Source of the DNA: Paragordius varius | Taxonomy: Eukaryota > Animalia > Nematomorpha | NCBI GenBank assembly: GCA_964247055.1 | Contig: OZ176051.1 | Span: 8,928,001 to 8,992,000, forward strand | DNA: 64,000 bases | Reading direction: 5' to 3' | Part shown: piece after piece, positions 1 through 64,000 of the stretch | How positions within the stretch are numbered: the stretch's first letter is position 1 | Layout: each line of letters starts with the position of its first letter | Notes under the pieces: generated by a model | Told to the model about the DNA's origin: nothing | What the model saw: only the letters and a program-made list of their open reading frames with translations | Databases searched by the model: none | Made by a program: the position numbers and the translations under genes

Positions 1-267
1 TATAATTCATCCATCACAAAAATATTTAATAATGTATAATTAATAATCTGTAAAATAAGAGTAAAAAAACAATATTTTTAAAGTTAAAATTCATTTTGTA
101 ATACAAAAACTTTGGTGCAAATTTCGTATTTATAACATTATGCCGACAAATGATAATCAACAACATTTTTAATTTTCAAGTGTATAATCTTTTTGTTTAA
201 TATTCATAGCTTTTCCATAAGTGTTTTTAATTTTTTTATAACATAATATTATTATTATTAAATAAAC

Positions 268-3035
268 CTTTATCCCGCATATAATGGATTTCATCAAAAA
301 TGACCCACCCAACTTCTCTCATGACTTCTGAGCCCTTGTACAACATACTTCGCAAAATCTACAGGAATTTAGTCAGTATTAGTAGTAAAATAAAATTAGG
401 GTTAAAAAACAAGGTGTGTAATGTTGTAGTTGTATTAACTCGAAATAATCTAGGTCAAGTCATACATGTTTTATCCTTTTTTGACAATTACGGTAATACG
501 GTGAAATACGGTCTCCAAACATTACCGAAACATAGGCTAATAGTTAAAATTATAGTCCATCTTTTCTTAAATACTAGTTGATTAAAAAGAATTAAAAACC
601 TTGACTAAATTTTCCAATGTTCGGAGTAAAAAAGTACATATTTTTAAGTGCTAAATTTTTCCATACAAATACACTGAAATATGGAATAAGAATAACATTA
701 TATTTAACAATCCGACTTTATGCTACCGTAAAATAAGAATCTAAAATATAATTTAAATCTTTATTGCGGTTTTTTTGTTAACTATTTTTATAAAATTCAA
801 TTACGGAGATATATCCCTTATCTCGATATTTAAAACTAATCACACAGCCTATGTACATAAACAAATTTAAACTAAAAAAATGCATGTATATACCAATTAA
901 AATATGGTTCTTTGTAAAAACTACAAGTTGTACTAAACTTTCTTATATTCGCAACGCGTAAAAAATGAAAAAAAAAGTTGTGGGACAATTTACTTCAGTC
1001 GTCATAACTAAGCAACTTCCGGAAGGGTTTATCGTAATATCACCGGTCATGAGTCCGACCTCATCAGCGCCAAATTGGTCGTATAATTCGCGATATTTTT
1101 GATTGCTTAGAGCTTTGATGGGTGTCGTGTAAATGACACGTTGTTTGTCACGCAATGACATTGCTATGGCATATCTAAAAAGTTCAAAATATATATATAT
1201 ATATATATAGACCAGTTTACATGCCTAGGAGACGTCATAGACTCTAAAGGCCATATAACTGGAGCAATAAGGAAACGAATTTAACAAGCATGGGGTAAAA
1301 ACTCTCTAAAATTTATTCTTAAAAATAAAAATGTATCTAACAATAATAAATGGCTATACAAAGCAGGTGTCAGGCCAGCTCTTACTTACGCCACCGAAAC
1401 ATGGCCCCTAAATAAAACAAATCTTGACAAAATGATAAATACGGAAAACAAAATAATCAAAGCTTGCTGTTCTGACTATAATTTTCATCTTAAACACAAA
1501 AATGACACAGTAGAAAAGTTTATACGAAGCAGGCTTAAATACTTGGGCCACATTGAAAGAAGACAAACCGACCACCCACTCCAAACCATTAAGCACATAC
1601 AACCCTTTAGAAACAACCGCAAAGGGCGCCCAACACATTCCTGAAGCGACAACATTAAAAATGACATAATACTAAACCTCGACATTACCAAATGCCTAGA
1701 TAAGGACCTTTGGAATGTTAATGGAAACCTTAAATGAAGTCAAAAAGCCATCAAGTATCAAGTAATTAAGTATATATATATATACCTCTGCTAATTTATT
1801 TTTATTTTACGAAAGTTTAAGTTTTTAATAAATTTGTGTATATGTGCAGATTTTTTAGAAACAATACAAAAATATGTCAAATCTCTGGCTTTGAATTTAT
1901 GGAATATTTAAAAAACTAATTCGATTCGCTTTTATAGTAAAAAATAAATACGATACTAAATGACAAAATGTTTTTCTATTATGGGTTTATCAATTTAATT
2001 TTTTAAACTAAAAAAACTAACATTAAATGACGCATCAACTTTGGAAATTCTCGCTTATAAAGGTAAAATCTTTAGCTTTAAAAAATAAAATAGTGAAAAA
2101 TGGTCAATATAATAAGGCATGCTAGGTGTTTTTTTCTAAGGATTATAAAGCGGTCGGTTTTTAAATTTATATAACTAAATTTAAAATGTACTATACAAAA
2201 TCTTATGGATTAATAAACATAATCCTGATTAATGTTATTAGATTAGTTTAAATATTCTGGTTGGGCAACATAACCCATATTTAACAAATTATTGTCCTAT
2301 TGCAATGCAATATAAGTAAAGTTCAAAAATATCAAGATTAAAAATTTTGTTTATGGAAAAAAAGGTTGTATTTTAAAGCCTTACTCAGCAATCGCTGTTT
2401 TTCCAGCTGAGGTATGAGCGGAAACTAAAACGCTTTGATAATTTTCCAATACTTGAACCGCTTCACGTTGAAATGGATCCAAAGTAAAAGAATACTCTTT
2501 AGCCGGTTTATATTTTTCGCCTGAGTTTTCTGGTGGCAAATTGGAATAAAATTCACGCTCCATATCAATTAATGGGACATAACTTAATCCTGGTGGGATT
2601 GCAACCTATGGTAAAAAATGTAAAATTATTAAAAACGTGTTCAAGATTCTAAATTATTTTAGGGATTGTTTGTAATAACTTAATATATATCACGTTTAAG
2701 TCTGAAAATTATATTATATACTATAATATTTTGTTGTAATGGAAAATATATTAAACCTCGTGTAAACACTCCTTGGTATCAACTGTGTGAATCATTATAT
2801 GAGGCATATTATCTAATTCTCTAAATATTAAAATAAGTTAATTACACAGACACATCTTGGAAACCAGGGTTTTTCACATTTGTATCAATATCATCAACAA
2901 TATTTATATCAACAACCTCGTCAATTCTAAAATAAATTTAGGTACGAACTTTTGATTTTGATCTTGTAATTTTATTTTTTTTGTTGGCAACACATAATTA
3001 GTGTCGAAAACATCAAAAAGTTTGTCTGTCTCCAT
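268..3035 (-). CDS. MTREX: Exosome RNA helicase MTR4/SKIV2L2, 5' part (continues past the left edge). Exons 3035-2950, 2926-2846, 2820-2757, 2605-2385, 1174-994, 358-268
   Basis: Spliced frame reads [11 protein letters not shown]...KECLHE|VAIPP...[71 protein letters not shown]...[22 protein letters not shown]|[30 protein letters not shown]. These are the Q, I, Ia, Ib and DEIH motifs of Ski2-like/MTR4 helicases. All introns are GT-AG with consistent phases. Confidence 0.95.
1211..1770 (+). mobile_element. 3' fragment of an RTE-like non-LTR retrotransposon in MTREX intron 4
   Basis: Degenerate coding similar to LINE RT C-termini ([36 protein letters not shown]). Flanked by (AT)n at 1189-1208 and (TA)n at 1771-1784. 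Confidence 0.8.
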
Positions 3036-3112
3036 TGATAGGTAAAATTCTTAAAACTAGCTGTTTCAAAATACCAAATTTTCCTTTTGTGTGTTAGGTT
3101 TCCTTGATAAGC

Positions 3113-3559
3113 ATGGCTCAAAAGATGTTTGAACAAAAGTTAGAAGAAATTATGGGACAAATCGATACCAAATATTTAAGAAAAATTCATGTATATTATT
3201 TAAATTATAATAGCGGACAGTGTTTGAATGCTCAATTGCATGCTGCGAAGATAAATCTTCCTCAATAAAAGAATTTCAACATTGTTTAAACAAATGCTCT
3301 AAACCAATAGTCCAATCACAACAATTTATTGAACATGAGATCCAATCTTTTCAAGTATTTTATATCCATATATAAGAATAGGTTGCAACGATGTGCAAAT
3401 GATTGCCAAGATTCCGTTCGCGATCGCATCACTGATAAAAATGGACAACAAGCCCAAAAAGAATTCGATGTTTGTGTAGACAACTGTTTTTCAAGCCATA
3501 TTGACAAGCTTATACCTTTAACTGATCGAATTAATCAGCATTTTGATTCACTTTTATGA
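3113..3559 (+). CDS. FAM136A: FAM136A-family mitochondrial Cx3C-motif protein, 133 aa. Exons 3113-3190, 3214-3354, 3377-3559
   Basis: Removing 23-nt and 22-nt GT-AG introns gives MAQKMFEQKLEEIMGQIDTKYLRKIH|RTVFECSIACCEDKSSSIKEFQHCLNKCSKPIVQSQQFIEHEIQSFQ|NRLQRCANDCQD...EFDVCVDNC...*. The Cys spacing and length match FAM136A as I recall it. Confidence 0.9.
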
Positions 3560-4989
3560 TTTAATAAAATTATTTTATAACATTCCAAAAATGAAATTGG
3601 CGTTACGATTTTTATCAGAAATGATTGAGATTCTTTAGTGTTATAATCGGTTGCACTGAGTTGTTGAATTTTAAACCCATTATTAACAATTGTTAACAGG
3701 TATTGGGCTCACACTAATGTGTCCCGATAGGCTCTTTTTGCAGTACACTGCTGGGTTTTGACTGCGCTGACTGTACAGCTTTTTAATTAAATTTTTCATA
3801 TATATATTAAGAAAAAATTATTGATAAATTTGATAGATTACTTTGTTAAAATAATCCCAATTTGTTAAAAAATTGATTTTGCGGTACAAAACTAACATTG
3901 TCTTATATACAATTGGTTAATATTTCATTTTTTAGTCGAATTTTACACGAAAATTGGAGGTGGACCGGTCAGCCGCTTATTGTAGCCGACTCCACGGCAA
4001 GATTTAGACTAATGGCCCTTCTCAGGGCTTGCAAAAAAATTGAAAATTATTAATATAGAAAAAAATAGATGTTTTGAAAATTCAATTTTTGATTCATTTA
4101 ATTAATTTAAATATTGTTTAAGTTTAATTAATTTAAAATTTATAAACGGAAAATTAAATCCGCAACATATTTTTTTTCAAAATATTTGGCATATGATTTC
4201 GATAATACCTTTTTTCATAATAAAAAATAAACATATTTTATATTGAGAGTGGGGGGGGGGCGCCATGATATCCTTAATTTTTACCTTCCTAACCTTTTTG
4301 ATCCAATTTTTTTATTTTATTTTTTACACAAACAAATTTTAGACTTACGTTAATTTAGGCACATGCACACCCCATAACAAATAATTTTTTTACCAATTCT
4401 TTTTATTACTTTTCTTTCCGTGTCTTATATCTATATATAACAACGTTTAATAACTTTAAGTCTCCTCATCAAATTAATTATTAACTCTTTGAACCCTGTA
4501 GGATCTAGAACACAGGTATTGTTATATATTCATTATTATTTTAGCTTTGTAATGCGTCAGTCTTCAATATATCTGGTAACATTAGCTTACATGGTTTCGA
4601 CTAATAGTTATAAAATCAGATTTATTCTAAGAAATAATGTTTAATTTATTTATGCTTTCCCAACCACAATTTCAAGACTTATAATTTGGATTCGTCGATA
4701 TATAAACATGTATTTTTTTATTAACATTACGGCAGTTTTGCAACTTCGCTTCTATTACCTTTATATTAATAGTCTCAAACGTTCAGAATTATTAAATAGA
4801 GGGTAAGTTTAGTTTTTCTGAAAAGTGGTATTGCTCGAGTTAAAGAGAGAATATTTCATAAGTCGTAACCGCAACATATATATGTATTAAATTGGTTATA
4901 ATTTTCATAAAAATTATACAAAGTTCTTTTGTAGGCCTAACGAATGTTATTTTAAAGTTGTATATTAAGGCAGAAACTATTATCGACTC

Positions 4990-5530
4990 GCATCAAATAT
5001 TAACTTCAATGTGTCCTTAAATTCAAGTTGGTGCTTGAATATTTTAAATTGGTCCTAGAACACTTCAGTTGGTCCTTAAACTTTTTGATTTTGCCTTTAA
5101 CCGCAATTTTTGCATATAATTATATTTTTAATATGTAATCTTATATTATTAGTGTTTTTTCATTCAAAATTAATTTTCCATTTAAAAACAACTTCTTTTA
5201 TTTCGATCAATTTTTCAACTTCAACAATATTTTTTATTTAAGTTAGTAAGGTAAAATTCATAAACCAAAAAACTTAATTATATTTGATTTCACACTATAA
5301 TTTAATTTTAAAATATTTTTAAAAAAAAAATAATAATGTACCGTTTTTATAGAATAGAATTTGATATTTGTTTCAAAGTTAATTTATAAAATAGATTAAA
5401 AGATGATATGATAGATTAATTAAACATGTTTTGATTAATAAATGTTTAATACTATGTAAATATGTTCACAACTTGAATGTTCAAGGACCAGCTTGCAATG
5501 TTCAAGGACTATCTTGAAGTGTTACTCTTG
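4990..5530. mobile_element. Small non-autonomous TIR element with ~20-bp subterminal tandem repeats (CACTA/EnSpm-like right end)
   Basis: Repeated TTGGTCCTTAAA-like units at ~5005-5085 are mirrored by TTCAAGGACCAG-like units at ~5475-5520. The right end TTGCAGTG-TA reads CACTGCAA on the minus strand. The left terminus is not clearly defined. Confidence 0.45.
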
Positions 5531-6016
5531 CAGTGTAAATGGTATTAATAATAAATAGGTCTAAACTTTTTAGTAAGGAATGCTTAAATTTAGCTGACAT
5601 TTGATAAATTTATAGTAGAATTAGAATCAGCTGACGTTTTTTAACGATCATCTTATATTGAAAGTACGGACTTTTAGAATTAAAAAACCCAAGATTTCAT
5701 ACTATCAACAAATTCAGAGCGTAAATGTATTTTTTTGACAGTCAAAAACAGTCTTTGGTTGTAATTCCGATTTTTTATTCTGGGTTACCCCAACCTTTGT
5801 TAATATAAACTTCATCATTAGGCCCATGTTTTAATTTATTAAAATCTTTCACGTGTAATATAAACGATTCTTACTTCATTTGATATCTAGTTGTACAATT
5901 AGATCTTGATAATGGAGTAAAATATTTTAAGAAGCCTCCATAAAAAACGACACAATCATTCAAAAAAAATAATCTTAACTTTTAGCTTTTTTGTATTACG
6001 GAAAAAAATTTAATGC

Positions 6017-6057
<41 letters not shown>

Positions 6058-6059
<2 letters not shown>

Positions 6060-7500
6060 CCCATTTTCAAAAATAAAGGAGATATCCTAACCTGTTCCTC
6101 ATACAGGCCCTTAAAACTTCTTGAACATGGGTTAAAAAATTTTGAAATGTGCCTCAAAAATCGTATCGTCCAGCTCATATCAATTAATCCAATGCAATTC
6201 GCCTTTTCAGCGGGCAAAAGCACAATCGATCCAATTTTACTACTCAGACAATTACAAGATAAATACCGAGCAAAAGGTCGTAAACTATTCCACCTTTTTG
6301 TCGATTTAGAAAAGGCTTACGACTCAGTACCTAGAGCACTAATAATAGAATCACTGCGCTACAACAACGTAGATGAATATACCATTAAGTTAATTATGTT
6401 AATCTACACTAACTCAATCAGTTGTGTTCTTACTCCTGTTGGGAATTCAGAGTATTTTAGTATAAATACTGGGCTGCATCAGGGATCTGTCCTTAGCCCA
6501 CTTCTTTTTATAGCTATAATTGATTACATAACAAAAGATATGAGAGAAGGTCTGCCTTATGAATTTCTTTATGCAGACGACCTCATAATCACTGCAGAAG
6601 ATATTTCAATACTCGAAAATAAATATCTTATATGGTCAAAACAATTACATAAATACGGTCTTAAAATCAATACAAACAAAACTAAAATTCTAATCACAGG
6701 AGATGAACATAAAACTATAAAGTTCCCATGCCCAGTGTGCACCACTGAGTTAAAACTAAACTCACTTTGTTGTACAAAATGCAGAAATTGGGTCCATAAA
6801 AAATGTTCCAACATAAAAGGAAAGTTAATTAATAATAATAATTTCATCTGCACACCATGTGCTTCATCAATACCACTACCAATATCGAATCCACGTACTT
6901 TAAACTTTAATGGAGATAAACTAGAAGTTGTAATTTCCATATCTGGGCGATTATATAGCATCTGATGGTTCTTTGAGGGATGCCATTTCTCATAGAATCA
7001 GACAAGGATGGGCCAAATTCAATCAATTAAAATATATTTTAACTAATAAAAATATCAAATCGAATCACAAGATAAAGATTTACAAAATGGGAATAAGACC
7101 AGCTATGACATACGCTACAGAAACCTGGGCCCTTACAGCAACAAACCTAAATAGACTTACTAGAGCTGAAAATCACATGCTCAAAATCTGTAACAATAAT
7201 TTTGATAATATATAGAAGAAGATGAACCCATAGCTTTATTCATTCAGCGCAATCGATTGCGATATTACGGACATATTCAACGTATGAATTCCGATAACTG
7301 GGTCCAAAAAATACAACATTTAAATATACCCGGCCCAAACAGAAAAGGCCGCCCTAAGCTCACATGGTCCAAACAGCTGACCCAAGATCTATCACACTTC
7401 AATATTGAACGCGAACAAGTCTTTGATAGGACATTGTTCAGATGGTGCATGGAAACCCCAGATACCCTGGGACCTAAAATGAATGGATGGATGGATATAT
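6058..7500 (+). mobile_element. 5'-truncated RTE-like LINE: reverse transcriptase with a PHD-like zinc-finger insert; defective
   Basis: ORF 5991-6965 has RT motifs YRPLKLL, QFAF..GKST, FVDLEKAYDSVPR, GLHQGSVLSPLLF and YADD, followed by CPVC..CCTKCRNWVHKKCS..FICTPC. A frameshift near 6930 and a later stop are followed by IRPAMTYATETW and RYYGHIQRM. Ends in an (ATGG)n-like tail. Confidence 0.92.
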
Positions 7501-7918
7501 ATAATGATAGAACATATCCCAAACGAAATTAAAGCATATATAGCTGATATCGGATAATATATTATATTAATAATGAGAAAGAGGGAATGATAGGTCAACG
7601 GATATTCACATATCACGTTTATTATATATTAATTTTTAATTAAGTTTGCTGTTTTAGCCCTTCCGTTTTAATTTAATAAAAAAAATTTATACTTTTTTTA
7701 AAACTAATAAATCCATTTTGTATATTTTAAATATAGAATTTAAAAAAAATTAGACAATAAAACTTTTATTAGATTAATTAATATATTTTCATAAGCCAAA
7801 TATATAACATTTATTATAACAACAACTATTAAAAATGATAGTATAAATTATGAAGTATATTAGTATGCCATCAAAAGTTTTAATTGTCGTAATGAGTAAT
7901 GCAAATAATAAGCTTATA

Positions 7919-10900
7919 TTAATTTGGCGAATACCACGTTTGAACATTCCTTTTGTCAAATGATAAAATTTTATGGGGTAACATTAAACCATCATGTAAA
8001 GAATTCGTTTTCGCATCTTTTATAGCATCGGCTTCTTTATGATTGCAATTATTTTTTGTAGCTATTGGTATTAATTTTGTAGTTTCCAAATTAGAATCAA
8101 GAGTTTTCATAAAATTTTCAATCAAAAACCTAACACTGTCGGAGATGGGATAATCTTTGGCCTCTAACAAATCTTTGACCTGTTAAATAAAGCATAGAGA
8201 GTGTTAAATATTTAAAAAGCGGATTAATTTTATTTGTCTATGGTTAAGTTTTAACATATTTTATAAATAACGGTTAAATATGAATATTGAAATAAAAATA
8301 AATTTAGTTTTCAAAATTTTTAAAACCTTTTTAATCATGCTACCAAATAGTTGTTAATGTTCCCAAAAAATTCTGTTATGGCTTTGGTTTTTAGTGTAAC
8401 TAATACTATGCAAATACTAGTCAAAAATATAAGTAATTTATACAACCAAAATTTTATAGACGCTCTATATATCTGAAATATCAAAATATATTTCATTTTA
8501 AATAAAATGGGCATTAAATATGTTTTGAAATATTTAAAAAGAACTTTAATTTCAGCAACCGTTTGAAACCGCTGTTCCAGTTTAAATACAGTTTCAAAAA
8601 AGTTATCAATAGTATCACTTTAACATCCCTTTTTTCTAACGTATTCGAACAAACATGCGTGCCTCGAACTTCTAAACTGCACAATTTTTCAATCATCACT
8701 GTTAGCCCTGGGCAGGCGAGTGTTAAAGCCTTCACAAGTCCGGATACAATTTAGGTCCTTACTCTCAATAAAAAAGAAGAAAAGACACTCTAAACTGTAT
8801 ATTTATTTATTTTTAACAAAAAATGTCATAAAAATACTTTAATCCATTGAGCATCTTGGACTTCGCGAATATCTTTGACAATGTCACAATTTTGGGCACG
8901 AAGAATACAGACGAAATAAAGATCAGAACAGCCGAATAAATAGGTATGATTATGTCTAAAACTTAAAATCCCACCAAATTGTGTAGAGATTCCAGTTTCT
9001 TCCTTAACTTCACGGCAAGCTGTATCGCTTATTTCCTCACCTTTCAAAAAAACAAAACAACATAGAATATCATTGGTGTTTTGCATTTCAGTTTAAATAT
9101 TTTAAAAACACTCTTATAATTCACGAAGTTATCATTATTCAACAATTTTATTTTATTTTATTATTGAGTTTCATTTTATGCATCAAAATTAATCAAAACT
9201 CTAATATTGACCACCTTTTCTGATTCACGCTATCTTATACCCTTCAACATCTTAAATTTGGCCTTGAACATTTCCAACACCATTAAATACAAATAATGAT
9301 TTCAAATTTATCCTAAAAGCAATTCTAATTTTCTGTTAAGTTATCTACACAATAATTGAACCTCAAGTTTATACCTTTTAATTATCTCTTAAAACACAAA
9401 TAAACCCTAGGTTTAATTCTGTTGCAATGACTGATTCATTGTTTTTTATATAGTCAAAATGTTTTTATAGTTTTCAAATTTTCAAATTAAAATGAACAAT
9501 AAATATGCCAAAAAAACTAAAATTCAATTAAATTTCTAGCGTGATTTTAGCCAAAGAGACATAATGTTTAGGGTAAATGTAAATTTAGTGGTATATTAAA
9601 ATATGCACTAAACACAAATTTTAAATGATGCTTAAAAAGTGATATAATATACTTACCAGGCTCAGATAAACCACCAGGAAATTTCCAAAAATGGCCATTA
9701 CGTTTTTCTCGTATAACTAAAACCCGAGGATTAGCCAAAGAATGTAAAGTCATATCCTCAGGATGCATTACAATACCAGACACGCCAACTGTGGTAAAGG
9801 CATAGCTTGGTAAATTAACGTTTTGACGTTTTTCATTACCTTTATATATGTAAAATTAATGAATGTGTTTAAAATTGAATAAAATTATTAAATTTCTGAA
9901 TTATGAATTCGATTAAGTTGATTATATAAAACTTCAGATACTCAAAAAAAGTCAATACAATAAAATGCGCTTTAACATTAAATAGGTATTATTGGTTTGG
10001 CCCAGTTATTGGGATTCCATGGATTAATTTACGATATATGTCTCTATCATTTGTTGCGTTTCGAGGTATGTTCAGGAATTTAAAGTCTTGTTCTATGATT
10101 TGCCTTTAAGGTTGGGGGCAGAAATCTGTAAATCAAGAATTTCCTTTGCAGGTGAGTCTATACTGGATCTGTCTATGTGTCCAAAATACCGATCTCTATT
10201 TGTTCTGATAAAAGCTGTTATTGGTTCTAGTTCAATGGTAAGATTTATCATCATATATTTTAGCATTTTATCTTCCGTTCTTTTCCTCGATTCTAATGTT
10301 TTTGTGATTGTTCAGGTTTCGCTGGCGTAGGTAAGGGTAGGGCGGACACCCACTTTATACATTTTGATTTTATTTTTTACGGTTATGTCTTTATGTGTCA
10401 ATACATATTTGAGTTGATTAAATTTTGCCCAGCCGAGTTTGATACTATGTGATATGGTTGTTTGAGGGTCCCCATTATTATTACTGATATTACCTAAATA
10501 GGTAAAATCGTTGACGATTTCGAACCTACAATCTTCGATACTGAACTCCCTTGATTTAGGGATGTTTGGTTTCCCAGATATACAGCTTTGGCATTTAAAA
10601 TTTTTATTGTCAACTAATTTTCCTTTCAAGTTAGAGCATTTTTTATGGACCCACATTTAACACGATGTACATAGAATGGAATTTGTTTTTACCTCGTTGT
10701 AACAAATGGAGCAAGAATATTTTATGGTTCTTTTTTCATCTCCTGTGATCATTACCTTCGTCTTTTCTATGTTTATTTTTAGCCCATGTTTTTAAAAACA
10801 GTTATGCCATTTAAGGTATGAACTTTTCAGTTCATGGGCTGTTTTTGCTGTTATAACCGCAATATCATTTTCAATTAATTATTCGTTCATCTTTCGTTTA

Positions 10901-12012
10901 AAGAATACTTCAAGAATTTAACATTTTTATAGATTTGGTAATAAGATATTTAAAATTAATTACTTATGTCAACATGTCCATTGCTTGTATCATTTGTTTT
11001 TTCACTTCCATTTGACAAATTGGTGGTTAAATTACTGGCAGAAACATTGTTTTCGACTGTGTCGTGATTGTCATCTGTCGTCCCATTTAAAATTTTGGTT
11101 AACATAACATATTCTTCGTCTGCAACAGGGTGAGTCGATTTATTTTGGCTACGTTTTCCTGTAAAATAATATATAAATGAAAATAACTTTGATGCTTTTT
11201 TAAAGACTTATATAAAATTAACCTAAAAATGGTATTTCTAGAATATGGTTATTCATTATGAATTTTTAACACAGAATAAAAATTTAAAATGTGCGTCCTT
11301 TAATCCAAAAAATTAAAATATGAAAGAAAAAAAAAGCTAAACATTACTTATAATTTTCAAGGAGTGGAAATAATAATCTATTTTATAGACACAAAATTTT
11401 TTGAAAAATATAAAAGTATAACTCAATATCACCTTATAACAATAGTTAAAATAACCTAAAAATTTATTATAATTTATTTAAATATTATCATTTATGTCCC
11501 TATACATGTTAAATGTAATGATAATTTTACGTAGATTAATCCTTAAAGTTTCCATAAATCAATTAGAAACTATAAGACTTATATTAACACCTATCATAAC
11601 TGGGGAATTGATTATATTATATTTAGGCAAAATGTACTGGAAGTAAACGGATATTCATTAAATAATTATGTTTAATGGTGTAATATAAATGCCAAAAATA
11701 ATAAAATTTTAACCTACCTATAGCATGATGGAAAGTGAAACCTTTTTGAATCAAAATTGGGATCCATTTAGTGTCACGTATCCCGACTTTGAACCAAACA
11801 GCTTTAGCCTTTTTACCTCCAGATAATCGGTTACTTTGCCAATCGTCAATACATCGATCAAGCAATTTACTAATATCATCGGGAGACATACATGGAAACG
11901 AAAATCGGCGAGTATCAAGTGTTATACAGTCATACGGATCCAAGAAATATTTAATTGATGGCATATCAGATTCTGAATTTTGTGAGGACGCTGATGATGA
12001 AGAAAGCAACAT
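7919..12012 (-). CDS. NUDT6: Nudix hydrolase 6-like, ~378 aa. Exons 12012-11718, 11158-10964, 9839-9657, 9040-8838, 8179-7919. Start codon uncertain (12012 or 11964)
   Basis: Spliced frame contains AVWFKV..LIQKGFTFHHA, LPSYAFTTVGVSG, VLVIREK..WKFPGGLSEPG|EEISDTACREVKEETGI (Nudix box) and FGCSDLYFVC..EVQDAQWI, matching NUDT6/plant NUDT2-type architecture. All junction phases are consistent. Confidence 0.9.
8560..8760 (+). repeat. Dispersed repeat in NUDT6 intron 4; related copy at ~30370-30620
   Basis: CCTGGGCAGGCGAGTGTTAAAGCCTTCACAAGTC (~8707) resembles CCTGGGAAAGCGACTATTAAAGCTTTCACAAGTC (~30432). Confidence 0.5.
10030..10900 (-). mobile_element. RTE-like LINE 3' fragment with PHD-like insert, in NUDT6 intron 2
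   Basis: Minus-strand coding: LKINIEKTKVMI, MWVHKKCSNLKGKLVDNKNFKCQSC, FTYLGNI, GWAKFNQLKYVLT, VRPTLTYASET. Same family as the copy at 6058. Confidence 0.88.
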
Positions 12013-12097
12013 ACGGTTTTTACAAAGATATTTTTTATTGTTCGTACATAACAACCGAATATTGTTGGCTGCTAAATTTTTTGTTAGACGTTGCAAG

Positions 12098-12525
12098 TTA
12101 TACAGATTCTGGCGTTTTGATAGCTGTTTTAAAAGCTTCTAGCCTTTCTCTACGTTTAGAGCTTCTATTCGCAGACTTTATAAATTTGGAGTAGCTTTCT
12201 TTCTCCTTTTGCAATTTTATACTATTTTCGCCATTTAAAAATATATCAAGTTTTTCCTGTAAGAGATATTTTGCAAATTTACGGTTTTCACAAAGGGATC
12301 GATCTAATTGACACTATTTATTAAAAAACAAAAAACCTTTATCGAAACACCAGAAGGAATATGTGTGAGTGAGACACAATTTCGAGATTTATTAATTTTT
12401 TGACCACCCGGCCCTGTTCCTTTGATAAATTGTTCTTCAACGTCGGATTGCTTTAATGGTGGGTAAATATTACGGATCGTAGGGCGACTAGAAAATTTTT
12501 TAAAACAGTTAAAACACACATTCAT
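12098..12525 (-). CDS. MTRFR: Mitochondrial translation release factor in rescue (C12orf65), 134 aa. Exons 12525-12337 and 12313-12098
   Basis: Reads [40 protein letters not shown]|[31 protein letters not shown] followed by a basic tail. Contains the GGQ motif and the C12orf65-type C-terminus; one 23-nt GT-AG intron (12314-12336). Confidence 0.92.
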
Positions 12526-12573
12526 TAAAACATTATTCTAGTTAAAGGCCCTTACACTTCATTATTTTTACTT

Positions 12574-13018
12574 TACCTTTAGGGGTAATTTACCCCTAAG
12601 TCAAATAACTACAGCTCCCTTTCAAAAGTGATTTAGGTTAAATTTTAAATATCAAGTTTTATTGTGACTTCGAAAATTTTAAAATTGGGACAGCGTCAAA
12701 GCACATTCCAAACGAGCTGATCTTAAAATAAAAAATAACAGGTTTTAGTTAAAAAAATGTAGCCTGAAAGTTCCGTAGGTTAATTTACATTTTTTATCCA
12801 TAATATATATGTATTTGCCTGTTGCATTAGCAATAAAAAAATTATATAAAAATGGCGGAAGTTTTATCTGAGGATTTTTTATATTTTTGATAATTTTTTG
12901 TATAATATCCGCCTAAGGCTAAAGAAAGTATATTTTTAAATTCGGCTCAATACCCTAAATACTTTTTAACATATCCAAACTTCGTATCACTCTGGAATAT
13001 CCACCCTAAAAGGTAATG
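12574..13018. mobile_element. Possible piggyBac-like MITE
   Basis: Inverted ends TTACCTTTAGGG ... CCCTAAAAGGTAA. Related sequence occurs near 53780-53960. No coding capacity. Confidence 0.3.
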
Positions 13019-13114
13019 GAATGTTTATTTAACAGATTGTAAGATTCTTTTTGTAAATTGATATTGTGTTAATAAATCATGGCAGACATTGATCACGATT
13101 CCAATAATTAATTC

Positions 13115-13160
<46 letters not shown>

Positions 13161-14189
13161 GAAATCTTGTGGGATAATTTTAGCCAAACATGTGGGTTTA
13201 AAAATAATTTGTGCGCCGAATGAGTTAATCAAATTAACGCCACTGATTTGCCCAATAAATAGGGTTGTTCATAAAACTATAAGTTTAAAAACTAGGCATA
13301 ACCTTATGTATTTTCAAATTTTATGATTTCTCTTATTTTCTTAGAATGCCATGAGCGTTGCAAATTTTTTAGATTAGTCAATTACCCGCCAATGTTAAAA
13401 TGAGGTTATTTGAAATATTGGTTATATAGGAGTATAGGCCCTTTTTAATAGTGTAGTAATTTATTGGGGCGAAGGTAGCGGCTATTTATCTTGGACTAAG
13501 TTTATCCCCATCATCCGAAAATTTACTCTTTTTAAACAAATGGTTTCTTTTTAAGTAATTTTCTGGAAAGGTAGTCCCATTCCGTTTCAAAAATATTTAT
13601 TTAATTAAAATGCGCTTGTGATCCACTTTAAATTATCTTATTAATTTCAAATAGGTTTGTGAAAATTCTTTAAAATTGTTTTTTGGAAAGCGGTACTATA
13701 AATAATACTAAATTCTAATGATATTTTTATTCATACCTCCAAAAATATTTTTACGAGGCCCCCCACACATCAGCAATAAGGTTTTATATGAATCCTGGCT
13801 TTCAACGATAACCATCTAGAAGTCGATTATTACAGCGACGCGCAAGGCACCGTTAATTAAAGAATTAAATTTGTTGAAAAAGATAATAATGTAATTCTTT
13901 AGGCCGAAATATTAAACTTTGTATGTTATATATAAATGATGAAATATATTAAAAAATCACAGTGGGATTGGTATGGTGCTATTTTGCGCTTTCGACTAAG
14001 AAAAATGTTTACGTGTTAGCAAAAAAATTATAATTTGCGGAATTTAGTGTTAATGATTTAGGCTAGTTAAGTGCCTCATTTTAAAAAAATTTTTACATCA
14101 TAAACTATTATATAGCAACATATTTATTTTCACTGTTTAACTAGATAGTCTAAAATCTCTTCTTATAAAATAAATTTGTTAAATATTTC

Positions 14190-15660
14190 GATTTAAATTG
14201 GGGTATCCGAATACCCCAGACTAAATTTAAGTTAGGATTTTTAAAAAACTACTGAAGGAAAAGGTCCCATTTAAGTTTATGCTTCTAATTTAATAAAAAT
14301 TATATAAACATGTCAAAATATCCAAAAAAATTGTGTTTTGAAAAAAAAGTTCCATGTCAAACTACTTCGATGCCATTTTTATTTTACCAAATTTTTGCAA
14401 ATATCGTTTTAATTTAATTTTAAGGGTTATTTTATTATTACATCTAAAAATGATACAAATAGGAAAACCGGTTTATTTTGTATTATTTCTAATTTTACCA
14501 TTGCACACATGTCACGTTGACTAAATATATACCTTTCGGTTTTAGTTTAAAAAAAATAATATCAAGTATTTTTGAATAATTTTTTCATTTTGGTTTGTTG
14601 ATGTTATATAAGTGCAAAATTTTGCCAAAGTTTCGACTCCTTCTATACTTTTAAAATAATATTGTAAACAGGCCTGGGGTATTTACCTACCCCAATTTGA
14701 TTCGAAGGACTAAAATGAATGTGTTGTATCCAAGTAAAAAGTGTTATTGGAATTGCGAGATAATAATTTTGATATGCCAAAATATACCAGCAACAAAATT
14801 TAAGATATATGCTTTGTTAAAATTTTCAATGTTTAGAAATACTTTGAATTTATGGTATCTAAATACATAATGAAAAACACTAAGATATTATTAAAACACC
14901 CTTGATGATACATGTCCATCGTACAATTTAATTAAAATAATTTTTTCCCAAAATATTTTAATCTCCTTAGGAGATATAGCGTTCCTGAATCATAAATCAA
15001 ATTAAGGCAACAGATCCCAATAATAATAAGAAAAAAAATTGCTGTCAAAATATGATTTAATGCATTTAATAAAACTTAACACTTGGATACAACACATTAA
15101 TATTAGTCCTTCGATTCAAATTGGGGTAGTTAAATACCCCAGGCCTTTTAAAATTAAATTCTTCAAAAAATATGGAAGGAATCGAAATTATGGCAAAATC
15201 ATGCACTTATATAACATTAATAAACCGAAATATATAAAAAAAAAATTCAAAAATATTTGATATTACATAAGCTAAAACCGAAAGGAAAAAATTTAGTCAA
15301 CCTGACATGCGTGAAATGGTAAAATTAAAAAATAATACAAAGTAAACAGCTTTTTCTATTTCTATCAATATTAGATGTAATTTAAATAAAAAATTAGCTT
15401 TGATTTTACCCTTAAAATTAAATGAACACGATATTTTGCAAAAAATTTGAATAAAAATGGCGTCGAAGTAGATTGACATCTAACTTTTTTTTTAAACAAA
15501 ATTTTATTTAAATATTTTGGCATATTTATATAATTTTTATTAGGATAGAAGCATAAATATAAATTGGGGCCGTTTCCTTCAGTAGTTTTTTGAAAATCCT
15601 AACTCAATTAGTCTGGGGTATTTAGGTACCCCAATTTGAATCGATATGTTAACCATAATA
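14190..15660. mobile_element. Foldback-like non-autonomous element with ~600-bp inverted arms
   Basis: 14190-14790 is the diverged reverse complement of 15060-15660, e.g. AACTACTGAAGGAAA/TTTCCTTCAGTAGTT and CTACTTCGATGCC/GGCGTCGAAGTAG. Boundaries are approximate. Confidence 0.8.
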
Positions 15661-16171
15661 TTTTTTTACAGTAAAGCGGCAAAAATTTGAGATGTTTTTT
15701 TGGTCTTAAGAAACATATTCTTTACATACTTCTTGACATTACACCTAAGTTATTTATAGTGAAAGCGCAGAAAAATTCAAAAGGTTGTGATTTTTAAAAT
15801 TATATTTTTTTATTAAATTTTTTATTGTTTATAGTTATGTATCTTTAGAGTTTTAAATATTAACTGAGTGTTTATTTTAAATTCAGAATATCTATACCAC
15901 TGTCTAGAATTCTATGTTAATTAATATTTTATTAAATCAAAACATATTCGTGGTGAAGTATGTAACAAGACTTTCCAAATTACATTTTTAAAAAATATTG
16001 CAATGAGTTTGAAAATGACAGAAAACATATAAATTTGATTATCGCTCTGAAGTCAAACACCTCTAATAGTGTATAGATTTTAATTAAATGTGAGCACAAT
16101 AATGACATAATTCATTTTATTCTTCCAACAAACTAAACCCATATTATAAAATCAATCAAAACTTGTATATA

Positions 16172-19110
16172 TAAGGTGACCAGATTTTTTGAAGGAAAAA
16201 GCGGGACAAATCTGAGAAAGGGGAGGGGGTTATGAGGTGGGGTGTACAACCAAAAATTTTTATACAAAAAATAATTTATTGTAGTATTTATTTATTTTTG
16301 ACACAAATACATTATAAATATAAAAAAATATTTAATTCCTTGGTATATTTTTTATTTGGGTGAATGCGTTTTAGCACATTGTCATCATTTTATAAAATGT
16401 TGTAGAAGTCTTCACAAGAATTTGTCGAATTATATTTCACAGATAAAATGGTAAAGTTTCAACATTTAAATTTGATTTTCCCGATGTCCACATCTGATTA
16501 ATTGTGGAAAAAACGCGCTCAGTAGCAGCGTTGGTACCACGTAAAGATAATGCAAATTCTACAATTTTTAAAATATTGTATGGAACATAGTTTGTTTCAA
16601 AATGATGAAATATTTCTAACCATTTCTTTTCTACTGTTTTCTGTTGTCCATAATTTAAGTTTTTCTATTAATATATTTTATAACTAATGATATTTTAGAA
16701 GATATTTTCTTAAAGGTTACTTTTTGGGAATTTTTGGGAGATGCAGAAATGATTTTTGAACATCGCACCAATTATATTCTGGTTATAATGTTATCCAATG
16801 AAAATGATCAATTTCATTAAATTGCACTGTCCAGTCTTCCAATAATCTTTACAGTTTGTATAAAACATTTTTAATGTTACAGGATATCTAGGCGATTTAT
16901 TAAGCCTTGTTTTTCTAAATATTTATAATATTGCGGATGGTTACTGGTATAAAATTATTTTATAACCTTTCTTGACATTGGAATTTTAGGTTACTAACTT
17001 CATTGACTACTTCGATTGCCGAAGTTTTGTCACTTTCTATCAATTTAATAACATTTTGAAAGAGAGAAGCTTGATTATGTAGGAACTCTAACCATATTGA
17101 AGAATCACTTTCAAAAAACTTCTCCAAAGTTGTAGGACATTTGTCCTGTGATAAAAAAATAGGATTTTATAGTATCATTTTTTAAAATTCCTTCGATAGC
17201 TTGCAGAAGAGCAAACCAACGAGTTTTACAATATCCAAACTTTTTTTAATATTGAACTTCTGCATTTGCACAGAATTTCTTAAGCGTTTCAACGCGTACC
17301 GTGTATATAAAAATAGGAATATACCTTAACAATTACATTTTCCACATCTAGGGGTAACAAATCAGCAGCTGTTTGAATAGCGTTGTGTGTTTTATGCGCT
17401 ACACACCCAACGTCAATAAATGGATTAAGATTATCTGCTAATTACTGAAAATTATTTTTTGTTCCCTCCTTGCTTTTCCACTGAAGTTCGTATTGGTGTT
17501 GTCACCGCAATATGCGATGATTTTGTCTTTTAAATTATTTTTTCCTAGAATATTCATTATTGAAGTAAAATTATGTCGGAATTCGCACCGGGTAGAGAAA
17601 TAAAATTTAAAATTTTAATTTTACTCCGGTTTCTGGACCAAAATATTTTAACGTGGGAAATATTTTTGTTTCCTGATTTGATACATCAGAGTATGGCGAT
17701 ATGAAATTAATTTTTAGCAAATCTTTTTGTATTCAGAAAATGCATGTGGCGTAAGGACAATGCATACAATGGCTTCAGCCTTTGTACGGGCACGAATAAT
17801 ATGTGAGGTACAATCCATAGATCTAAAGGATGATTGTGATAAACGCGTGAAAAGATAAAACGCCTTGGGCTAGTGCCAAATCTCCAAAAGCGGTTTTACG
17901 ATAAAAATCGCTCATGTAAGATGATGCCACCATATCTAAACATTTTTTATGTTTCTGTGTTTCCATATGCTTTGTAATATCATGCTTATCGCTATGTGGT
18001 AGGGTGAACCCCTAACATAAAGCATTTAACAAATGATTCATTCTTCGTTTTTTTGATAAAAGGAAATTCTTTCATTAAATCATCGTTGAATTTACAATCT
18101 CTTTTTGTACTCATATTTTAAACTAATCTATATATTTATAAAAATGGAAAATGCTGGCTTTGTGATCTGGTACCGGAAAACCGGCAGACTCATTCAAATC
18201 GAAACTTCAAAAAAATATAATCATTAATGAATGCCCCAACAATAGCTTCGCCCTTTTTTTGAAATAGGCCCCCAGTTCGGGCCCACCCCGTGTGAAAAAC
18301 GGTATTTTTTGAAAACAGAAGTCCACAAAAATCGTGTCTTTGAGACAATTTTCTGGAAAACGTGTTGGACCATTCAATTTCAAATATGATTTTTGTTTAC
18401 TTATTTTCGATTGCGCCGAACATAGTCGTCTCGCTTTGAATTTAGGTCCTCTTTTTACCCGCTCCCTCCGTAAAATGCCATTTTTTTCAAAAAACAAAGT
18501 CCACAAAAATATTTTTTAAATCTATTTTTCGCCCTATTAAACAATATATTAATATGAATGCTCCGTTTTATAAATCCTATAAAATCATATCTATTAAATA
18601 ATGTTTCGAAATAATCCACATATGTGGATCATTTTATTGTCCCTTATTTCAAATAGCCCTCCACCCCCCCCCCCCCCCCCCCCCCCCCCCAGAAGTTTGA
18701 AGGACTTCCTCGGGATGCGCAGCAGCACGAGATTTACGCTAGTATTAATATATAAAAATATTATATTACCTTAATTTTCTGGAGTAAACGTATAAGCTAC
18801 CGATTTATGATATTAATTTGTCTTTTTGATAATGTTGGCAGTAGGATTAGGAAGCAAAGTGTATATTCATATGATATAAATTTGAAAAAAAATAAATATT
18901 TTTAATTTAAAAATAAAAAACTTTAATTTAAAATTGATACAGTTTGAAAAGATAACTAATGATAAAAAATTTAAACGGATAAAAAAAAAATTTTTATACA
19001 AAATTCTAATGTATTTAAAATTTTTTTTTTATAATCCTTAAAAAACGGGACTCAAAAACGCAGCGGGACGCGGGACAAAGTGTGAAAAAGCGGGACGTCT
19101 GGTCACCTTG
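16172..19110 (-). mobile_element. hAT DNA transposon (Blackjack-like) with decayed transposase
   Basis: TIRs TAAGGTGACCAGA / TCTGGTCACCTTG and a perfect 8-bp TSD TGTATATA (16164-16171, 19111-19118). Disrupted transposase runs from ATG 18114 (MSTKRDCKFNDDLMKEFPFIKK..DITKHMETQKHK..RTKAEAIV..) to ~16330. Confidence 0.9.
18127..18742 (+). mobile_element. Non-autonomous Helitron-like element (short form), nested in the Blackjack hAT 12 nt upstream of its transposase ATG
   Basis: Starts A|TCTATATA and ends ..GCAGCACGAGATTTACGCTAG|T. AT target, no TSD. Long poly-C tract before the 3' end. Confidence 0.85.
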
Positions 19111-19907
19111 TGTATATACCATAGCAAGGTCAAAAATGTCATTGTTGTAATTATATAATTTAAAGAGAAACCAGTTTATATAACCAGAATATATTCGATT
19201 ATAAAAAGTAAATAACCAAAAATAATTATAAGTAGCCGCTGTTGTTTGTTAAAATTTCGCTCAAAAAAATATGAACCAGGATAAACTATTTAATAAATGG
19301 TCATTTAAAATTCATATGCGTTTATTTTAATAAGCTTTGAATTCTATAAAGTTAGGCAACTAAAAGCAAACATTAAATTAGTTGATAAATATTTCTAAAA
19401 TATTTGTAAAAATTTGTTTATGAAGCTTTTAAAATGTGAGAACTTGATAATTTTAATATCGGTGAAAAAGCCTGATTTTCATTGGTTCCTTTTTATGTTA
19501 AAATCCGTCCGGTACCTCAAACTAGAAATGAAGATTTATAAATTATCATGCTATAAAATAAAATAAGCTAAATTATTTGGAAAAGTTGCGAAGATATTAA
19601 AAAACATATGTACGCTATAGTAAATAACGGGTCAATCACATGTTTTCAAATCAAACGGTTAAGGAGCCAGCGTGTAAAGACAAATTTCTCACTTTAAAGG
19701 ATCTGCATATGAAAATTTTCACCAAAAATTTTAATATGCTTGCATTTCAACGCTTATTATTAATGATTAGATTAATTATCAATATGTTTCATTAACTATT
19801 CACTGTATCCATTTTATATAAATAAAAATATTTTAACAAAAACTCTCACCTCCTAAAAACCTAAAATAATTTTTTTCCTTTTATGCAACGTTTGCGTATT
19901 CTGAAAA

Positions 19908-20494
19908 TCTATATATTAATAAAAATGGAAAATCCTGGCTTTGTGATCTGACCGGAAAACCGGCAGACTCATTCAAATCGAAACTTCGAAAAAATATAAT
20001 CATTAATGAATGTCCCAACAATAGCTTCGCCCTTTTTTGAATTAGGCCCCCAGTTCGGGCCCACCCCGTGTAAAAAACGGGTTTTTATTTGAAAACAGAG
20101 ATCCACAAAAATCGGTCTTTGAGACAATTTTCCGGAGAACTTGTTGGACCATTCAATTTCAAATATGATTTTTGTTTAATTATTTTCGATTGCGCCGAAC
20201 ATAGTCGTCTCGCTTTTTTTATTTAGGCCCTCTTTTTACCCCCTCCCCCCGTAAAATGCCATTTTTTTCAAAAAACAAAGTCCACAAAAATAATTTATTG
20301 ATTCTATTTTTCGCCCAAGTAAACATATTAGTATGAATGCACCGTTTTGAAATTCCTATGAGATCATAGCTATTAAATAATGTTTCGAAATAATACACAT
20401 ATGTGGATCATTTTATTGTCCCTTTTTTTCAAATAGCTCCCCCCAGAAGTCCGAAGGACTTCCTCCGACTGCGTAGCAGCACGAGATTTACTAG
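19908..20494 (+). mobile_element. Non-autonomous Helitron-like element (short form)
   Basis: Termini A|TCTATAT ... GAGATTTACTAG|T; closely similar to 18127-18742. Confidence 0.85.
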
Positions 20495-20623
20495 TTGGAT
20501 TATAAAATATCATTTTATTGCATAACAATTACACAGTGTCCACAAAAAAATATATATTTCTAAAGGAAAAGTATCAGGATTATCATGGTGCTTTTAGTTT
20601 AAGTCGTTACAGATGATTTATAC

Positions 20624-23600
20624 CAGTGGTACTCGAACCGCGGGCCGCATGCGGCCCTAAGAGTGCTTTAAAATAGCTCTATGACCATAATGATACTTAA
20701 ATTATTTTTTTATTGATGAATAATAAAAAATACATATAAATGAATTTTCTCTTTTGATTTTGGTAATTTTTATTTTTTACCCAATTTGAAATGCATAAAA
20801 AATTCCCTACATTAAAATGATTTCAAAATTTTGGCACACGTTGTTTCTCTATTCTATTTTCTTTTCTATTTTGAAATTTATTGCATCTTTTTGTATTTAA
20901 GCAAGCCTTTCACCCAAACTTGCATATATTTATTCTTTTCATTGCCATCCTGCATCATTTTTTATAACTCATTCCCATATTATATTTTTCAAATTAACAT
21001 CATTAAATTTCGACCTGTTTTTTATAGCATTCAAATTATATTCCGATTATAAATATATTTAAATGATATTTAAACATAATTTCAAGTGATGCCATCTGAT
21101 GCTAAAGAACATTAATTATCCGATGAAAATCGCTCCCTTAAAAAAGAATGAGAAAAATTCTTTGTCGTTTTAAATAAAATTGTAGTTACCTAAGGAAAAC
21201 CTATATAAAAAAATAAAATATTGAATGACATTTTAAAATACATCATTCTCATAAATTATTAGAAAATCATGAGCAAAAAATAGAAAAAAATAAAAAGGTT
21301 AAGGAATTATACCAAAATAAATCTATTATTTCCATAGCTTTCCAGAAAAAAGCTGTAACATTAGCTTCGTATGAATTTTGCTATATTTTAGGAAAAAATA
21401 TAAAACCGTTTACTGATTCCAAACTAATAAAAGAATGTCTAATAAATGGTTGCACTTTTTTATTTGATAAATTTCATAATAAAGATGAGGTAAATTAAAA
21501 AATTTCAACTTTCTGATTCAACATGTGCTCGACGTATTGAAGATATGTCTAAATATATTTTTAACAATACATTATTGGCTCTGAAAAACGGCAAATATGA
21601 TATTGCTATCGATTATAGCACTGATATTAGTTTAACACCATTTTGCAACGACAACATAATCATTGAGGAATATTTAAAAAATTTTCCATATATCTTCCAA
21701 CTCTTAAAACGATTTATGAAGAAAATATGGAATTTACCGCGGAGATTAATTCAATAATAGACAATCATTAAATATTTTTGGAGATGAAATTTAGATTTCA
21801 AAAATTAAGAAATATTACAAATTGCTTAAAACTCGTTAAAAATTAATGGCATATGGATATATCCAATATAAGCAATTTGAGTATTTCGGTTTCGATCAGA
21901 CGCATATCATTGAAGAATTCGTAGATTTTCAAAATGATTCCAATTTGGAAGCTATGTTCAAGAAATGCGTAGCGAAAAAAGATATGTGGAGTTTTGGCAA
22001 GATGTGCCAAATAAATATGTGAATATAAAAAAATGTCAAGTAATAACTGTTTTTCCTTCAACTTATATGTGTAAGACAGCATATTCGAAAATAAAGTATG
22101 TCAGCAATACATAGAGACATCGCTTAACCGATGATCATATGGACGACGTATTAAGATTGGCCTGTCAAGAGCGAAACCAAATTTGTCAAAAATATTGGTT
22201 AATATCGAAATAGATGTTGTTATCAAAATATTTTAATTTTTTTAACTAAATGGTGCAAAACGGTTTTTAGCTGGATTTACATGCGATCCGCAAAAAAATC
22301 ATTGTGCTGATTTAGAGCAGTGATACTCAAACCGCGGCCCACGGGCCGCATGCGGCCCTAAGAGTGCTTTAAAATTGCCCTATGACCAAATTGACACATA
22401 AATTTTTTAATGAGTTTTTAAAATACACATAAGCGAATTTTCGCGTATTTTAATATTAATTATTTTCTTTAAAGTTAATTTTGGTAATTTTTATTTTTTA
22501 CCCAATTTGAAAAGTAGAAAATTTTCCTACATTAAAATAATTATTTGGCACACGTTGTTTCTGTTTCTCTATTTTATTTTATTTTCTAATTTTTATTGCA
22601 TTCCTTTTTTGTAAAGCAAGCCTTTAACCCAAACTTTCTTACTCTTTCCATTGCTATTTTACATCATTTTCTGATACTCATTTCCATAAAATATTTATCA
22701 AATCAACATCATAATCGCTCCTTTAAAAAGAATAGGAAGAAAATTTTTTTGTCGTTTTTAAAAAAATGTTGTTACCTGCCTTATATGTAAGGACCACATA
22801 ATATAAAAAATACAATATGGAAAGACATCTTAATGTGCGCTCTTATGAGATTTTGCAACGACAACATAATCAACGAGTATTTATTTTTACCAATGAATAA
22901 TACCACGAAAAGAAGTAATTTCCTAGAAATAATTAGCATTTTTTCGATAATAATGGCATATCTATGAAAAAATTGTGTGCACAGATGGCTGTCCCTCTAT
23001 CATTGGAATAAACAAAGGTTATTCCCCTTTTGAAAAACAAATATAATTTGCAAAATATTTTATCCCTTTACTGCTTTATTCATCAGCAACTTGATTTCGC
23101 GTATAAAAGATGAATCACTCAATTCAGTAATAAAAACGGTTGTGGATATTGTTAACCACATCCGTGGCAAAGAATTCAACGGCCGTAAATTCAAAAACCT
23201 TCTGAAAGATATCCACAGTGAATTTAACCATATTTGTACACCGCTGTGCGATGGCTTAGCCTTACCAAAGTATTAAATAGATTTTTTGTTTTAAGGGATA
23301 AAATTCTATTATTCAGAAATGATAACGAAGGTTTGACGAGGAAAATAATAGTGACAAACAGTGGGTTTTATTAGCCTACCTTTGCGACATTACACCCTGG
23401 GGTTATCATTTAATATTTTTATCTAATAAGATAAAATTCAGAATTAAGAAATATTAAAAATTTCTTAAAACTCGTTGAAAACCCATGGCATATGGATATA
23501 TCCAATATTAAGCAACTCGAGCATTTCGGTTTTGACAGGCGCATATCATTGAATTCGTTGATCTTAAAAATGATTTGAGGCTATATTAGGAGAACCGTGG

Positions 23601-24144
23601 GGAAGAAAGATATGTACAGTTTAGGCAAGATGTGCCAAATACTGTTTTTCATTCAACTTACACGTGTGAGGCGGCATATTAAAAAATAAAGTATGTCAAG
23701 AATACATACAGAAATCGCTTAACCGAGGATCATATGGACGACGTATTAAGATTGGCCTGTCATGAGGCGAAACTTGTCAAAAATTATTAATTAATATCAA
23801 AATAAATGTTGTTATAACATTTTTTTAAACTAAATGGTGCAAAACGAGTTTCTAGCTGGATTTACATGCGATCCGCAAAAAATTCATTGTGCTGATTTAG
23901 AGTATAATTATGTGCATATGTGTCAAATAGCTATGGAATATTTGCCATTATAAAATTCATGGCCCTCGAAAAAATAATATATTTTATTTGGCCCGTCAAA
24001 TTTTTTTGGTGAGTACCACTGATTTAGAGTATAAATATGTGCATATGTTTCAAATAGCTATGGAATATTTGACCTTATCAGGATGGCCCTCGAAAATAAA
24101 ATATATTTTATTTGGCCCGTCGAATTGTTCGGTGAGTACCACTG
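20624..24144 (+). mobile_element. hAT transposon (Buster/Charlie/SPIN-type, GTF2IRD2-like transposase), outer copy, decayed
   Basis: TIR CAGTGGTACTC / GAGTACCACTG with a perfect 8-bp TSD ATTTATAC. Transposase remnants include CARRIEDMS, IAIDYSTDIS and HRLTDDHMDDVLRL. Confidence 0.9.
22318..24021 (+). mobile_element. Second copy of the same Buster-type hAT, inserted inside the first
   Basis: TIR CAGTGATACTC / GAGTACCACTG with a perfect 8-bp TSD ATTTAGAG (22310-22317, 24022-24029). Remnants include CTDGCPS, CFIHQ and SVIKTVVDIVNHIRG. Confidence 0.9.
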
Positions 24145-24929
24145 ATTTATACTTTTGTGGTAACTGCTCCTGCTCCTGCTCCTTATCATACAATGGCATT
24201 TCGCAAATTAATTTTGATGAAAATTTTTTGGTGAATAAATGCATCAATTCAAAAAATATAACTAAAATATAATTTATAAACTGAAAGGTAAAACAATTTT
24301 TTATGAAAGTTTAATTTTTAGATGTAAGCTCAAAGAGCAAATTTTTTACCCTTCTAGAATGAGCTGGTTTTCTTAAAAAACGCAAAAATTTCGAGATTGG
24401 GCAATAAAATTTTTAATATAAGCTGCATTTTGATATCAACTAATAATATTTTAAAAATATACTTATTTTCTAAAAAAATAGCAAATTTTTTTTGACGTAC
24501 TTCACACAATTTTGAGGCATGATGAAAACATGAAAACACTTTATTATATATTTCGTTGAAGATGAACACTATCAGTTCAGAATATAAAGTTAAAGGTTCT
24601 TTAGCTTTTATATTATTCAATCTTACTAAAAAACACAATTGATTTTTAACACAAATCAAAGCTATTTTTTTTAATTCTGACGTGATAGAAATATTTACCA
24701 TTAAAAGATAAAAGCGTTTTTATACCGTTTCCATGATTCAAAATAGTAGATAAAGCTTCAACAAATTTCCAAAAAATTTAATTTTGGAAATGTATGCATT
24801 TTTATAATTATCTTTAGTTGATATCAAAATTTGGCTTATATATCTTTTATTGCGCAATATCGGCTTGCGATTTTAAGTAAACTGGCCCCTTTTAAGTAAT
24901 ATTAGGGAATTTTGTAAAACAATATGTCC

Positions 24930-25520
24930 CTTTTAACACTTGGATACAACATATTCATTTTAGTCCTTCGATTCAAATTGGTAGTTAAATACCCCAGGCC
25001 TGTTAAAAATTAAATTCTTTAAAAAATATGGTAGGAATTGAAACCATGGCAAAAGTGTGCACTTATATAACATTAATGAACCCAAATATAAAAAAAAATC
25101 ATTCAAAAATACTTGATATTACTTATTATAAGGTAAGAAAAGGTAAAAATTTAGTCAACCTGACATGTGTGCCAAAATATAAAAATGTTACAAAATAAAC
25201 CACTTTTTCTGTGTCTATCAATTTTAGATGTGATTTGAATAATAAATTAGCTTTAATTTTAGCTTTTAAATTATATAAAAACGATATATTGAATAAATGT
25301 TGTAAAATAAAAATGGCGGCGAAATAGTTTGATATGGAACTTTTTTAAAACTAAATTTTATAAAGATATTTCGGCGTTTTTATATAATTTTTAGGATAAT
25401 AGCAGGATAAATTATTAGGACCGTTTCTGTCAGTAGTTTTTAAAAAATATCTAATTAAATATTGTCTGGGGTATTTAGATACCTCAATTTGAATCGAAAA
25501 GTTAATTGTGGCTAAACTAA
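24930..25520. repeat. Solo arm of the foldback family at 14190-15660
   Basis: Colinear similarity to 15060-15660 (AACACTTGGATACAAC..GTCCTTCGATTCAAATTGG..ATGGCGGCGAAATAG..GTCTGGGGTATTTAG). Confidence 0.75.
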
Positions 25521-25953
25521 ACATTATCAGAAGAATACGCATGTTGAATAAATGCTTACGTAAAACAATAAAAAAATATTAAAATCGATTAAAAACGTAC
25601 GTTTATCAAAAGTTTTTATGCAGGACTGTACACAAGATGTGCGCAATTTTGCCATTTTAAGATATGTAGAACTTACTACAAAAGTGAAAAAACTTTCTTA
25701 AATTATTCGTAATAGCCAAAAACAAAAGAACCATGATTAGTTATACATTTCCCTATTATTATATATATTTTTCATTATTTTAACCAGATTTTGAATGCAG
25801 TGTAATGTGGAAAATTTTCGACATAAATATGTAATTATTGTTTATTAAAATCCTTATAAAATCACAAAATTGGCAACATATTTTTCATTATATGAGCAAA
25901 AAGGAATGAGCAATCACATAAAAGTATGATATAAATCTATATGTTTATTTTAA

Positions 25954-27471
25954 TTAAATTCCAAATAATCTTTTGGTTGATTGATAGTATTTTCTGAATA
26001 TATTTGAAAAGGCTGTTTTGAAATTTGTGTCCAATAGAGAATATGTGACAAAGAAGAACGAATAGCTCACGGCTTCAAACACTAAAAATAGGGGTGACAC
26101 TTGCGTCAAAAAATGACGATTATTACCGTTCGTTTTGAGTCGGAAAAAATACCAAAATTTTGCAAATTCATACGGTTCGAAACACAAAGTTGTCCAAATA
26201 ATCAAAATTAAAAGAAACCAAGCCTTAAGTAAAGCATTACTGTATATTTGCATTCCTTTGCGGCAACTATTACTGTGTGCATGATGAAATAAAATATAGA
26301 TCGAATTGTTTCTGTTTATGTTTTGATTAATGTTATGTATCAGTGTTGCAACGGTAGATTTGTTGAATGGTGGCTTCTGGGTTGTTAAATCAAGCGTATT
26401 TCGGGACTTGTTATTTTTTAAATTCCCACCGAGATTTTGTGAACAGGTTGGTTGCGCATCCTTGATTTCATTACCAGTCGTAATAATTTTTTCCTCCATG
26501 TATTTGGACTGCGTAGGAAGATTGGATTTATCAAAAATTTCAGGGGCAGAAATGATAGCCTTTGCATTTATACTTGAACATAAAACACTGGCATTCGAGG
26601 ACCCCACTCTTTTAGCCCTTAAGCTTATGAGATAAAGAATGAGTGATATGCATAGCATAAAGCTTAGAGCGATTGGCCCACTTAAAAATGCCAACTCTTT
26701 TACGTAATAAACTGTAACCGCCACCGGGTGAGTTCTTGAAACACGGTATTCCCAATCACATTTGCCTAGAATCAAAGAATGCGTACTATTAAATGGAATC
26801 CAATTGTCATAATTTTTAATTTGTCCACAAAACGAAACAGTTTTGTTCCCAGTGCTATTAGCAAATATATTACCCGGCAAAGTCAAATTGTTAATCGCAT
26901 CTTTTGTACCATTTTGATATGTTAAATTACATGGTAATGTAGAAAAAAATAATTTATGTGGAATGATATTTTTTTCGCGGTGACACCTAAACACATCCAA
27001 CGATTTGGTATTTATAAGTTGCAGTAATAATATACCAATTAGCGTTAGTATGGGTGATAATTTGTATGTCCAAGTCTTTCGAATAACCTTGATTCTATGT
27101 GGTTTCATAATACATAAATAACGATCAAACACGTAATACAGTTTAACTAAATGAAATAGTTTAACAAACGTCTGCCGTATAACAATATGAGCTTTGCGGG
27201 ACACAAGAAGCGCGTCACATTGAACCCAAATTTTGGGCATACCCTCCACAATCCAACTCGAGGACATAAGGTTTAGCAGTAAATTCGTAAGGCACATAAT
27301 TTTAAGGAAGTAATAATTCAAGCTACGGAATTCCCGATGAATCATAAATGCAATAAACATGGAACCATTTAAAATAAGACCCATTAAATTTAACACGGGT
27401 AATATGCGGGTCAGTACTAAAACCGACTGTGGATTTAAACTAACTACGGGTGCGCTACATATCTCTAACAT
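25954..27471 (-). CDS. Intronless rhodopsin-like (class A) 7TM GPCR, ~505 aa, probably peptide-receptor-like; orphan
   Basis: Long ORF with seven hydrophobic segments. TM1 GLILNG, TM3 end VFDRYLCIMKPH (DRY), TM6 WTTLCFEPY, TM7/helix 8 FFFVTYSLLDTNFKTAF. First ATG is 27471; the ORF track starts at an upstream TTG. Confidence 0.85.
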   Translation of the reverse strand: MLEICSAPVVSLNPQSVLVLTRILPVLNLMGLILNGSMFIAFMIHREFRSLNYYFLKIMCLTNLLLNLMSSSWIVEGMPKIWVQCDALLVSRKAHIVIRQTFVKLFHLVKLYYVFDRYLCIMKPHRIKVIRKTWTYKLSPILTLIGILLLQLINTKSLDVFRCHREKNIIPHKLFFSTLPCNLTYQNGTKDAINNLTLPGNIFANSTGNKTVSFCGQIKNYDNWIPFNSTHSLILGKCDWEYRVSRTHPVAVTVYYVKELAFLSGPIALSFMLCISLILYLISLRAKRVGSSNASVLCSSINAKAIISAPEIFDKSNLPTQSKYMEEKIITTGNEIKDAQPTCSQNLGGNLKNNKSRNTLDLTTQKPPFNKSTVATLIHNINQNINRNNSIYILFHHAHSNSCRKGMQIYSNALLKAWFLLILIIWTTLCFEPYEFAKFWYFFRLKTNGNNRHFLTQVSPLFLVFEAVSYSFFFVTYSLLDTNFKTAFSNIFRKYYQSTKRLFGI

Positions 27472-29699
27472 TTTGGTATATATAGAAAAAAATTTCAAGT
27501 ATAATATGGAATATTTTAAATAATTCTAAATGTTAATTGGCTTTGTATTGATTTTTAACTTCTAATTATGGGAATTTTGAAAGAATATGATTTCACTGAA
27601 CCTAATTATTTACAAACACACTTTAGACAGCAAGCATGTATAGTGATTATTTCCATTTTTGCAATGGCACACTAGTCATTATAATCAAATGATACATTGG
27701 AGCCTTATTAATAATTAATAATTTAAAAAGTATTAAGTCTTTATTTTCAAACATAAATAAGGTGATTAATGAAGAAAACAGTAGTTATTTTTAGGTGATG
27801 TATTCACAAAACATTATATGATATTAGGAAAATACACAATTTAATACTTTCAATACCCAAAACAAGTATTATCAACTCATGATAATTTAATTTTATCTTG
27901 ACTTTGTACTGATAAATTATTATGTAAGGGTTATGAGTTTTTTTGTTTTTCAAGAAAATCCAAAATAAGTTTTTACTTGATACAAATTTATGAAAATATT
28001 TAGAAATAAGATATAAATTTTATTAAGTGTTAAGGAAATCCATTAATCCTTGGTTAATGCATAGAAAGAATTCATCTATAATCAATTAAATTTAAAGTAC
28101 AGATGCGCTTCCTCCGTACCCATTTACACTCTAATTATTTGTAAATATTTATTTATGGAGTTTAAAAGATAAATTAATTATATAAATTTATTATTATATT
28201 ATCTATAAAAATTATTAGTGTTGGTTATAGAACAAAAAATTATGGGAATCAATATTTGATTAATATATATATTGGATGTGAGATATTGGCGTTGGTGCAT
28301 ACAGGTCTTATCTTAAACGAAAAATGCATTTGAGTCCAATCATAAATATTTAAAAGTAAAAAAATGATTGATAAAATAAATATTAAAACCGGTGACGTTA
28401 AAGAAGGATTTACACTTTACCCAAAGCCTGATGAAACATCTGTTCGGCGGCATTGGAATATTGTACATTTCTCACGCTTTAAAGTTGACGTTCTCTATCA
28501 TATGTCAATTTGTAAAATAAATTAATTAGAATTCAGCAATATCGCATTTATTTAAAAGTACACTTTATCAATAAAACAAAATATATTGGATACGCATCGT
28601 TTTTTAATGCTTAATTAAACGAGGTAGAATGCCGCGGCTTAGTCGGAATAAATAACTTTATATTCATATGCTAAATCCTATTTTAGGCTTTTAATGGATT
28701 ATTATTGTCTATTTGTTTTCTGCTGTTTCCTTAATCCATTCATTGTCTATATTTTTCTGCTAAGTTAATATGTGTATATTATCCAAATCAAAGGAACGGA
28801 AAACTTAAAATCCACATGACAATCTAATATATGGATTTCTCGCCAAAAAATAAATTTCATCCAAATCGAATATAGCATTATCCAAAGCACCAAATCCTCC
28901 ATGAAAATTTACAATTATAGGAAAAGTAACAACAAATTTGTCCTGAAAAATTAATTACAGACAGCCATTATATTTAATCAAAATTATTGGATATTTCAAT
29001 CATTTATAATGTTGTCTAATCCGCAATCTCCGAAAAATTAAAACTTCTTTATATTATTTCGAATTTTGCACTAAAATAGTACGTACGAAATTAAACATCT
29101 GAACAAAAGGTTTATGTTAAATTATTTGACTGAATATGGATTATAATTATTATAATGTAATGATTCCGGTTATAATTGGAGCGTACGGTTCGGTATGATT
29201 TTTTTAGTCGATTGGCGCGGTTAACACATATTTCAAACTTTCCGCGCGGTTTAGGTCACAAACCCCACTGAACCTGACACGAACCCGATTTTAAATTTTA
29301 TGTATAGTTTTAACTTTGCCCTATTTTTGAATCCGTAATTAATATAATTATTAAATGCTTCAAGACAGTATATCACATAAATAGTCTTTGTTTTAGTTAT
29401 TAAATTTGATACATTTGACAAAAGCATTGCCGCCGAAAAGTATTCAATAACCACTGTTAATATTCCACAAAACATGGAAAAGTTAACACATATTATAAAT
29501 GGTAGGATTGGACCTTTTAAAGTTTTAACCAATTCCAACGCAAAGAAAGTTATTAAATGCATATCAGGTATGTTTATAATTATTTACCAGTTTAACTAAG
29601 AGAAGATGCCAGAGAAAAGTATGCAGGATTAAATTGATACATACCCGTTTGTTTATGTGTAATTAAACAAACACACACAAATAGCTCTTAAAAAACTAA

Positions 29700-30350
29700 C
29701 AACTTATTTTTATTCAGTAATCATGACATATTTTATGCTTGAAATAGAACAGTTGCGACACACATTATCGTTGGACAGAAACATATGGTGAACATGCTCC
29801 ATAGTTGAAGACAATTAAAACATGGTCACATTTGGTCAGAAGTGGCTTTATATTTGCGAATCCAAACCGGAGAAAATCATGGTTACCTTTCCAAACCAAT
29901 CCATCACCAATAAGACCAAATGGCTTCGGCAAAAAACCTCATACACCTTTGTCTTGTGGACGAGAGCGGTATTGTGTAACATAAACTTTTGAAATCCGTG
30001 AAATTTTAAAAAACAACACTTGCTATCAAATAATAATCGAAAAATACCGAAACAAAACATGAAAAGTAATTTTATTACATGACAATGTTTCGCATACAGC
30101 GAAATAGTGAAAGACACTTTTCACATCCACTAAACTCTCCTGACCTGGCGCCATCTGACTACTTAGCATCAATGGAGTACACTCTCGCATTTGAAGACGC
30201 TGGAAAATGGCGTTACGAAGGAGTGCCGCACAATTAGTTTTTCTGGCTCGCCATTTACATTATTCCTAATGACCGAAATGTGCATTATGGTTTATGTATA
30301 TATTTGAAATGAATGTTAATTACAGTGATAAAAACGTGGTGGAATTAGGA
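29700..30350 (+). mobile_element. Decayed Tc1/mariner transposase remnant
   Basis: Fragmented mariner motifs TYGEHAP, FGKK, KVILLHDN and NSPDLAPSDY (mariner YSPDLAP). Many indels and stops. Confidence 0.75.
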
Positions 30351-30658
30351 GGGATCCTCTTTGTGTTGTGTGTGGGAGTGGAATGGCAGAATTCAGAAAC
30401 CGATACTACCCCATTTTCCGCCATCACCAGACCTGGGAAAGCGACTATTAAAGCTTTCACAAGTCTTGATTATAAAATAAATAACCCTTTCAAAGTAAAA
30501 GAAAAAAGCGACTCTAACTAAATTGTATATTTTTTGTTTGTACTGGTTATTAAAAGTGGGTGTTTTAATAAATGCCTTTCCAGTTTTCAATAAAATATTA
30601 AACCCCTGTAAACCAAATTTTACCCACACTATAGTGTGGTGGCCTATTATATGAAAAG

Positions 30659-32054
30659 CAGAGGCCTACCAAGCATTTGCGGCGCCTGGGGCATAAAACT
30701 CTTATGGCGCCTCCACCCCCCCCCCCTCCTCTTTTTGAAAGTCAATAAAAAAAATTTGTAAAAAATGCAAACGTTGCAACTTAAACACCATAGATAAGTA
30801 CATTATTTCAACATGTCCTAGAAAAGGGAAATTTTGGGTGATTAGAGATTTCATGCAGGCCAATATTCGATGGAAAATATTTCACCAGCGATCCTTTTCC
30901 GATTGTAAATGAGCTTCTAGAGCAGAATCAATTCTATCAATCTTTTCTGCCTCTTTCCAAATGGTAAATGCTTTCCGATGATTGAGGCTATTTTCATGAT
31001 GGATTAATTTATCTTTTTTCCTCCATTTATTAAAACCATGCGTAATGGAATTAGGTCGATCAAAAAATAGGCATCAAAAACAATACGTAGATCTGTTCTT
31101 TGGTGAATATAAATGCCAAGACCTCTCAACTTCAAATCCTTCTTTTTTATCGACACGTGGACAAGATTGGGGCTTTAAACGATGATTTTTTGTTTCAAAG
31201 AGATTGCATTTATTTTGAAATTCTTGAGATCCACGAATAATCATTTCTGTACTCAGTTGATTTTATATTACGGGAACATAATTATTAGTAATTTTTAAAA
31301 AGGTGACATCATTAAACTCTATAGGTATAGCGTTTGGAATTAGTGGTATTGTAGTTTTCTCATCTGTATTTATTGGATCAATAACTAGGGTTTCAGGTGT
31401 ATTAAGTTATTATTAAGGGGTACCGTTATGTTTGGGTCGCATACATTTTTTTTCAATGTTATGGTTAGATATTTTCGTTAAAAAAGATTTCATCCTCATT
31501 CGCATTTTATTTGTTTTATTCTCTTCCTGGATTTTACGTTTCCTATTTGCGTGACCGCTGAGTTTAGGCATGATATCTGATGAAAATGAAAGTAATTATA
31601 AAAAAATACAAGGTTATATTAATAATGAAAACCTACCTTGTTAGAGATAGAATGATCTTGGGGATTTAAATAAATAAAATTGGGTTTTATGATTAAAATA
31701 AAAATGCATAGAAATTAGAAGAATACGAGATAAGGTTTTGAACGGGGAGAGAAGTTAAAATAATTTAATTAAAAGCAATAAAACAATTATCAATATGTGC
31801 GTGATAGAGAAACGTTGCGAAAAAATAATTTTGCACGTTTTTAAGGGAATATCTACATCATAATGTTTTATCTTCATCTCATTTATATAATTTTTATATT
31901 ATTTTAGGGATTAAATTGCTGAATAATCTTACTTAAAGATTGTTATTTTTCTTTCATAATTTAAATTTAATTTTAAAAAAATCATTTAGGCGCCCCTAAA
32001 TAACGGCGCCCGGGGCATGATGCACCCCCTTGCCCCCCCATCGGTACGCCACTG
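30659..32054 (-). mobile_element. hAT deletion derivative (Tip100/ZMYM1-type transposase N-terminus)
   Basis: TIR CAGAGGCCTACC / GGTACGCCACTG; TSD ATGAAAAG/ATAAAAAG (7 of 8 match). GC-rich GGCGCC subterminal repeats. Minus-strand remnants MPKLSGHANRKRKIQEENK and HLYSPKNRSTYCF*CLFF (TTF-type zinc finger). Confidence 0.8.
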
Positions 32055-32673
32055 ATAAAAAGGAGTGCACTTACAAACCGCGTTAACATTTTGTCTCCTA
32101 AACTTGAAAAAAAAATAGTTTCACGTATTAATGGAAGTCGGCTGTTATCTGTGCATAGATAAAAAATGGTTATTCTTAAACGATAAAATCTCTCTCTATT
32201 ATATAAATAAAAAATTTTGTTGTTGTTGTATATCCTGTTTATGGCAATTCAACCATGAATTTCAAATCCTAAAGGATATTAATGATGTGTTAATATTAAT
32301 GTTATACCAACTAATGTTAAGGCTTAATATTGTGTGATAATTTGAAGAGTTTACAAGCTTTAAAATTTTAATATCAGACCAGCGGAATCTATCAGTATTC
32401 TCTGAAAATATTAGAGGTATTATTCCGAATTACTACCCTCAACATATTTTTTTATATTCTACCAATTAATTTGTTCAATGACAATCCATGGTCCAAGTTG
32501 TTTTTAAATAACATTTTTTATCACTTATGGAGAAGTCATCTATATTAAAAAAACCAAGTCTTCATATCAATATCAATATTGCTTATTTTTTTACGCAAAA
32601 TTTCTGTCTATTTCCCTTCACTTCGAAAGGGATCAAAACCAAAGAACCCGATGATAAGCCTCACATAATAATA

Positions 32674-35600
32674 TTAAGAAAATAAATTCAAACGGCCCTG
32701 ACATTTAATAAAGACAAAATTTTGCATATTTACAAATTAATTTAAAATATTAACGTAAAAAAACTAAAAATTAAAACTTTTAACATATTCTTCCCACCAC
32801 AAGATCGAATTTGTTTCATTAGAGTATCCCTGTTAAATGGCAATGTTTTGGCAGAGTTGTGATTTTGTATGCGAGGCTCACAATTCACATCATTTTTGCA
32901 AAGATCATTTGATTTTTGGCAGTGTATCCCATTTATATTCATAGGAATGTTTGACCCACCTGACATGATTTCCTTTAAATTATAGAATGAATTTAGTTTT
33001 GGTGCAATTGGAGGTGATTTTGTTGGAGTTATTTTATTATCAGAGGGCGGTGTTATACAGTCAGATGAAGGATTATCAATTTTATTACTATTGCAATTTA
33101 ACAATTTTTCTAGCATTTTACGATTTTCAATGAATTGGCTTCCTTGAGGTTTTTCTATTTCCACACTTTTACTATTATCTAAATGTTATAATATTAATGG
33201 CGTAAAATATGGAATGTTTTTTTTAGATATTTCGACATTAAAAAAAGTTACATTAAATATTCATATAATTAATTTTACTTATTTTTAAATGGCTTCGCAA
33301 AAATATTTAACAAAACGAATATCTCATTTATTGGATAAAAAACATCAAATAAAATGAATAGCCGTAATCGTGAAAAAATTAAAAGCTTAACTAACACCAA
33401 GATTTGCCCAAAAAATGTTTAAAAATACAACCTTTCCGGTATTTTCCGTATATCGGCGATTCTATGTTACAACCAATTCCGAAAATAAAAAACTATATTT
33501 TATTAGTCTTAAATGAATACTAAACTTTATGTGCCAAATAAAGGTATGAAGAATTTTAATATACTATATGTGTTTTTTTTTAATGAAAGTCCTCCTTTTT
33601 TCTTAAAATGGTAAAAGTCTCAACGTGCTAAAAAATTAATTGCTATTTGGTTAACTATATATAATATTTAAAAAAGTCGTTACCCACAATATTTCTATCC
33701 AATTCTCTAAAAGTGTTAACTGTACTGCTGTTATGAGGTTTATGATTAATATCTTTATCAAAAGTTATATCATCGTTATCGCTACTGGTCCCACTCCGTG
33801 AATCAAAACCCGGTGAGCAATGTGCATAAATGTTTTGAAGTTTGGATGCCATACTGCTTTGAAAACTTGGGCTCTCATAGGGTAATTGCGCAGATTTTAT
33901 GGATGTGTTAACAATTGTTGCATGTTTAATATGAGTTATAGGAGTCGAATTATTATTGCAATTTATAGGGTTTTTATTCGAAGTAGTTTTTATGGTTACG
34001 ATATGTAAGTGGGAATGTTTTGTTCTATCAGATTCATCAAGTGTTAAATCATTGAACGTTGAACAGGTAATTTTCTCATTCCCAAAGTTAACATTGTTGT
34101 CCGATGTTATATTTTCCAAATATTTTTCATTTGTATTTTCTGGATTGTTACTGCACGTTTTATCTGAAGTTATGTTCACACAAATATTTTGTTTAACCGG
34201 AGAAGTAATGACTAGATTAGATTGAGCGGCGTTGCCATGCGTTTCTATATTTGATTCCGCTAAAACATTATTTGTAGTGTTACATTTACAAGGGTTCTCA
34301 TGAGTTGGCAGTGATTTGCATTCACTTATTTTTGCTGGCAAATTTTTGCTAAAATCATTAAGTTTTATGGTTGTTTCTATTTTATCAGATACACGTTCTT
34401 CTACCATTTTCACATTTGATATAGTTTTAGACAACGATGCATTTTGTGCATTAGATTTCGATTTGGTCCCAAGAGATTTACATTTTTCCTTTTTTATATT
34501 TTGGGTAGGATCGGGACACGATACATCCTTTTCCATATTATTGTTATTAACATTAGAAAATTTACTGTGATTTGATGAACGAAATAACGTTGTAAGCGTC
34601 CATGGCCTTTCTTTTTCCTTATCTAATATTGACGGTTTAGTATCTGCCGAAGGGTCCTCCTCTGATTTTCTTGATTTTATGCTGGATGGTTTGCTTTCTT
34701 GCTTGGGAATATCATTTCTAATTAATATTATATATTTACAGTTACAAAAAGCAATGTAGCAATATATATATGTGTATTACTTGCATTTGAGGATTATATC
34801 GCTACAATCTGATGTGCGAAATTTGTAAACTTTATTATGATGGCTATCATTTTTATTGAATATGTCACTATGTTGGACTCTCAAATTTGGTGGTAATTTG
34901 TTTTTATGCTTGTCTAATTCTCTTATATTTTTTATAAAAATCGGAATTTCATTTGATTTTAGCGCATGTATATCCATCGATGATTTGGTTTTGGGCGAAA
35001 GTGAAGTTGTTAATTCACTGTTTTTTGCATCAGAATTTTTTTTAGAGAATTCTGCATTACGGTGTGAATTTTCACACATGATTTTGGTGTTGGCATCTAT
35101 TTGGATATTTATAGTAATAAAATAATATCATATCCATGTTTATTTATAACAAATTGTTAAATAATTTAATTTTATCGATTTTACCTCCACCTATGTTCAC
35201 ATATTTATACAAAGCATTTGCTTAATTTACTCTTATTTCATTGACATATTCTATTTAAAATATATGTAGTCCAATCAAAAGAGAATCCAAAATAAATGCT
35301 ATTTAAAGGCTATCTTATCTAAAAATTATACAATATAAAGCGGAAGCTGTATACACTGTCCTGATAAATCGATAAATTTGTATAAATATTATGAGTGGTG
35401 TTACGTTTTTTTGTAAGTTATGATTATTTTTTGGCAAATAAATATATTTCAAATTAAGGTGTCTAGCATGAAAATTGGAAGGTTTTTGAATCAAGGAACA
35501 TTTAAACTTTTATTCAGGTTACGATCTAACATACATTAAACCATACATTGATATATATAAATATACTGCAAAAAAGAGAGTAATTTTTTTAAAAATTTTC

Positions 35601-38600
35601 ATGAGATAAGCTTATGACCAGCGACATTTGCCGTAAAAATTTTAATTTGTTCGATCTAGTTCTTAAAATATTAAGAGATAATCGAAATCGGGCAAAAAGT
35701 GAAAATTAAGGATAATTCAAAAAATAATGATAAAAGTTAAGGTATTATGGTTTATTATCCTTTTAGGAGATATTTTCAATTTATAAATAGCCTAAAATCA
35801 TATAGTTAGGGAGTCTATATAATCTCAGTTCAAAAGATGGGGTTTTTCTTTTAACACACTAAAAAGACAAAAAAATTTTTATGAAACTATATAAAATATT
35901 GTTTAATTACTTAATAGCTAAACTCACTATTAAAATTTTAACATTCTTATTTTATTTAGTAAAAAAACTTATATATAAAAAAAACTGTTTTTTATTTTTT
36001 CATTTTTTTGTGATCTGGTTTATGAATGTATAAAAAATTTATCCCGTTTTATTTTGGAATCTTATATAAGTGGGAATTTTGAAGTATATAATTAATGCAA
36101 AATAGGATTTAAAAGTAGCGGTATATTTCCCAACAATCCTTACGAATCCCTGTAAAAAGTTTGTTTTAACACAAATTCTTATTTTTACTGGGATATGTAC
36201 GAATTTATGGTTGTTCCACTACATGTAAATTTTATTTTGTATTAATTTATATACTTTATGATTCCCGCTCATGTGAAATTCCAATAAAACAGTTAATTTT
36301 TTATACCGTCATAAACCAGATGACAAAAAATTGAAAAAATAAAAACAATATTTTTTTTATTTTAATATATGAGTTTTTTATTGAATAAAATATGAATGTT
36401 AAGATTATAATAGTGAGTTTAGCTAGTAAATTATAAAAATTATTTTAATATAGTTTCATAAAAAAATGTCTTTTAGGTGTGTTAAAATAAAAACTTCATC
36501 TTTTGAACTGACATTTTATAGAAACCATAACTATATGATTTTAAGCTATTTATAAATTTAAAATATCTCCTAAAATGATAATAAACCATAATATCTCATC
36601 TTTTATCATTATTTTTGAATTTATCTTTTATTATCCATACTCACTTTTTGTCCGATTTCGATTTTCTCTCAATATTTCAAAAAGTTGATCGTAACCAATA
36701 ATCATTACGAATAAATACGCTGGTCACAAGCTATCTAAGGAAAAAAAAATATTTTGTTAAAAAAATTTTTGCACACAATATATATATATATATATAGTTG
36801 TATTATAGGGTTTAATTTGTTCTTGCATATAATGTAAAATCATAGCAAGATTTTTTACGAATCGGATCTAGATTAAACTTATTTGGTATCCCATAGGGCT
36901 AATCAAAACTTTGATCTCTATAATATCGAAAAAATTTTATTTAGCTAAACACTACACAATCTATACAAGAATGAACCAATAAAATTTTTACCTTACATCA
37001 ATGAACACACCTACTTTTACTGAAAAACTATAAAGAGATCAAATGTTGACAACAATATAATGATAAGCGTGAAATAATGTAAGACCTTAGATACCATCTT
37101 TACTACAAAACGGTAGAGATGCCCAATAGAGATAACATATTAGCTTCTAGTTAGTGAGACGGTTATCACAGCACCTAAAGTTGGAAGCACGCCAAATACA
37201 AAAGATCCCAAAGAACCGCTCAACAAATAGTATTTCAACTAACCGTTAAACACCGATTGGGCTGGCTCAATGATCCTTAGAAAAATTGTTCGATATTTAT
37301 CCGTGCCACTAATTAAATCCAATGGGCAATAATAAATGATCGCTCGGCTGTGCAAAAATTAAATGAAATTTGATTGGTCATTACAATAGTTATATAGAAA
37401 GTTTTTGTATTTTTTAACAACAATTTTACGTTTCATATATACAAGAAGAAACTATTCGTAGTTTTTGGAAAAAATTATCCCTTAGAAAATCAGGTATTTT
37501 ATGAGCTTCTTAATATGCATATTTGCTAAAATATTGCTGTGATATAATAAAAGGTATGACAGGGTTAAAATCTCCATATAGTATTTATTTGCCAAAATCT
37601 TTAACACAAAAAAACATTCCAACCTTTGCAGGGGCTCAATGGGACAATATCTTTTGTTGTATGGCATTCTTTACATGGTTCAGTATATATGGTGTCATAT
37701 CCTTTTCCACCGCAGGGACTTTTTAGCAATCTAAATCCATCGTCATCTTTATGATCTTCACTCTGATCAGCGTGATAAAGGGATGCCGGTGCCGGAGAAA
37801 CAGACAAATCTGTTGTATAAGGGCTAAAGGGACTATCACTAATTACAGAATGAACAGGATCACCTAACAAGGGTATCATAGAAAGATATAATTTTGAATT
37901 TTTGGAATATTAAAATTAATAAGATATTACTTCTCATGTTATCGAACGAACATTCTCTGTCGTCGTCTAAGCATTCATATATATTTTCATGTACGTTTAT
38001 GAGGCTGGTATCTTTTATATCTTCACACAATTCGCCAATGTCATTTTCTTTATCAAACTGTTCCTCCCCTTCCGTATCGGTGACTATAATATTAAAAAAT
38101 TATTCAACAGGGTTAAATCTCAAATTAACAAAATTTATATTAATATATAAAAAAATCAATTAAATTAAATTACCGTTGTGCGATAAGATTTGGGTAATCT
38201 TTCCCTCTAAAGGATCAGGTTTTGGTGGTTTAGGAGCTGAGGCTTTTTTAACTTTCTTTTCGTTACATTTTGATTCAGTTGTTTTATTGATTCCTAGCTC
38301 TAAAATTGCGTATTTTAATTATTTTACCTCTATATTCCAATTTTTTACAAATTACAATATAATTATCACAAATATTAGAAAAAAATGAAAAAATATGAAT
38401 TTCTCCGTACCAGTGTAGCACGGTGATGGACTTTGGGATGAAGATCCCAAATACCCTGATGAGAAAGAGCTATCATCTTCAAAAGATTTCGGCTTTTTGC
38501 ACTCATTAGATGATGTCTTATTATTTATATTTCCAGTACTATTACCAACATATTCTTGGTCGGTCGGACTAGAAACAAAATGTGTTTCTATAGCAGTGCT

Positions 38601-41600
38601 GTCTTTGTCATTATTTATAGTAGAGCTTGGTAAAGGGGGAAGCGGTGCTCTCTTTATTTTTGTTTTGGTAAAATTTTCCAACGATGTATTATCGACGGTT
38701 GCTATTGGTAAATTTAAATTTTCTTCTTTGTTTAATACTTGTTGGTTTGTAATTGATTTCTAAATTCGTAAACGGAAAGTAAGTTTTAGTACCAAAGTAT
38801 ATACCGCAATACCGCCATTACAATACACTTTGCCTTATCTTAGAAATTAATAGTTAAATACATACAGGAGTTCACGTAATATATGAAAATATTCCTTTGA
38901 AATAAAAATTGGATTAATTAATCTTTATTAATATCCCAAATAGTCTCATATTTATAAAACAACCTAAAGTACCTAAAAATATTATATTTTTAAATGTTAA
39001 AAAATGTGTCTGGGTAAAAAAATTATTCTTAAGGAGAGAAATAAATTTAATATGAAAATGACTATTTTATTGGAAATATTAAAGAATATGATTTAAATTC
39101 TCACATCCAAAAAATACCTAGCAAAAAATATCTTATTACTTATGTTTTTAAGATTATGTTATTTTTGGCATTAAATTTTTTCTCAAACCTAATAGCTAAA
39201 GCATATGATTTTATCGATAAAATTATGGTAAAAATATCCTGTTAAATTATCAAAATTTTCGGATTGACTATGAATTTTACATTTTAGATTTTATTATAAC
39301 ATAGGCTTTGTAACTGTATAAAACATAATATAGGTATTGGTAATAGTTATAAAAAAAATATATTTTACTTCTGGATTATGTGGCAATGTTTTGGTTTCGT
39401 TTCCGAAAAAATCTTTATCATGCATTTGATTTGGCCCATTAGAGTTAATAATTGAGTTTTTATGAACTAATTTATGAAATAAAATTAATATTGCATCTTC
39501 AAACAAACAATTAGTATTAAATTTATTACGATGAAGTTGAGAAAGAAGCATGATTTTAACTATAGATTTAACAACCAGAAAAGGCGATCAAAAAATATTT
39601 ATAATATTGAATAATTTTCAATATCTTCAATGAATGCATTTATGTATTTTATATTACAAAAAAGTAGAAGGCAGGCTCCAAGGAAATTGAATATTTACTC
39701 AAAGTTGGCTTTAGCACGTATAAACGGATCAACGACCTTAAATATAGAGAATTTGGGTTGATTATATTTTAGTGAATTTGCAAAAGGTGCCGATACTCTT
39801 CGCAAATATAACTGTATCTGTGTAATAAACAGTGAGCAAGTTCGACGTTGATGCCAGAAGTTTCTGGCGGATTTCCTAGATTCGAGATAAGCGTTTACCG
39901 AAACGCTTATTAACTAGGTGTCTAAAGTTTAAAATAATACAGGTTCGGACTAAATACCATTCTTAATCCCGAGATGTCCACGATTCAGGCTGGTTTTCGG
40001 AAAGGAAGAGGATGCCGAGATATATGCAATATGGGGTGGATACTATAGAAACATTTAAAATATAAAAAAGAACTACACCTGTGCTTTGTCAACTTTTCCA
40101 AAGCCCATCCAACACAATAAACTACAAACATCCAAACAACCGTCGGCTTAGGTCAAGCCTGCGTTTTATGCCCAATTCTTTTTAACGTCTATCTCAAATG
40201 CATAATAAGACATCTGCCAGAAACTTGTGGCATCAACGTCGGAGTTAACTTGCTCACATCTGTTTATTACGCAGATGACACGGTTATATTGCGGCTGAAA
40301 CACCTTATTGCAAATTCTTCAAATTTTTACAATCAAGTGCGAAAAATACGAACTTAAAATTAACTTTACAAACAAAAGTAATTCAAATCAACCCGGCTCA
40401 CAAAATCAATTCAATAATCCCCAGGGATTTGATAGAAACCATTAACAGCAACCCGTTGGCACTATAATAAATAGACAACAATTCTACCCCAGATCGCCAT
40501 TGCAAAATTAGTTACTTTCAAACACAATAAGATTTGGTCACCGCATGATATCAAATTAAAAACCAAAATCAGATTGATCAAGGCAACAGTATTCCCCACA
40601 TTACTATATGTTGTGAAAGCTGTACATTGAAAAAATCGGAGGAACCATTAGTACATTGATTTATGGGTATGGAGGTAACTTCTAAAAACAAAATGGTTAG
40701 ACAAAATACTCAACCCTACTATTTTAAACAGAACTAAGCCCGAAATGCCCCTACTTGGCAGCCTAATGCGCCAAAAACTCTCTTGCTTCGGTTTATGAGT
40801 CCAACTTACTCAAAAAGTCATTGATGCTGAAAGTGAGTGGTGCTCGTAAAAGAGGACAAAAAAGAAATCATTCCATGGATATCCTTGTAACAGACCAAAC
40901 GTCGGCCGAACTAATCGCTAAATCTAATGTAAGCAATTAGTGGAGAAGATATATTTTCGATGTGGCAGTTAGTCAGAATCGACCTTACCACCACCAACAA
41001 CAACATATTTTAGTGCATACAAGATTCTATTTAACATGTTTAATAAATTGATAATTTTGGTACACCTACGGAAATCATTATTTATAGTAACTTCATTTCA
41101 TCTGGCGGTTTAATCGGTATAAGCAAAAAGCAAAAATTGTTTATAAAAACAGGGTGGCTTTGCGTTAAATTTAACGGTTAGGAGCTTTGGATGCCGATAA
41201 ATAACAAGGTTTAAAGCGAAGATACATTATTAGACGATATAATGATAAAATGCAGTATTGTGAATAAAATTAAAATATAGAGCTATGCCATTTTTAAAAT
41301 TTATTTTAATATTGTAATTATAATGCGGGTTTTGTCTTTATTTAAAAAGATTAGCCCATTACAGATGAAATTTAATTTGAATCCAACATGATTTATAAAT
41401 GCCGTTTAAAAATCGTAAATAATTTGAAGTAGAAGGGAGTGTAAAATGAAGTTAGGATTAAATTGGAGTTACGTTAATGTTTGATCAGTAAGTATGGTTA
41501 GAGCTATGACAAAGACAGTGTAATATATTGAGCCATTATTTAAAAATATGCACCTAAAAGAACCTATATTTTAAGAAATCGAAGGTAGAAAATCATAAGA

Positions 41601-44156
41601 ACTATACATATAGACAGGGGTGGCCAGTATGCAACCTAGAAAAATTTGGATCCATAAGGAAAAGCTTAGTATAATTGATACTCCTTAAATAATTTTAGTA
41701 GGTCTACCTAATTGGCAAAAACCAGTAAAAATTGCTAATTGTGTTTGATTTTTTCCGTCTAACGTTTTAAACCAAATAAATTATTTATGTATGCCCTAAT
41801 CACTTTCAAGTGCGGCCCGCGATGCCATTTGTTTTGCCCTGATCTAGACAAAAATTAATATACGAGACAAAATAAAATTTCAAGTACAGAGTGATCAAAG
41901 ATTAACACATAATAGTGTTTAAGCAACAACTTAACCAACGGATTTAAAACTCCTAATCTTCAAATTTATTAAATAACCTGAATACATGATGACTTAAAAT
42001 AATAACATTTCAAATGTATCGCAGAATATAAAAGAGTGAATAAAAAACAAACTTAACGCGATAAACATATTATATAATTTGATTTTAGCATTAAAATCAA
42101 AAATAAATTAATTGAGATTTGACAACGCCATTATTTAATTCACAAGTAATAAATTATCAAAATGTTTTGAGTAAATTGTTAAATCATAAATTTGTCTCAA
42201 TGCTTTTAATGCTTCAATGCTTGATTATTCCCCAACCCCTAATACATTACAACAAAATATTTAACTAACATAATTAGGTTTAAAAAAATATTTATTGATC
42301 CTTAGTATATTAAATTTTGTAAGATTTATACCCAGAGGATTTGGTGTATCATCAACACTCTTATTTTGTGAATCCGAGCGCAATAGAAGATAGAGTTCGG
42401 TACATAGATTATAATCCCTCATCGATTTATCCAAATCGAGCACAGGACTACTAACATTATTTTCAATGCTAGAATACTTGTTGTCATCAGACGACATGTT
42501 AAAATTAACAGTGCTGACAAAACAACATTGATGCGGTTTACAAATTTGAGATTCTTGACACACGCGTTTGCGGATACAATGTAAGGGTTCATCTAAACTG
42601 GCTCTAACAACGTACTTTTTGCCAAGGCTGAGAGGGAGTATACTTATCAAAACTCGCTGTGTAACCTAGTTGGTATGTATGCAACAATTCCATATATAAA
42701 ACTACCAAACTTTTTATTTCAAAACCGTTTTGTAATCCAAATTTTTTTTATTAACTATTTATCGATATATACCCCTGGTAATTTATTTTTAATATTGTAC
42801 TTAATTGAATAACAAAGTGTTTTCAATTTTTAAAATAAATATTAATTTTGGTGGCTTATTCTATCAAAAAATTAGGATATTTGTAATTTAAAAACAGAAA
42901 TCACAACCATTTAAAAACAATGGATTCGGAATCGAACCAAATTTTTCCGCGAAAAATCAGTTAGATCTAGAACTTTTTTCTTAATAAAAATCGGGTACCA
43001 TTTTGTCTGTACTTTTTAAAATATATAAGGAAAATGTTTTTCATCAAATTTTTGATAAATAACACTATAGTTATCTATTTTCATAATTAAATCTTAGATG
43101 TAATTTGAAGAATTTCAATTGCATTAAATATGAAATAAAGGTGTTAGTTAATATTAAATATTGTATTAAATGTTAACAAAAGCTTTTTGACTTTTTAATT
43201 ATCATTAAATTATTGTTATAATAAACATTGGAATTATATTACATTGCTCTTATCGTAAAACTCATAAACCTACTTTTTCGAGACTGAATGCGTTTTTAAT
43301 CCATGTTTTTTTTAATACTTTTGAATAATGCAAATAAAACTATATTAAAAATTATCCAAAGTTGACATTTTTAGAGCAGAAAAGTCAAAAATTAAGAGAT
43401 GCAAAAATTAAAAAATATCTCATTTTGTGATTTCAAACAATTTCTCAGAGTTGCTAATTACTAGTTTAATGTTAATGGTGTTGACAAATAAATTATGTAT
43501 AATTTAAAATTTCATAGCCTTATTGCATGCGTAGTTACCTCAAACGGAATCGAAGAATATGACGTGTTAAATTCGGATATCTTTCGATAAGTCCCATCAT
43601 TAGATTGTGCTACTTTTGACGACATGGATGAAAAGGAATTTATTTTACTGACTTTGCGACCACCACCATTTTCCATTTGAATATTTTTATTTTGAGTTTT
43701 TTCATTGTTCACATCAATAATAATAGCAGGATTACTAGAACGTTCCTTCGTGAAAGAGTTACATTTCAATGAATCAATATAACTCTTTTCTTGTTGACAA
43801 ATGGTCAGTTTATTACTCATAGAGTAATGTCCATTTATTTTTGCATGTCTGACATGGTTTGCATTGTTGTTAGGGTTAAAATCTTGTATGGATTTATTAT
43901 GGGTATATTTATTCTTTTCGACAATCTGTACAAATTCTACCAAAGGAGATTGTGTTGAAGGGGATGAACCGCGAGTTTTTAACATTCCAAGTTTCCAACA
44001 AGGTTTACAACTTTCCAGGGTTCCGTGATGCCCGATAGGAGCTAAAACTGAATAGTTTGTTGCAGGTCCTAACTTGTATCGGGCGCATGTTGCAATCAAA
44101 AAATCCATAATTGGTGTACTAATCATATATATATATATATATATATTGGTGTACTA

Positions 44157-44195
<39 letters not shown>

Positions 44196-44570
44196 ATTGT
44201 TTTTGAGTAATGTTTAATTGTAAATATACAGTTTTTATTGTAATAATTCAAATTTAATATTTCTACAAATATAATTTAATAATGACAAAGTTTTATTTTT
44301 TTCATTGTTTTGGCCCATTATAAGTATCCAGATACCAGATTATCCTAATTTAGTAGGGCAAACCCAATATTGGTCCAATAAAAAAATATTCAGCGCCGTC
44401 ATAAAAACAAGACATTTAAAAAATCGGTCATATTTTTGCACAATTATTAAATAATTAAAATTCTAAAAATATAAGTTTTACTTTTCATCAATGGGAATAT
44501 CCACAAAAGTATCCGTATTTCCATTTGCAAAAGGATGATTTACATGAAATTTTGGTATCAAAATTTTCAT
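32674..44570 (-). CDS. Cordon-bleu-like (COBL/COBLL1 family) actin regulator, ~1247 aa, 12 predicted exons: 44570-44482, 44118-43539, 42665-42332, 39466-39369, 38759-38411, 38299-38174, 38083-37931, 37863-37624, 35096-34781, 34717-33684, 33178-32778, 32697-32674
   Basis: Two Cobl-type ubiquitin-like segments (NTPIMDFLIATCARYKL..CKPCWKLGML; KKYVVRASLDEPLHCIRKRVCQES..VLDLDKSMRDYNLCTELY). KRAP-like motifs KIKRAPLPPLP and KKASAPKPPKP. Terminal WH2 NRDTLMKQIRSCGGKNMLK. All junctions are GT-AG and phase-compatible. The low-complexity middle exons are less certain. Confidence 0.8.
35560..36790. mobile_element. Second foldback-like family element (~480-bp inverted arms) in a COBL-like intron
   Basis: 35600-36050 is mirrored by 36290-36760, e.g. 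CTTATGACCAGCG/CGCTGGTCACAAG and ATCGAAATCGGGCAAAAAGTGA/TCACTTTTTGTCCGATTTCGAT. Confidence 0.8.
39950..41004 (+). mobile_element. Highly decayed RTE/BovB-like LINE (no PHD insert) in a COBL-like intron
   Basis: Remnants QAGFRKGRGCRD, LHLCFVNFSKA, LFYYADD, HDIKLKTKIRLIKATVFPTLLY. (CCA)n(CAA)n tail at ~40987-41004. Confidence 0.8.
41615..41841. mobile_element. Buster-type hAT MITE
   Basis: Ends CAGGGGTGGCCA.../...TTTGCCCTG, GCGGCCCGCG subterminal motif, flanks ATATAGAC/ATCTAGAC. Confidence 0.6.
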
Positions 44571-46399
44571 TTTCCCCAGATATCGTTATCTTATAATTGG
44601 GATTTCAGTTCTATATAGAATGCAGGCAGCTTCTTTCGAAAATAAAATATGTTTATTTCAACAAAGGTTTGCAAAAAATTGTATTTGAATGAATATATAT
44701 ATTTTTAAGTAATTTGAATATTTTTATACGTTTGTAGGTATAGAATACATTTTTTATACATACCTGTATTTTATTAAGGTGATACCTAAAAATATTTGAA
44801 AGTGAAAACATTATTATACTTTTTTGTTCTTCATGCATAATAATATGTTATGTCTTTTAATGATAAATTAGATACATAAAATAAACTGTTAGGTCGTCTT
44901 CAAAATGTATAAATTTACTCTTAAAAATAAAACAAAAAAACAATCTTCAAATAATAGTTTTGAAAATGAAATTTGAAATGAATTAAAAAATAATTAAATA
45001 TTATTTCTTAAAAAATTAAATTCTCACATTTTAAGATTAAAAGATAAAATCTCTTAACATACACAAAATTTATTTGAATAATATGTAATTACCTTATAAT
45101 TTTGTGTAATTGAAAATTTGAGTATACGATAGTAACGCTTAGAATTATAACATAATATTTAAAAATATTTTTAGCAAAATTTAACCTTACTCAATATTGA
45201 TTTTACATCGATTTTTTATAAGCCACCTGACCAATGTAACACAAATAATATTTCTTAAACGAAATATAAAATTAAAATTAGGTTCATTTTTTGAGAAAAT
45301 AGGTAAAATTAATAATATACTTGGTGCATTTGAGAGAATTAATATTATGGCATATTACACAAAACTTGGAATTTTATTCTCTCAAAAAATAAAATGAATT
45401 AATACAATTATACATACAGATAAATAAATATTTTTATTTAGTGATGTAGCTATATACAGGTAGATAAAATAAATAATAAATATAAATACATACAAGAAAA
45501 GAAAAGAAAAAAAGAAAGCGTGGATAATAACTGTTGTGAAAAACAGAGATTTCGTAAAACAAACATTTAATAATAAAAGTTTTACAATAATTAGGCTAGG
45601 AGAAGTCACATTTTTTCAATATTTGATATTATAACCTTATTAAAAAATATAGTTTTAAAGAAAGTTTAGTTAATTATTGGGTATATCTTACAGTTTTTGA
45701 TTATGGATTTGTGTATGGATGGTTTATAAAAATTTATATGCAAAATTAATGTAAATGTTCTCACATCTATATTCGGCCAAATGTAGACTAACGAACTTAC
45801 ACGTAACAACAAATTTTTGGATAGCTCTCTATCTCTCTCTAAAAAATACTGCAATATGTTTTGCAAAATTTTTTTATCAAGAATGTCCTACTTACTTTCA
45901 GAGAGTAAAATCTGTGTCAATACTATTGTCATTTTAATAGCTATATATAAAGTCTAAACATTTTAGCAAAATAATGGCAAAAATACCAGAATATAAATAT
46001 AATAATTTGCCTTTATACGCGATCTGCACTCCTAATTAATTTATTACGATCTCATAATTTTGGCGAAAAATAGCTTTAAAAACATACTGTTGAGGGGGTT
46101 TAGGGTATAACCAGCACAACAAATTTAAACAATGTTAACAAAAAAATATTTATTCAGCAATGATCTTAGTGTAAAAAAACATGCCCAATTATTGGGTGAA
46201 ATACGCAAAAAAGTTTTATTATCGACATCAGGTATATAAATAATAAAAAAATCTTTATAATTTTATCCTTATGTAGTAAAGAGGTTTGACTTACATACAT
46301 TTGTAAAATTCCTATATATAATGCATAACCTGTGATGCAGTTGATCACTGTGATGAGTGTAATTTGTCCTTATGGAGTAGGTATATATGGCTTACTCAC

Positions 46400-49300
46400 A
46401 ATTGGATTGGAGCCTGCGAAGCCGCTATTTGAAAAAAGAGACTCAACAAAATTGTGATCTATATATGTGGATTATTTTGAATCATTTTTTAATATCATAT
46501 CATAGGATTTTCAAACGGTGTTTCATGGAATCTTCACAACTGTGCATTTATACTAATAAATTGTTTAGTGGCGTGAAGGCTCCAAATTGACGGCTAATGG
46601 AAACAATCGCCATACTATCTCCAAAACCACGCCATATTTGTATGGCGTCTCAGTTTTAAACCGGTAGAACCCTACCCATAGACCTATATGGAAAAAGCGC
46701 TGAGTTAAATTCTTTACCTTTATAGGGCAAATATTTGGAATCATCTTTGCCCATCTCATAGGTTATTCAAAAAAATACCTCAACGCTTAATAATCGTTAT
46801 ATGATTGTGTATTTTTAGGTAAAGGCCACAAATTAATATATAATAAAAAAACGCTTTAGTTTTTACCTAGTTACGGGTAATATTTCAAGCTTTTAATGGG
46901 CTCATATGGCTTCATAAATTTTCAAATTAGCTCCAAAACCACGCAATTTCTATATAGTGGCGCAGTTTTTGGTGGGTACTCCTAACCCAGGGGCAGGTAT
47001 AAAAAAGCGTTGGGCAAAATTTTTGCCTTTATTGGGGAATATCTGGAATTATAGATTCCATATGTTCCCATAGGTTCTTGAAAATATTGCTTCAAAACTA
47101 AAAAATTGTTCTATGGCGGCGCATTTTTCAGGGCGTAAAACTTTACTTACTTTTAGATGGGACCAAAATAAACGTGAGATACGGTAAAAAAGGAATTATT
47201 TGTTGTATATGTTGTTATCTTTATATATATATATATATATAATCAAGTATAAATGTATTCAGATATATTAAGGTGAAATGCTTGCCTTTCTACAGTTTAT
47301 TTAAAGTATAATAATAGTAAAACGTGGTGGTGAGGTTAATCTGATAATATAATAATACTACAAACATAAGTTACGAAGTTAATTTATTAATATATTACGA
47401 ATGTTGTTTGTGCGGTTAATTTAATAGTATAATATAAGGTTCAATCAAATTAGCCTGTCACTTACCACTATAACTTCACTACTCCCTTTTAACGAAAGCG
47501 GAAGGGTGTCTGACAAATTCTTGTCGGGTAACGTCTTTTCTGTATTTTTGTGAGAGAGCTGGTTGTCGCAGGTTTGTGGGTATTCTTTTTATTTAGACTT
47601 GCGGTCACCCGTTGAAAGATGATGGGTGCCGTGGTCAGTCCAAACGGCATGCGTTTGTATCTAAAAAAACCTTTATGTGTTGATATAGTTAACAATTCTT
47701 GACACTCTTCTGCCACTGGCATCTGAGGGTAAGCATCTTTTAAATCAATTTCTGTGAATGTGAGACCTTCGCCTATTTTCGACACCAACTCATCAAACGT
47801 GCATTATATGAGAGTCTTCTTGCAACCACTTATTAATCGTTACCCAAAAATCACTGCATATTCTTAATTGGCCATTCGGTTTAAGTACATTAACCGTAGG
47901 CGTGACCCATTCCACAGGTGTAATGTTAGGATCAACCGGTCCAAAATGCCTAAAATTTGTAGCCTTGTCAGATCTTTTTCTATTATCTTAATAGAAAAGG
48001 CACCCTGCGACATGGCCATACTTTCGGGATCGCATTCGCTGCAATGCGAATTCTTACGGGGTCTTTATAACACCCTAACTTATTTTCGAATATGTTTTTA
48101 AAATCTTCGCAAATCTCATTTAATTTAAGATAATTAATTTTAACCTGTGGCATCCCAATCTGGAACTTAGCCATCCAGTCCAGTCCACAGATAAGTGGTG
48201 CCATCCCCATCGTTTTGAGGACACATATGTCCCCCATCATTTGTTTGCCCTTTATATCAAAGTTAACGCATGCTATTCCCATCATTGGAACCGTGGTGTT
48301 GTTGTATGATTTCACCGGTGTCGTCGGTCGTAGTTTGGGTTTACCTATTTGTTCCCACGTTGTAAAATTCATTACACTGATATCTGACCCGGTATCATAG
48401 ATGAAATATTTTTTCAGGACGTTTATTATTAATCTTGTAAGTAAAGGTGTTTGAGCATTTCGACCTACCTTAACATCCTTTAATAGTTGTCTATTGAAGT
48501 TAGGTGTTTGTCTTTTGGCCACGCACATCCTAACAAAATGGTTCAATTTTCCGCATTTGTTGCACGCTCTCCAGGCTGGACACTTGTTGGGTGGATGTGT
48601 GGTGCCGCAATGCTTGCATGCAGTAGATGATTTTCTTATTGTTTGTCGGTAGGGTTTATTATGTGGTAACCGATTGATATTATTATTGCTGTTACTATAT
48701 CGATTGCTATTATTATTATTTTTACTATCATAGTTATTCTGTAGTCCAGCCCTAGCAACTTATAATTGCGGTTGTCGCAGTCATATTACGACCACATCAC
48801 GTATACGTTCTATGGCTTCAGTGAATTGGGCTTCTTCTGCCTATCTTACACGTTCAAGAAATTGCGTGAAACTTTCACCATCGTTGCGTACCAGCCTAAA
48901 AAATTCAAACCGGCTTTGGAATTTCCATTTCGTCGGGTTGAATATTTTTTGCCCGTTTCCGTAATTTCAGCCCACGTGGCGTCCTTTATTTTCTTAGGGT
49001 ATGGGCGTTGGTTAATCTTTCTCACAATCATGAATCCGCCATATGCTAATATAGCTGATTTAAGCGTTTTTTCGGTTACCGGAATATCCTTTGCCTCAAA
49101 TAGTTTGCTAATATACTCGAGGTAATCTTCGAATTTATTATTATCATTGTATTGTTCTATGAATAGATTGGCAATGCTAGCCTTAGGAGCTGCTATATTC
49201 ATTGGTTCGTCTGTCATTGCGTCTTGGACAGACTGGCCACGGCACCCATCATCTTTCAACGGGTGATGGAACAGGTGCTGGCTGAAAGTCCGGGAACTTG

Positions 49301-51923
49301 CGTATGTTTAGATGACGTCCTAGTGACTGGTAGGACGGAAAATGAGCTAATTAACAATTTAAAAAACGTATTAAGTCGTCTCGATAAGGCCGGATTCAAA
49401 TTAAGACAAGATAAAATAATGATAGGTGCAGAATCAGTAAACTATTTAGAGTTTGAAATATCGAAAAAGGGTTGAGCCCCTGTAAAAGCAAAATCAAGGC
49501 AATTAAGGAACTAAAAAGGCCAGTAGATAAAAAGTACGTAGTTTTTTAGGTTTTTTGACGTTTCATAGACGTTTTATACCAAAATTACAAATGATAGTCG
49601 GTCCCTTACAAGAATTAACTAGTAAAAGATGGTCTTGGACCGAGAAACATGAGGAAAGCTAACAGCTAAGAATTTGTTAAGCGAAAAAGTTTTTTAACAC
49701 CATATAATCCGAATAGGAAATTATTTATAGAAACTGATGCGTCAGATTTAGGATTTGGGTGGATTTTAAGTCATGAGGTTAATCGTGAAAGATTACCGAT
49801 CGCGTATGCCTCACAAAATGTAGCAACGTCAAACGGAATTATTCCACTATCGAGAAGGAATTAAAAGCAATAATGTTTGTGTTAAGAAAGTTTCACAGTT
49901 TCGTATATGGTAGAAAATTTGTATTATTAACAGACCATTTACCTTAAGTAAAGTTAATAAATAGAGATGAAATTTAGAAGAAATACATAATGCTTAAGTG
50001 CTAAAATGGATTAATATAATAAATGAATACGATTTAAATAACTCATCAAAAGGGAGCTCAAAATAGAGCTGATTATTTATCGAGATGGCCGATTGACGAG
50101 ATCGATGCCTATGATGAAGATTATGCGGTTACCAGATACCTGAGATTTTTGAATTGTCATAACGTGCGGTTAAGCAGAAATGAAGTTAAAAGAAACCATA
50201 TTAGATCCAATATTACAAAAAGTAATTAAAGCTTAAACAACCATGACTGGAGTTCTCCAGAAGAAAAGTTTGTCAACCGTAAAGACGAGTTGGCATATCT
50301 ATATAACTTGTTATTAAATGATCAGATTATAATTCCGAGGCCCTTCAAAAAGAGCTGGTGAGATACCTACACAGCGGTAATAACAATGTAGACACCATGA
50401 AAGCGATGGCCAGAGTTACGTGTTATTAGTCAGAAGCAGAAAATGACACGATAAAAGCCAGTAGTCAGTGCGACGTGCATACGTTATAGGCCGAACCAAT
50501 TTTAGATGGGACCACAAGTAACGTGAGATACGGTATAAAAGGATTAATTTATTGTATATGTAGTTGTTATTAATGATCTATATATATAATATAATCAGGT
50601 ATAAATGTATTTACATATATCAAGGAAATGCTTGTCTTTCTACAGTTTATTCTATGTATAATATTAATAGTAAAACGTAGTGGTGAGGTTAATCTAATAA
50701 TATAATAATACTAAAAACATAAGTTACGAGGTTAATCTATTAATATATTACGAATGTTGTTTGTGTGGTTAATCTAATAGTATAATATAAGGTTCCATCA
50801 ATTAGCCTGTCAGTTACCACTTAACACTTACCGAATCATTAAAATAAAGCCTTATTCTAAAATATTTGTTTTTTAATGTGTAATAAATATTTTAGGCCCT
50901 TATTGAACTCATCTCATATATCTGAAATTTGGCTCCAAAGGCATGCTGTATCGATATGGTGACGCTTTACGCGGGTAGCCCCCTAACCAGGGGCTAAACA
51001 AAAAAACGCTCTATTAATATGTTTGCCTAAATTCGGGTAATACCTGGAATCATGATTGATTTATAGGCTCGTGGAATTTTAAAAATTGCCTCAAAACCAA
51101 AAAGTCATTCTATGGTGGCGCATTTTTCAGGGCAAGGGCCTTATCGAGGTAATTGTATAAAACCGCTTACTTAAATTATTGTCTTTTTAAGGGTAATATT
51201 TCCGGCCCTTATTACACTTAAATGTCATAAGTTATCTGAAAATGAACACCTAAATAACGCAATTGGTGGCGCAGTTTTAGGCGGGTAGCTCCCTACCCGC
51301 TGATACAAAAAAGCGTTTGATTGAAATTTTTGCCTTTTTACGGAGAATACCTGGAATTATGATTGATTTTATATGCTCTCATTAATTTTTGGAAAAATTA
51401 TCGCAAAACAGAAAAATAATTCTATGGTGGCGCATTTTTCAGGGGGGGAAGGGCCTAATTAACGGCTAATATCAAAAAACCCACCTCCTAAATTTTTGCC
51501 TTGTTACTAATAATATTTTAAGCACCTATATGGCCTGATAGGTTTTCTCCCCCAAGGCACGCTATTTCGATATGACGGGGCAGTTTTTAGAGGGTATCCG
51601 TTTACCCAGGAGCCAATATAAAAAAACGCACGACTAAAATTTTGCCTTTTAACAGGGAATACCTAAAATCCTAATCGAATTTTTACGGTCTCGTATCTTG
51701 GGAAATTAGATTCAAAAAATTATTTTTCAAAACGTTTTTCTCAAAAAAACCTTTTTTTACACGGGGTGGACCCTAACTGGGGATCTACTTCAAAAAAGGT
51801 GAAGCTATTGTCGGAGCATTTATTAAAGATTATATTTTTTCGACATTTGGATTTAAATGGGTCTACCGGTTTTCCGGAAACTAATCACAAATCCAGCATT
51901 TTCCATTTTTATAAATTTATAGA
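46400..51923 (-). mobile_element. Long-form Helitron-like element with five ~310-bp tandem modules, interrupted by an LTR element
   Basis: 5' end A|TCTATAAAT at 51923 and a core shared with the short copies (51720-51923). Module anchors at ~51572, 51263, 50955, 46957 and 46640. The segment shared with short copies lies at ~46420-46570. No CTAG 3' end was found. Confidence 0.7.
47151..50827 (-). mobile_element. Ty3/Gypsy-type LTR retrotransposon, rearranged and defective. LTRs at 47151-47479 and 50500-50827
   Basis: Similar ~329-bp direct repeats; candidate TSD TTAC (47147-47150, 50828-50831); PBS-like TTGGTTCGGCC; PPT AAAAGGGAG. Minus strand carries gag with a CCHC knuckle, protease (IYDTGSDIS) and RT (IDLKDAYPQ..RMPFGL). 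Plus strand carries the RT C-half (CLDDVLV), RNase H (ETDAS) and integrase N-terminus. Confidence 0.9.
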
Positions 51924-53989
51924 TAATTGGATTTAACTCGGAGTAATAATCTATGTACTGGTCCTAAAATACCAATAATAAAAATTGAAATAAGTGAATT
52001 ATGCATGGATATATTTATAAAAATATATAAGAGTTAAATTAGAATTATTATGATGTGAAAGTAGAAACATATAATTTGCTTATATAATTTATTTATTTGA
52101 ATTAGCTTAAATGTTTTATATTTTATATAATTTTATAAATATAAAATTTTATTTTATAAAAATAATAATCATAGCTCCTAAACGTTTACAGTCGAATACA
52201 ACACATATTTCAGTCCTTCTATTCATAGAATGTTGGTGACCCCACACATGTTTAAAATAAATATCTCTCAAATATTTCATTAAATGGACCATTTTTGATG
52301 CACCGAAATATAGTGAAAGGTTCATTAAAAAAAGTTATTACTTATTTTAGGAATTAACCTGAAGGTAAATATTTATCGCAACATGTGCGTCTGGTATAAA
52401 TATAAAAAAAATTGTGTTTAACATGAGCTTTTGCAAAAAGTTAAAAAATAATAATGGTCGAAGTAGTTTGATATGGAATCTTTTTCAAAACTCAATTTTA
52501 TATTAATATTTTGGCTTATTATAAAATTTTTATTAGGAAAGAGGCAGGAACTTAAATCGAAACCCTCCTTCTCAATAGTTTTTTTAACAATATTAATTCA
52601 ATATGATCTAAGGACACTACTTACTCCGATTTTTATGGAATGTTAAAAATATATTATCAATAATTGCTAGGGTAAAAAGGGAAGGTAATAAATTACCAAG
52701 GTATGGCCGGAATAAGCGATTTAGTTAGATATGTCATATGCTGCGGGGCTAACCTAATAATTTGGGAATCATATTTATACTGGTATCTAACACATTGACA
52801 TAGAAAAGGATTCATATTACGGACCTAACGGCAGTGGCTAGTAACTATAAATAATCCATATTGGTAGAATTACTCAGATAGGTAACTGAATCATTTAGAT
52901 TTTTTTAATAACTTATCGTTAAATTAAGGTTCCCTCGCAATATACAATATCCCCTTTCTATTTTGAGATCATTAAAATACTTGCACTTCTTTGATTTAAA
53001 TAAATGTGTTGAGAGAAAACATAATCGACGCATGAACGTGTAGCCATATTATGGAGTTTTACATTCTTAAAAGACTAGTATGCATGCCTTTATCCTTATT
53101 GCTAAAACGTCTTGACAATCTATCTTTTCCTCAAATACGCGAAATCTGAAACTATAGAACATGACTCAGGATGCGAACTTTGGCCCAATTGTAAAAAGAA
53201 GCATAGCCAGGGCTTTAATTATCAAAGCAAGGACAATACTTGTTATAGAAGTCAAGGAAAAATGGCCAAAAACACAGATTTCGTGAGAATAATGTGGTAC
53301 GGTCGCTTCCAGTCTGTAACAAGTTTAAAATCCTTATGTCATCTGCAGCTGGCACACCGCTTACCGCTGTAAAGATAACACCGCTCGAGTAAGCAGCGCA
53401 ACTAAGCTTACCATAAACTCTTATGGCCCTTTGATAATACCCTAATTCTATTTATAATAAATAAATAAAATATAAGCATTGATCAAAAATATGCCTACTT
53501 TAGCCTTTTAGGCCCATGATACAAATTTTTTATAAAATTTAAAATTTTACAATACTCTTTTCAAACTTTTTTACCTTCATTTTTTGTGGGACCAAGCAAA
53601 TATTTGTATATTATGTCTAAAACTTTAAATATAAAACTAAATTACAATATATCAACGAATTTACCTTCGGGTATAATTTGATTTTCAGGTTTTGGAGATA
53701 TACGATTCGGGAGTCTAGAATTAAAAATATGCAAAAAATTGTTTTTTATATAAGGAGAGAACGGATAGACACTTCGATTCAAGGGGTAAATACCTCACAA
53801 TATTTAAATTGATATTTGTTAAAAATTTTTAAGTTTAATTATGATTCTTCCCTAATTAAAATTATAAATATATTCCAAAATATCAAGATAAAATTTAGTT
53901 TTGGAAAGAAAGTTTTGTCTCAAACTAATTGGACGCATTTAAATATCGCGATTTGATTCCAAGCCTAAAATAAGTTTACTTTTTTATAA

Positions 53990-54972
53990 AATCATATTTA
54001 ACATTATATAAACAGAAAAAGTGGCATGATTGCATTATTACATTTAGCTTATGCATATGTCATAATGGCTAAATTTTTACGTTTGGGTTGTACCTTTGAA
54101 TAAGTAACTATTTTAAATAAATTTTTTAATATATTTCGGATGTTTAATGTTATATAAGTGCAATTTGCCATGAATTTATATAATATTTTTGAAATAAATA
54201 ATTAACAAGCTAGGGGTATCTAATTCCCCCAATTTGAATCTAAAAACTGAGATGATTGTGTTGTATCCAGTAATATAAGGATTGAAACAATTTTCAACGG
54301 TAGTTTGTTTTGTACTTTAAGGCACAGATCCCTAAAATGTTATAGGGCACAAAAAAAGGAAAATGTGATAAAGTGTTGATTGAGGCCTATTAGTGGATGA
54401 AGATGTTTATGAGCCCAAATATAATCTCGTTACACATCAATATATGTAAATTTTATTTAAGGTAAGACTAAATTTGAGTTTGGATTTTTAAAAAAATACT
54501 GAAGGAAACGGTCCCATTTAAATTTATGCGCTTCTAATAATAATTATATAAATAAGCTAAAATATCTAAATAAATAGGTTTGAAAAAAAGTTGATGTCCA
54601 ACTACTTCGATGCCTTTTTCATACCAAATTTTTCCAAAATATCGTCTTCATGAAAATTAAGGTTAAATTCAAGATTTAATTTACATCTAAAGTTGATAGA
54701 AATAGAAAAAATTTATTTTGTATTTTTTTAAATTTTACCATTGCACACATGTCATGTTGAGAAAGTTTTTACCATTTGGTTTTAGCTTAAAATCAGTAAT
54801 ATCAAGTATTTTTGAGTAAAATTTTTTATATATTTCGGTTTATTTATGTTATATAAGTGCAACTTGCCATGGATTTGATTTCTTTTATATTTTTTAAAGA
54901 ATTGAATTTTGAACTGGGTATTCAACCACCCCAATTTGAATTGAAGGACTAAAAGTGTTTTATACAAGTGTT
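53990..54972. repeat. Two direct partial arms of the 14190-15660 foldback family (~53990-54280 and ~54440-54972)
   Basis: Colinear with 14200-14740 (ATACTGAAGGAAACGGTCCCATTT, CTACTTCGATGCC, CCCCAATTTGAA..GAAGGACTAAAA). Confidence 0.75.
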
Positions 54973-55018
54973 AATCCAAGCTGATCCATATTTTTTATTC
55001 ATTCTTCAATATTTCAAT

Positions 55019-57706
55019 ATGGGAAAAGGCTATAACAATTATATGTGTAAAAAGGATTTTCATCCTGGGAATATTGAAAATCTCAAAAGGGTAACTGTTA
55101 AAATTAATATATTAGGTGTGGATGGCTCAACAAAAGCACGATGAAATGAAAAAATACGATGCTGATATGAAATCCCAGTATCAAAAGGAACAGCAAATGA
55201 TTGAGCACAGGTATAAACATACATATATAATATCTATATTTTTATGTGTTATAATTTTTTTAATATATAGACAATTATTGGGAGATGATAAGGCCAAACT
55301 TGGGATTAGTTTTATGTATGATCTCCCTCCCGGAGCACCAAAGTCCGCGATGAAGGGACACAATGAAAACGAAATATTAGTCGAGGCCGCCAAGCAAAAC
55401 ATGGTTGTTGACAATTCTGCCGATAAAAGCGAGGATGTTAAAAAGGAAGAATTTAAGTTTGAATGGCAAAGAGGTGCCCCCAGAGAAAGGTTTTCATTAT
55501 ATTTTTTTACTAAAATTTATGTTATTTATAGGATATTTTATAATATAATATTAATTATATATCTGCCTAAACTTTTTAAATAATGCAAATTTTTCAAATA
55601 TTATATAAAAGAATTATGGTTAAATTTAAAATTTTAATTTACTAAGGCAAAAACATTTTAGGAATAAAATTTTAATTAAAAATATAACGATAGACCAACA
55701 AACAATTTTTAGTTATTAAGATTTCTATGATCCCTAAGTAGCTATACTCTAAAATCTAAATCTAGGCTCACCCCTAGAGTTAATTTTTAGTTTATTTTCA
55801 AATTTTCAGTTTAATTTTCATAAATTCCATTTAATTTAATTTAAATTTGTATAACCAACTGCATTTATACCAAAATTGCAAAGTTGGATATATATATATA
55901 TACGAAATCGATATGTGAAAACCCCAAGTCAAATAGTTGTGTCGTACTGATGAGTGCTAACAAGCACGAAACTAGTCTCCGATTACTATTGACGAAGGGT
56001 CTCACATATCGTTTATTTTTATTTATACTTTCATTTAATTTCTATTTAATTTTCCTTTATCGTTATCTTACGGATTTTAACAACTGTTTTCACAAAAATA
56101 TAATCAATCCGTCATTTGCCAAAACAATATTGACGTTTTCTTAAATTTTTTTATAGTTTTTTATACAGTATATACATAATTGTTTAGTACTAAGACAGGC
56201 GTATTACTATTTTCTGGAGAAAATTTTTGTCAAGTAAGGTAATTGTTTTACATAATGGACGAGCACGTTTCTATTTACAAAATTCTAAAAAACAATATGT
56301 TTATTCGATAAAATAATTGATGCCAAATGATTACCTCGTGAAAAGGAGGCTATTTTGTACCTATATAAATAATATTAGACTCAAACTTTCCAGATTAAAT
56401 TTCTATATTCCGAAAAAATTTTATACATATTATCACTTAATTTTTATCTTTTATATAATATTTCATTGATTTTAATTTAGTTATTTGAAAGGAAAAACCG
56501 AATTACTCGTTGATCAACCATTTGGCATCTGGGTACGTAATGTTAAATGCCTAAAATGTGGGAAATGGGGTCATGTTAACATTGATAAAGTTTGCCCGCT
56601 CTACGCTGTTTCCAATCCTAACCTGATTGATTTTTTTGAAAAAAGTAAAATCTTAACTGTTTTTTTTGTCAATTCTGTTAATTACTTAATATTAATATGT
56701 TTGATTTTATTTCTTCAGTTTCGGAAGAAAAACAACAACAGTTAATGACTGATATGAAAAAAGAAGGTCTTGCCCTAAAAAATAGTGGACTCGACAAACG
56801 CATCACCGACACTAAAGCCAATCAAGTTTGAATTATTATTTTTTTCATATAATCAATTATTAATTTATATGTGTGTTTTAGGATCTCATATCATACCAAG
56901 ATAGTACGATTGGTCAACATCCAAATTCATTAACTTCCATTCTGGGAGATTTGACATATATTCAGAGCCTTACTGCTGAGCATAAAAATTCACTCTACAA
57001 GTAATATTTATCATGGTTTATATTGGTATACTTGATAAGTAGCATATTAATTTTTTATATACTTTGGCAAAAAATTTTTTTGAAAGGACATGTGGCTTTC
57101 TTACCCTAATGTAAATGAATTTTTTTTGGTTTTTGAATTAACGTGTTCAAAGTGATTGATATGTTTAATGGTAATCTTTGCTCTTAATGATCAAAATTTA
57201 CTACGTAATAAAATTTTATTTTTATCTTTTATATTAATAAATATTAATGTCGATAAACATACCATATGTGTGAATATTTATTTTCTAGATTAATCACTAA
57301 AATGGTGAAGAAATTTTCAGCCGACAATAAAAGTTCCGGTAAACGAAAACTAGAATCCTCTGTAACTTCTTTGGATAGTGCCATTCATGATAATAAATAT
57401 CACAGTAAAAGCAGTAAGGTCTCCCATTATAAACATAATAATAGCCCAAAAAACAGGCACATTTCTTCAAGTCTATCCGATTCGGAAGACGAGAGAATTC
57501 AGCGTAAAAAATTATCAGAAAAATCAAAAAAGCATACATCACCCAATAAAAAATGTAATGAACATGATCGAAACTACCATAAAAAGCGACATAATAAACG
57601 TTTTCGTGATCGTTCTACTCCTGTTACACGAGATAATGAAAAAGTTTCACGAGATATTGATTACCGAAAACATGAACGAAACGCCAAAAAACGAAGTAGA
57701 AGTTGA
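55019..57706 (+). CDS. CIR1: Corepressor interacting with RBPJ 1, 397 aa. Exons 55019-55090, 55116-55210, 55271-55489, 56481-56644, 56719-56825, 56882-57000, 57289-57706
   Basis: Reads [24 protein letters not shown]|[76 protein letters not shown], then an RS/K-rich tail, matching CIR1. Phases are consistent. Confidence 0.93.
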
Positions 57707-58968
57707 AAATAGTAATTGTTTTCACATAGCATATGTTCACTATATTAGTTTTATTGATCAGAATAAATTGTAATTATATATTAAATAATTATATTGTTTT
57801 TAAGTTTGTTGTTAATCATCAAAATCAATTTCCATAATAAAATCTGTAAGGTTTTAACATATTTACGAATATTAACATATTTTTTTCTATGGCTTGATTT
57901 TGTTTTTATGCCCTTTTTGGCACAAATTAAACTATTATGTTTCTTGAGCCTAAATATTAAATTATTTCAATCTTTAATAACACTCGACGAATTTGGACTT
58001 TTTTGAGCACCACCACTCAGAATTTTTTGACTAATTTTAGTGTTCTAAAACCGAATCTGAAATTTTTTTTGATCCCCCTAATCAGAATTCAGAGATTACG
58101 GGTTTTTTAATTTTTTAAAAACAAGAGAAAATAGACATGAAATTAAATATAACTAAAAAAAGGTTATTATCGCATTAAATTAATACCATTTGATAAAGCG
58201 TTTTAAACTCTATCATAATCATAAATATGTCGTTTAAATATCAGGGAGAAAAAATACGGGTATAAACTTAAACACGTATAAATTTATATTAAAAAATATT
58301 AAAAGAGATGTTTTGTGGTTTAAACCTTCGTCTTTCAGTGAGGCTATGTTTTTGTTAGTTTTGGTTATTTTTAGTACTTCTTGGGGTTTTTCTCTTCGGT
58401 TGATTCTTACAAAAAACCATGATAATTATATCTAGTGGATATTATTTATTTTCAAAATCATGCGGTAAATTTGGAATTTCATGATGTTGGGTAGTCACCT
58501 CTAATACCTGGATGGTGGATATCTTACCATACTGTTATGGGCTACAATAGGCCACCTCTATTCTAATTTTTTCCATTTAATGATCGAATTCGTCTAACTC
58601 CATTACCTCATTGTATACCTTTTCCATATCTGGCATAATTAAATGAGCGCTTGAGGTATGTTATTTTGCTTGTGAAAGCCGCATATATCACACCATACAT
58701 AAGCCCTTTGAGATTTTTAATACTTTGATTCTTACCTTTTAATTTATTTAAATTCTATATTCTTAAAGTTTCGTACCCTATTTTTTTAATACACAGAATT
58801 TTTATATATTCAATAAATTCAATATTTTTTTATTGTATATTGTCTATTACTGTGTCGAGTAACAAGCCCGCTCGATAAGACGTATTTCTCGTAAAAAGAG
58901 ATAACAAACCTTCAGCAGCGATTTTGGGCAGTTTATATTTTTTAATTAAAGATCGACGGCATTTTTAG

Positions 58969-59362
58969 TTAAAGTTTATTATATGGATCATCAATAACAT
59001 TTTCTGTAGAGTCTTCGTTTATGGAAAAATCTGTGGTATCGTATACTGGGGCTGGTATATTTGGATCATTTTTGCATTTGTGTTCTAAAATTATAATAAA
59101 AATACCTGGCTTTGGACCATTTGCATCGTGCTCGTTTAAATATTATATGTAGAGGAATAATTGTTTTTTTAAAAATTAAATTCAAAATTAAAAAGTAAAT
59201 TTAAAAAAAATCCTATTGGCGGCCTCAATTTTTTGTTTTGTTTTGGCCTTTTCATGCCACTAGGTAACAGAAAAAAATGGGGTGATGTAAAACCTTGTTG
59301 AGCAGTGTAATCAGTGATGCCGAATTTTTTTCTGTGGCTGATGGTTTTACTTTGAGGAGTAT
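58969..59362 (-). CDS. Candidate small multi-exon gene of unknown function (partial model)
   Basis: Phase-compatible GT-AG pieces: 59362-59294 |34-nt intron| 59259 onward (ILLKVKPSATEKNSASLITLLNK|WHEKAKTKQKIEAANR), and ~59135-59106 |21-nt intron| 59084-58969 (NEHDANGPKP|EHKCKNDPNIPAPVYDTTDFSINEDSTENVIDDPYNKL*). No family was recognised, and no canonical donor links the two halves. Confidence 0.3.
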
Positions 59363-59919
59363 CTGAAAATTTAAGGGTTTTGGGTTTATATAATTATTTG
59401 CTCTCATTATTCCAAATTATTATTTTCTTTGGTTTTATTAAAAGTAATTACCAAGCAAGACATATACGCGAGGTGTAGTGTCCAAAGTTCTGATTTAGCA
59501 GAAATATTTGTTATGGGCGCATTATAGTGCCAGACGAAAAATGGTTTGGATCGATATTTATGGATAGAAACGATTTAAGAATTCGAAATAATGGTGTCGC
59601 GTTGCGTTGATAGCAATAATGTATCGCAAAAATACATATTTATAGTTATATCACTACTTATCCTCAATTAAACAATTGGTTTTCATATATAAAATTGTAT
59701 CTTTCACCTGTTGCTTGTATAATTGCTTTCGCAAATTTAAAATGTTGTTGCCAAAGATATTGCTTTTGACTTTATCATCTAGCACCTTATTGACCTTCGA
59801 TTCATGGACTAGCGATGAGAAATATTTAAACCGAAACCACGTAATTAGATAAGTAAATAAACGTAAATTTTAGAAGTCAGCTAACCAAGTATTGCAAACA
59901 ATGTTTGAAACATATAGAC

Positions 59920-62900
59920 CAGTGGTACTCAAACCGCGGCCCTAAGAGTGCTTTAAAATTGCCCTATGACCATATTGATACTTAAATTATCTTTTTACTG
60001 ATGAATTTTTAAAATACACATAAACAAATTTTCGCTTATAATATTAATTTATTTTCTTTAGATTTTTTGATAATTTTTCTTTTTTACCCAATTTGAAATG
60101 TAGAAAAATTTCCCTACATAAGGATTTCAATATTTTGGCACACGTTGTTTTTGTTTCTGTTTTATTTTGATATTTTTATTGCATTCCTTTTTGTAGCAAG
60201 CCTTTCACCCAAACTCGCACATACATATTCTTTTCATTGCTATCCTGCATCATTTTTTATAATTCATTCCCATATATTTTTGAAATCAACATCCTTAAAT
60301 TTCAACCTGTTTTTTTATAGCATAATTAAAATTATATTCCTAATTTTTTAAAAAATTTACATAATATTTATACATAAATTCAAAGGATGACATCAAATGC
60401 TAAAACGTAAATTATACGATGAAAATCGCTTCTCAAAAAAAGTGGGAATTCTTTGTCGTTTTAAATAAAAATGTTGCTACCTGCGTCATATGTAAGGACA
60501 ACATAATTATAAAAAATACAATATTGAAAGATATTCAATTCATCATTTTATAAATTACCAGAAAATCATGAGGAAAGAAACGAAATATAAAAAACTAGCG
60601 TAAATCTCGTGCTGCTACGCAGCCCTAGGAAGTCCTTCGGACTTCTGGGGGGGAGGGGGGGCTCTTTTGATTTTATAAGCAATTTCGTTATGCGGAACGA
60701 AGTTTTAAAATGATTCACATAGTCTCATAAGTTTTCTGAAATTTGGCTCCAAAGGTATGCTGTATCGATATGATGGCGCAGTTGTAGGCGATAGCCCCCA
60801 ACCCATAGGCCAATATAAAAATGTAGTTAGATAAAAGTTTTTGCCTTTATACCTGAAATCATCGTTCATTCCTAATAGTTTATGGAAGAATGGCTTCAAA
60901 ACTAAATAATAGTTCAATGATAGCGCATTTTTTAGGGAGTAAAGGGCTTATTTAACGGCTAATTCACGCTCGACTAAAATTTTTGACTTTTTACGAATAC
61001 TTTGAGCAGCTATTGAACTCAAATGGCTTAATAGGTTTTCTGAAATTTAGCCCCAAAAGCACGCTATTTTAATATGACGGGTCAGTTTTTCGCGAGTAGC
61101 TCCTTACTCAGCAGCTATCATCAAAGAAACGCTTGACTAAAATTTTTCCCTTTCAACAGGGAATACGTGGAATCCTTATTGAATTTTTACGGTCTCATAC
61201 CCTGGGCGAAAAATAGATTTAAAAAATCATTTAAGTGGACTTTGTTTTTGTGAAAAAAGTGGCATTTTACGGGGAGAGCGGGTAAAAAGAGGGCCTAAAT
61301 TAAAAAAGCGAGACGACTATGTTTGGCGCAATCGAAAATAAGTAAACAAAAATTATATTTGAAATTGAATGGTCCAACACGTTCTCCGGAAAATTGTCTC
61401 AAAGACACGATTTTTGTGGACTTATGTTTTCAAAAAAACCCGTTTTTCACACGGGGTGGGCCCGAACTGGGGGCCTATTTCAAAAAAAGGGCGAAACTAA
61501 TGTCGGGGCATCTATTAATGAATATATTTTTTCGATATTATTTGAATGGGTCTACCGGTTTTCCGGAAACAGATCACAAAGCCAGCATTTTCCATTTTTA
61601 TAAATATATAGATTAAGAAATTTTACCAGAGAGAAAAATCTATTATGTCCATTGCTTTCTCCCAGGAAAAAGCTGTAACATTAGCTTCGTATGAAATTTG
61701 CTACATTTTGGGAAAAATATATGAAACCGTTTACTGATTCCCAACTAATAAAAGAATGTCGAAATGGTTGCACTTTTTTATTTGATAAATTCCATAATAA
61801 AAAACATATCATGAAGCAAATTAAAAAGCTTTAAATTTCTGATTCAACATGTGCTCGACGCATTGAAGATATGTCTAAATATATTTTTAAAATACATTAT
61901 TGGCTCTGAAAAACTGCAAATATTTTAGTATTGCTATTGATTCTAGCACTGATATTAGTTGAGATTAACGACAACATAATCAACGAGGAATATTTATAAT
62001 TTTTGCCAATGAATAATACCACGAAAGTAAGTGATTTTCTCGAAATAATTAGCACTTTTTTCGATAATAATGGTATATCTATGAAAAAATTGGTTTCAAT
62101 CTGCACAGATGGCTGTCCCTCTATGACTGAAATAAACAAGGGATTTATTCCTCTTTTAAAAAAAATATAATTTGCAAAATATTTTCTTTCACTGCTTTAT
62201 TCATCAAACTTGGTTTCGCGTGTAAAGGATAAATCACTCAATTCAGTAATTAAAACGGTTGTGGATATAGTTAACCACATCCGTGGCAGAGAATTTAACC
62301 GCCGTAAATTCAAAAACCTTCTGAAAGATATCCACAGTCAGTTTGATGATATTCTTTAGTACAACTCTCTGAGATGGCTAAGCTAAAGCAAAGTATTAAA
62401 TAGATTTTTTGTTTTAAGATATGATCTATTATTTATAAATCACAGAATGTTTGACGAGGAAATTAATAGTGATGAATGGTGTGTTTCATTAGCCTACTGA
62501 CAGTACTTATAAACTTAGGATTTACAAGTCTTCAAGAGATCAAAATAATAACCCAATTGGCTAATCAAATATTTGCTTTTGAAGAATAAATAATATATAA
62601 GATTTTATAAATTAAAAACTCCTATTTTTCCAACAATTAAAACAATTTATGAAGAAAATATGGAATACCGCGGAGATTAAAATAATGATAGATAATCATT
62701 AACCTTTTTATCTAATGAGATGAAATTCATCAAGAATTAATATTAAAAATTACTTAACTCGTTGAAAATCCATGGCATATGGATATATCCAATATTAATC
62801 AACTTGAGCATTTCGGTTTTGACCAGGCTCATTGAAGAATTCGTAGATTTCAAAAATGATTTCAATTTGTAGGTTATATTCAAAAATCGTAGAGAAAAAA

Positions 62901-63359
62901 GATATGTAGAGATTTAGCAAGATGTGCCAAATATATATGGAAATATATAAAAATGTGCTCAAGTTGTCCTAACTGTTTTTCCCACAACTTACACGTGTGA
63001 GACGACATATAAAAAAAATGAAGTATGTCAAGAATATATACATAAATCGCTTAACCGATGATCATATGGATGACGTATTGAGATTGGCCTGTCATGAGGA
63101 CCAATTTTATCAAAAATTATTGGTTAATATAAAAAAATGTTATCAAAATATTTTAAATATTTATTTAAACTAAATGGTGCAAAACGAGTTTTTACCTAGA
63201 TTTATATGCGATCCGCAAAAAATTGTGCTGATTTAGAGTATAAATATGTGCATATGTGTCAAATAGCTATGGAATATTTACCATTATAAGGTTCATGGCC
63301 TTCGGAAAAAAAAATATATTTTATTTGGCCCGTCAAATTTTTTTGGGTAAGTACCACTG
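59920..63359 (+). mobile_element. Third copy of the Buster-type hAT, decayed
   Basis: TIR CAGTGGTACTC / GTACCACTG; TSD ATATAGAC/ATATACAC (7 of 8 match). Transposase remnants include IAIDSSTDIS, ICTDGCPSM, LRWLS and HMDDVLRL. Confidence 0.9.
60595..61612 (-). mobile_element. Helitron-like element with two ~305-bp modules, nested in the hAT
   Basis: On the minus strand it reads A|TCTATATA...GATTTACGCTAG|T. Removing it restores colinearity with the hAT copy at ~21290. No TSD. Confidence 0.88.
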
Positions 63360-63779
63360 ATATACACGGTATTCAGTTTTAACAATTTTTAAAATTGTTG
63401 ATTACAAAAATATAGAAAAATTTCTTATATCTTTTCACTTAATATCATAAGAGTCATACATTATTATGGACAAGATTATATGTAGAAAAAAAATTTCCTA
63501 TCATTTTTTACTTTAGTCTGGGGGTTTAAAAAATCTTTTACACATACATTGTGCACAAAATTGGGTCGTATAAAATAAGATAAAAATATTTATTCTTATA
63601 GTTTAAAGTATAAGAACCTTCATGGTGCTTTTGGTTTTAGCATTACGAGTCATATAAGAAAAATATTATCAGCGGTAGTTTCTTCATATTTGAAATGGAT
63701 TTGCGCCTTTTTGCCAAATAAATTTTGGCGTGAAAACTAAATGCTTTTAATATATCATTAATTTATATAAAAAACAATA

Positions 63780-64000
63780 TTCAGAAATCGTGTCTTTAAG
63801 ACGTTTTTCCAAAAACGTGTTGAACCATTCGATTTCAAATATGATTTTTTTACTCATTTTCGATTGCGTCGAACATAGTCGGCTCGCTTTTTTAATTTAG
63901 GCCTTCTTTTTACCCGCTCCCCCCGTAAAATGCCACTCTTTTCAAAAAAAATCGAATTTATTTTTCGCCCAAGGTATGAGATCGTAAAAATTCAATAAGG
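63780..64000 (+). mobile_element. Partial long-form Helitron-like copy running off the right edge
   Basis: Core sequence (ATCGTGTCTTTAAGAC..CGAACATAGTCG..GTAAAATGCC) followed by the module start GGTATGAGATCGTAAAAATTCAATAAGG. Confidence 0.7.

What the first reader, a model, noticed from the sequence alone, without database searches (positions are those of the whole stretch)
11964..12525. Operon-like MTRFR-NUDT6 junction: poly(A) signal, acceptor and open overlapping frame within ~130 nt
Seen in sequence (minus strand): MTRFR stops at 12098. An AATAAA follows at 12039-12034. The first NUDT6 ATG is at 12012, only 85 nt after the stop and about where MTRFR cleavage would be expected. An ATTCAG acceptor (AG at 11974-11973) lies 8 nt before a second ATG (11964, MPSIKY), which is where Nudix-family similarity appears to begin. 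The NUDT6 frame is also open back into the last MTRFR codons in the +1 frame ([31 protein letters not shown].., basic and lacking acidic residues), with in-frame TAG/CAG acceptors that are phase-compatible with MTRFR exon 1. Established: nematode and tunicate operons use this poly(A)-then-trans-splice-acceptor layout. Inference: there is little room for an independent promoter. Options are (a) a polycistronic pre-mRNA resolved by spliced-leader trans-splicing, (b) an MTRFR-exon1/NUDT6 splice fusion, (c) a +1 shift at GTA-TAA-C, or (d) a NUDT6 promoter inside MTRFR.
Basis: partly seen in the sequence, partly recalled or inferred. Interest (0 to 1): 0.75.

Follow-up and report, generated by a model that had tools for sequence, protein, structure and literature searches.

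The report
Tightly linked MTRFR-NUDT6 gene pair
In a horsehair-worm-type genome a small mitochondrial ribosome-rescue gene (MTRFR) ends 85 bases before a Nudix hydrolase gene (NUDT6); a distant horsehair worm keeps the same head-to-tail pair, so the two probably share a transcript, but no RNA data could be reached to show how.

Summary
The contig is not human. It is a 29% GC animal genome whose closest relative in the databases is the horsehair worm Gordionus.

- Gordionus keeps MTRFR directly upstream of NUDT6 on the same strand, with a 295-nt gap. A nematode and a wasp do not.
- In both worms the NUDT6 frame stays open and free of Asp/Glu upstream of its first ATG, for 42 and 77 codons (shuffle P about 0.002 each). 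Six control starts (MTRFR, RPL35A, HSC70, PFDN1, TRIP13) give 1-17 codons.
- ATG triplets are scarce from the MTRFR start to the NUDT6 start in both worms. Much of that comes from a Met-free protein.
- A stop/start-overlapping gene pair elsewhere in this genome was verified, so very tight pairs do occur here.

- Three stop codons in Gordionus argue against the +1 frameshift.
- No nematode-type spliced-leader gene was found, so trans-splicing is neither supported nor excluded.
- The exon-1 fusion is not excluded.

My best reading, at about 0.4, is a shared bicistronic-type transcript read by scanning ribosomes. A separate promoter inside the MTRFR 3' end is nearly as likely.

The scan has already flagged many similar tight pairs on other DNA of this genome.

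The parts
12337..12525 (-). MTRFR-like exon 1 (63 codons, ATG 12525-12523, GGQ motif, ends in phase 0)
   Evidence: Translation. Pfam RF-1 E 4e-10. Best PDB matches are C12orf65/MTRFR, residues 55-94 of 7a5h_C. 61% identical to Gordionus exon 1.
12314..12336 (-). 23-nt GT..AG intron of MTRFR
   Evidence: Read. The flanking exons abut at residues 94 and 95 of human MTRFR. Gordionus has a roughly 5.7-kb intron at the same position.
12098..12313 (-). MTRFR-like exon 2 with stop TAA at 12100-12098
   Evidence: Translation. PDB 7a5h_C residues 95-153, E 3e-7. tblastn match to the Gordionus model.
12013..12097 (-). 85-nt spacer between the MTRFR stop and the first NUDT6 ATG. It holds one ATG, which opens a 4-codon mini-ORF.
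   Evidence: The fold is not unusual.
12034..12039 (-). AATAAA, the candidate MTRFR poly(A) signal (frequency is at chance level)
12013..12138 (-). 42-codon stretch in the NUDT6 frame upstream of the first ATG. It is open, has no Asp or Glu and has 11 Lys/Arg. It overlaps the last 13 MTRFR codons in the +1 frame.
   Evidence: Shuffle P 0.0018. Control genes show 1-17 open codons.
11718..12012 (-). NUDT6-like exon 1 (ATG at 12012, second ATG at 11964, donor GT at 11717-11716)
   Evidence: Pfam Nudix_hydro E 7e-14. 68% identical to Gordionus P0001 over residues 22-99. BLASTP E 1e-32.
11973..11978 (-). ATTCAG acceptor-like site 8 nt before the second ATG, preceded by a pyrimidine-rich tract at 12010-11981
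   Evidence: Read. No RNA evidence is available.
10964..11158 (-). NUDT6-like exon 2 (low-complexity linker)
   Evidence: Read. It keeps the frame in the 5-exon model.
9657..9839 (-). NUDT6-like exon 3 (start of the Nudix fold, ends in GGLSEPG)
   Evidence: tblastn 52% to P0015.
8838..9040 (-). NUDT6-like exon 4 (Nudix box)
   Evidence: Pfam NUDIX E 3e-5. tblastn 66% to P0015.
7919..8179 (-). NUDT6-like exon 5 with stop TAA at 7921-7919
   Evidence: tblastn 35% to P0015. The five exons total 1137 nt with a single terminal stop.

Best explanation
MTRFR and NUDT6 form a conserved head-to-tail cassette in horsehair worms. The NUDT6-coding RNA includes the MTRFR 3' end and most likely the whole MTRFR cistron.

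Proposed mechanism, all inferred rather than shown:
- One transcript starts at the MTRFR promoter.
- Ribosomes that start at the MTRFR AUG make the small ribosome-rescue factor. That AUG has a pyrimidine at -3 and A at +4 in both species.
- Ribosomes that skip it scan through an AUG-poor MTRFR cistron and spacer and start at NUDT6.
- The leader is open and acid-free in the NUDT6 frame. Occasional near-cognate starts there would add a basic, mitochondrial-presequence-like N-terminus to a share of NUDT6.

Shown here: the gene models, the spacing, the conservation of the pair, the open acid-free frame in two species and the scarcity of ATG.
For: - Same order and strand in Gordionus, with a 295-nt gap and the MTRFR intron at the same position. 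The proteins are only about 45% identical between the two worms. MTRFR and NUDT6 are the only conserved elements shared by the two loci.
- The pair is not adjacent in Pristionchus or Ceratosolen.
- The NUDT6 frame upstream of the first ATG is open and free of Asp/Glu for 42 codons in the window and 77 in Gordionus. P is 0.0018 and 0.0014. Six control starts give 1-17 codons.
- ATG triplets from the MTRFR start to the NUDT6 start number 4 in 490 nt in the window (expected 7.4) and 3 in 730 nt in Gordionus (expected 9.1, P 0.001). For the CDS alone, Fisher P is 0.0015.
- Fifteen control coding stretches show 205 ATGs observed against 202 expected.
- Very tight pairs exist in this genome. I verified a Prefoldin_2 ORF whose stop overlaps the ATG of a Vma12 ORF as TAATG.
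- Scarce AUGs in the upstream ORF, together with a Kozak-like region that departs from the consensus, are the described signature of leaky-scanning bicistrons in fly stoned/Snapin and green algae (PMC11291117).
Against: - No RNA of any nematomorph could be reached, so co-transcription is unproven.
- Under a null that keeps the protein and its codons, ATG scarcity is weak (P about 0.1 in each species). The absence of in-frame Met in MTRFR may simply be a trait of the protein family.
- Three AUGs still lie between the MTRFR start and NUDT6 in the window.
- An AATAAA sits in the spacer.
- The 295-nt Gordionus gap is richer in G+C than that genome and could hold a promoter.
- RPL35A and HSC70 also have a pyrimidine at -3, so a weak MTRFR start context cannot be claimed.
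- The two upstream extensions share no detectable sequence similarity.
Confidence: 0.4

Rival explanations
1. Two separate mRNAs. NUDT6 has its own compact promoter inside the last MTRFR exon or the spacer. The pair stays together only because the promoter overlaps the upstream gene. A near-cognate upstream start could still produce the extension.
For: - 85 nt in the window, and especially 295 nt of relatively G+C-rich spacer in Gordionus, could hold a core promoter.
- AATAAA lies after the MTRFR stop in both species.
- TATA-like words occur at 12101-12097 and 12040-12027.
- ASNS, a long ATG-rich gene, ends 59 nt before TRIP13 in this genome. Tight spacing therefore also occurs where leaky scanning cannot work.
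- Scan notes report many head-to-head pairs with start codons about 24 nt apart (s1-277305, unchecked). That would imply very compact promoters.
Against: - It does not explain the ATG scarcity inside MTRFR exon 1, which lies about 6 kb upstream in Gordionus.
- The flanks of the pair are kilobases of transposon-rich DNA, so the tightness is not general genome compaction.
Confidence: 0.35
2. A true operon. A polycistronic pre-mRNA is cut at the MTRFR poly(A) site, and NUDT6 receives a spliced leader at the AG at 11973 or at an upstream in-frame AG. A leader that ends in AUG could even supply the missing start codon.
For: - The layout is stop, AATAAA, pyrimidine tract, then CAG/TTCAG 8 nt before an ATG.
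- ASNS-TRIP13 has the same kind of layout.
- Scan notes list many 0-18 nt same-strand pairs and very close divergent starts in this genome (unchecked).
- Nematoda, commonly regarded as the sister phylum (my own knowledge, not checked here), resolve operons this way (PMC7668243).
Against: - No hit to Rfam SL1 or SL2 in the genome.
- The SL1 22-mer matches only transposon ends.
- 5S genes are dispersed and carry no linked small RNA gene.
- The library holds no report of spliced leaders in Nematomorpha.
- The distance from the expected cleavage site to the acceptor is about 40-50 nt, shorter than the nematode median of about 124-129 nt.
- Trans-splicing at 11973 would discard the conserved open leader.
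- ATG scarcity in the upstream gene is not expected in an operon.
Confidence: 0.1
3. Exon sharing. MTRFR exon 1 (phase 0 donor at 12337/12336) is alternatively spliced to an in-frame acceptor (before 12138, 12123 or 12108). That gives NUDT6 its AUG and an N-terminal extension. A variant has an unseen upstream exon, with MTRFR nested in NUDT6 intron 1.
For: - An ORF open far upstream of the first ATG with no in-frame ATG, in two species, is what an internal coding exon looks like.
- The phases fit in the window.
- The TTTTAAAACAG before 12123 resembles the real acceptors of this gene.
- Gordionus has one in-frame AAG|GTT, and AAG acceptors are used in this gene.
Against: - The fusion would carry half an RF-1 domain, including the GGQ loop.
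- Gordionus offers only a single weak in-frame acceptor.
- There is no RNA evidence.
Confidence: 0.08
4. Programmed +1 frameshift at GTA-TAA-C joins MTRFR to NUDT6.
For: The +1 frame is open across the MTRFR stop in the window.
Against: In Gordionus the same relative frame holds three stops between the genes. No known shift-stimulating structure is present.
Confidence: 0.01

Closest known systems
Leaky-scanning bicistronic mRNAs (Drosophila stoned and Snapin loci; green-alga bicistrons, PMC11291117)
   Same: A small upstream ORF, a short spacer, few AUGs before the second start, and a pair that is conserved between species.
   Different: One mature mRNA has not been shown here. Three AUGs remain upstream of NUDT6 in the window. 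The ATG scarcity is only marginal once the protein sequence is held fixed.
Nematode SL2-type operons (C. elegans, Trichinella; PMC7668243)
   Same: Same-strand genes, a poly(A) signal followed by an acceptor-like AG just before the downstream start, and a related phylum.
   Different: No SL RNA gene was found. The spacing is shorter than the nematode median. No U-rich element was tested.
Dual targeting by upstream non-AUG or alternative starts (examples of alternative starts in PMC11291117; human NUDT6 long isoform with a presequence, from my own knowledge)
   Same: A basic, acid-free extension in frame upstream of the main AUG.
   Different: No start codon has been identified, and the two worms' extensions share no sequence similarity.
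Other tight pairs in this same genome (Prefoldin-1/TMEM199 TAATG overlap, verified here; scan notes on COX17-DPH3, PTRHD1-TMX2 and others)
   Same: A small, often mitochondrial, upstream gene directly ahead of a larger gene. The scan notes report several of these pairs as also kept in Gordionus; I did not check that.
   Different: Those spacers are 0-18 nt. This one is 85 nt and contains an AATAAA.

Membership tests
MTRFR / C12orf65 (GGQ-domain mitoribosome rescue factor) | RF-1/GGQ domain with a GGQ motif, and closest to C12orf65 rather than to class-I release factors | tested here: met
   Pfam RF-1. GGQ is in exon 1. The best PDB hits are 2rsm and 7a5h_C, both C12orf65.
NUDT6-type Nudix hydrolase | N-terminal Nudix_hydro domain (PF18290) followed by a Nudix box | tested here: met
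   PF18290 E 7e-14 and PF00293 E 3e-5. Homologues are named NUDT6 or nudix hydrolase 8.
SL-resolved operon | Spliced-leader RNA genes present in the genome | tested here: inconclusive
   Nematode-type SL1/SL2 models and the SL1 22-mer found nothing real. A novel leader could not be searched for.
SL-resolved operon | Downstream mRNA carries a non-genomic leader joined at an AG | not testable with these tools
   No nematomorph transcripts could be reached.
SL-resolved operon | Same-strand genes with a short spacer that holds a poly(A) signal and an acceptor | tested here: met
   Each element on its own occurs at chance frequency.
Leaky-scanning bicistronic mRNA | Both ORFs on one mature mRNA | not testable with these tools
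   No RNA data.
Leaky-scanning bicistronic mRNA | Upstream ORF and spacer depleted of AUG in all frames | tested here: inconclusive
   Dinucleotide shuffles give P 0.03 (window) and 0.003-0.005 (Gordionus). Synonymous-codon shuffles give about 0.1 each. Controls are not depleted.
Leaky-scanning bicistronic mRNA | Weak start context at ORF 1 | tested here: inconclusive
   T or C at -3 and A at +4 in both species. RPL35A and HSC70 also have a pyrimidine at -3.
Programmed +1 frameshift fusion | Shifted frame open between the two ORFs in relatives | tested here: not met
   Three stops in Gordionus.

The most novel reading that the evidence does not exclude
Horsehair worms process polycistronic pre-mRNAs with a so far undescribed spliced leader, possibly one that donates the AUG. 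That would explain the ATG-less open leader of NUDT6, the acceptor-like sites before start codons and the many tight pairs in this genome. It would also move operons and trans-splicing back to the common ancestor of nematodes and nematomorphs.
Probability: 0.1. Interest if true: 0.85.

Novelty: new member of a known kind. Interest (0 to 1): 0.45.

Why it matters
If the pair is read from one RNA, it is one more case of two-gene messages in an animal phylum where none has been described in the papers I could search. Here the upstream gene is a mitochondrial ribosome-rescue factor, and the downstream enzyme seems to carry a hidden presequence. Together with the other tight pairs in this genome, it gives a concrete locus at which existing Gordionus RNA-seq could settle how nematomorphs express tightly packed genes: by bicistronic translation, by internal promoters or by trans-splicing. 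The last of these bears on the origin of nematode operons.

Tried and rejected
RNA evidence:
- Searches with NUDT6 exon 1, Gordionus NUDT6 and an intron-less small heat-shock gene of this genome returned no nematomorph transcripts.

Spliced-leader genes:
- Rfam SL1 and SL2 gave no hit on the whole genome.
The best two are the ends of a foldback transposon.
- The flanks of 5S genes hold no shared small RNA gene.
- I tried to derive an snRNA promoter word from U2 and U5 genes to scan for unknown Sm-class genes. Only a TATA-like box near -30 is shared, so I dropped this route.

Other checks:
- Rfam on the window gave nothing.
- The bacterial promoter/terminator scan was uninformative.
- The two upstream extensions score below the shuffle mean for protein similarity.
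- HSP70, RPS3A and RPL35A could not serve as transcript probes. No exon covers enough of the protein for the length window of the search tool.

How the searches were run: all database searches were exon by exon, by reference. Joined models were used only inside scripts, to check frame and length, to compute identity and to count and shuffle ATG triplets.

Full report
**What the window is**

The window is 29% G+C. It has spliceosomal introns and retrotransposon debris. It is not human.

The genome piece set has 110.6 Mb in 44 contigs, and the window is C2:8,928,001-8,992,000.

NUDT6 exon 1 finds one close relative among 1.84 billion representatives. That is a 371-aa protein of Gordionus sp. m RMFG-2023 (Nematomorpha), 68% identical over residues 22-99. 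Across the whole proteins the two species are only about 45% identical, so they are distant relatives.

The scan's notes also call this a horsehair-worm-type genome.

MTRFR, on the minus strand:
- ATG at 12525; exon 1 runs to 12337.
- A 23-nt GT..AG intron.
- Exon 2 runs to the TAA at 12100-12098.
- Exon 1 matches Pfam RF-1.
- The two exons match human C12orf65/MTRFR best in the PDB and abut at residues 94 and 95, so the tiny intron is real.
- Gordionus has an intron of about 5.7 kb at the same position.

The junction:
- AATAAA at 12039-12034.
- First NUDT6 ATG at 12012, 85 nt after the stop.
- ATTCAG with its AG at 11974-11973.
- Second ATG at 11964.
- The open +1 frame reaches back to 12138.

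All of these are as described.

NUDT6 is a five-exon gene: 12012-11718, 11158-10964, 9839-9657, 9040-8838 and 8179-7919. Together they make 1137 nt with one terminal stop. It has a Nudix_hydro domain and a Nudix box.

Taken singly, the junction signals are at chance level. AATAAA occurs 359 times in the window. The spacer has no unusual fold.

**Comparative evidence**

- In Gordionus a 144-aa RF-1 gene lies directly upstream of NUDT6 on the same strand. The distance from stop to ATG is 295 nt.
- tblastx shows that these two genes are the only conserved elements shared by the 22-kb Gordionus locus and the 64-kb window.
- The NUDT6 homologues of Pristionchus and of a fig wasp have other neighbours.
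- The pair is therefore old within horsehair worms but not general.

**Two features that exceed chance in both species**

First, the NUDT6 frame upstream of its first ATG.
- It is open for 42 codons in the window and 77 in Gordionus.
- It contains no Asp or Glu but many Lys and Arg.
- Dinucleotide shuffles give P 0.0018 and 0.0014 for open and acid-free together.
- Six control starts have only 1-17 open codons upstream.
- Neither stretch has an in-frame ATG.
- The two stretches share no detectable similarity. That fits a fast-evolving presequence, but it also means there is no direct proof of translation.

Second, ATG triplets in any frame are scarce from the MTRFR start to the NUDT6 start.
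- Window: 4 in 490 nt, expected 7.4.
- Gordionus: 3 in 730 nt, expected 9.1, P 0.001.
- Fifteen control coding stretches match expectation, 205 against 202.
- Caveat: when the protein and its codons are held fixed, P is only about 0.1 in each species. MTRFR has no internal Met, and that may be a family trait.

**Context in the same genome**

- I verified one of the scan's earlier leads. A 101-aa Prefoldin_2 ORF ends in TAA sharing its last A with the ATG of a 182-aa Vma12 ORF. Pairs with no room for a promoter therefore exist here.
- ASNS ends 59 nt before TRIP13, with AATAAATAAATAA in between. ASNS is ATG-rich, so tight spacing is not always tied to leaky scanning.
- The scan's notes list many more 0-18 nt pairs. 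They also list two further cases in which the downstream frame runs back into the upstream gene. I did not check those.

**Reading**

- The +1 frameshift is contradicted by three stops in Gordionus.
- Trans-splicing has no positive support. No paper in the library links nematomorphs and spliced leaders. Only nematode-type leaders could be tested.
- The open, ATG-less leader argues that the NUDT6 message begins inside or upstream of the MTRFR 3' end.
- With the ATG scarcity and the known fly and alga precedent, a shared transcript read by scanning ribosomes is my first choice, at about 0.4.
- A promoter inside MTRFR, with or without a near-cognate upstream start, is close behind at about 0.35.
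- An exon-1 or unseen-exon splice fusion stays possible, at about 0.08.

**Limits**

- No transcript of any nematomorph could be reached.
- Searches were made exon by exon, by reference.
- The scan had already found the same kind of tight pair on other DNA of this genome.

Noticed in passing
L002:3676-3684: Gordionus MTRFR reads GPGGS where the window and human proteins have GGQ. The catalytic glutamine is replaced, which suggests either a hydrolysis-dead rescue factor or a sequence error.
   Followed up: partly
window 12314-12336; L024:1477-1499, 1654-1679, 1820-1844: Ultra-short introns. MTRFR has one of 23 nt, and RPL35A has three of about 23, 26 and 25 nt. The NUDT6 introns next door are 0.5-1.1 kb and hold transposon remains.
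   Followed up: partly
window 14200-15700; L005:1500-1545; L007:1500-1545: A foldback/MITE-like transposon family whose terminal GGGGTA..TACCCC hairpin and following bases match the nematode SL1 22-mer at 19-20 of 22 positions. It mimics an SL hit but has no donor or Sm site.
   Followed up: yes
L020:757-1607 (G000:C2:11874256-11875106): A Prefoldin_2 ORF (101 aa) and a Vma12/TMEM199 ORF (182 aa) overlap as TAATG. Both are intron-less.
   Followed up: yes
L019:1189-1253 (G000:C2, about 3906590-3906650): ASNS stop, then AATAAATAAATAA about 20 nt later, then an ATG 59 nt after the stop that the scan's note takes as the TRIP13 start. I did not check TRIP13. The layout matches the finding, but the upstream gene is long and ATG-rich.
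   Followed up: partly
window 10000-10800 and 5991-6965: Non-LTR reverse-transcriptase remains with a C-terminal PHD-like zinc finger. One lies inside NUDT6 intron 2 on the sense strand.
   Followed up: no
G000 C3, C4, C5, C6, C8: 5S rRNA genes are dispersed in both orientations rather than in one tandem array. There is a small cluster at C4:291-315 kb.
   Followed up: partly
G000:C3:257000-528000: Dozens of full and decayed U2 snRNA copies cluster in about 270 kb of contig C3.
   Followed up: no
window 18207-18506 (-) and 61323-61616 (+): Two copies of a repeat with a similar open frame of about 97-99 aa. It is unclassified.
   Followed up: no
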